Shown in pieces: positions 1-64,000 of a stretch of 64,000 bases of DNA. The stretch spans positions 19,679,048 through 19,743,047 of the forward strand of contig OZ316891.1 of assembly GCA_973895155.1 (NCBI GenBank), read 5' to 3'. A program made the position numbers and the translations under genes. This DNA is from Marsupella aquatica (lineage: Eukaryota; Plantae; Marchantiophyta). The notes beneath the pieces were generated by a model that was given only the letters and a program-made list of their open reading frames with translations, was not told where the DNA came from and ran no database searches. Every line of letters starts with the position of its first letter. Position 1 is the stretch's first letter.

Positions 1-510
1 TGTGTGTGCTTAATGTAAGTGGATCTTATACTAATGTATCAAGGGTTAACTAACCCTAATAAGGCCAGACATTCCTTAGACAAGGTATATGTTTGATGAA
101 CCCAAACAAAACTTTCTCCCTAACCAACCCCGTGAGGTTTTGGGTAAGTTGATTTAAAGTCTATCAATGGCATGGATCACTCATGGGGCCCACCAAGTAG
201 AACCCTTATTGGCTATTGGGGCCCAATTTTTTTCACTTTCTGGTCACAGACTTACAGCCTAGTATCTGTGTGCCCAGACCATTATCATCCTACACGAAGG
301 AATCAACTATGTCTTTGGCATGGGTTCATATTCATATACCATCCAAGCCAAATGAAAAGAGAGAACCATTTGGATGAACATAGACGTTTGACAACAAGCC
401 TAGATAGACTCATAGAACCCTGATAGACACAAACCATACATAAAACTATACTCCTATAACACCTTTACATGGTTTTCCAGAGTACTTTCTCCCGTCTTGT
501 TATGCGGTGG
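1..510. repeat. Fragments of a dispersed repeat family also present at ~2320-2860 and ~35300-35350
   Basis: By-eye similarity: 15-70 (GGATCTTATACTAATGTA..TAACC) to 2765-2820; 400-505 (CATAAAACTATACTCC..) to 2330-2445; 232-280 (TCACTTTCTGGTCACA) to 35305-35345. Boundaries approximate. Confidence 0.5.
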
Positions 511-981
511 GCTCATCAGTCTATCACGTAGAAGGAGAGGCTCCCATGGTACTTTGTGATACTAGTGTTTAGATCACCCATCTTTTGGCATGGGTTCGTA
601 TGTGTATCCCTGCCCTTCCTTTTATTTTGATATTGCATCTTAACACTCCAAGCCAAATCAATGAATTAGTTTGTGGACCCCTTATTACTGCCGATTAGTT
701 CGTAACTTGGAAGAAATCTTGTTGAACATTTTGACCTCCGATGCTCTCTAGTTGGACAACCCAGAAAATTGATCCCATCACAAATTCCACCCATCCACGC
801 AACAGCAGCAACTCACTCGGATTCCAGTGCATAGCCTACATTAGGACTGATTTTATGTAACCTCTGTCTCCTCTCCTTTTCTCCACTAGCTGCCTCGCTA
901 TGCTAATGACACCAGATTGGCCACTGACCAGACCACGATGCTTTGATTGAATTCTACTTGATTGAGCTTTGCACCGAGTCT

Positions 982-1031
<50 letters not shown>
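982..1031. repeat. (CT)n microsatellite
   Basis: About 24 CT units, seen directly. Confidence 0.97.
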
Positions 1032-1034
<3 letters not shown>

Positions 1035-1134
1035 CATTATCTAATTATGAACCCAACCCAAACATTCCAATACGGGAATGTCATTTCTCGGTTCTTTTTT
1101 TCACTTCTTCAAATATTTATTGTCGGTAACTTGG

Positions 1135-2285
1135 CAGTTTGAGTCCAAATGGCCCTCAACCCATTTCTTAAACTTATAAGTACCAATTGGGTTGAGGGCC
1201 CTTGATCTCCTTGGTAATGAAAAAATCTACCAATGTTAGATTCATTCTCAATGTTATGATTTTTTTAAATGTCTCTGAGTGTTTAGCACAAAAGGTTCTT
1301 TGAGAGATGAGTGAGAAATGAGATCATGATTTTCTGAATTTCTGTTGGTTTTGAATGAGCATCACATTGGTACATTTTGCCAAGTACCAAGTAAATCATA
1401 AGTTAAATACCAATTTTTCTAGGTTTCCAATGAGCGTCAGATTGACAAATTTTGTCAAGTTCCAAATGAGTTTTTGAATTTCTCTGTCTTTCCAATGAGT
1501 GTGACAATAAGAAATTTTGATCATGAGTTCATGAATTCTTTTAGCTTTCCAACATTGAGTCCGACATTGACAAATTTCATGTCAAGTTTTGTCACGGTAC
1601 TAAAGAGATCATGAGGTTTTCAATCTCTCTAGCTTTTTGACGTGCGACATTGGGAGTATTTGTCAAGAATTAGAGAGATCATGAGCATCCAAAATTTCTC
1701 TAGTTTTCCAATGAATCTAACATTGATAGATTTTGTCAAGTACTAAGGAGATGATGAGTTTCTAATTTTGTTCTAGCTTTCCAATGAGTGTGACATTGAG
1801 AGATTTTATCAAGACAATACTAAAGAGGTCATGAGTTTCTAAATCTTGATGTTGAGCTTTCCAATGAATCTAACATTGACATATTTCATCAAGTACTAAG
1901 GAGATTGATTATTTTGTTTTACAATGTGAAGCCAAAGGGGTTCTAACTATGTACATTTCTATCGATTGGTTTTTTCAAACTTGCAAACAATTAAAAAATA
2001 TATAAGCATTTTGATGTAAAACACTGATATATCATTGACAAACATCAGAATGGTAATTTTATTTTACTAAATAACATCTCTTCCTTTGTATTCTGGTTTT
2101 TTTACGCTTAATATTTACAGCATGGCGCCCCATAATTTACACAAGTATAAACACAAACATGACAAGGACCTTTTCATTTTCCAAAAAACCTGCTATGTCG
2201 TGTTTGTCACCATCTTTGCTGATGTGGCGCATCCTCGTGCCAGGGAATTTGCAAGGAGCCCCTCATGGGGGTCCATAAATATACA
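1135..2285 (+). mobile_element. Non-autonomous element with internal ~70-bp tandem array and hairpins at both ends (copy 1)
   Basis: Left 13-bp perfect hairpin GGCCCTCAACCCA...TGGGTTGAGGGCC (1151-1200); about 8 degenerate 65-80 bp units (CCAATGAGTGTGACATTGACAAATTTTGTCAAG...); right end GGAGCCCCTCATGGGGGTCC. Co-linear with the reverse complement of 24580-25790. Confidence 0.75.
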
Positions 2286-3071
2286 TCTCTTCATAAAAGA
2301 TTGGATAGAAATAAAAGTTTGACAGCGTGCTTGGATACTCATAAAAGCCTAGTGGACACAAATCAAACATAAAACTATACTCCCATACCACTATTCTCAC
2401 TTTTTCAGAATACTCGGGAGGATACTTTGCTCCTGTTTTGTTACAATATATGCTTTGAGTGCATCATAAAATTGGTCATTTTGATATTTACTTAATGTAG
2501 AATAGATTAGTGCAAGTTTCTACATCTTTTTGATGTCTCTTCCATGACCCCCATGAATAATGTGTAAGAAACAGTCTGCTCCAAACTAGACATCAACGCG
2601 AAACATGAGAGAACTCAATCCCACACTACACCAACAAGACACCACGATAGAGAAATTCCTGAAGTATCCATAGCTCATTAGAAAATACATGTGAAGAATG
2701 AGGGAGAGAATGTTCTCCTTCCAACCTATACCCCCCAAGGGGACAGAGATATGTGAGCCTAAACTAACTGGATCTTATCCTAATGTAATCTTGGGTAATT
2801 AACCATAGTAAGCCCAAATTAACTAGTAACCGGGAACTCAAGCCAATTCCTAACATAATGTTCACCTAAAATATTGGATATACCCCTCCATCATAATGAC
2901 ATTAAAGATATATACTCTAATGTAAAACAGATCTCGTTATCCAAAACACTTGTCATTATGATATATATATATATATACTAACAATTTGGATATCATATGG
3001 ATATGCAAACCACTCTAGTGATGTATGTCCATCCAAGTCTCCATAACCAACTGTCTATGAGGGCTCTTCTT

Positions 3072-3534
3072 CCCTCGTTTCTTTTCTTTCCAAATGAAAC
3101 CTCCCCAAGATAATGACCAAATTGAGTTGTTTTGTATGTATGCAAAACTCTTGTGAAGGTGCTTCAGGGTTCTTTCATTGGCTGCAAAAATTATGGGACA
3201 GCTAGGCCAAGGGCGAGCTCGAGATATAGAATGAGCTTTCTGATATGTTGGTTGTCCTTTCTCTTTCTCTGCCTACACTAGCTGGAAAAGACTCCCAGGC
3301 TTTTCTGCCCTCTTTTCTTTCTTCCAAATGAAACCTCCCCAAGATAATGACCAAATTGAGTTGTTTTGTATGTATGCAATACTCTTGTGAAGGCACTTTA
3401 GGGTTCTTTCATTGGCTACAAAAATTATGGGACAGCTAGGCTAAGGGCAAGCTCGAGGGGTAGAATGAGCTTTACTTTTCTTCTGAGATGTTGGTTGTCC
3501 TTTCTCTGCCTATACTAGCTGGAAAAGACTCCCA
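3072..3534. repeat. Tandem duplication, ~236-bp unit x2
   Basis: TTCCAAATGAAACCTCCCCAAGATAATGACC...GGAAAAGACTCCCA occurs at ~3072-3297 and ~3308-3534 with few differences. Confidence 0.92.
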
Positions 3535-3864
3535 AATGAACCAGAACAATTGACAAACAACTTGACAGACCATTGCAACCTTGCTGGATGACCCCTTGAC
3601 TCTAAGTTTATTCAAACTCAATTACACGTCTATTGTAGTTTAACTATTTCATGTTAGAAGCTTGGCGAGTGTAGCTACAAAAAATAGTAGGAATGACTTA
3701 TTGTCCCAAATGCCTATTTGTGTTGTTTCAATAATAGTAATTAAAATAAGGGGGTTCTACATATCAAATAAGTAATTTTAAATTATTGATAAGGTTTAAA
3801 AAATAAAAAAAATTGAATTAGGTCAGGAGGGCAAGTGGTATCCCAGAAATTACATTGTGAGCAA

Positions 3865-4080
3865 TCATTACGGACCCCCATGAGGGGTCCCTTGCAAATT
3901 CCCTAGCACAGGAGCACACCACATCAGCAGCACCCGCAACAAACAAGAATATTTGTATTTGTGAGTCCAATAACTGCCATCCATCATGTTTGTGACAGTT
4001 TTTGCGTAAAAACAATGCCGTCAAAAGAGGATGTAAGAAAATTAAAAATAGAAAGAATGAAATGACTAAAAGTTTCACTT
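3865..4080 (-). mobile_element. Terminal fragment of the same hairpin-ended element family
   Basis: ATCATTACGGACCCCCATGAGGGGTCCCTTGCAAATTCCCT matches the reverse complement of 2240-2280 and matches 24584-24625 directly. Confidence 0.7.
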
Positions 4081-4859
4081 ATAAACTTTTTAGTTACAAT
4101 TGTAATTTCAGCAAAAAATAAAAATTCATTCCAAAATTTTGATTGGAACACATAATTCATTTCACCAAAAACAGATATGTAAGTGTTTACCAGTGGAAAA
4201 TAAGTTGCATAACTACTTAATAATAACTACCTTGAGCTGTTGAGTCATACTACCATAGCAGTAAGGTGCCATATTGTCATCCAATGCCCGGCAGACTTGC
4301 TACTCCTTGAGCTTTTGATGCCCCGTCTCAACAGATTGGTAAAATTCCATGCCTGTGCTCCATTTGCCAGCAATTAACTTTTTTTGTGATCATGTGTGCC
4401 CAGACGATCTAAGCCTTGTGTTGCCAATTTGAAAGATGCATTGACTTATAACTTTGTGAGTCAAGCTCAGCTGACGTTGTCGTGTTTACACAAAGATCGG
4501 TGAAAGGAGGACTCCTCTGTGCACGGGTCAGTCTTTGGAAATTCTGGTCTTGCTTTCCGCTTCTCAGTTTATCCTACTGTTCTAATCCATCCAAGGTCGT
4601 TATTGAATTCAGATCAAGCAGCGTAGAAGGATCCTCATTTCCCTAGTTTCACTCATCAGAGAATGAATGAATTGTACAGGTCTCCAGTCCCGGAGTCCAT
4701 TGACAAAAGCGTTCCCTCCATAGGTGACATGGCCGTTATGAAAAAAAAATCTACTATAGGTTTGGAGGATAAAATGGCCGTTTTCAATGCTGCATTGTAT
4801 ATCGTAGATGAATGGAATCACTATACTGATCAAATAGCGATGGGTTGATGAACTTTCAG

Positions 4860-4955
4860 GTTAAGATTAGTGGCTATGCATTGATTGGAGGAGGGTGTGG
4901 CATAGAACATGTTGATGTCTCCGTGAATGGTGGTAAAACTTGGACTGATGCAACT
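4860..4955 (+). pseudogene. Isolated sulfite oxidase exon fragment (Moco dimerisation domain)
   Basis: After the acceptor ctttcAG (4858-4859) it reads VKISGYALIGGGCGIEHVDVSVNGGKTWTDA, matching the plant sulfite oxidase motif GYAxSGGGRGIERVDxSxDGGKxW. No other sulfite oxidase exons were found nearby. Confidence 0.85.
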
Positions 4956-6267
4956 CAAGACAAAAACCATACAAGATTCAAATTCATCCAGAATCCAGCA
5001 TGCTCAAGTGGATAGCATCCAGGTGGTTGTACATCAAAACGTTGCACCTGGATAAGTAGAAGGAACAACATTAATGATATAGAAAAATAATTTGGTTTAT
5101 TATGGTATGAGGAATCAAGTGACCCAATGGGAGAGTCCACAGTATACTGCATGCTGTTGTTGTTTTCTTACACGGCTGTGCAATTCTAGTCAGGCCATTG
5201 TATGAAACTAACCCCAGAATTACCTTGGTCCTCCCCAGGCAGTTGCAAATACACCTTCTTTATAGAAGATTTGAAACATCCCCAAGGATTTTGTAACTTG
5301 CATAATTAACCAATTATATCAGTACACCTCCAACCATAGGCACTCTCCTTCTCCAATTTATAGACCACTTTGTCCAATTGGCATCATGCATTTATTTTTG
5401 TTTGTCTTGTTGGGCATTGCATTATTTAGATATGATACAACTAATTAAACAACTTTTGAAAACAGAACCTCTCTTTCCCTTAAAACTATCTAAAAGAATA
5501 GAGGTTTTAAGCTTTAAATATTAGAAGTTCAATACCTAATTTCATAGTTTACATTTTTCTAAATCAAAGCAATAATTAAATCCCATATTTCTACTGTAGA
5601 TTTATCGAGGATAACTAACATTTTGACATTCTTAGCTTTTCAAAAATTTAGCTAATGTCACAAAACAAAACCTATTTGGATAGCACAATGTTTTACAATT
5701 TTTGGCAGTCCACCACCCCAGTGAGATAGTAGCTTCTAATAATATCAGGTTTTATGTAAAAGTAAATTAGAGACTAAATTTCCACATTAGAATCACAAGA
5801 GTAGTACTTTTCGGAGACAGACCGAAGAAATGGTGGTTTCACTCTGGCAATTGGCAGTATTTCTAGTATCCAAGTCCTTTTGGCTGAAATAATGCAAGCT
5901 TCAGAACCTTACAATGAGTCTGACAATGATCAAAATAATGAATAGCAAAGTTTGAGTGGGTGGTGGTTGCATGACATTCAAGCAACGTTCACTAACTGTA
6001 GAGAGAAGAGGGGCATTGGAGTTCTAAAATCTATATTTTCAAGAAGATTATCCTTGAGAGGAATTGAAATGGATATACGCACATAATATACCTATTGGGA
6101 AATTCACGCAGTGGTGCATCAGGGACACACCTTTCCAAGTCAAACTATATAGCTTCAAAAAACTGGGATTTGATATTTGGGTGGCAAAAATAAATTGTGT
6201 TATTTTCGGAATTGAAAGCTTTTGGTACTTCTCTCTACTTTTCTTGCAAAGTTTTAGTTTTTTCTGA

Positions 6268-6350
6268 AAGTTTAGATTGAAAAAATCTATCCCTGCACCA
6301 CTCATGCCTGGTTGAGATTTCAGGGATAGATTTTTTTTCTATCTAAACTT
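6268..6350. repeat. Imperfect inverted repeat (~29-bp stem hairpin), possibly a MITE remnant
   Basis: AAGTTTAGATTGAAAAAATCTATCCCTG ... CAGGGATAGATTTTTTTTCTATCTAAACTT. Confidence 0.75.
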
Positions 6351-6730
6351 GCACAAAAAGTCCACGGCCTTTAAGGATAGATTTAGTCTCTTTCAAAGGA
6401 CTCAATCAAATCAACTAAAGACCTAAGGTATAAGACAAACAATTTTGTACAAAAATGCACCTCTGATCTAAATTCTTTCTATCAAATGGATGGAGAAACC
6501 ATGTCACACAAGTAGTTTAAAATCGCACATGGAACGTTCCCCACAAATATGTAGTGGCAAATTGATTTCCTTGCACGCTTACATAACCAAGCTTCCACTC
6601 ACTACTGCATTTCTTATTCTTAAGCTAGGATTGGGATGGCCAATTTAATCCAAGAGGATCCAAGCAGCTGAACAAGGAGATGACTTTCTCTAACTGTGAC
6701 AAGAGAATGACTTGATCAGACACGCATTCC

Positions 6731-7792
6731 TTGGATCAACAAGGGGTCCACGGATTAATTATAGCTAAAATCTCAGAAGATGACATAAACATTATACTTT
6801 CCCTAGGTTTTGAAAAACTCCCACCATGTGAGGAGGTTGAAAATCTTGGACACACTAAGGAACTACTTTCTCCTTATAATGACGAACTACGTTCTGCTTA
6901 TGAGGAGGAATCTCAATGATATGAAACAACAAATCTGCAGCAGATACTCAAAGCCAAAGTATTGCCCATGTATGTTTTACAGAGCATAAATTGTCACTTC
7001 AATTTTATTTTTCATTTGCTTGCAGTTTCCAATGATACAAAGACTGGTTGCTTTGTACTTTGTGCTCCATGGTTCACAGTTAAGTTGAAACAGTTGCGGT
7101 AGGAATAAGGTTTATGCAAAAGGCAACAAGTAATTTGGGTTATAACCAGAAATTGAAGCCAGGATGGACCTGCGCATCTGCCAAAATACTTGGAGAGACT
7201 TCTGCAACAAAGATGGACTGCAATGAAACACTCGTTTTTGCTTGTATCGGACTTTCATTGCACCCACAAGTGAATTGTGGCAAGAAATTAAACAGACATC
7301 TTTGGAAGTTCGCAGGTCTCTCAATTTCAATGAAGTTCGATGATGTTAAGCTCATGGAAAAGAACTTTCCAAGCCGTTTGCGAACAAACCCAGGAAAATC
7401 AGATTCTATTTCGCATTGACGGAGATACTGAATGCCAAAGTCACCTTCTCAAAGACTTTCGGAAATGCGGAGTATGGGAAGTAAGAAACAGGCGTTATTA
7501 CTATACATGCCATCTCAACACAATCCGCACTTTCGCATCCTTCATTGGGAAAGGAAAAAAACGCAAATATTTTGCTCGAAATATGTGGACATCAATCTTT
7601 AGGTATCATCAGCTTACAAATCTTGGTAAGTCTTTGGAAAAGCTGCGAAGACTTTGCTGGGAAGCAGGTGGACATCATTCATTTGATATAAGATTAGAGG
7701 TCTTGGTCAGTCTATCTAATAACTTTATGACAGACATAAATGCAGCATGTCAAGATAGAACTTTCCTTGTAATGGTGAACACCGGCAATTGA
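6731..7792 (+). pseudogene. Decayed coding-like region of unknown family
   Basis: Protein-like frames MDLRICQNTWRDFCNKDGLQ*NTRFCLYRTFIAPTSELWQEIKQTSLEVRR, then a frameshift into the 150-aa ORF 7340-7792. Contains an internal stop. No family recognised. Confidence 0.3.
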
Positions 7793-8220
7793 GTTGGTCA
7801 GTTTGAGGGTCAGTATCATTTTGTTACAGATACACTTCCATGTGCGGCCATACATACATATAGCTTTGACAGAGCACTTTATTGACCCAAGTGAGTGACA
7901 GCCTTTTGCAAAGCTAGTTACAAAACTTGCTGAGATATGAAAGAGAATGTAGGAGCTAAAGTACAGTATAGGCAGGGTGTGCGAAGACATTCACCCATGA
8001 ACTCGACCAAAATTGAAGAATAATTCATCCCACGTACAGAAAGGGCAATCCATAGTCCACTAGGGGTGACGGCTTAGGTGTCAGCATCTCAAACGGCAGA
8101 GAGCAAGACACGTCCTATAATCCCACACTCAAAGTTTTTCCTGGACTATTGCATGTCGAATTGTGATTGCTTTAAATGAGAGGAGACCGCAAATGAGAAG
8201 CTAACGATATCCTGGATTTT

Positions 8221-11200
8221 TCAAGATGCTTTGGCCTCAGAAATCAGGCTTTGAGGTGTGGCCACTTCTAAATGGCTTTTCCAGGACAGATACGCATTCC
8301 AGAAGAGGGCAGTGAAATTTGCAAAAGCCACCTGCACGTTGCATCAGTATAGCAAATCAAACAAAGCCACGGCCTGTCACTTCCAGCCAAAATGACAAAA
8401 TCATTCACCATTTGAACGAAGCCGAACAAAAAGCTTCAGTCATACAGATTTCAAATGCTAGAAAAAATCAAGTTCTCAGTCCACAAAGCCGAACTACCAG
8501 GAGTGGAGACAAGAAAATTGGCCTTTGCAAGCAAATGTCGCCTTCCATTAGAAGACAGTCTGGGGAATACAACTACTTGATTGGCACAGCAAGGCAGACA
8601 AGAGGGGACTTAGAATTGTCCCGGCAGCAAAATTTGAATGACTTGCCTGTAATTTTAGCGGCACCAACCAGAAATTGATGATTTGAGCAGGAATCCAAAT
8701 TTGCCAATTCACCAGTACAGCAGACCACCAGTCCTGTACCACCAATCGTGGCATATATATACAAATAATTAACATTTCCCCCGTGGCAAGCTATCTCTAG
8801 CAAGAAATGAATGAAATTGACTCATGTAAATAGAATTGTCAGGAACATGTAGTGGTCGTCAGATACATCCTAAAATATGTCCTATAGAAAAACTCACTCG
8901 AGAGGTACAGATATACAACCTGTTTCAGCTTAGCGGTGATCTGCTTAGGATTTCCTTCCAATGTCATCAAGCAACTGATAAACGTTGCGATAAAGGTTGG
9001 GGAAAAGAGGAACTGACACAAACAAGAAACCACCAAGAATTTGAAGATTCAGTCCTTGAAGCATTAACAAGCCAGCATTAAGACACTTTCTTTTGAGACA
9101 ATTGGAGCGGCTTAGGACTGTTTTATCTCCTCTTGCATCTGAGAGGTCAACTAGAGGGCTGTACAAAAGCAATAGTACCTGATCGAGGACCAGTCGAATG
9201 CCAACCCCAGCAGGCCCACCAACTGTTACCAGTTTGCTTAGAGTAGAATACCTAATCAGAAGTCACATTTGCAACACACTTAAAACAGAATCATTAAGAC
9301 ATCACGAAAGTCAACTCTTACAAGAATCCAACTATACTAGACTATGTATGTGCCAAAATAAAGAAAAGAAATTCTGGTATCAGAGTGACAAAAGTTGGAG
9401 GGTTTTCAACGCACCAGAAATGTAAAGTGGGCCCAACCAATCCAAACCCTAAAAATGTCATGGCAGCAACGCGCTTTCCATCCAGGTTTTCAGCTTTCTC
9501 CAAATAAAACTGCACGCACATGGACAAGGCTTGGCCATGAGCAATACAAGACGCGGACCATATTTTTAACAGGAAATCTAATGAACGTTTCTAAAGGATT
9601 GTCATAGAATGAATATTATCGTGCAACTGTTGCTCCCAGGGTGGAGGGGGACAGGGACTAAAAGCTGCTTGCCTATCCATTCCCCATTCCCTCTGTTTCC
9701 TGAAGGTTCAGTGCATCTCATATTCGGCGATTCACTGTACCATAAATTGAAGTCAAATTGACGATGGGCTGGACCAGCTGAAGGGCAACCATGATCTCCA
9801 CAGAGCCAAAATATTGACTCGCCTTCCAGACCCCGCCAGAAGAATCGCCTAGTGAAGTCAACTACGGACAATTGCAAGGGCAGAGAGAGAAAGAGGAGGA
9901 ACTCACTTGGCAAAAGACATCTCCAATGAAAGTGAGGATAGCTGACGTCATGGACTTTGTGAGAATTGGGTTTGTGTCGAGTAATCCGAGGTACCTGCCA
10001 ATATGAGATTGCAGAATAAATATACTAACACTGCTTAAACCTCGCATGACAAGGGAACCGTTCTAGTAGTCCAATTTTCGGCAGCACAGGATGGCAGACT
10101 TATATACAGAGATTACCATTTTTTAGCAACTGAATTGACTGTACAATTCAAGCGTTTTGTTTTGGCCTTTTTTCATTTCAATTTCCCTCTGGAGGTTGGA
10201 GATTGCGCAAGCTGAACGTCTGTAAAGATCCAGAGACATAAATTTGACCAACTCCAGGGACGAGAGAACGAATGAAGGTTGGGCGACCCAATCTAGATGA
10301 GGGCATTGGTGAAGGACTTTTCAATAGGCTGGCTAGCTGGACAGGTGAAGAATTGAACTGATGAATGATTGAATCAATCAAAGGATTAGCAGTGACTAAA
10401 TTTAGCGATTGTATGCATGGATGGAGGGTTGGATGGGTGGACGGATGAAAGAATTAGTGTATGAATGGATGGAGGGACGAAAGAAAGAATGTGTAGATGA
10501 ATGAATGAATGAAAGAATAAAATGTATGAAACGAGGTTTTGAATTCAGGGGGGAATCCGGTGCCTCGTTAAACAGATGAACGTAATCTATTGACTACAAA
10601 AGAACCAAAGGATCAGACTACCCTGCCGGTCTGATCACTTCGTGATCGGAAGTGCACCTCTAACCAACAGTATGGGCTTAGGCAACTCCGGGGCTCCAAG
10701 GAGCACGGACAGCGAAGAAACCATGCTGCAGATGCTCAAGCCAAGCCAGCTCAAGAGAGCAATTACACTACAGCTAAAATTCGTCCATAGACATTGGATG
10801 CGGACTACAGAGAGGAACCGTTACCAAGCCCAGATTCGCCATCTCCCTTGGTCTCCCGCTCCACTACTACTGCTTCCTCCACCATTTCCATTTCCACCTC
10901 CTCGTCCTCCTCCTCCACTACCCCGGTTCCCAATCCCGCTCCCATTTCCGCCGCCACTCTCAGCGGACGCATAGCGACGAGACAAAACACCGCGCGCCTG
11001 GAAAGCAAGCAAAGAAGAGGTCGAATTGTGCGACTCCCTGCTCCCAAACTGCCCACTAGTGCAGCCAACGAAGGCAGAGGAAGCAGAGGCCGGGTTGCTA
11101 CGGCCGCGTAGAATCGGTGCCGCAACATTCGCAGGCGCGATGGAGATCCGCTGTGCAGGTTTCCATCCTCCACTACTGGTGTGCGAGGCGATGGAGCTCA

Positions 11201-11312
11201 GCCGGTAAGAGAAAGATTTGGCAGAAGCTGAAGCAGTGCTGTTGGTGGTGGGCAAGAGGTGCCGTCCAAGCAGTAAGCGCCCGGATTGCCCTCGCAACAT
11301 GTTGCACGTCAT
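8221..11312 (-). CDS. Mpv17/PMP22 (PXMP2/4) family membrane protein with N-terminal organelle presequence and Gly-rich linker; 7 exons
   Basis: Exons 11312-10825, 9994-9907, 9509-9415, 9251-9179, 9012-8920, 8733-8647, 8331-8221 splice in frame. Motifs WYLGLLDTNPILTKSMTSA..GDVFCQ, GPTLHFWY, RLVLDQFLFSP, NWQIWIPAQIINFWLVP, FWNAYLSW. The last intron has a GC donor. Confidence 0.95.
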
Positions 11313-12169
11313 TGAGAGGGGGGGGGGGGGGAGGATGATTGACTGGCTGTATAGTACACTACTACCACTGAGACAGTTCTGTCATTCCTTCATTCACGAG
11401 ACTGATTAGAAAACGCTTCACGGAACACCAACAATCGTCCTCCGAACAGCTTCTCCAAAACCGGTCTTCCACGTCGTCTGGAACCCACTCTTGTCTAGGG
11501 TTTATGGTTTTTCAGGGGTTTTATGCTTTTCCAAGCCATGCAACACCGCAAAAGAGAATAAATGCACCGAATCACAAGACGAGGCCCACAAGTGCAAAAA
11601 CCCAAATAAAGGGAGGACAGGATTTATGTTCAATCCTATTCAATTCAACTCAATGCCTGAGCATCCAGGGAATGTAGGGTTTAAGGTTTACCAGGTATAT
11701 GTATATTCAGGTTTCATTGGGAATAACAATGAACCCCAAAGAACCTGCTCGACCACAGTTGTCATGAAAAGTCAGTGTTCATGGCGTCCGTTGCTAAAGT
11801 ACATATAGCAAACAATTCATGTTTATTGTCGTAAACGATGGCTATTCAAACCTGGCACAATTTTCATAAGGTTAACAGATGTAGCAAAGAGTGGGTATCA
11901 CTGGAGGACCAATTGTAATAATTCTGATCTTATCACTGGCAAATTTTTGGAAAGGCTAACTGAAAATAAATGCTGATAAACCCTACGTAACGTTTCAAAA
12001 TCGTGCCAGGTAATGCTTCCAATTAACCTTTTTATTAATTTCAATTACCAGCTACGTTAATTTTTGCGCTTTCTGTGCGGACTACTCAAGTGTATGCCAT
12101 CATTTTCTTTGCGCTACAGACTAGATTTCAGTGGTGCTACGAATGTGAGCAAGCTGGGCGGTGGGAGAT
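11313..12169. promoter_or_regulatory. Head-to-head (bidirectional) promoter region with three telo-boxes and a site II core
   Basis: TAGGGTTT at 11496-11503 and 11675-11682, AAACCCTA at 11978-11985, GGCCCA at 11583-11588, and a long G run at ~11318-11331, all between two divergent start codons. Confidence 0.55.
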
Positions 12170-13976
12170 ATGGCAGCAAGGGGCGCACTAGTTCGACGTG
12201 GAGCTCGTTTATCTCAGCTGTATTTGACTTCGGCGTCCCCTTCGTCCAACGCAGCTTCTTCTTTATCTTCAACTTCTGGTAGAAATCAAAGCTTGGTCCC
12301 CCTTTCTGGAATTCCTGCATCCTTTTCTTCTTGCTATCTGAACCCATGTGAAGCCGTGTTTCGTACTGAACTTGAAACAAAATTGCTAGTAGTAATCATA
12401 CTCACGGATTACGGATTCATCGCCTGAGGACTTCCCCATGGAATTGGCAGCTCTATCGGTCAGGGTTTTAGGTTTTGGCACTGTCTTGTGTGAGTGTGCG
12501 GATGTGAATGCTGATAAAGTTGTGTCACCTTTCACAATTGGGCCAGTTTTGAATAGCCATTGTGTGCTACATGTAGTTCAGCAATGGACGCTTTGAACAT
12601 TAGTAGGAGCTGGAGTCCAACTCGGACATGAAATGGTCTTGATGAGCATGATGATCAATCCCTCCTGGTGACTGTCTGAATTGAATTTTCACCGCAGGAA
12701 TTTGTGTAGATCTTGCTGTTCGGTTCTGAACTGCTGGCGTTGCAGCTTTCACTGCTTAGTAAAACCGCCTGAAGGAACCTCAGAGTTCTCTTGCTTCATA
12801 CACCAGAATTGTGCATGACCTACAGTGAACTAGAAATTATACTCATTAACTGTAAGTATAAGATAGCGAGAGAGGTTCCTGATGTACATTAGCATGGCCT
12901 ATTGGCGCAGGTATAGACTTGCAGGATTTTCTGCGAGCTGTTGGGAGGGGCGTGGACGTGCATGCTGAAAAGACGGCGAAGGAGGCCGAGTCATTATCGA
13001 TTTTTTTGCAATTTGGAGGTCGAAGCTTGAAACGACTTGGTATCCCTTGGCACCAAGTACGTGTATTTCTGCACTTTTTCCCAAAATAGGGTAGACTGTA
13101 CCCAATCAACATGAATCAAAGCTTGTGCTTTGTATTGATTGAATAATCTTTCGCGGCTTGAGATACATATTCAGTCAAGCATTGCTGCTGAAAAGCATTT
13201 GAATAATTCTCAACGGCTCTTTCTTTTGCCGATGAACTGTTGCAATGCACGATTGAATGAAATGCTTCGGAAACTTAAAAGTGCTTGGTATCTCTTCCCA
13301 AGAGGTTTCTTTATTTCTGCTTTCTACACAAATATGTCATAGGACATCTAAATCGGGGACTAACTTCTTGCCGAACAAACAATTCTTCCTGTCCTACCAC
13401 CTAAACCTTGGCTTTGAAAATCATTTGAAGAGTTATAGTTGGCGTTGGTCCGATCGATGAATTGTTGCAATGCATCAATAAAGTAGTATCTGTTCTGCCC
13501 ATCGTTTCTCACGTGGAAAGCTGAAAGTGATGAGGCTGAGATACTGCTTTAGCTGCTAGCTATATGTAATCCGGTAGAAAGTGTTGGGACTGTGATATTG
13601 TTAAAAGATATTTCTTGCGACAACGCTGGCTTGGTAATGGATGTAAGCAAGAGCTTTTCAAGCCCGTGGAGATTCATCTTATTGGTAGTAAATACTTCAC
13701 CTTTAGCATGAACATTACCCGCACTGCATAACACAGAAAGGTCCCAGGCAGGGAATATGGAAACCATTCATTTTTCAGGAAAAAATATCCGTGAGACTTG
13801 ATAGCTCTGCATTGATTTGGACAACAGGGATATGTTCTTGTACAATTTCCTTCTACGGTTCAAATATTCGAGTAGAAGATCCTACTGGTTCAAGAATACC
13901 TGCAGTTGTCATACCCAAATCCCGGGATCGTAGACCTCCTACAGGTGGAATCGACAGTATCGTCGTACTGAAGTAG
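12170..13976 (+). CDS. IGR-motif protein (mitoribosomal mS41/Fyv4-like), divergent; exons 12170-12278, 12911-13056 and probable exon 13707-13976
   Basis: Exon 1 MAARGALVRRGARLSQLYLTSASPSS.. resembles a mitochondrial presequence. Exon 2 GIDLQDFLRAVGRGVDVHAEKTAKEAESLSIFLQFGGRSLKRLGIPWHQ fits the IGR pattern (FLxxIGRG..H..K...LKxLGIP). Exon 3 contains TQKGPRQGIWKP, resembling the plant IGR tail THKYRLGLWRP. Splice phases are compatible. Confidence 0.75.
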
Positions 13977-14019
13977 GTATGTGCAGAGTCGCTTAACTAA
14001 TTTTAATTCACTCGTGCAG

Positions 14020-15858
14020 TTGGAGACTGGCAAGCAGAGAAATCATCCGAATTGCGCGAGAAACCAGCTAAAGGAGGGTGTAAGGTTGAGAGTTTTTTAT
14101 CATTACTCAACTAATGGTGTTCAAGAAAGTGATGACGGCGTCTCTTGCTGCAATTCCGCTGTTAGGGACCCACCGGTCCACAGCGCTTCTCAATACTTAC
14201 CGAAATCTCAAGTTTTAAATCAAGTCTTGACAGTGCTCAATGAGATTTCCAAAACAGATGACCTGTCTCACAAGTTGGCCCCTTTTAATGGAAAGATTTC
14301 ATTGATGGATGGAACGACGATCATGAAACTGATGAACGACAAACGTTTGTGCTTCAGTTTTTATATGTGGTTGAAGCGGCAGGACGATTATACTCCGGAT
14401 TTGACATCCTTACTGACAGTTATAAGATTTCTTTTGCTCACAAACAAGTGGGAGAAGCTGATTATTGTCACCCAGGATTTCTTCGACTCGGGATTCGAAT
14501 TGGATAATGGGGCATATTGCAGGATCATCAAGGAGGCAAGCTTGAGTGGCGCGATACCGGTTTGTGAGTGGTGGTTTCAGAAGATGAAAGATCGCGGATG
14601 CTGGCCAGACCAGACCACATACAATACCATGATACACGCGTATGCGTTGGCAAGGATGCCAGAGAAATCATTTGCTACCTTTGACGACATGAAAGCGATG
14701 GGCATTGAACCAGATATTAACACGTTCTGTCACCTTCTCAATGCTTGCCAGAAAACCGGAGATCCAGTAACTGCGCACAATATCTTTCTGCAGATAAAAA
14801 ATCATGGATTGACGCCAGATTTGGTCACTTACAGTATTCTTCTTGATACCTACGGAAAGCAAGGAAAAACCACAGAAGCTGCAGCTTTGTTCAAAGAAAT
14901 GCAAGATGCTGGGTTTACAGCTGATGCCAAAGCTTACAACAGTCTCATACATGCATACGGGAAGGCGGGGATGATGGATCAAGCGACCTCAGCGTTCAAA
15001 GACTATCAAAAAGTAGCAGATCAAAATCCAGACAAAATAGTATTCTGGATGATGCTGCACTTGTATTCCAAAACTGGTCTGCTACAAGAAGCCTTAGCAG
15101 TGAAAAGAATGATGAGGGTTGCGAAGATACCAGTAGATGTGTCTTGCTATGCGGATTTGATTGATGGTTTCAAGCGGAAGGAGAGGTGGGAGGACGCAGC
15201 AAGAGCCTTCAAGGAGATGCAGCGATATAAATATCCAATTGGAGAGAGGATGTACGAAATGATGATGAAAATCTACTCGAAAGCCGGACATCATGTGGAG
15301 TGTGAGAGAATGTATGATGAGATGATAGCGAAGGGGTTCAGAAATAGACTGGACATGTACGAGATAATGATAAATATTTATAACCGAACAAACAATATCA
15401 CAAATGCCACTCGGATCTATGAGCAGATGAAACGGAATAATTGTATTCCAAATCGAAACATCTGCAATACAATGATCCACATCTATAGCAAGGCTGGTAT
15501 GTTACCAGCCTGTGAGAAAATAGCTGAGGAGATGGGAAGTTTCGGAATCAAACCTAACAAAAGCACTTTTCTTACCCTCATCAAGGCGTATACTGCTTAT
15601 GGACAGTATTTTAGTGCGATGGATATGTATGACATGATGCAACAAGCTGGAATTAAACCTGACTATGAGCTGTCCGAGCTAATTGTGGAAGTACTTCTTA
15701 AGACAAGTCAAGTGGAGAAAGCGGAGAGATTCTTGAAAGAGATAATAGCCGCAGGCATAAACCCCAACAAACGCATGGTCTCTGCAGTGCTAAGTGCTGG
15801 AGGGGTTGTAGAATTATCGAAACCCTTAGCTATTTCGAGAACAAGAAGTCCAGACTAG
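14020..15858 (+). CDS. P-class pentatricopeptide repeat protein exon (~13 repeats, no E/DYW domain); 5' end supplied by splicing
   Basis: 35-aa repeats, e.g. QTTYNTMIHAYALARMPEKSFATFDDMKAMGIEPD. In-frame TGA at 13969-13971 and first in-frame ATG only at 14303. Strong branch point and acceptor CTAAT..cgtgcAG ending at 14019. Confidence 0.93.
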   Translation: METGKQRNHPNCARNQLKEGVRLRVFYHYSTNGVQESDDGVSCCNSAVRDPPVHSASQYLPKSQVLNQVLTVLNEISKTDDLSHKLAPFNGKISLMDGTTIMKLMNDKRLCFSFYMWLKRQDDYTPDLTSLLTVIRFLLLTNKWEKLIIVTQDFFDSGFELDNGAYCRIIKEASLSGAIPVCEWWFQKMKDRGCWPDQTTYNTMIHAYALARMPEKSFATFDDMKAMGIEPDINTFCHLLNACQKTGDPVTAHNIFLQIKNHGLTPDLVTYSILLDTYGKQGKTTEAAALFKEMQDAGFTADAKAYNSLIHAYGKAGMMDQATSAFKDYQKVADQNPDKIVFWMMLHLYSKTGLLQEALAVKRMMRVAKIPVDVSCYADLIDGFKRKERWEDAARAFKEMQRYKYPIGERMYEMMMKIYSKAGHHVECERMYDEMIAKGFRNRLDMYEIMINIYNRTNNITNATRIYEQMKRNNCIPNRNICNTMIHIYSKAGMLPACEKIAEEMGSFGIKPNKSTFLTLIKAYTAYGQYFSAMDMYDMMQQAGIKPDYELSELIVEVLLKTSQVEKAERFLKEIIAAGINPNKRMVSAVLSAGGVVELSKPLAISRTRSPD

Positions 15859-17742
15859 AAAGCCTTTTGTTGAACTTAAACTCTTGGTCCTGATGACATA
15901 TTTAGGTGCATTCCTCCGCACGTGCTGTCATGTCCGATACCACTAAGGTCTTGTGGACCGACTTTTTTCTTACCCTACCTAGTCCGACGTTTGTGGGGAC
16001 TTAGTCTTGAAAATCTCAAATCTTCCAAACTACAATCTTTCTTGAGCTCGGACTGTCTCAGTATAATCTTTGCCTGTCTTTACCTCGTTGGTACATTCGT
16101 CTTGCAAGTGACAAGGAGCGTGGCAGGTACTTATGCAAGTTTTTGCATTTGTCCTGGATTCCTGCGAAGAGGATTCATTACGACATCAATCCCAAATCTT
16201 ATCCGGTGAGCTTAAATGGGGTTTCCTTCTTCCCAGCACATGAATTCTTGAAGTCAATAGACATAAATTTCTTTCTGCAGATTGGCAGTATCACTAGGCA
16301 AGTTTCAAGATTAGCACGATGTATCTTTGCTGTATCCCCTCCAGCTATGGAGGGTTATATTTGTCGACGCCTTGCGTCTCAGCTAAAAGTTGTTTCCCCG
16401 TTCCCTGTTCAGATTCTGATGGCACCCCGGCTACGCATCCATGGGTCTACGTAAATTATGCAACCTTGGAGAGGGATAGAAGTTGTTCATTTTTGGCAAA
16501 AGTGGAGGTTTCAGTAACAGATGACTGCAGTAGACTGCTTCTTTACTGAAAAAAGAAGCTTACTGTGTCTTGTTTTAAGAGTAGAGTTGGTGTAATACTT
16601 GATCTAGCCGTGGGGACTAGTCCTGTAAAAATGGAGTGAAATTATTTTCTCGCTCTAGCTCAATGAATATAGTAATGGAAGGGTGTTTTCCATACTTGAA
16701 TAAAGCAGATTGAAGCATTCCAAGAATTCGCATCACTTTCCGAAAGACATGTATGGCCACCTTTTCTTACGGACTTCACTTATGATATATTTTCAATTAT
16801 GCCACGTGATTGTCTAGTACAGTGCAGTAATATATGAAATGGGGGCCCTGGCCCAGCCCCTAAACATATACCATTTTTCTCAGTGCAGATAGGCAGACAG
16901 ACAACGCTAGTCTTGCGTCCTAGAGCACTCGCTAAGGTCCTGAATGCTCAAGTCAAGTTCATCCTTCGTATGGAATTGTTACTTTCAGAGACGGTCAATT
17001 ATTTCCTGAGGTTTAAGCTTCCTTAGGGAATAATTGCTTGCTCAAGGAAATATATGATTCGACAGTGTCAAGTATGATACGTTTGAGATTCAAAGGTATT
17101 AAACCCATCAAAGGTTAAGGATTGTTGACACCATGAAGATCAACTCACGCAATCGACGAAGCTGTTCTCTTCAGATTTCGAGTGGGACCCAGAGAAGGTG
17201 GGGATATCAATTTGCGATATCTATCTGGTAAGGTAGCTCGAATCTCCTTGCGTTCTGTACCACCACGAACACTTCATGTGCATAGGTAGCGCATGCAGGA
17301 TTTCACTTCCATTGCTAGCTAATTTCTGTTGGCTAAAAGTGACGCCTGTGAACTCGTATGTCGTCAGTTTAAACGTCCACAAACCAATTGCTATTGTGAA
17401 GTTCACGAGAACCTTATCTTTCCAGGCGCGGCTACAGAATGAAGAGTCTAAAGCAGTGGTAATGACGTCGTGGTCTCGACCGCCTTTACTAATCCTATAT
17501 GAACGTCTAATCTCCATGTCCAGCTATTCTTGCCCGCCTGTGATCCCAGCTTAAACTACCAATCAAGTATAATCCACACATACCCATGCGGATCTAGCGT
17601 GTTGCTGTCACCACTCCTCTTCAAACAAATACAGAACTGCCATATTGAGAAATGAATGTATATGTTTGTACAGCCCAAGGTAGGTGAAAACCTTGTTTTA
17701 CTAACTACTGTAGAGGAAAATTGTTTAGCTTTCCACCATCTA

Positions 17743-20700
17743 TTACTTCAACCCATCCCCAACATATGAGTTACTAGAAGTCCTCGATCTCTTCCGATTT
17801 TTCTTACTGTGGTAAAAGACCTGCACGTGAAAAGCGCCATCGAATTGGCAGTTAAATTCAATGGCTTAAAAGTCTCCAACGACATCGCATGGAATGCTTG
17901 ACAAAAGCATACACAAGAAAATGAAAGAGTACACACTTGAATGGGTGGGGGTTCCATTGTTCGCTGCAGCACGTAAACATCTACGATGAGTCCCTGAGCA
18001 CAAAGCATAATAGTTTAGATGGTTTTGTGTTAGCCAATGTCCTCTCTAGCAGTGCCCACCACTCTGGCAAAAGATCTACAATTTTTTCCGTCTTCATTCA
18101 GATCCAATAATTTATCTTTTGCGGCTGTATCAACAGTGAGAGCAGTTGCAGTGGAGGGGAAAAATAGAGCACTGCTCCACTAATGGACACATAAGTCTAT
18201 GATACAATACGAATTTCGAAAAACCACCTCCAGGGTAGTTGCAGACTTGGGTAGACACTGGTTTAATCATTTTCTTCTATTTGTTTTTATTATTTGTGTT
18301 ATGGTTTACCAAGGCTTCAGATCTTGTGTGCATTGTAACGCTCAGGCTTCTCCACGGTTTGATAATATTTAAAATATTTTTTCTGGAAAGGGTACTGTAG
18401 GACAACTAACTAAGCAAATGCTTTTGGTGCAGAATTTTGATAGTAAAAGGGTCATAGAATCAGAAACCAGCTGTATGATTCGTAGTGGACAAGGAAGACC
18501 ATAGGCAAAACTGACGACAAACTGTGAAAGTTCCCAGAACCTTGCGCTCTCATAACCATCCCCCTATAGTACGCAGCGCTCTACGAACAAGAAGTTCCAA
18601 AGCATGACAAGCATACTCTGAGTACCAATATACTAGGTCCATGGTTTTAGGACACACCTCCATATTAATACTTAGTTTCTGTAACAGCTCCAAGAAGGGT
18701 TTTTGAGTGACCTCCACCTCCCTACGCATGCTCTTGCTCTGAGCCATAAGTACCGCGATTCCTGAATCCACCGTTTTCCCAGTACAAAATCAGCACCACT
18801 TAGACACAACTTGGGACGTCACCAGGGGAAGAAATCGGGAGAAAGGTGTCATACTGACAGCCAGGACTTAAGTATGTAAACGCCTAGATCTAGAACTATA
18901 GCAAGTCCAGCAGAATTTGGAACTGTCTCCAATGCAAATGCTCGAAAGCTTGCCAAGCTGCGACTGTAGACAAGGTTACAAACGCTGCAAACGGCGCGAT
19001 TAACGTTGGACACCTCGATTGGAAAGTTTTTAAGCTTTGTGAAATTTTCAGACTATGGGACAGAGTCTCCACAGAACCGAGGACAGGACATATTCAGAAG
19101 ACAATCTATTCACGTCCTGGTTTGTTGGTATTGAGAACTTTCAGCAGCAGGCGCCCAGATTGATTGTGTAGGTTATTCACTGAGTGCACCTGTTCCTGGC
19201 TGGAGAATTCGTACGACCTGCAGGAATGTCCTCATAACATTGAATTATTGAATTCAGTGAAACCTTTCAGACTGACCACCACGCATGTAATGCAGAAGCT
19301 ATTACTTCTTCTCAGAAGTCAAGAAACTGTGATGCAGAAACTGAACTGTTCGAGGGAGGACCAAAGCTTCTTACCTCTTTCACAACCTTCGGACACAGCC
19401 ACTCCCTCACTTTGGCATTACCTGTGCATTTACAATAATTGAACTCTTGAATTTTCTACAGTACATTCAAAATTTAAGGTTGCTACCAAGGCCTACAACA
19501 GAATAGGAGGACAGTCCTCAGAGACAATGCAATAGCTCGAGAAGGTGAAGGAACCTATTATTCGTAAGCACTGCTTGCTAAGAGTCATCCGACAACAAAT
19601 AATTAAGAGCTAACACCAGTTATTTTGGAAAACGTACGTACCACAACGATTCCCAAACGGCATGTCACAAACTACACGGTCCACAGTGCCACTTCGTAGA
19701 GGTAAATGTGCTGCATCCCACTGAAGAACATCGCAAGGACCTCCTCCAGGCCCTCGTCCTGCCATATTGGGTTTAAGTTCCACCAAACATCATGTATAAC
19801 ATACATGCATGCACAAGGCAATAAGTCATGAAAACGATAAATTTACTCAAACCAGTTTGGGATAATGAGAAAGGGTAAACTGGTTAAGGCTCAGACACAA
19901 ACCCGCAGAATTGGTTTTGGAAGCGTCTACAGCTTGCGAAGAATCATCACCTGCGAGGGACATAAGTTGTCCCTTCAGCCAGTCCGCTGCCTCCAATGGT
20001 ATTGTCCCACATCCACACCTGCAAGAGTAAACATTCCTTTGAAGCTCTAATACCGTTTCTCTGAAAATAATATGATGTTTCTCGAAAAGGTTAACATTTC
20101 ACCAACGGGAGTTACAGCATTTGGCAGTTGATCAAAGAATGGAACTTACATTGGGTCAACGACAATTTGCCCAGGCGCAATCTGACCGAGCTGAAGTAGT
20201 GCAAATGCTGTACTGCCGATAGGGGACGGGAAAAAAGCATATCATTGAAAGCAACATTTAAGTTGCATATCCTTCAAACAAATAACTCATAAGACATCTC
20301 TGCAACAATTTTGCTTTGCCAATTGTCTCAGAGTAACACTGAGATGCGGTCACGTGATTTCGTACATTCCTCTTACAAGAAACTGGGACAAGTTTTCATG
20401 CAAATTTTCAGGCCACTTCATGTCCACAATGTAACTCTGTTCCAAAGATCAACTTTCCATGTTATCATATACGATGTAAAGCATTTCAAAATTAGAAAAA
20501 CTAGGTTCAGCAAAAGACAAATGTGAAGCTTTCCCTCTAAGGTTATGCCATAGGCCTTCTTTCCTTAAAACCCTATATTACATAGTATCTAGGAACGGAC
20601 AAAAGTACTATGTCAATAGACTAACTGTACGCTCTGGGAAAGTACTCTCTTATCTGAAAAGTTGACACACCTGGGCTTCAGTGATGTCCCGACCAGTGCT

Positions 20701-23448
20701 TTCCGGTATTGCCTTCGCGAATGGAGCTGTTAAAATCCCAGTACATGAGACCTTAAGAGGGTAGACTGTTCACTTAGAAATCAATCAGACAGACAGATCT
20801 TCAAATCTTAACCCAACCCCGAACCTCTCTTTCTTCCTTGCCATCAGGGGGGGTTTGGGGGCTACCTAAGTACATGCACAGCTCTGTTGACACAAGTAGA
20901 AGATACTTCGTTATTGGCTTGAACTTCTCAATCAATGTGAGAAACATATAGTTTGTTTGAGAGCAAGTTGATCCACGTACCGCCCTCTAAAAACAAATCT
21001 ACTTCCGCCACTTTGCATTTCTGATCTAATCAATTGAACTGATAGACTTCGTTTGTTTAGCTTTAGGAATTACCTGGGCTTCGGAACGACTGGGTCTAGG
21101 AACTTTGACAGGTAATATTGTAGTTGCTTCATCTGGTACGTACTCCTTTGGATGCAGAGATACATCATCCGGAACAGCTTCTTGCTGACTGCCAGTGCTC
21201 CCAGGCATATTCTGCTTCGCGTTCTTGGGGCCACTACTACAGTACACAATGGAGCATCCCCAGATAAACCTGTTTGAGAATTAAGTGAAAGAAGGGTAGA
21301 GACCAACTTCATCGATAACCTTGACTTCGGCCGTCATTCAAGATTTCGTAATTTTTAAAGTAGGCTTTCTATTACTAGAGCGTCGCTTCACATTCTTTTC
21401 TAATCCAAATTCTTTACCGACACTAACGTGAACAAACTGAAGATTCAAAGACAACATCACAGCTCTGACGGATTTTACAACTAGTGACCAAGGTATATTA
21501 TATTTTTGCTGGCGAATGGTTTTCTACAGCGGATACGATATACCTGTACAAAAGCCCCAACACCAAAAGGAGCTCCATATCCCTTATCCAAGCCAACACT
21601 TCCACTGTTTCACAAAGTTCAAAGAGATGAATGGGAATGCTGCAAGACATAAGTACAGCACCGTGGAAATTTTCGGAAAGGGCCGAGGAAAGACGATTTG
21701 GTGAAACAGTTGAACGGCCACAATGCCACTCTACAATGTGGGCGTGGACTGACCCAGCATATTTTAGTAAATTGAAATGACTACAATGAGGAATGCATTG
21801 AGCACTTTACCATTGTAGGAGCACATATCGGCTTTCCACCCCAAAAGTTCATGGACTCCCCCTCCTATGGCAGCTGTAAGTCCAATAGATGATGAAAGTG
21901 AGAACTTGCTTACATGAGAGTCAGAGACTCTCATGTTCACATGTGGAAAAATCGTCCCATAGATGGAAGCAACGATTGGCCATTATTCTGATTCCTGATC
22001 ATCCTTAGTATGTTTGTGATTAAACATTGGCTAAATCTATCATGTAGACTCGGACGGGGGCACACTTACCAGCGGCCTCCATAGATGTATAAGCTTGCTT
22101 CTTCATTTTTAAGCAGATCCTTTCCCCTGTCACACGGAAGGATATTTGCGAGGAGTCATCCTCCTGTTCTTTATCAACGGGAGGCCTTAATCCTGAGACA
22201 AACAACTTCTGCCATTTACGGAACAGCGCCATGGAACCCTCCCAATCAATCTGCCAGCACATACGAGAGGCAGTATCATATGGCAGGGACTTACTCTCAT
22301 TCCCGGCAAACATGACAAATATCCCCTGAAGTTATCTCTGAGAAATGAAACATTCCATCACCCCAACATAAAATCCAGGTTAGTGTCAAACTTATTCTCA
22401 GACCGCGGCAGTAGCTGGGGAGACATCACTAATGAGGCGAGGGAAAGGGGTGCTTGCCTTTGAGGCAAGAGCAGTCAGATAGTTCAGCCCATTTTCCTTG
22501 TCCAATGGTACATCCTGGGACAGACAGGACGAGTAATTCTCTAGCATTAAGGACCCAGAGTCAAAGAATTCCCACAAACATTGACATGCATTAAACTATA
22601 ATTAATCCTGTGTTGATTAAATATTTAGGCGATGTTCAAGTTGATGAAGAAGGCCACCTTGTAGTGGCCCAGAAAAGCATAGACATTATCAGCAGAACGT
22701 AGCTTTGCGAGTTCCTGCATCGGCAGAAGAGGAGAAGCACCCATTAATGTTAACTTTTGACACACATTAAGTCAAAATTTACAATGTTAGACACGTAATA
22801 GTGGGCAATTACTCTGCAAAACTAGCTTCAGCTTTTACTCGTCAAGGATGCCAAAAACTTCGCCAAGTTGTTCGGGCTCGTCACCAAAATCATACTCATA
22901 ATATTCCGTCAAACATTCGGAAAATGCCTACCTGGGGCTCTGAAGTAGTTCTGAAAACGACACCTCCATTTGCTATCGAGTCCGATACAATGTGCGTTCC
23001 GTCTATGGCCTCCAACTGTAGCAGAAAGGGCAACTGTTACTCACTTTTGAGCCCAAGGAGAAGAACAGCTTACTAGCAGGACGGCCAGAAAATTCACAGA
23101 TGAATTTCAAAGCCGTCTGGCCCTGATGAATGCAGAGGACAGAAAGTTTAGCAAGAAGTCAACCTGAGCTGAAAGGCAATCGTCGCTAGAAGTTCAAAAA
23201 AATTCAGTGTGCAGATTTGTGCACTGATTCGTTGTCTTCCATAAAATTCTTATTCGTTCACTGAGTTAGAAATAGTCTATCCTCATGCAGAGCGAACTGC
23301 CCACAGAAACTGGAAGAGCTAGACACCGAGCTAAAACGAAAGAAATTGAAAAAAAAAGCAGAGTGAGGCGAGCTGGGGGTCACAGTACCTCAGAACGGAG
23401 GCAAAACTGCAACCCATTGGCGCACGAAGCCCAATAGAGCTGCTCCAT
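17743..23448 (-). CDS. THUMP-domain class I SAM-dependent RNA (guanine-N2) methyltransferase, THUMPD2/THUMPD3/Trm14-like; 17 exons
   Basis: Exons 23448-23389, 23015-22932, 22714-22658, 22514-22458, 22250-22070, 21873-21811, 21604-21544, 21269-21074, 20726-20671, 20212-20150, 20018-19903, 19758-19642, 19421-19375, 19217-19190, 18761-18658, 17993-17937, 17820-17743 splice in frame. Motifs LRSADNVY, SFRVTGER, GWKADM, VDPMCGCGTIPLEAA, QWDAAHLPLRSGTVDRVVCDMPFG. Confidence 0.92.
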
Positions 23449-23465
23449 AACCAATGTGGAGATTG

Positions 23466-23779
23466 AGCGTCGGCGCCAGAGTGGAAAAACCTGATGGAAT
23501 TGAAATGATCAGTGGGTGGGAGGGACAAATTATGAACGAGCAAGATCATGGGCTCATTCTTGTGGGTTTAGTCATGTGGATTTATGTAACGAATCTGGAA
23601 TTCTAGTGGGTTTAGTCATGTGGGTTTATGTAACGAACTCTGGAAATGATTCTCCCGTGTAATGTGACACCTTCTACACCATTCATTGACACCCTTCTCC
23701 TTGTCAAAAAGATTTCAAGAGATAGGTTTGACCTATATCTCCCTTCATATCCAACTATCTCCACTCTGGCGCCGACGCT
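23466..23779. repeat. 20-bp perfect inverted repeat enclosing a 2x ~40-bp tandem repeat, at the 5' end of the THUMP gene
   Basis: AGCGTCGGCGCCAGAGTGGA (23466-23485) and TCCACTCTGGCGCCGACGCT (23760-23779); GTGGGTTTAGTCATGTGG..TATGTAACGAA occurs twice in 23562-23645. Confidence 0.85.
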
Positions 23780-24579
23780 GAATGTGCACTAATCACTCTG
23801 GCGCACCTAGCACGACTTAGTTAGGAAGTGAAACTTGGTCTAATAATATTATTATTAGGGAATCAATTGAGAGATAGAAAGAGTTTACTATGTGGAAGTT
23901 ACCAAGTGGAACTTGGGCTCATTATTATTACACAGTCAATTGAGAGATAGGGAGAGGTTTAGTGTATGAAAACTTTATATGGCCCGCGGGCTTAGATGGT
24001 GTGTTTCTATAGACTAGCCTCTGGTGAAATATATGAATAATGTATCTCTGCTGTTGATTATTTATGTGTTCCTTGGATGTTGCACATGTGCATACCATCC
24101 TTGTGAATAACGGCAGTTTGCTCAGCACATCTGCCCCATACCAAGGCACATTTTAACTTTAAAAGTCATTGAAAAACTTTATTAGAGTCGCTTTTTCAGT
24201 GAAAAATTTTAATAGTCAACGAAAAAATAGCACTTGAGCAGGTCACAAGGGTTTCTGTATAACACAAGCTCCATCTAAACTCAAGCTTCCATAAATCAGA
24301 ATGTTTGACAAATTGCTTGGATGGACAATCTTAACCTACATGGACTATCTTGAAACATATTTTTATATTTAAAACAAAACTTCTTCTTTGTATTAGTGCT
24401 TGCATTTTTTGTCTAAAAAAAAGCTTGGTTTATCAAAATCCTTAGGTTTGATGTGTTGGTCCATCCAACCATCAACTTTCAACCTTGAAATGTGACTCCC
24501 TCACTGTCAAGTTTGTTAGTCATCATGTATTACTCATCCTCATGGCCCTCATTTAAAAAGGAGATTTGAAATGAGAAAT

Positions 24580-25790
24580 GTCTATCATTGCGGGCCCCCA
24601 TGGGAAGCTGCTTGCAAAATCTCTACCACCACACTGAACCACATCATCAGATTTAGTCACAAACAAGAATAATGATGTTTTCAACAAAACACAATGCAAT
24701 CGTTCATTTTTGATGCAAGGCAAGGAAAAAAATATATACTTAGTAACAATAACAAAATCAAAAATAGAAAAGTTTAGAACAACAAACAATTGAGTAAAAC
24801 AACGTTATTGTTTTGATGTCTACAGTAGTCAGTGATATAATAGTGTTTACCATCAAAATGCTTATATCTTTTGATTTTTTATAGGTTTTGAAAAAACCAA
24901 CCAAGAAAAATGTAAATAGTTAGAACCCCTTGGGCTCATAGTGTAAAACCAAAAATCAATCTCCTTCATATTTGATGAAATTTTCCAATGTTAGATTCAT
25001 TGGAAAGCTAAAGCAATTTAAAGACTCATGACCTTTTTAGAACTTGATAAAATCTCCCAATGTCACACTCATTGGCAAGCTACAAAAAATAAAAAAACTC
25101 ATAATCTTCTCAGTAATCCATAATATCTATCATTGTTAGGTTCATTGAAAAGCTAGATAAATTTGAGATCTCACAATCTCCTTGGTATGCATTTGACAAC
25201 ATTTTTCAGTGTTTGGTTCATTGGAAAGCTAGAGAAATTTAGAAACTCATAATCTCGTTACTACTTGACAAAAACTCCCTATGTTACACATTAGAAAGCT
25301 AGAGAGATTAAAAAAGTCAAGATCTCCTTAGTGCTTGACAAAATCTAACATGATATTTATCAATGTTGAAGTCAATGTTGGAATTAATGAACTCTTGATC
25401 TTTGTAGGACTTGACAAAAGCTCTTAAGGTCTCACTCATTGGAAAGGTAGAGAAATTCAAAACTCATCCAACTATGAAATCTTCCAAGGTGAGACTCATT
25501 GAAACCTAGAAAAACTAAGAAACTCATAATCTCCTTGGTAATTGACTAAATCTATCAATGTGATGCTCATTGGAAACCAAGAGAAATTCAGAAAATCACT
25601 ATCTGGTTTCTCACTCATCTCTCAGTGAAACATTTTGTGCTAAACACTTAAAAGTATTTTAGAAAATCCTGAAGATTGAAAATGAGTCTAACATTGGGAG
25701 ATTTTGTCACTAGATCATGGGCCCTCAACCCATTTGGTTTCCATGAGTTTGAGAAATGGGTTCAGGGCATTTGGATACAACACTTAGAAA
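24580..25790 (-). mobile_element. Second, inverted copy of the 1135-2285 element
   Basis: The reverse complement of 25561-25780 aligns to 1140-1365. It has the same tandem unit and the same two terminal hairpins. Confidence 0.78.
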
Positions 25791-26374
25791 TATCTTCAAG
25801 GGCTTGTCTCTCATTGAATTTAAGAATAGTTGTAGGGAGATGGGGTCCACGATCTAATTAATAGGAGAGTGATAAAACCCTCATGGAAAAGAAGAGAAAG
25901 TAGTATGTGGTACCCAAGAAGCCAGTGCCTAAAGTATATTGTGCATGAGAAAAATACAAAACCTATTTTTAAAATGTGTGCACCTTTTGGTGTGTCCTTT
26001 TGGAAAGACCTGTGTCAACTTGAGTCCTAAAAAACTTTCTGTGCAAATTTGGCCCCCATCAACACCTGATTCATAAATTTGGTCTTACAAGTCTTTTTAC
26101 AAAAAACATGGATGAATCACCTGATTGAGGTCTGGAACACCCACAAGTCCAAGTGAGACAATCCATTCTTGAAACAGGGTTATGCAAGGTTGTATGGATG
26201 TCACATATTTTGAGCTGCCTCCATTCAAAGATGGATCATAGATCTCAAGGATAGGAAGTCTCAAGGGGCATGTGAATAGACAATAAGATAAAGAAGTCTT
26301 ACTTGGAGTGTCAAGATCATTTTAGTTCAACAACAAATAAACAACCAGAAAGGATCCTCCACTTGAGGGACTAA

Positions 26375-26779
26375 GGGGGGCTTTACAAGACGATGGGGGC
26401 CGTTCACTCTCTCTTCATCCAGAGCAAAGCTGATGGCCATTTCATTCCACAAAAGTTAAAATGCCTGAGCCAAAATGTGTCAGGTCTGGAAGTAATCAAT
26501 GCAATTCCCTTAAAACAAGCGGCCGTTTGTTCCAAGTTTTTAGACCACCTCAAGAGGAGGTCTAAGTTTTTGACAAAAAAGCTTGCACACCTCACCAAAA
26601 AAAGGGACCCACAAGGGACCCACTGACAGATGACTAGGTTCGGTAATGCTTTTTGTTCATTGTGCCCCCAAGTTCATGTAAAGTGAAGTGTGGCCAGTTC
26701 CCACATATGAATGGCTAGGATTGCATCTTTCACTTAGAAAAAATGGAATGGCTGCCCCCAAGTTCTTGTAAAGCCCCCC
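26375..26779. mobile_element. MITE, PIF/Harbinger (Tourist-like), 405 bp, 16-bp TIR, TAA target-site duplication
   Basis: TIRs GGGGGGCTTTACAAGA / TCTTGTAAAGCCCCCC; TAA at 26372-26374 and 26780-26782; adjacent empty site; second copy at 55759-56151. Confidence 0.95.
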
Positions 26780-26832
26780 TAATGTGCATCTAGACAATCT
26801 TGTCCTTCCAGTTTCTCTCAACCAACTTACCC

Positions 26833-26932
26833 GTTCAACAACAAATAAACAACCAGAAAGGGTCCTCCACTTGAGGGACTAATGTGCATCTAGACAATCT
26901 TGTGCTTCCAGTTTCTCTCAACCAACTTACCC
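26833..26932. repeat. 100-bp tandem duplicate representing the empty MITE insertion site
   Basis: Equals 26325-26374 joined to 26783-26832 with 2 substitutions and a single TAA (26880-26882). Confidence 0.93.
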
Positions 26933-27059
26933 GGTACAACCTTCCATAGCCTTGTTTCAGGAGTGGATGTTCTCACTTAACTTGGGCATTCATAGGTGTT
27001 TTCAGTGTCTCCAGTATTCCTACAAGGGACGTGACAGTTGTGTTCTTTACTCATTTATT

Positions 27060-27845
27060 CTCCTGGTATCGTGGCTAAGGACATGCATAAGAGTGAGCCC
27101 ATCATCAATTGTCAAGTTGCCTCCTGATATTGTGCCTCCTGATAAAGTCACTTTATAAAGTTGCATCATCACTTTATACAGTTGGATCCTTTACACACTC
27201 ATTCTCCTAGTATTCAGGCTAAGGACAGGGAGGGACAAGAGAATGGAGACTGAGAAGTGCATCATCAACTGATAGTGTTGCATCCTTTAGTCACTTGTCC
27301 TCCTGGTATTCAAGCTAAGGACATGGAAAAAAAAGTGCATCATCAACTGACACATGACAATTTAAGATCTTCTTTTTTTACAGACCATCTACATGCAAGA
27401 CAGCTCTTATTCAACCACGGTGGCAATTTAATATCACATTTTTACAGCCCATCCATCTACACTCTTTACAATATTTAGTGGTCACAAAACAATTAGTGTC
27501 ACACACACTAGTTAAGGGTAGGCCTTGATTTTCAGCCAAGTGACACTATTACCGTCACCCCCAATTTTGAAAAAAAAATTAACATATTGGAAAATATTGA
27601 TAATTAGAGGTGACTATGTTATTGGTGGTAAACCTAAATTGGACCCACTCCAAAATTATCCAGACTACCAACAACATCTCTTTGTGTGTATGTCAGTTCT
27701 TTCTCAATTATGCCTTGTCTGGTAATAGGGCTAAGGACATGTAGAAGAGAAAGTGCATCGTCAATTGACATCGTAACCAATTAAGATCAACTTTTTGCGG
27801 CTCATCTACATCTACATCCAAGACTGGTCTTATTCAATCACTGCT
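27060..27845. repeat. Degenerate local repeat cluster (4 copies of CTGGTA..GCTAAGGACA..GTGCATCATCAA)
   Basis: Copies start near 27061, 27205, 27300 and 27718. Confidence 0.7.
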
Positions 27846-28685
27846 CGTCACATCAGACATTCAGGTACTAAAGACTTGGACGGGCGCCACCTTCCCTTGC
27901 AACGCAGATAAGTCCAATCATTCGAGTTATAGTTATTCCGGCTGTATTGGCCTCGACCTCCACAAACAAAAGTTGATGGACGTAGAAAACGAGATGTATA
28001 CTCGAGCAGGGTTCAATTGTTAGATCCTGTACACCAGACTCTTGTAATATCCACCCTGCGGCTTCTGACCTGGTCTGTATCCTCTGGTCAACTGTGGATA
28101 TCAGTAAGCCTTTTTTATCCGGTATTTCCCTTGCCTGGACGGCGCGTAACAGAGGACAACCATATCTGTCAGAAGCTAGCTCATAACCCTACCAAATATT
28201 CTGAAGTGGCATCAAGTAAATGAACATACAGGGCTGTGATTGATGAGAAAAGAATATGAACCAGTATGTGGAGGTGCAGAAAAAACACATAGGGCGAAAA
28301 AGTACAACACATTATTCACAAATACTACTTTTCTCACAGAGTAAAAATACAATGCCGGAGAGATGTGCGCTAACCAAACACATCTCTGCACATGCTCTCC
28401 AATCTTTAAGATTTCTCCGTGATTTGCTACTAAATCTTTGGTTCATGCTGATCGTATACTGTTTAATAGATTAATTTAAAAGATTACAAGATCTAAGTGT
28501 AAACTTGATCACACACACTACCAGATTACTGAGTGGTTGCTAATGTACATATACCACATATATAACTAAATTCTTAGGTATTTTTAAGGATGAAATCCAT
28601 TAGTCTTGAAGGACAAACCAGGAACCAGTCTGCCTCGGTGTAACAGGGAACAGTTTGGTCAGCTTAGGTATTTCAGAAACGCTGC

Positions 28686-31600
28686 CTAATCTGACGTGAA
28701 CAGTTTAGACTTGGGTGGTTTCTGACAATCTGAAGGCATCCACCCAACACGGTGGTTGACATTGTCATATATAACCAAATGGCCGCGGAGGGAAATATCT
28801 GCAAGGAAACAAAACCATGTCAATTACCATAGCCCCAAAACATAGAAGTTTCGCCAGTCCTGCTAATTTGCAAATAACACTCGGATTCTGATAATCCACC
28901 CAACTCATAGAAATAATTATGATAGAAAAATATAAAGACTATTAAGCACTCCATCTAAACCACAGCCAAATGTTTTACGCAGTTCATCCTAGCATATTCG
29001 ATTATGTCACAACACAACAGCTACCAAACTTATTCCAGCCTCTTCTATCAGTCCAAAATTTGGCGTCAATTTGAAGCTAACAAAAAGTCTTACCACCAAT
29101 GATGTTAATCTCTTCGCTACCAGCATCCGATGAATCCATAATTCCCATACAAACATTGCCTTGAGGCTGTCATATTTAGGACACAGATTGAACGGTAAGG
29201 AAAAGATTTGTAAGTAGAAGCCTAGATAGCACAATTATGTAAGAGAACAGTTCGCAATATGATCTATCAAACTATGCTTTTGAAATTGAACAGCATCGTA
29301 GTCTTAATTTTGCATGACGATATGCGTAACCTAACCTGTAGTGGGATCAAACTCCTACTTGTAATCTAATCATCGCAAGACTAAGGTCTGAACTTGTCTG
29401 ACAATTTCAGCACATGCAGATTGAATCTATGAACAGAACGATTGTTTCAGAACAAAATTGAGATAGAGATAGACAACGCAGTGAAAAACGATTTAGATCT
29501 TAGGCACACCCATGTCTACATAACCTGAAACCGTTCAAGGTACTTACAGTAATAATTAGATAAGATTGAGGTATTATGATCATGAATTTGGTGGTAAGGA
29601 ACCACTGAGTTCCAAAGTTCAAAGTCACTGGTTGAAAAAAGTGACTTGCTTCCGTGACAGACCTACAGAAACAAATTAACCATTAGGTGACAGTTTCAAA
29701 GGATGAACCCATAATTCTCTCATCTCGTCTTCCTCATGCCAGTCAGAATCAAAAAGATCAAAAAGATGACCCGCTTTCTAAATTCCTAGAGCAGAGAAAG
29801 GAAGCCTGAGATTCTACCCTTTGAATCTTGAGGTCAAAACTTTGCGCCGAGAACACAACGATTACCTGAAAGGACTCTTCCCCCTCCAGCAGTACGGTAA
29901 GGTCGTATCAGACAAATCTTGCTCTAATCCAGATCCCTCCAGCCCTTTCTCTACCTGTTTCATCAAAGCAGGGAGTTAAAAAATGGTATTGTAAGACAAT
30001 TCAGTTCATAATGATAAAGAACCCCAGACCTCAAAAAAATTCCCTCAGACTTTCAACCCCAACATACCGCGTCAATAAAAGCTGAGAATAGTTCTGGGAC
30101 AAGATACGTATAAGAAGTCCCACTGTCGAAAACAAAGTCATAGTCGCCGCCTTCTTCCAAACTGGACGATCCATACTGGACTTTTGTGACACTCACAAAG
30201 TAATTGTCGCTGCAATCAAAAGTTGATTCTCCCGTCAGACCAACTCAGTAACTAGAACTACAAAAACTCACAAATGCATGTATACGGACTTCCAGTCCAT
30301 GGAGTAACTAGTCGGGACTTCCAGTCCATGGAGGAACTAGTCGAAAGAAATATGAATAACATCCTTCCAAATAGTTCAGATGAATATTGTTTTCGAGTCA
30401 GTGGACTCTGTGAAGATGTCCAATCCCCACAACTGAATTACTTTAATGATCACATTTTCCAACCAGACTGCTGAAAAATATGACTAGCATAGATTGTCAT
30501 GATATCATCAACCAAGTTCCTCTTTTACATGTTTATGATTACATTTTGTCTAGTTACGGTCTGCGGTTTTGCAAGGCCTCAACAAATGCATTAGTAGTCA
30601 CAGTTTCAATAGGATTTGCTCAGTCGTTTAGGAAAATTCCCCAACTGCAAACTATCACAATATCGTCGCAGTGACAGAAATTAGTCAGGTTCAGTCATGT
30701 TCCTCAATTTAGTGTACCTCAACTTCCTTTCCACGTAGAGTCAATCTAACACGGGGATGGACCGTTTGTTCGCGTCAGTCTGATTTCATTCACTTGTTCT
30801 TTTCGATTGCGTTTTTCAGTCATCTGCATTCATTTACTCGCAAATGTCATTCAAATCTGCTTCATTTGCTCCTGCTGTTTTCTCCTGTCTGTTTTCTGTT
30901 CACTCCAATCAAGCTCATTTAAGTCCTTTCAACCATCCTTCCACCATGGGTTCCCTTCTTCACCCTTCGTTCATTAGCAGGAGTAAGACAGGAACTCAGT
31001 TCATGACTTTTTCCCGCTTTGCACACAAAGCATCTACAGATTTTTTTCATGGTTTACATTCTTTAGAGTTATTTAAATCGCGGGTACATACTCGCCGTGC
31101 TTCTTGACGATAGAGGTCCACGTCATGCCCCACGATGGGACTAATTCATCCCCAAAGAAAAGATATCCACCACCCCTATTGCCGCCCTCCAGACAATGCG
31201 CAATCACGTTTTTCACAACGCCTTTCGCTGCCAATTGAGCGGGCAATGCCAGCTTAGCACTGTTCAGTCCAAGGAGCCCATCCGTCTTTGACGGGGACTC
31301 GGCTAAAGAGCCCTGCTGATCATACGAGCACCTGAAATGCATTACAGAAAACGATCAGAACAGAATTCTTCAACAATCACTAAGTTCAATGACTTGTTGG
31401 ACAAGTTAACTGTGCAACCACACCAACTCACATAAAATAACCGAAGAGAGAAGATTGGGTTATGTATAATGAACATGCAAGACCATCAGGTTATTGTGGA
31501 AACACAAGAAGCTCCATGTAAAATGTAAAACAAAATGGGAATAGATCACTCTCCTTGTGACAGACAACACTGGCTCTTCTTTCCTAAATGTCCTGATTTC

Positions 31601-33242
31601 TCTACAAAGACCGTCAGTTGATTTTGCTAAATACTGCTCTCAAGTAACGGACCAACATCCGGGACTCAGAGAGTAGAGAAATACCCAAAAACAACTTTTT
31701 CTTTCACGAAAGAACCATTCGAAAGTGTCAGAGAGAGTTGATCTGAGACAAGCACCCCCATGGTAGAACTACTGTCACCGTATTCAATTTCATAGTCACA
31801 TTGAGTGCCTGCCCCATTACAGCCATATCTGCTTCCCTGTTGAAGAAGAGAACAGGTTGGCTGTCTACAATCCACAATACTCGCTCCTCCAGGGTTGTAC
31901 AATGGATGCGGTGTCTGGAAAGGTCATATCGTTAGTGAGAAGTTGCCACCCGGACAGTATACCCGTACGTTTCAAATTTTCACCAACTATGGACGGGAAT
32001 GTCCCACCTAAATTGCTCAGCAAATCAACAGATCAAGTTCCCGTTAAAAGCTAGGTATATAGAGGACTTAGATAGTTCCACAAAGCACCTCCTCGCCACG
32101 TAACTTCCCGTAATGTTACCAAACCAAAAGCCGTATCACTTTTGAAATCCCAAAGATATGAAAGTGCACCAACCTCAGCACAACGTGCACCAGGAACGTT
32201 GCATTGGAGCCACGTAAGATCACTTCCAGTATCAATGTCTAGGAAGTAAGGCTTTGGAGGTGTACCAACTTGAAGTTGCATGTAATAGAGCCTGACATCA
32301 CAAACACCAAAAACCACATCGTCAACAAGGGAAGTCATAAAAACCATTACCGAAAGATAATAAAATGCAAGGCTTCAAAAGGTAAAACCTCAAACTCACT
32401 TGAACAAGGGCAGACAGATCCTGCTCAACTGAGCAGACCTACATGTTAGAGATAGTTTCAACGGTTCTTTCGAGAGCGCGACTCGTTTCATTCGGACCAG
32501 CAACTACTGTTCTAGTCACTCACTTTGCAAGTGTGAGGGTGGACATGACGGCAATACAAACAATTTGACGGATAGCAACGAAAGGAATTAATCACAGACG
32601 TGGAGAACACAATCACAGACGTGGAGATCACAATCAACAGAGGAAGCATGTTAAGTACCCGTCTGGATAAACATTGCCATGAACTGGGAAAGAAGGCGTG
32701 GATTTCACTTCGTCTCTTCCTCTTACAACAACCCGTTCCCAAAGCTTCCTTCGACTGTAGTCACGCTCGATCAACCCAGTTTCAGGTATATAATCATCTG
32801 TGTGGTTTCCCGGTGCCATTGACAATAATCGTTTGGCATACAGCTTGTGCACGTGCGCCCATTTCTCGCTATCGTCCCATTGTTCCTCGACCGGCCCCGA
32901 GGACAAACCACGGAAAAGTGCAAAAGCGATAACCCCCAAGAGGATAAAGCCAGCGATGATCAGAAACGAGCGTCTCATAAATTTTCTTAAAGGTGGACTT
33001 CTTCCAGGAGGTGGAAGAGTTTCTTCGACAGCTTGAGTGGGGAGAGGGGCATATTGGGGGCCGTTCGTGGCCACGCGATGTTGCTGATCCTGAAACGTGA
33101 ATGCTGCACAGACAGTCTTCCCATCCTTCCCATCTCCATGTGGAACGGACATTATCACGACTCCCCTAACTTCTCTACTACAGCTTTGCTGCTGGCTCTG
33201 ATGGTCCATTGGCATCATCGGAATCTGTTGCCTGTTCTCCAT
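28686..33242 (-). CDS. Aspartic protease, A1 family, Asp1/nucellin/APCB1-like, with N-terminal transmembrane anchor; 9 coding exons
   Basis: Exons 33242-32659, 32291-32174, 31914-31685, 31331-31092, 30209-30068, 29954-29866, 29662-29548, 29166-29094, 28798-28686. Motifs VHGNVYPDGLYY, catalytic DIDTGSDLTWLQC and VFDSGTSYTYL, GNVCMGI, NIIGDISLRG..YDN. TM segment SFLIIAGFILLGVIAFALF. Confidence 0.96.
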
Positions 33243-34844
33243 CTTAACTGGCACACGCAAGTTAAGGTTTAAGTCAACGGCCTTTGACCTCCTTTCGTGT
33301 AGTCATCTCCATTCATAAACTATTCTTCAATGTGACCAAAAAACAGACTCGAACGGAAATGGCTTGCCCAGACCACCGATGCCATTTTTCATGAATATAT
33401 CGTAGTAACTAATGCTTTCCGACTTATTAGAATTGAGGAGAGGTTCCCAATTCTAGTTTACAGAGTCTATTCACACACTCGGACGCTAAATTAGGCTACA
33501 GAGCTTGTGTCGATACGATTCCGAAAACGTGTGAACAGAACAGCAGTGAACATTATGTACCCTTATAGCACCACATACACACACGGAAACCTTGCCGCGA
33601 AACAACTCCAATCCAAAGGAAAAAGGAGTTACAATTACGACGGAGGTACGTACCTCGCGTACGTGCTCAGTTAGATCAGCCGGATAATTGCCAGTGTCAA
33701 TTGCGGTCCCAATCCACGTCCACGTTGCATTCGGTCCACGAGCCCCCACACGCCGACTGTCCTGTCTCTCTTCTCTCTCTTCTCTCTCTGTATATACCGG
33801 AACCTGTTCAGCTCGTGACAGTCTGCATAACGTCGTCTTATCCCCGAACACTAAGTCACACGGGGCCAACCGCGTGATCTGACGATGCAACCGAAGTTAT
33901 TCACTCCTCCACCATCAGAGTACCATATGCAACTCTACAGTTCCGTTTTGCACAGATCAAAAGCTGGCTGAGATCACAGTGAAGCGAGAGCAGTCCTTAC
34001 GAGCAAGCCCTTGAATTGACCATTTGATCATTTGACCTTGCCGTCGCTAAGGTTGTGCATATAAGAGACATCATGCATGTCGCCAAGTGCCGTGACTAAA
34101 GAACCACACAGATCCGAAAACCCGACAAGTCCAGGCCCAAGCCCTACTACGAAACAAGATCGATTGTTCCAACGCAAGCGCACCCGCTGCTGTACCTATG
34201 AGTCGCCCGAGACTAACAATCGCCCCCCTAAACCGGCCACCGAAAGCCGGGCGCAATCAGAACGCCACCACACCACACGGAGGCTGATCCGACCAATTCC
34301 CTTAGTTCGATCGGCCGAACGAATCCGATCCTCCGACGCCAAAAACAACAAATTAACAACGAGTGCACGGCGCGACTCGCCGTCTCGCCCTAATGACGAA
34401 CCGAACCACTCGTCCGGTGCTGCTCCCCGCACTCCTGCGCACGGGAGCAGCGAGTCAGCAGACTCCTCCGCCTTCTCTCCTTCTACACCCAAGCCGTAGC
34501 GCCATAGCTCTTCGTCGTCGACCTGCAAACCCAAACCCTCGAAATCGAAACAGACCTCCGAAGAGCTCCTTCCATTGAGAAGAAGCGGTCGAGCAGTCCG
34601 GTCAAGCGCAGCAATAATAATAATCCATTCCGGTTCCTTTTTTTTCCTGTTTTCTTCCCAGCTTTTAGAGCAGCAGTCCTCCTTTTCCCTCGAGCTCTCG
34701 CTGCAATTTCTTATGCGCGGAAACACAGCCACCATGAAAAAGTAGCGCCTGCCATTATGGCCCATGGCGGATGAATCCTTCCTCGTAGCACCGTAAAGCG
34801 TGCTGACGTCCGACAATTTGTCTCTGGGACTACCGTGCCTATAG

Positions 34845-35055
34845 ACAATTGCGTGAGGCTGCAGTGCGCTCTCTCTAAATGCACACCCCCGAGAGAAGAC
34901 GCTCCCGGTGTGCAATAAACGAGGGTTTGCACTACCTAATAAGTGCAAACCCGTAAAATTGTGCACTTATCAGTAGCGGAGTATCCAAAACAGGGGTTTG
35001 TGCGATGTGATAAGAGCAAACATGTGCTGTAGAGTTGTGCACTTATTAGTAAGGG
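34845..35055 (+). repeat. Direct repeat (copy 1; copy 2 at ~36665-36875) built of ~68-bp GCAAACCCGTAAAATTGTGCACTTAT units
   Basis: CAGTGC..CTCTCTAA..GAGAAGA..GTGCAAACC..TTGTGCACTTATCAG..GAGTATCCAAA is co-linear at both places. Confidence 0.8.
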
Positions 35056-35422
35056 AGTTACTCTATATGTGCACTTATTGGTAAGGGAGTTACTCTATAT
35101 AATTCCTGTAGGGCAAAAAGGTTACTGGAGTGTAACTTAGGTGTTACCATTTTCATAACCCTTTGCCCAGGAATCACAGGGTAATCTTTTATCCTGGCAG
35201 GTATTATGTATGAAAATGGAATGATTGTTTGGGCTGGGGTTATAGTCTAAAACCTGTTCCCACAAAACTCAAAAAAAAATTCCAACTATCGTTGGTCAGC
35301 ATTTTGTCACTTTCTGGTCACAAGATTACAGACTAGTAACCCAGACCAAACAGTCACTACCCCATACTTATAGACAACTAGCTCAATACCTGTGCTCAAT
35401 ACCTGTGCGTTGCACAAAAGAA

Positions 35423-35965
35423 GTTGTGTCGGTCAAGATGTCATTGAGAAAAATGATGTCATGTCAGCCAAGAGGTCGTGGAGAGAAAAGATGTTGTGTC
35501 AGCCAAGAGGTCTTGGAGAGAAAAATGTCATGTCGCCCAAGAGGTCGTTGAGAGAAAAGATGTTGTGTTGGCCAAGAGGTTATTGAGAGAAAAGAAGTCA
35601 TGTTGGCCAAGATGTCGTTGAGAAAAAAAGATGTGTCGGCCAAGAGGTCTGGAGAGAAATTATGTCAAGTCGCCCTAAAGTTCTTTCATTGAGAGAAAAG
35701 AAGTCATTGAGAAAAAAAGATTTCGTGTCAGCCAAGAGGTCGTTGAGAAAAAAGATGTCGTCTTGGCCAAGAAGTCATTGAGAAAAAAGATGTCGTGTCG
35801 GTCAAGATGTCGTTACAAAAAAATTGTCATGTCGGCCAAGATGTTGTTGAGAAAAAAAATGTTGTGTCGGCAAAGACATCCTTGAGGGAAAAGATGTCGT
35901 GTCGGCCAAGACATCGTTCTGGAAAATACCCGTGCGTTACACAAAAGATGTTGTTAAGAAAAAAA
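35423..35965. repeat. Minisatellite, ~35-bp unit (GTCGTGTCGGCCAAGAgGTCGTTGAGAAAAAAGAT), ~15 copies
   Basis: Head-to-tail degenerate units seen directly, with no unique spacers. Confidence 0.92.
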
Positions 35966-36664
35966 ATTGTTCCTTTCAAACCTTAACCTCCCCATTTTTC
36001 CCTTTTCCTATTTTTGGTCTTCTCTTTTTCACATTCACCATTACTCCACTCGTTCACCGCCCCCCTTCCCCACCCATGTGAGATCGAGGGGCTACCCTAC
36101 ATTGCGAGTGTGCCCCTCGCCTGAGACCTTGCCATCAACACCCATGCCATGCGCTTCACTATGTCTTTGGGCCTTATTATTTTTGTTTTTTTGGCATTGA
36201 AAATGACTCTGCAAATGAATGTAAAAATCACCACAAATATTGGGAGAACAGTTTTTTATTGATCTAGTGACTAAAATGTTATTAGTAATTAAATTACTTT
36301 TAGGGACTCTTACCAGTATTATACAAACTTATGATGCACACAATATTGAAATATGTACAATGAATATATACAATACAAATTTGTATGTGAATATGTACAA
36401 TATTTATTGCAAGGATGTATACTCCTTGATGCTTGTGCATTGATTCTTGTGCATTGTGTTAAAGTCTTTCCCTTCTTTTTTGTGTGCCTCGTGTGATTAT
36501 TCTTGCTTGTCTTGGGCACCGGTGCAACTTTTTGTGACTTACACTAAACTCAATTCACACTTTGGCTTTATTGCTTACCTTTGACCAGATTTTTTAATTT
36601 TTGTGCCCTGCAAATTTGAATGACAACCACTCTAAAAAGTGGCGCAACTGTGTATTATAGTTTT

Positions 36665-36875
36665 TGATTGTGTGAGGGTACAGTGCCCTCTCTCTAAGTA
36701 TTCACGCTCAAGAGAAGATGCATCCAGTGTGCACTAAAGAGGGGCTTGCAGTACGTGATAAGTGCAAACCTGTAGAATTGTGCACTTATCAGCATCAGAG
36801 TATCCAAACAGGGATTTGTGCAATATGATGAGTGCAAACCCGTAAAATTGTGCACTTATTAGTAAGAGAGTATCC
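36665..36875 (+). repeat. Direct repeat copy 2 of 34845-35055
   Basis: Same co-linear motifs as copy 1. Confidence 0.8.
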
Positions 36876-37439
36876 AAACGGGGTAAAGCATTCCGTGACA
36901 TATGCAAAACCCAATACAATCGGGCATTTATCTTCAAGATGGTATGCAAACTGGGTTTTTGCTATGTGATAAGTGAAAACTCATACACTTGTGCACTTAT
37001 CATAGAAAAGCTGGGCAAGCTGGGTCATTCTCAAGAATACATGCACCCACTTGGAAACCATGATGGAAGCCAGCAGAACACTAAGGAAATCAAGACAATT
37101 GCAGAGACTATCGACAAACTCAAATTTTTTGTACATCCATGGGCTAACCTTGAGATACCTGGAACGTTAAATGAATGAAAAAGGATACCAGGAGAAACAG
37201 GGTGCAGCAATGTTATGAACATTCGGGCGAAAGTTGCCAAACACAGCTACATCTGGCCGACCAATGACAGCAAACGAACACAATGCCAGATTATTGCCTG
37301 AGTAATTGATTCAAAAAGGTTGTCATGAATATGGTTCAGGGTCAAAGTTTGTCGAAGCAGCACCTGAATGTCGCGCCATCGAGGTCTCACTTTGGAAGGA
37401 GAACATGTTAGTAATATTCTTACCTGAAATTCCCAAAAT

Positions 37440-40030
37440 AATTTTGACCATTAGATTTCCCTAGATTTAAGGCTGATCGTGAGATTCTGGCTAATGGGGC
37501 CTGTGACAAGGTGGGAAAGTGGCAAATGGTACATATAATTGTTTTTTGCTAAAGTGGCAAAGACTTTTGGAGAGGGGGAATCTAGCAAAAATTTGCCACT
37601 AGAAAAATGTTGCTCAAAACCCAAACCGTCATCATAGAGTAAGTAAAAAATAATGTGGCCATCATTTCCCAAAATTCAGGAAAAGATGTCAAGGAGAGGG
37701 TTTCATATATAACACTGAAACCCTCTCCTGCCAAAAAGACAGTTTCATATATAACCCTCTCCTGCCAAATGGGGAGACATGGTCCCAAAGGCAAAAAAAT
37801 ACCAATAAAGGGAAGAAGAAAAGACTTACTATCGACGAAGGAAAAATATATATTTTATTGTTGTGACCAAACACATTTTGGACATTTTGGTCAGAGCTTG
37901 TTTAGGTGTGGACTTGTGCCATCAGTTTTTGTGTAGACTTACTTTTCTTGTTAGGAAAATGGCACAAAGTTCAGCATTTTATTTCATATGATTTGATATA
38001 CCACATCCTTGGCCAACAAGCTATTTGGTCTAATAAGACTTACTGAAGTTTCCACCTCTATGTTTTCTGAGCCTATCTTCTTAGATGAATTTTCTTTGTA
38101 TTTAGTGCCACAATACTCTACCGTGACTACCAACAACCAACAGAGGGAAATCCTGTCAAGGCCAATGTGGGTCAATCATAATTCAACACAGAGCCTGAAA
38201 GTATGATCAAAAATATAAACTTGCCATGCACATATAAGTAAGTGAAATACAATGTGATTGTGCGCTTACTGACAAGTATTCATATACACTTATGAAGGGT
38301 TTGCACTTAAAAATTTGTCATTTATTGAAAACAGTTCAGGCCTATTTGCACTACCAATGGTACCAACTCTGTCAGAAAGGGCAAGAAATGAATGCATTGC
38401 AGAAAGCCAGGTTTGCACTTATGGATTGTCCACTTATAGAGAGACAACTTTGAGATTTGACGATAGTGTCGACAACAAAGGTTTCCACAATAGATATGCA
38501 TACTCATGGCTTCCTATGTACTGGTGCTTGTTTTGAATTTTTTTGGACATTGATCTGGTTGCCAGATGTTTTGTTTTGTGCTGCTCTTTGTCAACAAAGA
38601 GTCACTAGTCATACCCAGTCAAGCAACTTTAGGGATAGATTTAGAGTCATGCCAGGCAAACAAGTTTACAAATAGGTTCAATTGTGGGATAGATTTAGAG
38701 TCATGCCTGGTTAACAAGTTTATAAATATGTTCAATTGTTATCCAGAGATGCACGGAAAAAGGCTCCACAATGAAACACAAATATGTTAATTGTGTTGAT
38801 AGGTTAAATAAGTTCTACCTTACTCATCGTCAGCCCCATCACAATACAATAAAGAACTCCAAAAATATTCTCTCCTATTTCCCCTCGTCTACTCGCTATC
38901 TCTACCTCCCTTCTCTCTGTCGTACATAACTACAGTACTGTACTTCTCGTGTACTTCTCTCCTTGATTCCCTCCTCCTCTTCGTACTTAGGATCAGTACT
39001 AAACTTTTCCTGTGCTATCCTTGGTTTCTCCACTGAAGCGTATAATACTCTCTGGCAGGTTGCTATTTGAGTTCACCTGAAATTTTCCCTCTCATGAACA
39101 TGCAAGATGCTTTCACCTTGATTGCCATCACCACCCACAGGGAAACCTTACTTTAACCAAGTGGCTTAGGTCAGTTGGCTAGGGGATTAACCCAGAAGTG
39201 AAAGGTCCTAGGTTCAATCCCCCCTCCACACAGTGGTGGGGAGTATATATGTGTGTGAGGGGAGAGGTTTTGTGAGTAGTGGATTAGAATTCCGATTATC
39301 TCTTTGGCTCTGGTTGCCCACTTTGTGACCCTGATTTAATACTCTCTCCCTCCTGGTGCAGGTCCTTGTTGGATCTGTGAGGGCTCACCCTAAACTGGGT
39401 TCGCCACAAAGAATGCATGTCACTATTGGGTGAGGAGAGTCTACTAAGTGCTCCTCCTCATTCCCTTTCAAGTCAGAAACCAAACCATACTTTCATTTCC
39501 ATCATCTATGTGTGATATCGGACTATTTTGAGACAATACAATGCTGTGTAATTTTCTGAGATACTACTACTTTGTAATGTCTCCATTCCATCCTCCAACA
39601 AGAGAGATTGCCTAAGGTATGGTAAGTACAGGCATTTTATATGTGGGTCAAATTTGCTAGACTCCACCTCTCTGAAAAGTAATAGCCACTTTTGGCAAAA
39701 TTAGGCCTGTCTTCCACTCGTTTTACTGCCTATTGTTTGAGCATAAACACTGATGAGGACATCAAAGACTTGCAAAAATAATAAATTTCGTATTCACCTT
39801 CATCAACGTCTTGCCTTTTTGTTACATGCCGGCCCACCTTTAGTTATACCCCCCGAGTCAGTGTATAGAGAGGTTTGACTAAAGACAATATTCTGTGAGA
39901 GGAGATTTTGATTGCAAGTATACAGCTACAGATTAGCTACTGTAGAGTAGTTTCCCACCTAGACACGGGCCCATTAGACAAATCTATCAATGATCCTTAG
40001 ATCTAGGGAAATCTGACAGTCAGAAATTAA
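37440..40030. mobile_element. Region bracketed by ~85-bp degenerate inverted repeats (possible Mutator-like or Pack-type element)
   Basis: AGATTTCCCTAGATTTAAGG..CTAATGGGGCCTGTG..AGGTGGGAAA (37453-37518) is the reverse complement of TTTCCCACCT..CACGGGCCCATTAG..CCTTAGATCTAGGGAAATCT (39951-40014). Termini and TSD not resolved. Confidence 0.45.
39157..39481 (+). mobile_element. tRNA-derived SINE
   Basis: A-box-like TGGCTTAGGTCAGTTGG (~39162-39178) and B-box GGTTCAATCCC (39211-39221), followed by a non-tRNA body. Decayed 14-bp TSD AAACCTTACTTTAA (39143-39156) / AAACCATACTTTCA (39482-39495). Confidence 0.7.
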
Positions 40031-41045
40031 TCTAAGAATAATAGACAAGGGATATTTCTGGGGTCTTCTCATTCATACAAGGTGTCATTAGCGGCCTTTG
40101 GCAAAAGAGAAATTACTTAAAAATTATGTTGCTGAAAATCATCCGACCAATTCCACCCCAAAACTGTAGCTGTGTCCCATAGTCTTTGTCTCGAGGTTCA
40201 ATTCTAGACTGTCCCATAGTCATTGTCTAGTGTAGGTTTCACTCTGGACTGTAGGTCTTGTTATCTTAGTTTTGGGATAGGGCTTTATAAGATAGCGAGA
40301 TAGACAGATATGATGTCCAAAAGTGAACTATGTGACTTAAAACCATACCAATCACGTCAAATTGATTCTATCCTACTTCAATCTTTAAACCTTTATAACT
40401 CACTCAATATGGCGATTACATGCCATGTAAGGATACCATTGAAAAGATCTTTCGGACACCTTTCCATTGATACTATTGGGCATGGTAGTAGTTTGGAATA
40501 CATGAGAAAATGACCTACCAAAATCTCTGTTTTCTAAGAAACACTGTGGGAGCTTTGTGGTTTCAAATATTGGAATTGCAAATGAACTCGCTCAATTACA
40601 ATTCAATCCCATCTCAGTCTACAATACAAATAAGAGTGATGCTCTCATTGACCCAGACTGTGAACCTTTACTCATTGACACCATGGGACCGTGACACGTT
40701 TTACACCCTTACTCATTGACCCCCTTCTTGCTTCCAAAAAGTTTTTTTATCTGCAAAGGTTGACCTTCAAATATCTCCCTTTCAATAAAGCCCTAATTGA
40801 CTTGACACTGCTTGGGCGAGTTATTAGAAGGGGCTTGGATTGGAGTCAAATTTCATCATTAAGAAGATGACAGTCTCGTTTTCTTTGTCACATGTCGCTT
40901 TGTATAATCTGTAAAATACTCCAAAGAGGGCTTTGGTGCAGTCCATCTTAGTTTATCTTGGTTTCAAAATGTTGTGATGGCCTTTTGGCAAATGTGGAGA
41001 TTGATCCGGGTTTCAATTTCACAATACAATAGAAGCAATTACATC

Positions 41046-41249
41046 TCCGTCTACAAGACAACATGGAAGCAATGCAATTCGATGATGCAGAGCTGAGGTT
41101 TCGAGAAAAGGCGGATTCGCAGCTGGGTGTCGTGATAGCAAGCGAGCTTCCATCCCGTCTACAAGACAACATCGAAGCAATTCGATGATGCAGAGCTGAG
41201 GTTTCGAGAATAGGCGGATTCGCAGCTGGGTGTCGTGGTTGCAAGCGAG
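41046..41249. repeat. Tandem duplication (~108-bp unit x2) just upstream of the SET gene ATG
   Basis: CCGTCTACAAGACAACAT..GCAGAGCTGAGGTTTCGAGAA..GGTGTCGTG..GCAAGCGAG occurs twice. Confidence 0.93.
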
Positions 41250-41278
41250 TAAGGGAGCAAGGACAACAACAGTAAGCC

Positions 41279-44200
41279 ATGTCAATGCTGAGCCGTTCGC
41301 TTCTGCGCCGATTTGCCGTCTCGGCTCTGCAAAGTAAGGCACTACTGTCAAGAGTATCCGAGGTCTCTCTTTCTGGTTTGGTGTTTTGTCCTCTGGACCT
41401 CTTTTGCTTTTACTCCACTGTGCTTTGTTTGGCGCCTTATAGTAAATTGGTCCTTTTTCGCCATTTCGCTTTCTGGTTGTTCTTTCTTGCTCAGTTCTAC
41501 AAAGCGTGTTCTACAGTAGTTTCGAACCGTGTGTTTTGATGCGTTAATTGCTCAAATCATCATACAAGTGTATATCGGGTTTTGTGAGACTAGGAAATGG
41601 TTCAGCCAAATATGGAAGAGGTCTGTGTTCTCATGGCCTGCTTGATTTCTTACATTCTCGTTCAAGGAGGGGAAGAATGTTATGTCTCGGCAATATAATA
41701 CGTACCATTTGAAGATTCAACGTGTACATATTCTGTGAGATTTAATGTGCTTACCTTTAAGTATTTAAATTTGGTTGATACTTTTCTGGGTGATGATGTT
41801 GTGCAGGGCCGCCCATAGTTGTGCAGCAAACTGCTGCAGCGGGGAGAGGTGTATTTGCCACGCGTGACATTGCACAGGGGGAGTTCATCCATTCAGCAGA
41901 GCCCATAGTTGCTCACCCTAAGCTTGATTGTATTTCTAAGGTATGTTCAAACGCTTCAGGTCCCGGAGTACTACAAGTATGACAGGCTTTCATGTTGCTC
42001 TTAGCAGTGCTTGTTTTGTACGATAGGTGCCATAGTATTGGTTATCTTTACTGCCTTTATGTCCAATTGTTACTTTCTTCTTGTTTCATCGTAATTGCTT
42101 CACGTGCACACCGAGACAATCCCGTGCCTGTTATGGTTTCCCACATTTCAAATATTTTGAGTCATTAGAGTTCTAGAGAAATCATAAGCTGTGGCTTTCA
42201 AATGAAAGCTTGGTGCAAGATATCAATATTGAAATACATTTCGGTTGGCAACTAAATGTGCACCTTTTGTGGTATGGATGAGGTTGTTTGGTGTCTTTCT
42301 TTGGAAATTCATGTCATTTGAGAGTGTCTCTTCTCCTTGCAGGTCTGTTATTATTGTCTAAGATCACGTGACCAACAACTCATGCATCCAACAAGGAGGC
42401 ACTTTGAGGAGGAGCATCTTCAAGCAAATGTGGATGCTAGCACGGCCCTGGAAGCAGAAGGTCATGATTTGAATGAAATCGGTTCTTACGGAGAAGCACC
42501 TTCCTTCTGCAGTGCGTCGTGTGCAGCTAGTGCAGAGGTTAGTTTCTAGCAGGATCTGCTGTCTTGTAATTTCTCTGTATTGTTTTTCAGTAACTTTGTT
42601 CTCACGTGTACTACCGTTATCGCTTCAATCTCCGCTTGTCTCCCTTAAAGCCCTGTCGGTCGGAGAGTTTCATTTGCCCCTTCCGGTGATTCAAGAGCTT
42701 TATGTACAAGTTAGGACAAGTCTAAATTTCGTCTTTTCCTGTCGCAGAAGTTCTTCATGATTGAGAGTATGGGTGACTGGTCAGAATTGCATCTTCACTG
42801 CAGGTTATTAGTCTGGGAAAGACCGTCGATGAGTTTTGCGTCTCACATTCGTTAATCTTTGTTCTTTTGGGCTTTCCAAATTCGCCATACGTCTGCCATG
42901 AATTCCCGTTTGCATTTTAGTGTTGTGCTGACTTACAATTTTTGGTGTCCTGACTCGTTTGTGTTGTCTTAGCAGTAATGATACCTGTTGATCTTGGATG
43001 CCTGGGACAGAGACTGATTTTTTATCCATTTTTATCGAGTTGCTGTTCAATTATAGTTTATCATGACCTTGAGCTTTTCAGGAGCAGGGCTAAGATAGTC
43101 TTTCTGGGACATTGCATTGCTGCCCATGAATGAGCTGGTCGTGCTGTGCTGATTTACAATTCTTCGCTTGCAGTTATTGGATCGTCGTTTGGTGATGACA
43201 GGACAAATTCCTTGAAGTTTCCACTAGTAGCCAGGCGCTTGGCTTGCATGGTCGTTGCGGGATCTGCATCTCCTGATGCACTCGATAATCTCGCCTATCC
43301 TTCATTACCGGATTGCACAGCTCTTCAGGTCAAGATTTATTGATTGCCACCATATCTGGCTACGGTTTTTCAAATAAAGCAGGATAGGAAGCCTTCATGA
43401 ATGGAGACTCCTACAGTTTGAAGTTGGATGCCACAAAATAGAGTTTTAAAACACCGTCCATTCCAGGTTTCCGCTTTAACGAGTTTGATTGTTGCAGTGG
43501 AGGGAAGAGAGGGCTGTGCTAGTGAGAACTTTGAAGCAGGCAGGTGTCCAGCCAAACTTTCTGGAATGTATCCTTGAGCTACAAGCAGCAATTGTCTCAA
43601 ACCATGTGTATGCAGATGTGGTTATGGAGAGTGAGGTCCATTAGAAACAAGCTTTGTTTTGGGGGCCTAGAAGAATTTCACCAGCTACTGTCGATCATAC
43701 CACTTGCAGAACGTGATGAAGCGAATACAAAACATTATTCAACAATGGAGATTTTTTATTGAATATAGTCTTGTTTTCATCTTTTGTTCGACAGTAGTCT
43801 TAAGTTGCTCTATTGTGTTCATTGGCTCCTTCAAAATCCGCCATACTTGACATTCTTCTTTGACATCCTTCAGTTCTGTCGGAGGGTTGGTATGCAGGTG
43901 TCATTGCAAGGCTCCATATCAACGCATTTGCCATTGAAATGATTGATACTGCCAGCTACGGAGATCTCTTTGACGCTGCAGCTTCGTCGATTTCAGGGGA
44001 GGGTAGTGTTGGTACAGCAGTGTACATGCTGCCTTCCATGTACAATCACGATTGTGGTGAGGTTCCACTGTGCAGTGCTTGCAGGTGTCAACTGTTTTTT
44101 GAATTCAGTAAAGCATCTATCTGCTAAGCCAACATTTGGATTTGTATTGCCACGTCGTTACCTCTTCTTGGAATCCCTGTAAGGTACCCTGACTGGACTG

Positions 44201-44525
44201 GGGTGCTACCATATGCCCTTGCAGATCCAAATGTCCATGTGCAATGGCCTGAGAATTCTTCAGTACGCTTGGAAGCCCGTCAGACGATAAAACAAGGTGG
44301 GCGTATTGAACAGTGCAGTGTCGACGAATGCTCTATTTCAAGGAGAGCTTTGCAATCACACATCGAGACGTAAGGAGACCTGACCCATTTGTGTTGTCGA
44401 GTGCAGGTGAAGAGCTTCGAATCACATACGTGGATGCAAGTCTGGGCTGTCATGCACGGCAGGAAATTTTGAGTAATGCATATGGTTTCTTGTGTGAGTG
44501 TTCTCGCTGCAGGGACAGGGATTGA
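41279..44525 (+). CDS. ATXR4: SET-domain (SMYD-type) lysine methyltransferase, ATXR4/SDG38-like; 9 exons
   Basis: Exons 41279-41333, 41807-41940, 42343-42537, 42748-42803, 43202-43328, 43498-43567, 43874-44056, 44225-44296, 44407-44525 splice in frame. Motifs AGRGVFATRDI, CYYC, ARLHINAF, AVYMLPSMYNHDCDPN, GEELRITYVDAS, YGFLCECSRC. The exon 1 boundary is less certain. Confidence 0.93.
43568..43873 (+). other. U12-type (minor spliceosome) GT-AG intron
   Basis: 5' site GTATCCTTG; branch-point-like TTCTTTGAC about 10 nt before the AG; boundaries fixed by the reading frame (F codon split T|TT). Confidence 0.8.
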
Positions 44526-47500
44526 GAATATAGTTTTCTGTGTAGAGAGAAATTTTTCACATTGTAAAGACATCCGGCTTTACAACCGTCCCTTTACAAA
44601 GAGTCTCAGTATCTGAGGCAAGTTTTCTCTTTGTCAGGACGTAACACTGAAGGGAGGTTTGTTATTCCACCGTGCTCTTTGTACCGCTCATTTCCAATGA
44701 AGTGTCAAAGATTACATAGTCCTCCATGCACTCCTGTTAGACTCTATTTGGGGCACCTGGATTGTGATTCGTAGATAGTGTAGTTTGCTTTGAACATCTC
44801 CATTGGAGAAGTGTCACAGCTATTAGGCATTACCAAGCCTGCGTCATCTCTTACAAATTGCCTTCAATACAAAGTCCTCCAGTGGAAACCGTTAAAGCAA
44901 ATTCTGACAACATTTTCTCTTGAAAGGAACATCACTGAGTTGAGAATCGATCAAAAGACTAAAATGCCCGCTTCCTATACAGAATTCTGGTGTGATTTCT
45001 CAAACGATTCTACCTCGTCGTTTGATTGTCGACAGGCACTACAGTAATATACCTGACTCCACTGCCCGAATTATGACGTTTGTGGCTCCGAATGACGAGT
45101 GTTTTTTTCTCAATCCTTCAAAACTAATTTGCGAACTGTACTGTCTAAGACCCAATCCAGAAAATAATGCAAAGCAAACGAACGAGATATACATCGTGAG
45201 AACAGATGATCGGTCTTGTACATCGTCTGCAGGAATGACGTATCGATCGATTTACAATTCAATCCTCGCTCCCTTCTACAATTAGTCTTACCCCTTGGCT
45301 TCCAGACACTAACTCAGTGTTTGTATAGAACCAACATTGTGACGACACTCAGTATGAGCTTAAGATGTCTACACGGTTTCGTTGATGTGCACCAAGAGAT
45401 GAAATTTCCGTGACCAAGACTTTTTTGTGTTTCCTTTGAGCAAAAGCTGCCCGGTACCTTATTGACGTACACAGAGAACTTGTTTTGGAATATATATGAG
45501 GACAACTCCATAGGTGGCATGCAATAGTCAAGCAAGCCTAGAATACATCTCCAAAACTTTACAAAGAGGTCATCAATCAAACTTCTGGTACCTATACATA
45601 TTACTCAAGCCCAGGGATGGTAGTCCGTTGTTATTGATGGAATGCATCGTGACCGGTTTCCTTACGGGAGCACGTATTGCTATTCCTCCCTATTGCCAGA
45701 AGCTTCGAACTCCGGACAGGCACTTTTATAGCATACCTCGCTAAAAATCTGAAAATTTTCATGCTCTGTCATTTGATGGAAGATACCCTACGTTGTAGTA
45801 ATTGTAGGGATGGACGTGCCACTCTGTACCGATTTTGGTCAGTTTTGTTACATTCATCAATTCAAAAGATACGACAACATGCTGTGACTGACGGAGCAGA
45901 TTGCTCATCAGGCGTTTGTGTTCGGAATTTTTGCTTGTTTGAACGGAGATCAAGGATAGAGTTTAGATCCGAGAAGTTTGCGGGATTTGTCAATTGGGAG
46001 GAATGTATGCGGCCTATACATGGGCTCAAATTGAATGTGGTCCGGGAATCAGAGCGCTTCACACACCCAAGAGGCTGTCTGAAGCTAAGAAGTCGCCATG
46101 AAACATCAAGATATCTTTACGTCCCATTGTTCCAGGGAACCCTCATGCAGGCCTCATGACACAATGACTGATCATTTGAGTTGTTTACAAAGAATCAATT
46201 GTCACTTCAGATATCTGTTTTTTGATTTCTTCATTTTCAGAAGTAAAGATTCAGATCTAGTCTCTTTTGAAAATCTTCAATCATTTTGTGACGCATTCCT
46301 TAGGTGTAAATTAAATGTGGTGGCAGTGTGGAAGAAAGTAGTGAAGACTCACTGTCGAAAATCGCAAGAGTGAAGATCCGGCCGTCGACTCAGAAGTAGA
46401 CTAGCTAAGTGGGGCAATAGTAGCCTCTCGAATTTAGGGGATGTTCGACTTCACATTTGACATCTGAAGCTGCCGGGATCGAGATGTGGTGAGAAGTCAG
46501 TCCTCGTCCATATGAATCGACAATTCTCAAAGAGGCAATTGTCGAATTATGTTGGAACGAAAAGAAAGAAACTCTGCTCGATTTCGCTTTTTCTCTTGAA
46601 ATCTCGTACATTTAAGAACAAGTTCAAGCTTCTCACTGTGGTCCACGAAAGCGACCACCAGATGCGTCCGTGAACAGCAGATCGAACCGAAAGAAATCGT
46701 ACGTAGTATGTGCGAAGGCTCATGGAATGGTTTTCACGAAATTAATTGTTGTTGTTTTGGTCATGGCAATGTTGACCGCCATCAACTACTTTCGACATGC
46801 CTTCCGTTCGTGATTCGATTCAGGCACGAGTTCACGAGGGTGAGGAGAGGTTGCCTTAAATCAAGCGCACATGCTAAGAGGGGAGCGTGGAGTCATCTTC
46901 TGCGTGCAGCGCTGGAGACAGGTTTTTTCCATGATAATTATACACATGGTCTGCATGGAGAGCTCGAGTCAAACACTACAACCATTTCGCTACGTCCCGT
47001 ACACCTGTGCGGCTGTGCTCAACACAGGCATATTGCCCGCTTAATCAATTTACAACTCAGCAAACGAATCAGATGGATTTCCGGTCTCGTAGAGTTTCTT
47101 GCCATTATCTGTACGGCAGGGGGTGCGCGTTCACATCTGGGGATATGTTGTCGATTTCTCGGATACTACAGTAGAGTTCCGTCGTATAACGCGTTCCTTG
47201 AACTCCCTAATGGTGATCAATCTTTCTACAGAAAGACGATCACCACAAGAAGCTGACCTTCACGATAAGCTATGATCGTGAGCTCGAGGTAAGGTGCCAT
47301 ACATATTGCCGAAGGCATACAATATATCGATATCCATTGTACGTTTCGAGTCCGCTTATATTTGGACCCACAGACAGCCTCGGTTGTGATCTCGGCTCTA
47401 TAAATCTAGATATTTTTGACGAGGTACAGGACACGAAACGACGGATGTGGTCCTCTATAGACTGAGGAAGTACTTGGAAAACGTAGTTCTAACGGAGCCT

Positions 47501-49756
47501 ACTGCATCTTCATTCGAACGCTTGGATTAATTGTAGGTCGGGGACGTTCTGTGGTTGCTGATGGAGGAGTGTCAAGGTACCGTTCCCACGTAATGTACAG
47601 GACCCGATATAGTATACCGTAACGGAGGAGCGACGCTTCAGTAGACAGTGTGCACGAATATGGGCGGGAGGAAGGGAGGGAGTCGTCAGGGCGAGAAGGT
47701 CGGGCGAGGGAGGGTGTTTTGCAGAAGATCAATTCTTCCTCTGCCTTCAGTCTTCTTGGGGCGTGCGTGTGGAAGATCGTTCGATTTCATCCTGTTGGTT
47801 GGAGGATCATTGCGTTACTAGAAAGAGGGAGCGGGGGAGACGTTTCACAGTCCGGGCGTGGGCGGGCGGGCAAATTAACACGCACATACTACTACTACTC
47901 ACGCACGCGGGCAGGAATGGAAAGCATGCACGCAAGGGAGGCGGGGTACGTTTGTTTGGTGTAACAAGAGAGAAACAGCGAGCTACAACAAGCAAGCTGG
48001 CTTATGGCTGCATCATTCTGGAGTCCGAACGAACGCTACGAGGTGGTGCTGGGAGGCAGGCAGGGAAAGAGGGAGGGAGGGAGCGAGCTGGATGCGCGGA
48101 TGCTGGAAGTTGGAGCACGAAATGCATGCAAGGAAGCCGAGTGTCGTTGTCTGAAAGAGAATGCAGCACGGTGTGGAAAGAGCATGAAATGCATGCAAGC
48201 GAGAATGGTGGCTTGACAGAGGATTCGGGGTGGTACTCTGTAATGCGAGGGGTGCGATTCGTTCGGCGACCGTGCCTCCATAAGAGTCGCATTGAAGGGG
48301 GACAGTACAGAGAATGAATGAACGAACGAAGGGAGACAGAAAGAGAGGAGAGATACCCATGTGCACGTAGTGTGTTGAGTGATCAACGACAATGTTGTTC
48401 TGCTGATTAAACGGCGTTCTTGTATGAGAAGGATCAGAGAAGAAGAATTTTGTCTCTGCGTGCATGCGTGCGTCGCGGCTTCAGTAGTCTCAACGACAGG
48501 TTGTGACTCGTACGTCGGTCGCGGAGGATACATAGGCAGCCTCTTTCGGCTCGCTCTCTCGCACTGGCCTAGGCTCCTAGGCCGGGGCTGGGTTGGGGGC
48601 GCGGACCTCGAGTGCCCGACCGATCAGTAATTGTGAGGCAGGCTACGGCCGCTTCGCTCACCCTCAATTAGATCGGTCAATTTCGAACGAAATTCGATAC
48701 GGCCGATTGGATCGTGCGGGAATTCAAGCAAGGGTCATTGCCAGCCTGTATCGGCGAGACGCGTGAGTCGGTGTCATTGTCATTGTCGTCCTCGTACGAT
48801 CGACGTTTGTTCTTGTGGGGATCTAGCTGGATACACCTCCGCGATTAGTTGTCTTTGAAAATTCGCGTTCCATGTCGCGATCATAGGAAAAGTTCAGGGG
48901 AAGTCTTCAAAGGGAAATTTCGTCGTTGAAAACATTGTCTTCAACTTGCGTGGCGGGAATTTCTTCGGACTTTTCCCTCCTCCTATACATGCTGTAATGC
49001 AACGAACGGACGAGAGTCGTCAAGGGAATTGAACATCGTCTTCGTCTATCGTCTGCAATTTCAGTTCGGCAGGGGGCAAACTGGTACGAGTTGTCAATGT
49101 GGTTGCGGGATATGTAACTCGCTTTGGTTCAGTGAGCCTGCTTGCTTAGTTTCCATTGAGATCTTTTGCTGCCCGTTAGCGCGGTTGCATGAAACTACCA
49201 TCAGTTTTTAGTTTTTACTGCATTTCATTTCCTCCTTCCACGCGCGCATCGAATTGGGCACGATTGGGGTTTCACTGTTCGCTCCCAGGCTGTCCGGTCC
49301 AATTTCACAATTCTTTCTGTCTACTGCCTAGTCTTGAAATTCTCCGATTCATATCTCTGTCCACTAGAATATAATTATATGGCCTCTCAACTTGGGTCCA
49401 TTCCTTCCTCTTGAACATTGCGCATAATCTGGCGGTCAACTTGCGCAGAAAACCCAGAGCCTCTGTCCGCCAGCCGCGCCAAATTTTCATTACTTGTAAA
49501 CACTTGTAAACACAAATATCAGAACCCTGACGATGACCAGGTTAAAATGACTATTCACGGGACTCGAGTCTCATCACTTTGAAAACGCCATTCAACTTTT
49601 CCTTTGCAGAAAACTTCCCTCATGTGTCATTCTTGGTTGTGCACGTCCGCCTTGGATTCTTATTCGGTATCGTGCATTTGAACCTCTGAACTACTCGTGT
49701 AGTATTTCTATCAATTCGGGGCTCTCGGAGACCTCGGATTAAGAGGATCTAGAACC

Positions 49757-52700
49757 ATGGGACCGTCTTCCTTTAGAGACCGGCTGAACGATAAGATTGG
49801 CTCTCTTTCTCTGCAGCCTGTGGAAGAGGTACCAACAAAGAATTCAGCAGAATTTTTCGGCTCTGGCCTCGAATTTGATGTGGGCAAACTTGTGGAAGCG
49901 AAGCATCGAATTACGGGCGGGGAAACGCATCGCTCCCTGGACGAGAAGTCGTTCAGTGAAATAATGAATTTCACTGATACTATCATGCGGCCCCTTCGCG
50001 CAATGGAAACAGTGAAAAGCTCGGACTGTCTGGAAGGCATGGTTTCGCCGAGCACGAGAGGGTGTGGTGGTTCGAGCACTCCTCGCTTGCAGCCAACTAT
50101 TGAACCACACATGATGGTGTCAGCCGGCTGGGAGGCCCTGCGGAAGTCTTTGGTTTATTTCAGAGGGCAGCCGGTTGGCACCATAGCCGCCTCTGATCCA
50201 ACGGAAGATTCTTTGAACTACAATCAGGTACGTCATCTCTCGACGTGCGACCACTTTACCTGAGTTCCATTGAAACCATTTTAATAGAGATCATCGAACT
50301 AATAGCTTCCATTTGCAACGAGACAGACTAATTTATTGCTCTCCAGATACAATTGCTTTATAGAATTCATTTGGAAGCAATGTCAAGGAAGTGAGTACGT
50401 TACGGTCGGATGTGGAGGGTTTTCACGGGTCACCCTAACCTTTTGCCGCTATTTCGGCCTCCGTGTCTTGCTGCTGTTGCTAGCTGCGCAGTCGAAGCTG
50501 CCTTGCTCCGATCTGAAGTTTTGACTACATGCATGATCGGTTGAGCAATTGTCACACCCAAATTCGTCGTGGCAACCGCATCGCTAACAGTGCAACCGAC
50601 CACCCCGCCTCCCTCCTTGCCTGCTCGTGTTTGTGGCAAAATTTCTTATGTTTATTGTCAGCAGATTGGCCCAGGCAGATTGAATTCTTGGGGAAATTTT
50701 CAGGAGATTAAGAGCTCTTCGTGTAACCTGTCCAATCGAGCTAACTGTTCTTGATTGCCTGGGTTATTCTTCCTTTCGTGTCAGTCCATTGCTTCAATTA
50801 GACCAAAGGTGCTTTATAGTGAAGTCTTTTGAATTGCTCATCATTTCCATTGTACGAATTATCCTACAGTGATCGACGTCATCAAGGTATACTGTCTGGA
50901 CAAGATTCTAACTGACGACTGTCGATTTCTGTTGCTATGCCTGCATAATTTCGTTGAGAAATGATGGACACTTAGGGTCTCAGGTGACCCTTGAGCGGGC
51001 CCTTGAGAGGTTCGGTTGCGAGGTAGTCGTCTGTCGGGTTAGATACGTTTCTTCTTTGTGCTGCTCTCTGTCCTCATCACTTCAATTTCACAAGACGCTC
51101 CGTTTTCGAGAGTTTCTTCTGCAGAATTCGTCTGGTCAGTATTTTAATTTGATCTTGAGAGTCTGAATGTACGTAACGCGAAGAGCTCAGAGTATTATAT
51201 GAATCGATGCCTTAATTAAACTTCAGCACATTGATTCGGACGCTATTTCTGTAATTCGAATCCAAACTGATTGGAGCCTTCAGTAGCACTGCATGCGTAT
51301 GCGTTTAAGGTTTACTTAATTCTAGGACTTCAGGCTGGGATTCTGCTGCTATTGAGGCTGTGTAAGACTTCGTTGAATCATTGATTGAAGGCGTTCAGTA
51401 GCACTGCATGCGTACGTATGCGGTTTAAGGTTTACTTCTAGTCATGGATTCTGCTGATATTGAGGCTGTGTAAAACTTCTTCGAATCATTGATTGAAACT
51501 GCATATGATCTCATTTCACTTCGTCAGCATTTTATGTTTGGCGACTGTGTCACTTCCTTCCAGTTTGCCGAGCATGCCCGTGAACGACCTTTGCTCACGT
51601 TTTCTCAGTTCTGGGTCTCATATCAGTTGTTGTTGCTTACCCAAGTTTAGACAGGTTTCAGTGCGTTTTTCTTTGATGGTTCGTCAGGATTCCTAGCTTC
51701 TATGTCAAAATGATGCAGCGCCTATAATACCGCCCCGATGACCGTAGAACATATCAATACCTACGGTGCACTTTTGATTGGAAATAATATTACCTCCCAG
51801 ACACAACTACCGCGAGAACGACCGCAACGACCGACGTTGCAAGTATAAAGCACAGGCAAAGGGTTCGGACTTGGCCAACAATTCTGTGAGGGATCTGCTT
51901 GCCGTTACGTTTGAAAAAATGAAGCGAAACTCAAACGGTGGACTACGTTCGGCGAATACAATTCTTCGTTAGCAGATTGAGCACTGTCTGAATTCTCAAC
52001 TTAGCAAGTAACGTACACTCGATGCATACGCGGGATCCGAGCCCAAGTTGTCTAAATGATTTGACAAAATGATTGCATGGGGTGCGCGCAGGTTTTCGTG
52101 AGGGACTTTGTTCCTAGCGGCTTGGCCTTTTTGATGAATGGCGAACCAGAGATTGTGAAAAACTTTTTATTGAAAGCGCTCCGTCTTCAGGCATGGGAGA
52201 AGCATATCGATTGTTTCACACTCGGCGAGGGGGTCATGCCCGCCAGCTTTAAAGTGCTGCACGATCCAAGCCGCAAGTTCGATACAATGATAGCAGACTT
52301 CGGAGAAAGCGCGATTGGGAGAGTCGCCCCCGTGGACTCGGGTTTTTGGTGGATCATTTTACTTCGAGCTTACGTGAAGGCTACAGGAGATTTCAGCCTT
52401 GCGGACATGCCTGATTGTCAACTCGGGATGAGGCTTATATTGACGTTGTGTCTCTCAGATGGCTTTGATACATTCCCAACACTACTCTGCGCGGATGGTT
52501 GCTGCATGATTGACCGCAGAATGGTATGCCACGAAATAGCAGCTGGAGATAGTTACATCTGAGTGTTGTTTGAACATGAGTTCTACCTATCGTCCAAAAT
52601 GAGTTCCTGTAAACTGAATATTACAGTTGTTTAGCCCTGTGAAAGTTGACATGTCGTTGTAATATCAATCTGCGCAGTTCTAATCCTCACTTTGCAAGGA

Positions 52701-54094
52701 ATTGTCAAGATTCAGATGTCACAACTCTCATTTCTGCTTCCAACACGTCAGACAAATTCAGAGATTCAAACACATCTCGGGTGTTTGTTCACTATGAATA
52801 TCCTGGGAATCTAATATCACAAATGAATCATGAAATATCAGGACTCAATCTACTTTCTGGACATAATTATCTGGAATGTGAACAGCTTTTCATATATGCA
52901 ACTGGTGTTTTATGCATGCAGGGAATTTATGGTTATCCTATTGAGATTCAGGCGCTCTTTTTCATGGCCTTGCGTTGTGCAAGAACCCTCCTGAAACCGG
53001 AAGCTGGAGGCAAAGAATTGTTGGAACGGATTGACAAAAGATTGCATGCCTTGAGCTTTCACATTCGGGGGTATTACTGGCTGGATCACCAGCAGCTTAA
53101 TAACATCTACCGCTACAAAACGGAAGAATACTCGCAAACAGCTGTGAACAAATTTAATGTCATCCCGGATTCTATTCCTGATTGGTTGTTTGATTTTATG
53201 CCTATGAAAGGAGGGTACTTCATTGGAAACGTTAGCCCGGCTAGAATGGATTTTCGATGGTTTACTATCGGTAATTGCGTGGCCATTCTATCGTCCTTGG
53301 CAACTCCAGACCAGGCTTCAGCGATTATGGATCTCATAGAGGAGCGTTGGGAGGAACTTGTTGGATACATGCCGATGAAGGTGTGTTACCCAGCATTAGA
53401 GGGGCACGAATGGAAGATCACCACAGGTTGTGATCCGAAGAACACCAGGTGGAGCTACCATAATGGAGGATCCTGGCCAGGTAATTTGTCGATCTCTCTG
53501 TTCAGAATGTTGATAATCTTCAAGTTCCTAACAAGCCTAAACATATATCCGTAGTACATACTGGAGTGTTAACTAGCAAAGCAAGCTTTGAAACCGTGGA
53601 ATACGTGCAGCCAGTACAGTATCAATTTCGCATTCTTTTGACAATTGAGTGCCAAGTCAATTCTACCGTATCCAGTCCAGTCACTTGTAGCATTAAGACT
53701 TGTCCCGGTCCATTAGTGGGAAATTTTATAAGGAACATTTATGACAGGTAGAGTCGTAGAGTTAGACCTGCTCTCATATTGCGAACAAATATTTGGTATT
53801 GCAGTTCTTCTCTGGATGTTGACCGCGGCCTCCATCAAAACGGGACGGCCCCAGATCGGGAAGAGAGCGATTGAGCTGATGGAAGCACGGTTGTCGAAGG
53901 ATGGGTGGCCAGAGTATTACGACGGGAAGTTGGGGCGCTACGTAGGGAAACAGGCCAGGAAGTTCCAGACCTGGTCTATTGCTGGTTACTTGGTTGCGAA
54001 GATGATGCTGGAGGACCCTTCACACTTGGGTATGATTAGTTTGGAGGAGGACAGGAAGATGAAGCCTTCACTCGTTCGGTCCGTCTCATTTTAA
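49757..54094 (+). CDS. CINV: Cytosolic alkaline/neutral invertase (GH100); 4 coding exons
   Basis: Exons 49757-50227, 52092-52523, 52922-53480, 53805-54094. Motifs [74 protein letters not shown]. No transit peptide. Confidence 0.97.
51269..51498. repeat. Intronic tandem duplication (~113-bp unit x2)
   Basis: TTCAGTAGCACTGCATGCGTA..GGATTCTGCTG..TTGAGGCTGTGTAA..GAATCATTGATTGAA occurs twice. Confidence 0.88.
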
Positions 54095-55525
54095 CTAATT
54101 TGGACACTCGAAACTACAATTTTTTTCAGCAGTAGTTACGCAGATGAGGTTGCTTGTACCGGTACAATTGTGCCACCTCTCTTATATGAGAGACACAGAA
54201 ATATTATCTGAACTCTTGAGGCTCGGGGCGACATTCTTGAGATCTCGAATAGCATGATCTTATTGGGCTTCTATTTCCGACACTGCTTGCCATCAAATTT
54301 CCTTTTACTACCTTGCATCACAGAAGCAATATCGGCCATGAGTTGTTTGAGGGTCGACACCCTCATATTTGCAGCAAAACTGGGGTGTGGGCGAGCCACT
54401 ACTAAATCTGTTGCTGCCCACTAATTGACCTGTTCGCTAGGGGGACAAGCAAGGCTAACAGAGAAAGTCAGTGACGCAACTACCAGAGTCCACACGAGAG
54501 CTCCGCAAGGGATGGACATGGACTTCTGGGAGTCACAACGCAGGATCGAGCTCGGTTGTAGCTCAATCGAATCGAATTATAGCAGCGCAAATCGTGGCTC
54601 ACACGAACACAGCGTGTGTATCAATCCTGCAGCAATTCTGAACGACACAAAAAACCTAAACTCATTTTTGTATACTAGAGGACCCGATGGATGGCTATGG
54701 CATGATTCCTGGTTTGACGTCGCATAATTGCCCTGTGTAAGAGTCGTGAACCAAAGATGATGCTCATCACGCTGAGACTCGTGCCCACTAGACCTGCTTC
54801 TCAACTGCTCCGTCACTGCAAAATATCATGAGCAATTTTCTATCCACATTGGGTTCCAGGAGAAGTCCTTAACTTACATTCTCATGAAAGAAACAAATTA
54901 TCACGGTCTTTTAGAGCACAATATTTGACCAGATATCTGAGTCCAGCCAACATGGGAAATTAAAGGAAGATCTGCCAGTCTCACGAATTGTTGCATGGGC
55001 CCTCATGTTGTCAAAGAATGCATCATTCATCTGGCATATTCAAGAAGATTCACTTGATTCATTAAGTTTGACTTCAATCTAAGTTGCCTTGCTTTACAAA
55101 TTGTAAGCAAGACTATTCAATCATTATCCTGGAACCCCCTTAGGTGGGAAAGTGTAGGATGACCCATGGCTGCAAGGGGTTGATGGGATGTAATCTGGGG
55201 TGGTGAGCCCGGGAGGTCACAGCCATGACCCCCTATTGGTCATGAGTTAACAAGTGTAAGCCCTGAATTTAGTTTGGTCTATTTTCTAAACATTGCACCT
55301 GAAATTGGATAACCCTGCACTTGGGCTAGCCAGGCGCCAACATGTCTTAACCCCCCAACATCATGTCTTAACCCTAGACTGGGCTGGCAAGGGTGTTATG
55401 ACTCATAATCATCCATAGACGTACCAAGAGAAAACTACATGAGGGGTTTTACATTCAGGACAGCCTGTGATCACAAGGTTTAGCAGAGGAAAGGAAAAAA
55501 TACTTGACTGCTTTGCAAATTAAAG

Positions 55526-58100
55526 CTAGTACCTGACTTGAGACGGTGGTGAAAAACTTGCATATGCCTCCAGTATGGCTAGAACACAAAGCAAGACACA
55601 CATTTGTTGCTGGTGGCAGATACCTTGTCTTGGTTGTGTTTTGGGTGTATGGAGGTCATGATTAGGTGCAGATTTAACACGGAGTGGATATGTCTCATAG
55701 TGGGCATACTTTACTAGTCCGCAAGTCACAGAGTAACCAATCAAAACCATCTTCATCAGGGGGGCTTTACAAGAAGGTGGGGGTAGTTCAGTGTCTCTCC
55801 ATCCAAAGCAAACTGATGGCCATTTCCTTACACAAAAGTTAAAATGCCTAGCAAAAATGTGTCAGGTTTGGAAGTAATCAATGCAATAATTCCCTGAAAA
55901 GAAGCGGCCGTTTCGGGGCCGTTTGCTCCAAGTTTTTAGACCACCTCAAGAGGAGGTCCAAGTTTTTGACAAAAAAGGGGACCCACAAGGGGCCCACTGA
56001 GAGATGACCAGGTTAGGTAATTTTTTGCTTGATTGTGCCCCCAAGTTCATGTAAAGTGAAGTGTGGCCAGTTCCCACATATGAATGGTGAGGATTGCATC
56101 TTTCACTTAGAAAAAAAGGAATTGCTACCCCCAAGTCTTGTAAAGCCACCCTCAGTTCAAGCCAGGTTGGAACAAGCTTTTAATTCACAGCTAGGTTGGC
56201 TGCTTTGTACAGTTCTTGAAGTGAATGAGAAGTCAAATCCAATCCTCCACAAATTGCCAAAGGCCTCTTTCATTTCTTTATAGTTAAGGTGAATTAGAGC
56301 TTGAAAATTTATTTCAAAATAATACAATTGTCAGATTGCAACTCAGACAGCTCGATTGTTGTCCTCTTGTTCTTGTAAAGTTCCCCTCCAGCCAAATGTG
56401 TGTACCTGGAACTTGTTCCCTGCCAGTAATCACACATCAAAATGTGATCATATATGATGTCCACTCATTCATTTAAAGAAAATAATAAGAGTATCATGGT
56501 CAGGAGTGATGTGGTACCCAGTATATGTCATACACAATATATACCATATTGTGATGTACAGTTACCAAACTTGTTATTATTGCCTATGTCATCAAGCTAC
56601 AGCCAACTAATAAGAAAAGGGCTGCCAGTTTGCCCTGAACACGGAAAAGTAAGCCCAGATGGACCGCCGTACTATGTTTGACTAACAACTTGGATGGACT
56701 ACTGCAACCTGGATGGACCATTTTCTAATGTTTCTCAGAACTTCAATAATATATTTCTATGTATAAATGGCCACAGTTTCCGGTATCAAAAGCTGCTAGT
56801 GTATGTGGTCAAACATTGTGATTTATCCAAAACATCAATTTCAGTGAGAATGGGCCAGTGTACCAATGTGGGCCAATGATGGTGCCTATTTGGAGCAGTT
56901 CAATCATGAGGGTGAGCCAATTTTGATGCACTGTCGTTTCGAGAATTCGAGGGCTGATGGAACAAGAGTTCATAATGCTAATTTATCAATTATTACGAAA
57001 CTCTCCCAATCCTTTGTGGAGTGTAACCCAGCTCTTCAAGAGGTTATGGGCTGTGTAATACACCAGGGGGTCACAGGCCATGGCCTCGACACAGGGGACT
57101 CGTGACCCACCATAGCTATCCCCAAGAAAAAATAGTTGATGTCTTTGTGATGTCGTGGCTCTCGGAATGCCTTGTCGATTTCCCCAAATTCCCACTCTTG
57201 CTCGTGACCAGCCACTGTACAAGCTTCCCCGAATTTCCTCGTCTCTACTGTAGTAATTATTAGCCCGAGCATGCTCCAAGGCTCCATTGTCGCCTCACTG
57301 ATCTCCTCCAAAGCTGTCTTCTTGTTTGGGAAGAAAATATTGGTTGCCATTATAAGCTGCACTAATCTACTTCGACAATCTCGAGCTTATCTCGAGCTCG
57401 TTATGGCACCAGAAATAGGTCTCAGGACGCTGCACAAGGGAATAGCACACAGCCACGAGTGAAGCACATGCTTTTTTGAAGAGTTCTGTTCTCTTCTTCA
57501 ATGCATCCTTCTCCATCTCCTGACTTCCTACTCAGTGGAGATTTACGGTCAAAGAGCAAGGTTGTGAAGGTCTTTCGAGTTATTCCTGTCAGATTGTTGT
57601 GTCAGTTCCAGGTATTAAGCTTGTCGTCGATAACCTCTCTTATCTTCTTCTGTCATGCTTCTTCGAGGAATTACTGGTCAATGTCACCTCCCCATTCCGT
57701 CTTTCTTCAACGGATTGTGTCACAGTTCTTCAAGTCGAGGAGAAGAGTCACATCGGTTCATTTTAGTGTCTGATAGAATTCGAATATGGATTGCATCGGT
57801 CATCAGCTCGGCAGGGTATTGAACACTGGTTGGAATGGTTGTTGATTTTCTGTTGACCCTTCCAGCTCTTACTGATCTCTTAGAATATGAAGCTCTGTTG
57901 GAGGGACTAAGCAATCTACCATCCCTGATTGTACATTAGCAATACTACGATTTGTCCGACGGAAAGAAGACTGTGGATACAATGGATTGAACCAATCAAA
58001 GGAACCAATGGTAGATCCTTGTGACATTCTAGAGATCATAGATTCAGACCTGCTCACAGATGCCCTGTCCCAAGAACATCATCACTCATTTACCACAAGC
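55526..58100 (-). pseudogene. Decayed multi-exon gene of unknown family, interrupted by a MITE
   Basis: Protein-like frames broken by stops and frameshifts (EKDALKKRTELFKKACASLVAVCYSLVQRPETYFWCHNELEISSRLSK*; ORF 57362-57036). Removing the MITE and one TSD rejoins KLVPTWLEL to MKMVLIGYSV in frame. Confidence 0.45.
55759..56151. mobile_element. MITE, second copy of the 26375-26779 family; TCA target-site duplication
   Basis: GGGGGGCTTTACAAGA ... TCTTGTAAAGCCACCC; TCA at 55756-55758 and 56152-56154; internal sequence co-linear with copy 1. Confidence 0.94.
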
Positions 58101-58409
58101 GATGGACAGAATCGTTAGAGCAACATTAGAAACACCAGAGAATGAACAATGTTTTATCTAGTTTCCCGGTTGACTCGTTCTGTGACTAAAAATTACTTGC
58201 CTCCTGCAGGGTTTCGTGAGAGATTTGCAGACAAATTCGACACCATTCGCTCGATTGCGTGTCACGCCTTCGTTCCTCCGCACTCACACAGGACGATAGC
58301 CGAGCTTTTCATGGCGTCAACTCGTTAGCCAGATCCCTAAGGAATTCTCCATCCGAGGTCCTAAGACGAGAGACTAGCAGGCTATAGCGCAAACAGCTTG
58401 CTTGAACCA

Positions 58410-61400
58410 ATGGCGATACCCAACTACAATTTTGGACTCGATCTGGGTCTGGGTCTCGGTTTGGGAAATAATCTGGTTAGCAGTGGTAGGGTTGGGTCTC
58501 TGGGATTAAAACAGAGGGAGGGGCCAGGGAGGAGGCTGCAATTAGAGTTGCAGATATTCCATATCTCCCGCAGGTGCGTTTCATGGAGCAGCAGCTGGGG
58601 AGGTTCGTTGCAGCTGAAACCAGCCGGCAGCAATGGGGAGGCCGCCTGCCTTGGTGGAAGTGGTATGGGACAGGGCCGGAATATTATGAACATTGGGTTT
58701 GATAGTGCAAATCGATCCGAGAAAAGGTAGGTAGGTGAGTGGGGAATCCCCTCGTATTCTCAGTGTTTCCCTTTGCCAGGTTGGGAAATGAATATTCAGG
58801 CAGGGTCGATGGGGCTCCAACTGTTGTTTAGGAAAGATAAGAGGATCCAAAGCCTAAGTGGTTTTTTGACAGAAATCCTTTGAATGCAAGAAGTTTGCTT
58901 GAAATCATTTTGACTTCATACTGACAATGACCACGTATTGTACCGGTCAACCCACACCAGAGCCACCGGCACAAATTTTGTTTGATCTGAATGAGCCAGA
59001 TGGTATTTCACTCTTCATTTAAGTAGAGATAACAGTGAATGAGATGCACTGTGATGATTTGTGGGATCTAAAATGAGTGCAAGAGTGACATTGAATTTCG
59101 GCCGGTTCACCGAGAATGACTGCGATTAGTGAAATGTAGGTAAACGTGTTTGCTCAGCTGAAACGAGTAAATGAATAAATCTCTGATGAGTTGTAAACTT
59201 TAATGAGGGCAGTAGAGATGATGCTTGGTACCTTAATTGGAAGAACCATTGCGGAAACGAAATTTGGAAATTGGGTGTATGGTCAGATTTGAAGTGAATG
59301 GAATGCTGCAATGCAAACCTTACTAACTAGTGAAATCATTTTGGGTTTCTGTCTAGACTTTCCTCTCCACATCAAAGCCGAATTGCCTCCTCGAAATCAT
59401 CTTCATCATCTGGATCACGAGTAGATGCTAGTCATGAGAACCAGGGGAAGGACTTGAAACAATACAATGATGACAATGGAAATCTAACCAAGTTAGAAAA
59501 CCAGAGCTCCTTCGGGGAATCTGATACTTTTTCTGGAAGTTGGGAGAGTAAGCAAGGCCACGTCGAGCCTGAATTTGATGAAAGGAATCATAGCAGCCAA
59601 GATGCCTGCACTAGAAACTCTGAAGAGTCCTTCGGAGAAGAAAACGGGAAATTGGGCGGGAGAGTTGTTGATGCTGCTCGGGAAGAAGACTCATGGACAA
59701 GAGAGGGAAGTACAAGCAATGACAGCTCTCCCTCAAGTTCTGCATTATCAACTACTGCTGGAGTAGCCTCAGTCGGACTCAAGGAGCCTGTTTATGAGGT
59801 GCAACCTATTGTTAAATATGCTGCTTGACTAAAAACTGTTAATCTGGGTACCACATTCAGAGGTTTGGTTCTAATTATTGGAAATCCTGGCTTTGTGACT
59901 CTAATTACTGAGAGGACCGGCGTGCAGGTTGAGACTGGATTTTTTTCGCTCCGATATTAATAAGGAGACTTGTATTGCTTCCAGGTGATAGAAGTCAGTC
60001 ATTCCTCAAGGACAGTGAAGAAACTTGTCAGCCGAAGGCAACTTTTAAGAACAAGTGGTGAGAGCATCTTTTCAATGGTCATTCTGGGAATCATTTGTTC
60101 AGTTATTGCCGTCAGGCCATATGCCTCTAGGATCACCTCTCTTCGATTCTTGTCGAGTACCAAGGCAATTTATGAAAGTTTAATGTCACGTTGAAAGTTG
60201 TGTCGTCACTAACTGCTTGAAATTTAGACTAGATCCTTCGACTGCCTTCTCCCTATGTGTCTTGAAATTTGGTTTCTGTTCATTCTGGTGACTAGAAGAA
60301 GTGTCATTTCTTGGGTTTTGATCAGGCCTGGTAAGGCCGGATAGACGCTTGGATGGTTGTGCAATTCACATGCTAGATTGTTATTGGAGTATCGGCTGTG
60401 AGCACGTCTAGATGACTGTTAAGGTTGAAAGCTGCTCCGCAATGAAAACTCTCTTATGTCAGACTGATTAGGGATCGCGGTCAAATACTGGAACTTTTTG
60501 TGTTAAGGGTTAAGGTTGCGGGATCTTCGAAGGGTTGATCCGTCATTATGGGTCACAAATTCAGCACCTGCTTTGCTGGTAAGTAATCCAGAAGACTTTG
60601 TGGTTTGCTTTTGGACATGTCTTAATGTAATTTATCAAATTTCTGAAGTTTGACTACAACTTCTTGTGTTGATGACGACAAAAGAAAGATAATTTACTAC
60701 GGTCCCAATGCCACCTATGTAGTAGAAGACTAAGTACATTGAACTAAATAGGGGACGGGGGTTAGAGCTTCCAACTAAAGATACAAAATTGGCTAGATCA
60801 CAAAGTGAACTAGACTGCCATTATCGTCTAGAACAGAAGAAGCTTAATCTCAAGCCTTGCAGTAGCTTTTTCCTGTAAAATGCCGTATATTCTAGTGACA
60901 AAGTAAGCAACGCACAGAGCCCCGTCTGCATATTGTACATTGGTCACTGAGTAGAACGATTAAAAGCTCTAAGCGCATGGAATTCACATTCCATCTGGAC
61001 TATATTGCTTCGCGTTCCCATTTTGAACCAAATGAATAATGCTGACCTTGAAAATTCTTCATAGAAGCATGTTGCACTCACCTATACGGTCTCCAACTAG
61101 TGATCCCTTCCTTCAACCTCTCGGGCACAGCTGCTGCCCAGGCCGCGAGATCTGGAAGAGGTCCTGACAATGCCAAGCAGTTGTCAGCTTCTGAGTCCAT
61201 CGTTTAGCTGATACCAATACTTTTACACCGAGGTTGACATTGGCATGTTTGGCTTTAACCAAGTAACATGTGTCCTGACGTACCTGACCTACTGGGTTGA
61301 GTATTTGCCGTGAGCCTGAGGACTGTTGTGTGCTGTAGGACAATTTCATGAAAGTCGAGCATTTTTTCCATGACTTATTTCAATTCACGAATTATTGGTT

Positions 61401-63755
61401 GACTCGTTTTGCTAAGAAGTATGTGATAGACTTCAGTGACTACAGGTCTCATAATGATCAAGACATTTAGTGTTTCTGGAATTGTAATGGTGCTAGAAAT
61501 AAAATTGACAAAACATGGACTTTTGCTCCGAAATCCAGAAAATCAGAAATTCATGCTTAATTGTCTTGGATTACAGGTTCGAGATCAAGCAATACTGCTT
61601 AATTTAGGGTCTCTGCGAGCAATAGCGACCACCCAAGAAGTGCTTATTTTCGATCACAAAAGGTATATGGAATTGAAACTAAACTCTCTGGGTGAGTCCT
61701 TTCCGATAAAGTAACAAGATGGAAGATGTGATTTCAGCTGCAGTATGGATGTCTGTGATTTGATTTAATTTTGAACGCCTTACGCTTTTTTCATGATTTG
61801 AGGTTGAGCTTGAATTCCTTTCAAAGTTTTGGGTTTGTTTGAGATTTGGAGCAAGCCAGCTCAAGTGGGTGCCTGGAAGGTTTCAATTAACTCTTAGGTT
61901 GTTTCACGTATGGTACAGTAAAGGTGCTCGATCATTCATTGACGCGCTGGTCCCAAGGCTGGATGACCGTCAACGTCAAAATGGTTCTCTTATCATGCCC
62001 TTTGAGCTTGAGGTACTCAACGATAATAATTGCTGGGATTTCCCAAGAGATTTCACTTTGGTTTCAGTTGGATTGCTGTGATATATTTGCATTGGATAAA
62101 ATGGCTGCATGATTACACTTGGCATCTATCGGTGTCTCCCACGCTTGGTCATGTGCACTTGATTGTTGTCCCTTCGTTAGGTACGTTAGTTTTAAAGTAT
62201 ATTACTTGATAGTTAAGTCGTACCACTATTGTTAGGGTAAAGGTCCTTAGGGTTTAGGGTCGAGACGTGTCTGAGAACTTTTACCAACGAGGAGTACTTG
62301 TGGGTTGTGTAAAAGGTGATTGAATCAGCGCTGATTTCCAGGACTCAACGATTGGAGAAAGCACTGATGGATGTTGAACCTCGTGTAAGTCTTAAACCTA
62401 GTTATGACCATAAAATGACCTAAGTTTTAGGTAGTCGGGTATGACTACTTCTGCCCCTTTTCTGATGGTTAGATTGCTCTCCTTGTCGATTTTGTTCACC
62501 AGTGCGGACGCTAAAATCCCAATGGGCAGCCATTGTGGTCATTGAATAATTTGACATTATCAAGGGAATTTCAGCTTGCATTTATTTGAGACTAAAAGCT
62601 GAACCGAAGTGCATCTTTGTCCCAGGTATTAAGACTATTGGAAGTACTTCCAACGTGTATGACCGCTGATGTGTTGGAAGATCTTCGTGTAAGCAAGCAA
62701 GCACTGGTATGTCTTCTCAGCAATCTCGGGCATTCTTGCTCATTTACTGTAGAGGTTGCCCACGTAGACGGTCACATCCATTTTTGGTACCCCTTAATTT
62801 AAAATATCACGGTCATGGAAATTGTTATTGGGGATATCTGTGTAAAGTAAGGCGTCTCTTGCAATAATTGGGCAGGTGGAAGTTGGTTCAAAGGCTGGTG
62901 CATTGAGGCAGATGTTGTTGGAACTTCTGGAGCATCCACATGATATCAGGCGTATGGTCATTATGGGCCGCGGATGCAATCTCGGGAAAGATGGGACTAG
63001 TGTTGACTGTGTTGCTCCTGAAGATAAGCAGGTTGCTGAAGGTAGATGAACAGGAATTATGATTGAAAGTACCAGCTCCGAACAGAATTCTCCTTCCTGA
63101 TGTTTTAGCCAGCAGGGATATCCTTCCCTTCTGCAGAACATTGGTACAACGGCTTTTGACTGGCTTTGATCTGTTCATTTGCAGATGAGGAGGAAGAAAT
63201 GGAAATGCTTCTAGAGTACTATTTGCAGAGGTCCCTTCTCCCATACCAATACTTCAATTTCCACTGAATGGCCTATGAATAGTAACCCGATGATGGACTG
63301 CTTGCCGAAGTTTTGTTCTCTTTCTTCAGTCCGGCAGTCAGTCTTGCAAACATCTGTCATGACTGGATTTAGAAGTCGTCTTAATTGTTAGTGGGACGCA
63401 GATGTGAATCCACTCACGGACAAGCTATGAAACTGCTTTCATCCGCAAAAGAAATGGAGGATTCAATTGCAGTCAACTTAAGGTGAATTGGAAGTTCTGA
63501 GAAACAGTTTTCTTTGCCATTTTCTTGCAAAGGCCTCAGGCAATTTTTCAAGACATTTGCATCTTGAATGATTCAAGTATGCCGTTGAACGGTGGGAAAA
63601 TATGCTTTATCTTCGACAAAATATATGCGAACCTTTTCATGGCACTGAGAATGCAATGGTTGACATCAACAGTTCAAGGAGACTAGAAGTAAGTCGGCTG
63701 GAGTTACTCCTACAAGTTGGGACTTTCTGTGCAGCCTTGGGAGCTCTAGTTGCCG
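58410..63755 (+). CDS. MRS2-11: Magnesium transporter MRS2-11/MGT10-like (CorA family, plastid type); continues past the window end
   Basis: Exons 58410-58726 (or -58573), 59357-59798, 59985-60057, 60508-60578, 61577-61662, 61919-62012, 62316-62384, 62626-62706, 62876-63041, 63185-63230, 63402-63482, 63673-63755. Motifs EPVYEVIEV, RDLRRVDPSLWVTNS, AILLNLGSLRAIA, MPFELEVIESAL, EMLLEYYLQRCES, SSRRLEVSRLELLLQVGTF. The GMN exon lies outside the window. Confidence 0.95.
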
Positions 63756-64000
63756 GTAAAGAGTTTCTCTGCATGGCCTTTGGTTGTTGGTCATTTGTTG
63801 GAATCTCCTAAAATCCTTTTGAAAGCTCATTTTGCATCCCTTCATATTCTTTGAAAGAACGCTTTGTGTAAGTGCCACTCGGGGAGTGGAATCTCTCCGG
63901 GGATGTAAGGCGAGCGTATGTCAAGTATGTAAAACTTAATAACTGAAGATGAGACATATTCAGACTCATAAATGTCACTTGCCAACTTTTGTAACGGCAA

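Follow-up and report, generated by a model that had tools for sequence, protein, structure and literature searches.

A chimeric liverwort gene in which two mS41 exons are spliced to a PPR exon

A PPR reading frame in the liverwort Marsupella aquatica raises the question of where its start codon lies. In the window, by which we mean the whole 64 kb stretch of DNA that was analysed, this frame is closed upstream by a TGA (13969-13971) and terminates at a TAG (15856-15858). A preliminary description proposed that it borrows the start codon, presequence and IGR domain of a mitoribosomal-protein gene by way of two upstream exons. All of the signals named there were present in the window sequence, including the ATG at 12170, the donor GT at 12279, the acceptor AG ending at 12910, the donor CAA/GTACGT at 13056/13057, a CTAAT at 13997-14001, the PPR acceptor AG ending at 14019, and both stop codons. 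The PPR frame was said to have no ATG until 14303, and none indeed occurs earlier, but the PPR exon really has its earliest in-frame ATG at 14305. Joining the three exons yielded 2,094 nt that translate into 697 aa with no internal stop and 13 tandem repeats, matching the anticipated presequence-IGR-linker-13xPPR protein of ~697 aa. The features of the locus are as follows:

12170..12278, + strand: exon 1, copied from that of mS41; carries the start codon and a presequence-like segment; phase 1 out
12279..12910, + strand: intron 1, GT..AG, 632 nt; absent from X1 record 1
12911..13056, + strand: exon 2, helices 1-4 of the mS41 SAM (IGR) domain, truncated and diverged; phase 1 in, phase 0 out
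13057..14019, + strand: intron 2 of the chimera, GT..AG, 963 nt; absent from X1 record 1
13707..13778, + strand: decayed remnant of mS41 exon 3 (helix 5, C-terminal W-x-P motif), directly 3' of an AG, phase 0
14020..15858, + strand: PPR exon with a linker and N-terminal helical region of ~128 aa, 13 P-type repeats and a short tail; by sequence, the MpPPR_48 orthologue

The neighbouring gene upstream received no name from a Pfam search.

The chimeric gene is real. Both joints, 12278>12911 and 13056>14020, were found in one 2,117-nt contig (X1 record 1), so the junction 13056->14020 on which the preliminary description turned exists in the contig of a relative, from a single run that is RNA by guess. 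The source of X1 is ~94% identical to the window, with 127 differences in 2,117 letters. Four other runs covered intron sequence and contained neither joint. The ATG at 14305 was dismissed as an internal start, since it is conserved neither in X1, where both PPR contigs depart from the window sequence at this position, nor in the orthologues.

It could be argued that the chimera is a minor read-through product, with the PPR protein made mainly from its own start or 5' exon, or with a paralogue as the working copy. We consider this very improbable. It would account for X1 record 3, a second PPR contig with 237 differences over 1,601 letters and a dissimilar 5' stretch of 864 nt, and for both C. 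fissa PPR models, which have a different N-terminus and resemble the window from exactly the acceptor onward. Read-through chimeras also form at rearranged gene pairs in Arabidopsis mutants (PMC6545605). Against it, the spliced form is the only X1 record aligned to 14020-14075, the PPR exon offers no ATG before the unconserved one, and the donor's own last exon has decayed. Moreover, a search of 13779-14019 found no remnant of an orthologue N-terminus (59, 498 and 340 of 500 shuffles as good).

The PPR exon matches Pfam PPR families, and it contains 13 tandem P-type repeats, all 35 aa long except for one of 36 aa, with boundaries set by eye. An E_motif match inside the array scored 19.8 bits, below the cut-off of 27.3, and DYW was not among the 14 families listed. 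Judged by these profiles, the PPR part is P-class, without an E or DYW extension. It is, on sequence identity, the orthologue of Marchantia MpPPR_48 (MARPO_0078s0043): over the alignment, C. fissa P0001 was 80% identical and the proteins of Riccia and Marchantia were 60-61% identical, with 19-27% for the other listed matches. Like the chimera, MpPPR_48 and its Riccia and Calypogeia orthologues have 13 aligned repeats of the P class. Unlike it, the Riccia and Marchantia proteins lack PF09597 and have their own long N-terminus, alike between them (0/500 shuffles as good). Hence the fusion looks lineage-restricted, as the preliminary description supposed.

The N-terminus of the C. fissa PPR models showed only borderline likeness to an intron-1 read-through (28/500 shuffles as good) and no significant likeness to Riccia or Marchantia (41-70 of 500). 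Residue pairs at the fifth and last repeat positions equalled those of C. fissa in 12 of 13 repeats and those of M. polymorpha in 8 of 13, and the PPR core was not accelerated in four relative-rate tests (chi2 0.17-1.23). A search of the openly accessible literature found no paper naming the MpPPR_48 gene. As regards synteny in Marchantia, the searchable part of the supplement of PMC9946954 contained none of three chromosome-4 ids nor Mapoly0078s0043.

Exon 1 was identical to C. fissa mS41 (P0152) at 28/36 residues (78%), a level reached by 0/1000 shuffles, and it did not resemble the N-terminus of any of three PPR orthologues. With 4 Arg, 10 Ser, no Asp or Glu and a hydrophobic moment of up to 0.69, its composition and amphipathy fit a presequence. 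Given also its origin in a mitochondrial protein, exon 1 is likely to be a mitochondrial import signal.

Two observations go beyond the preliminary description, namely a decayed exon-3 fossil and a second copy of exon 2. The fossil, at 13707-13778, was the best match to an exon-3 HMM in six frames of the window (iE 0.068). Its codon-distance score of 21 (mean 30.7, sd 2.2) was the best of 634 AG sites, with 0/633 others as good. It is identical to C. fissa mS41 at 7/22 residues, and one contig from run X4 and one from run X5 carry a 1-nt deletion at 13743. The second exon-2 copy came from run X2, likely DNA of the source, at equal depth (15.9 vs 15.6). Only exon 2 of this copy was seen; it is canonical-like, with canonical-type residues at the visible sites. 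It begins at the same acceptor that ends intron 1, from which we infer that intron 1 was inherited from mS41. Intron 2 would be composed of the old mS41 intron 2, the decayed exon 3, a spacer and the PPR acceptor.

The second exon-2 copy makes it look as if the donor was not the sole host gene but a duplicate of mS41, complete with introns. The preliminary description also suggested a PPR retrocopy that captured the 5' exons of a host gene. The mS41 start, presequence-like exon and IGR exon are used as it proposed, but the mS41 part itself is not a retrocopy, as both introns are retained. In C. fissa, the mS41 and PPR copies lie on different contigs and are thus not neighbours. A further decayed copy of exons 1 and 2 there (P0188) has lost part of the SAM region by deletion and runs into a foreign tail where exon 2 ends, the border at which genomic read-through ORFs of relatives also leave the mS41 family.

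The three donor exons have decayed to different extents. Identity to C. fissa mS41 drops from 28/36 in exon 1 to 31/49 in exon 2 and 7/22 in the remnant, whereas conservation in the family runs opposite, with a mean top frequency of 0.29, 0.67 and 0.81 for exons 1, 2 and 3 among 31 canonical proteins. A smaller share of residues has changed in exon 2 than in the exon-3 remnant (18/49 vs 15/22, p=0.02), and the difference in change between exons 1 and 2 was not significant (p=0.16).

What remains of the SAM domain can be read from exon 2. Its match to PF09597 (SAM_Ribosomal_mS41, the IGR family) scored 29.9 bits, above the cut-off of 23.7 and covering model positions 12-52 of 68, which bears out the IGR assignment of the preliminary description for part of the model. 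Residue identity to P0152 was 63%. In an AlphaFold2 model of C. fissa mS41 (pLDDT about 90), helices span residues 41-48, 52-63, 66-70, 74-79 and 84-99. Exon 2 ends at residue 86, and the last and longest helix is encoded almost wholly by exon 3. The fusion product is therefore predicted to be without helix 5, leaving the five-helix SAM fold incomplete. Window exon 2 alone gave a predicted structure with pLDDT 62.6 and pTM 0.33, in which truncation, substitutions and a shallower alignment (16 vs 31 rows) are confounded. The fusion N-terminus scored 58 bits against an mS41 family HMM, compared with 90 for C. fissa mS41 when truncated equivalently, and this HMM found no mS41 match beyond the joint between exon 2 and the PPR exon.

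Among the 13 invariant residues of canonical plant mS41, the fusion keeps 6, substitutes 2 and has lost 5 by truncation (R87, K88, R98, W102 and P104). C84 is replaced both in the window and in P0123, a likely fused orthologue, and R73 is lost in the window and retained in X1 and P0123. Relative to C. fissa, 18/49 exon-2 residues differ in the window and 16/49 in P0123, as opposed to 4/49 in the canonical-like P0124. Change in the window is thus ~4-fold that of the canonical copy (p=0.0013). The P0123 changes include F44C and K78I, and P0123 had no Pfam match at E 0.1. Window and P0123 grouped at 84/83 in a 48-column tree that had no starred branch. Between the window and X1, exon-2 differences were 8 non-synonymous and 3 synonymous among 11/17 classed, which are small and partial counts. 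The same ratio in a PPR subset (40 of 433 rows) was 26/12 codons, no different from exon 2 (Fisher p=1.0).

The preliminary description held that the fusion could tether a PPR array to the mitoribosome. Under such a scheme, the four remaining SAM helices would bind the small-subunit rRNA where mS41 sits and so keep the 13-repeat array on the liverwort mitoribosome, where it would act either as a new rPPR or as a translation factor for particular messages. In accord with this, exon 2 clears the PF09597 cut-off, keeps 9/13 near-invariant residues and has decayed less than exon 3, and only ~4/13 of the fifth/last pairs look like the canonical PPR code. In the small subunit, mS41 contacts rRNA helices h6, h15 and h17 (PMC7947838), and cauliflower mS76 (rPPR1) and mS83 (rPPR10) stabilise h6 (PMC12672651). 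Nonetheless, we regard tethering as improbable: the SAM domain is cut before its longest helix, taking five invariant residues with it, the last exon lies decayed in an intron, C84 is replaced in both the window and P0123, and exon 2 has changed ~4 times as much as a canonical copy. Furthermore, a canonical-like mS41 copy persists, and P0123 has lost F44 and K78 as well as a Pfam match. The rPPRs of plant mitoribosomes (mS76, mS80, mS81, mS83 and mL101-mL104) share P-type arrays and a general PPR likeness with the chimera, but the best of them, mL102 (E 7.5e-44), ranked below designer PPRs, PPR10 (2.7e-83) and pTAC2. It seems equally doubtful that leafy liverworts built a mitoribosome-docking PPR from an mS41 half-domain, with exons 1-2 as a cassette grafted more than once, for which C. 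fissa P0188 would be a second case.

Exon 2 is instead likely to be kept mainly as a reading-frame adaptor and to be largely passive. Exon 1, which leaves in phase 1, cannot join the phase-0 PPR exon in frame, so exon 2 must stay open; omitting it from splicing stops the frame after 67 aa. Exon 2 is nevertheless not plainly neutral and may have some residual function, as it is less changed than exon 3, passes the Pfam cut-off and retains most near-invariant residues. One could envisage weak selection unrelated to the ribosome, for example on an extended import or processing signal, or on a part of the mature N-terminus that serves stability or the binding of a partner. The intermediate decay of exon 2 would fit, as would the frame and length kept in the window, X1 and P0123, and five residues common to the window and P0123 that are absent from five canonical liverwort copies. 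Yet the phase demands an open frame anyway, and the shared residues are also expected from common descent, with two of them (D53 and V54) occurring in the lycophyte mS41 P0158 as well. We therefore judge this kind of selection to be unlikely.

Exon 2 recovered no longer homologue among 18 candidates, which is weak evidence, and 5 matches in a representative-protein search, all of 67-108 aa, where a fusion could sit behind a PPR representative. A scan of metagenomes returned 211 pattern matches, among which there was no relative. The only PDB matches at E up to 10 were two mS41 chains, 6xyw_BC and 9evs_d, both weak (E 0.093 and 0.3).

Taken together, the chimera probably arose when a duplicate of mS41 became spliced to the PPR gene, the captured front end likely supplying promoter, start codon and import signal, with exon 2 as a likely passive adaptor. 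A three-exon mS41 duplicate would have lain directly upstream of the liverwort PPR gene, freed from constraint by the canonical copy. Read-through transcription and exon skipping would then have created the chimera, with mS41 exon 2 spliced to the PPR exon and the duplicate's own exon 3, now decayed, passed over. Fusion of a whole intron-bearing duplicate by exon skipping is suggested by the decayed exon 3 in intron 2 together with the second exon-2 copy. After import and cleavage, the protein would perform the ancestral MpPPR_48-type job on mitochondrial RNA, be it stabilisation, splicing or translation.

The chimera is a fresh case of a known mechanism. Presequence capture has precedents in rice rps11 with atpB and potato cytochrome c1 with GapC exons. 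Here likewise, 5' exons of another gene, along with some mature-protein sequence, give a start and a likely targeting signal. The present case differs in that the acceptor's nuclear orthologues already own an N-terminus, making this a replacement rather than the activation of an organelle-transferred gene. It differs also in that the donor's skipped last exon is readable in the intron, and in the second decayed donor copy in C. fissa. Another precedent is sdh3, which in Cupressaceae and Cephalotaxaceae carries the presequence of a heat-shock protein (PMC8317393). Arabidopsis chimeras formed by read-through and intergenic splicing similarly join an upstream gene across the intergenic region to a downstream one; these accumulate in mutants (PMC6545605), whereas the liverwort joint appears fixed, being common to a relative and having a decayed donor terminal exon.

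With respect to the donor family (mS41/Fyv4/IGR; Arabidopsis At5g26800, Marchantia Mp4g18890), exons 1 and 2 of the chimera are direct copies. Each of the 31 canonical members in the alignment stands alone as a protein of 97-132 aa, in contrast to the chimera, in which 7/13 invariant residues are absent along with helix 5 and 612 aa of PPR are attached. A search of the openly accessible literature found no published mS41-PPR fusion. A moss PPR review names RRM, LAGLIDADG, SMR, NYN, CBS and SAP as extra domains and does not mention IGR (PMC9459714), and a full-text search for mS41 in PMC8998825 and PMC12672651 gave no match.

The locus preserves an unusually complete birth record of a chimeric gene: the donor exons and a fossil exon are still legible, together with a copy resembling the parent and outgroup orthologues that lack the fusion. 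Comparison among the three donor exons indicates, from within the gene itself, what selection has preserved. An IGR and PPR domain call need not imply a ribosome-bound PPR. If tethering were true, the gene would offer a direct test of rPPR recruitment to plant mitoribosomes. Our results suggest that a nuclear PPR gene, even when established, can exchange both promoter and targeting peptide for the equivalents from a gene for a ribosomal protein, and such an exchange would couple PPR expression to mitoribosome biogenesis.

Start codon, splice sites and stop of the fused gene were all found at the coordinates of the preliminary description, and the three exons join into the 697-aa frame it had predicted, with no internal stop.

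Features in the window (position, strand, description)
12170, plus strand, start ATG, present in the sequence
12279, plus strand, exon 1 donor GT, present in the sequence
12910, plus strand, intron 1 acceptor AG, present in the sequence
13056, plus strand, exon 2 donor CAA|GTACGT, present in the sequence
13969, plus strand, upstream in-frame TGA of the PPR frame, present in the sequence
14019, plus strand, PPR-exon acceptor AG, present in the sequence
15856, plus strand, stop TAG, present in the sequence
49703-54094, plus strand, multi-exon gene for alkaline/neutral invertase (PF12899 matched by four of its exon pieces)

The PPR exon holds the proposed 13 repeats (borders placed by eye), and its first in-frame ATG is late as described, at 14305 rather than 14303. 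Exon 2 passed the cut-off of the IGR model (PF09597), a check set beforehand, spanning only positions 12-52 of 68. When exon 1 was joined directly to the PPR exon, the frame stopped after 67 aa; therefore, exon 2 is needed for the frame, whatever its fold. About 1 kb from the chimera, a multi-exon neighbour on the minus strand (8948-11381) is arranged head-to-head with it, which would allow a shared promoter. Pieces of this neighbour recall Mpv17/PMP22 membrane proteins, which a Pfam scan of single pieces left unconfirmed.

Splicing was visible in one of five sequencing runs, X1, from another organism and guessed to be RNA. A single 2,117-nt contig matched 12117-12277, 12910-13056 and 14020-15828 with 127 differences and with GT..AG at both joints. 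Because two introns are precisely absent from it, this contig attests to a joined message, present or past, in a close relative. The junction 13056->14020, also named beforehand as a check, thus appeared in one contig of a relative, whereas X2-X5 covered intron sequence and contained neither joint; X2 ran unbroken through 12160-14075 with 0 differences from the window and may be the source of the window itself. Intron cover in X1 was confined to the first 14 nt of intron 2, on a second contig (record 2, 13036-13070), where exon 2 continues into unspliced intron and either the parent or the fused locus could be the source. Retaining intron 2 in the window would yield a predicted 95-aa mS41-like peptide. 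An ATG-TGA start-stop element (12143-12148) lies in frame with the main ATG, within the leader covered by X1.

A further PPR contig of X1 (record 3, 14228-15828) is 85% alike and has another 5' part of 864 nt that matched neither exon 1 nor exon 2 even at 80%. It may represent a paralogue or a second liverwort species in the sample. This different 5' part favours regarding the chimera as a minor read-through product, which we nevertheless consider very improbable.

The first two exons came from mS41, as had been proposed. Searches recovered mS41 of Marchantia, of Calypogeia fissa (P0152, P0191) and of other members; 28/36 residues of exon 1 and 31/49 of exon 2 are identical to C. fissa mS41, and exon 1 showed no likeness to the N-termini of three PPR orthologues. 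X2 contains a second exon-2 copy on a 12.3-kb contig at equal depth, with the same splice sites, 30 differences in 154 and, at 18 visible sites, residues shifted towards the canonical type. Hence, the donor was most likely an mS41 duplicate, the second copy showing exon 2 of the putative parent.

Past the exon-2 border, canonical mS41 continues with a basic helix and then a W-x-P motif. Using tblastn and an exon-3 HMM, we found the top window match at 13746-13766, within intron 2 (HMM iE 0.068; six frames, 64 kb). In the phase-0 frame that follows the AG at 13705-13706, 20 of the 22 canonical codons (stop included) are at most one base change away, with two extra codons. This AG ranked first of 634 AG sites tested (score 21 vs mean 30.7, sd 2.2). 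X4 and X5, from another close organism, have a 1-nt deletion at 13743 (one contig each). On this sequence evidence, the exon-3 remnant implies that the entire three-exon gene, introns included, was duplicated and that the chimera skips its former last exon. Downstream of the PPR stop, 35 nt at 16118-16154 are reduced to 2 nt in X4 and X5, an indel between close relatives.

We aligned 29 of 44 mS41 search matches plus two cluster members; the 15 left out were ORFs from genomic read-through, aberrant models, distant sequences and decayed copies under test. Family conservation is lowest in exon 1 (0.29), higher in exon 2 (0.67) and highest in exon 3 (0.81). Identity between the window and C. fissa mS41 runs the other way (78%, 63% and 32%), the difference between exons 1 and 2 being non-significant (p = 0.16). 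From C. fissa, exon 2 differs at 18/49 residues in the window (p = 0.0013) and 16 in the mS41-type sequence P0123 (p = 0.005), compared to 4/49 in P0124, a canonical-like Logan ORF. P0123 is likely another fused copy with a putative PPR partner, since it has five residues in common with the window that are absent from five canonical liverwort copies and clusters with it in the tree (support 84/83).

The earlier suggestion that exon 2 tethers the PPR array to the mitoribosome is not favoured, and we judge it quite unlikely: the fold is incomplete and 6/13 invariant mS41 residues are kept. The incomplete fold means that the chimera is not an mS41 member in the full sense. AlphaFold2 models the longest helix of C. 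fissa mS41 at 84-99, with exon 2 stopping at 86; exon 2 alone gave a predicted fold with pLDDT 62.6, in a confounded comparison. mS41 is reported to contact small-subunit rRNA h6, h15 and h17 (PMC7947838). The best-scoring solved ribosomal PPR protein, mL102 (E 7.5e-44), ranked below PPR10 (2.7e-83), and the chimera is at most a candidate for that group. Decay has gone less far in exon 2 than in exon 3 (p = 0.02); exon 2 also keeps 9/13 near-invariant residues, and R73 is present in X1 and P0123, all of which count against a passive adaptor. A weak non-ribosomal function of exon 2 is unlikely. Codons of exon 2 differ between window and X1 by 8 non-synonymous and 3 synonymous changes (11/17 differences visible), compatible with neutrality (p = 0.73) and indistinguishable from a PPR subset (26 + 12 codons, 40/433 rows; p = 1.0) that was itself not significantly below neutrality (p = 0.09). 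Raw divergence from X1 was higher in exon 2 (17/147) than in the PPR exon (96/1809; p = 0.005).

Among 159 PPR homologues, four of the best 120 stand apart, from C. fissa (80%) and from two Riccia and Marchantia paleacea (62-66%), the other 116 being at 19-27%. A leafy liverwort is therefore the most likely origin of the window. The M. polymorpha orthologue is named MpPPR_48, for whose function our literature search found no paper. Among matches listed in the searched collection, close members of its group occur in liverworts only, and these members conserve fifth/last residue pairs that for the most part depart from the canonical PPR code. In the window, 12/13 pairs equal those of C. fissa, and the PPR core showed no raised rate relative to C. 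fissa (four tests, chi2 0.17-1.23). PF09597 was absent at E up to 5 from all four orthologues scanned. The Riccia and Marchantia N-termini are mutually alike (0/500 shuffles as good), which suggests an older targeting region of their own. The N-terminus of the two C. fissa models is of another kind, without significant likeness to Marchantiales PPRs or the window, and their likeness to the window begins exactly at the acceptor. Intron-1 read-through (12338-12391) weakly resembles C. fissa PPR residues 112-130, just before the acceptor (28/500 shuffles as good). This could mean that the C. fissa PPR loci carry mS41-derived DNA too.

We consider front-end capture from an adjoining, DNA-level mS41 duplicate the probable mechanism. 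Either partner could have moved, the duplicate to a place in front of the PPR or the PPR to one downstream of the duplicate. Read-through and splicing of exon 2 into the phase-0 acceptor would then have supplied the PPR with a promoter, a start and an import signal that were new to it, after which exon 3 decayed. After a presumed import and cleavage, the product would work on mitochondrial RNA in the manner of MpPPR_48.

One gene model hints that such grafting of these exons has recurred. P0188 (C. fissa CAM6100944.1, on a separate contig) is a decayed copy of mS41 exons 1 and 2 with a SAM-region deletion (PF09597 only 13 bits) and an unrelated 34-aa tail from the same exon-2 border. This could be a chimera of independent origin, although the gene model is perhaps partial.

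Captured presequences are also known from rps11-atpB and cytochrome c1-GapC. The chimera would work like sdh3, which carries a heat-shock-protein presequence (PMC8317393), and its likely birth route resembles that of chimeras formed by intergenic splicing where gene pairs are rearranged (PMC6545605). The portion available of a moss PPR review leaves IGR unmentioned (PMC9459714), and in the partial texts our literature search reached, no mS41-PPR fusion was found. The chimera is real, supported by a transcript of a relative (RNA by guess), and apparently undescribed, yet of a known kind, and its anatomy is unusually legible.
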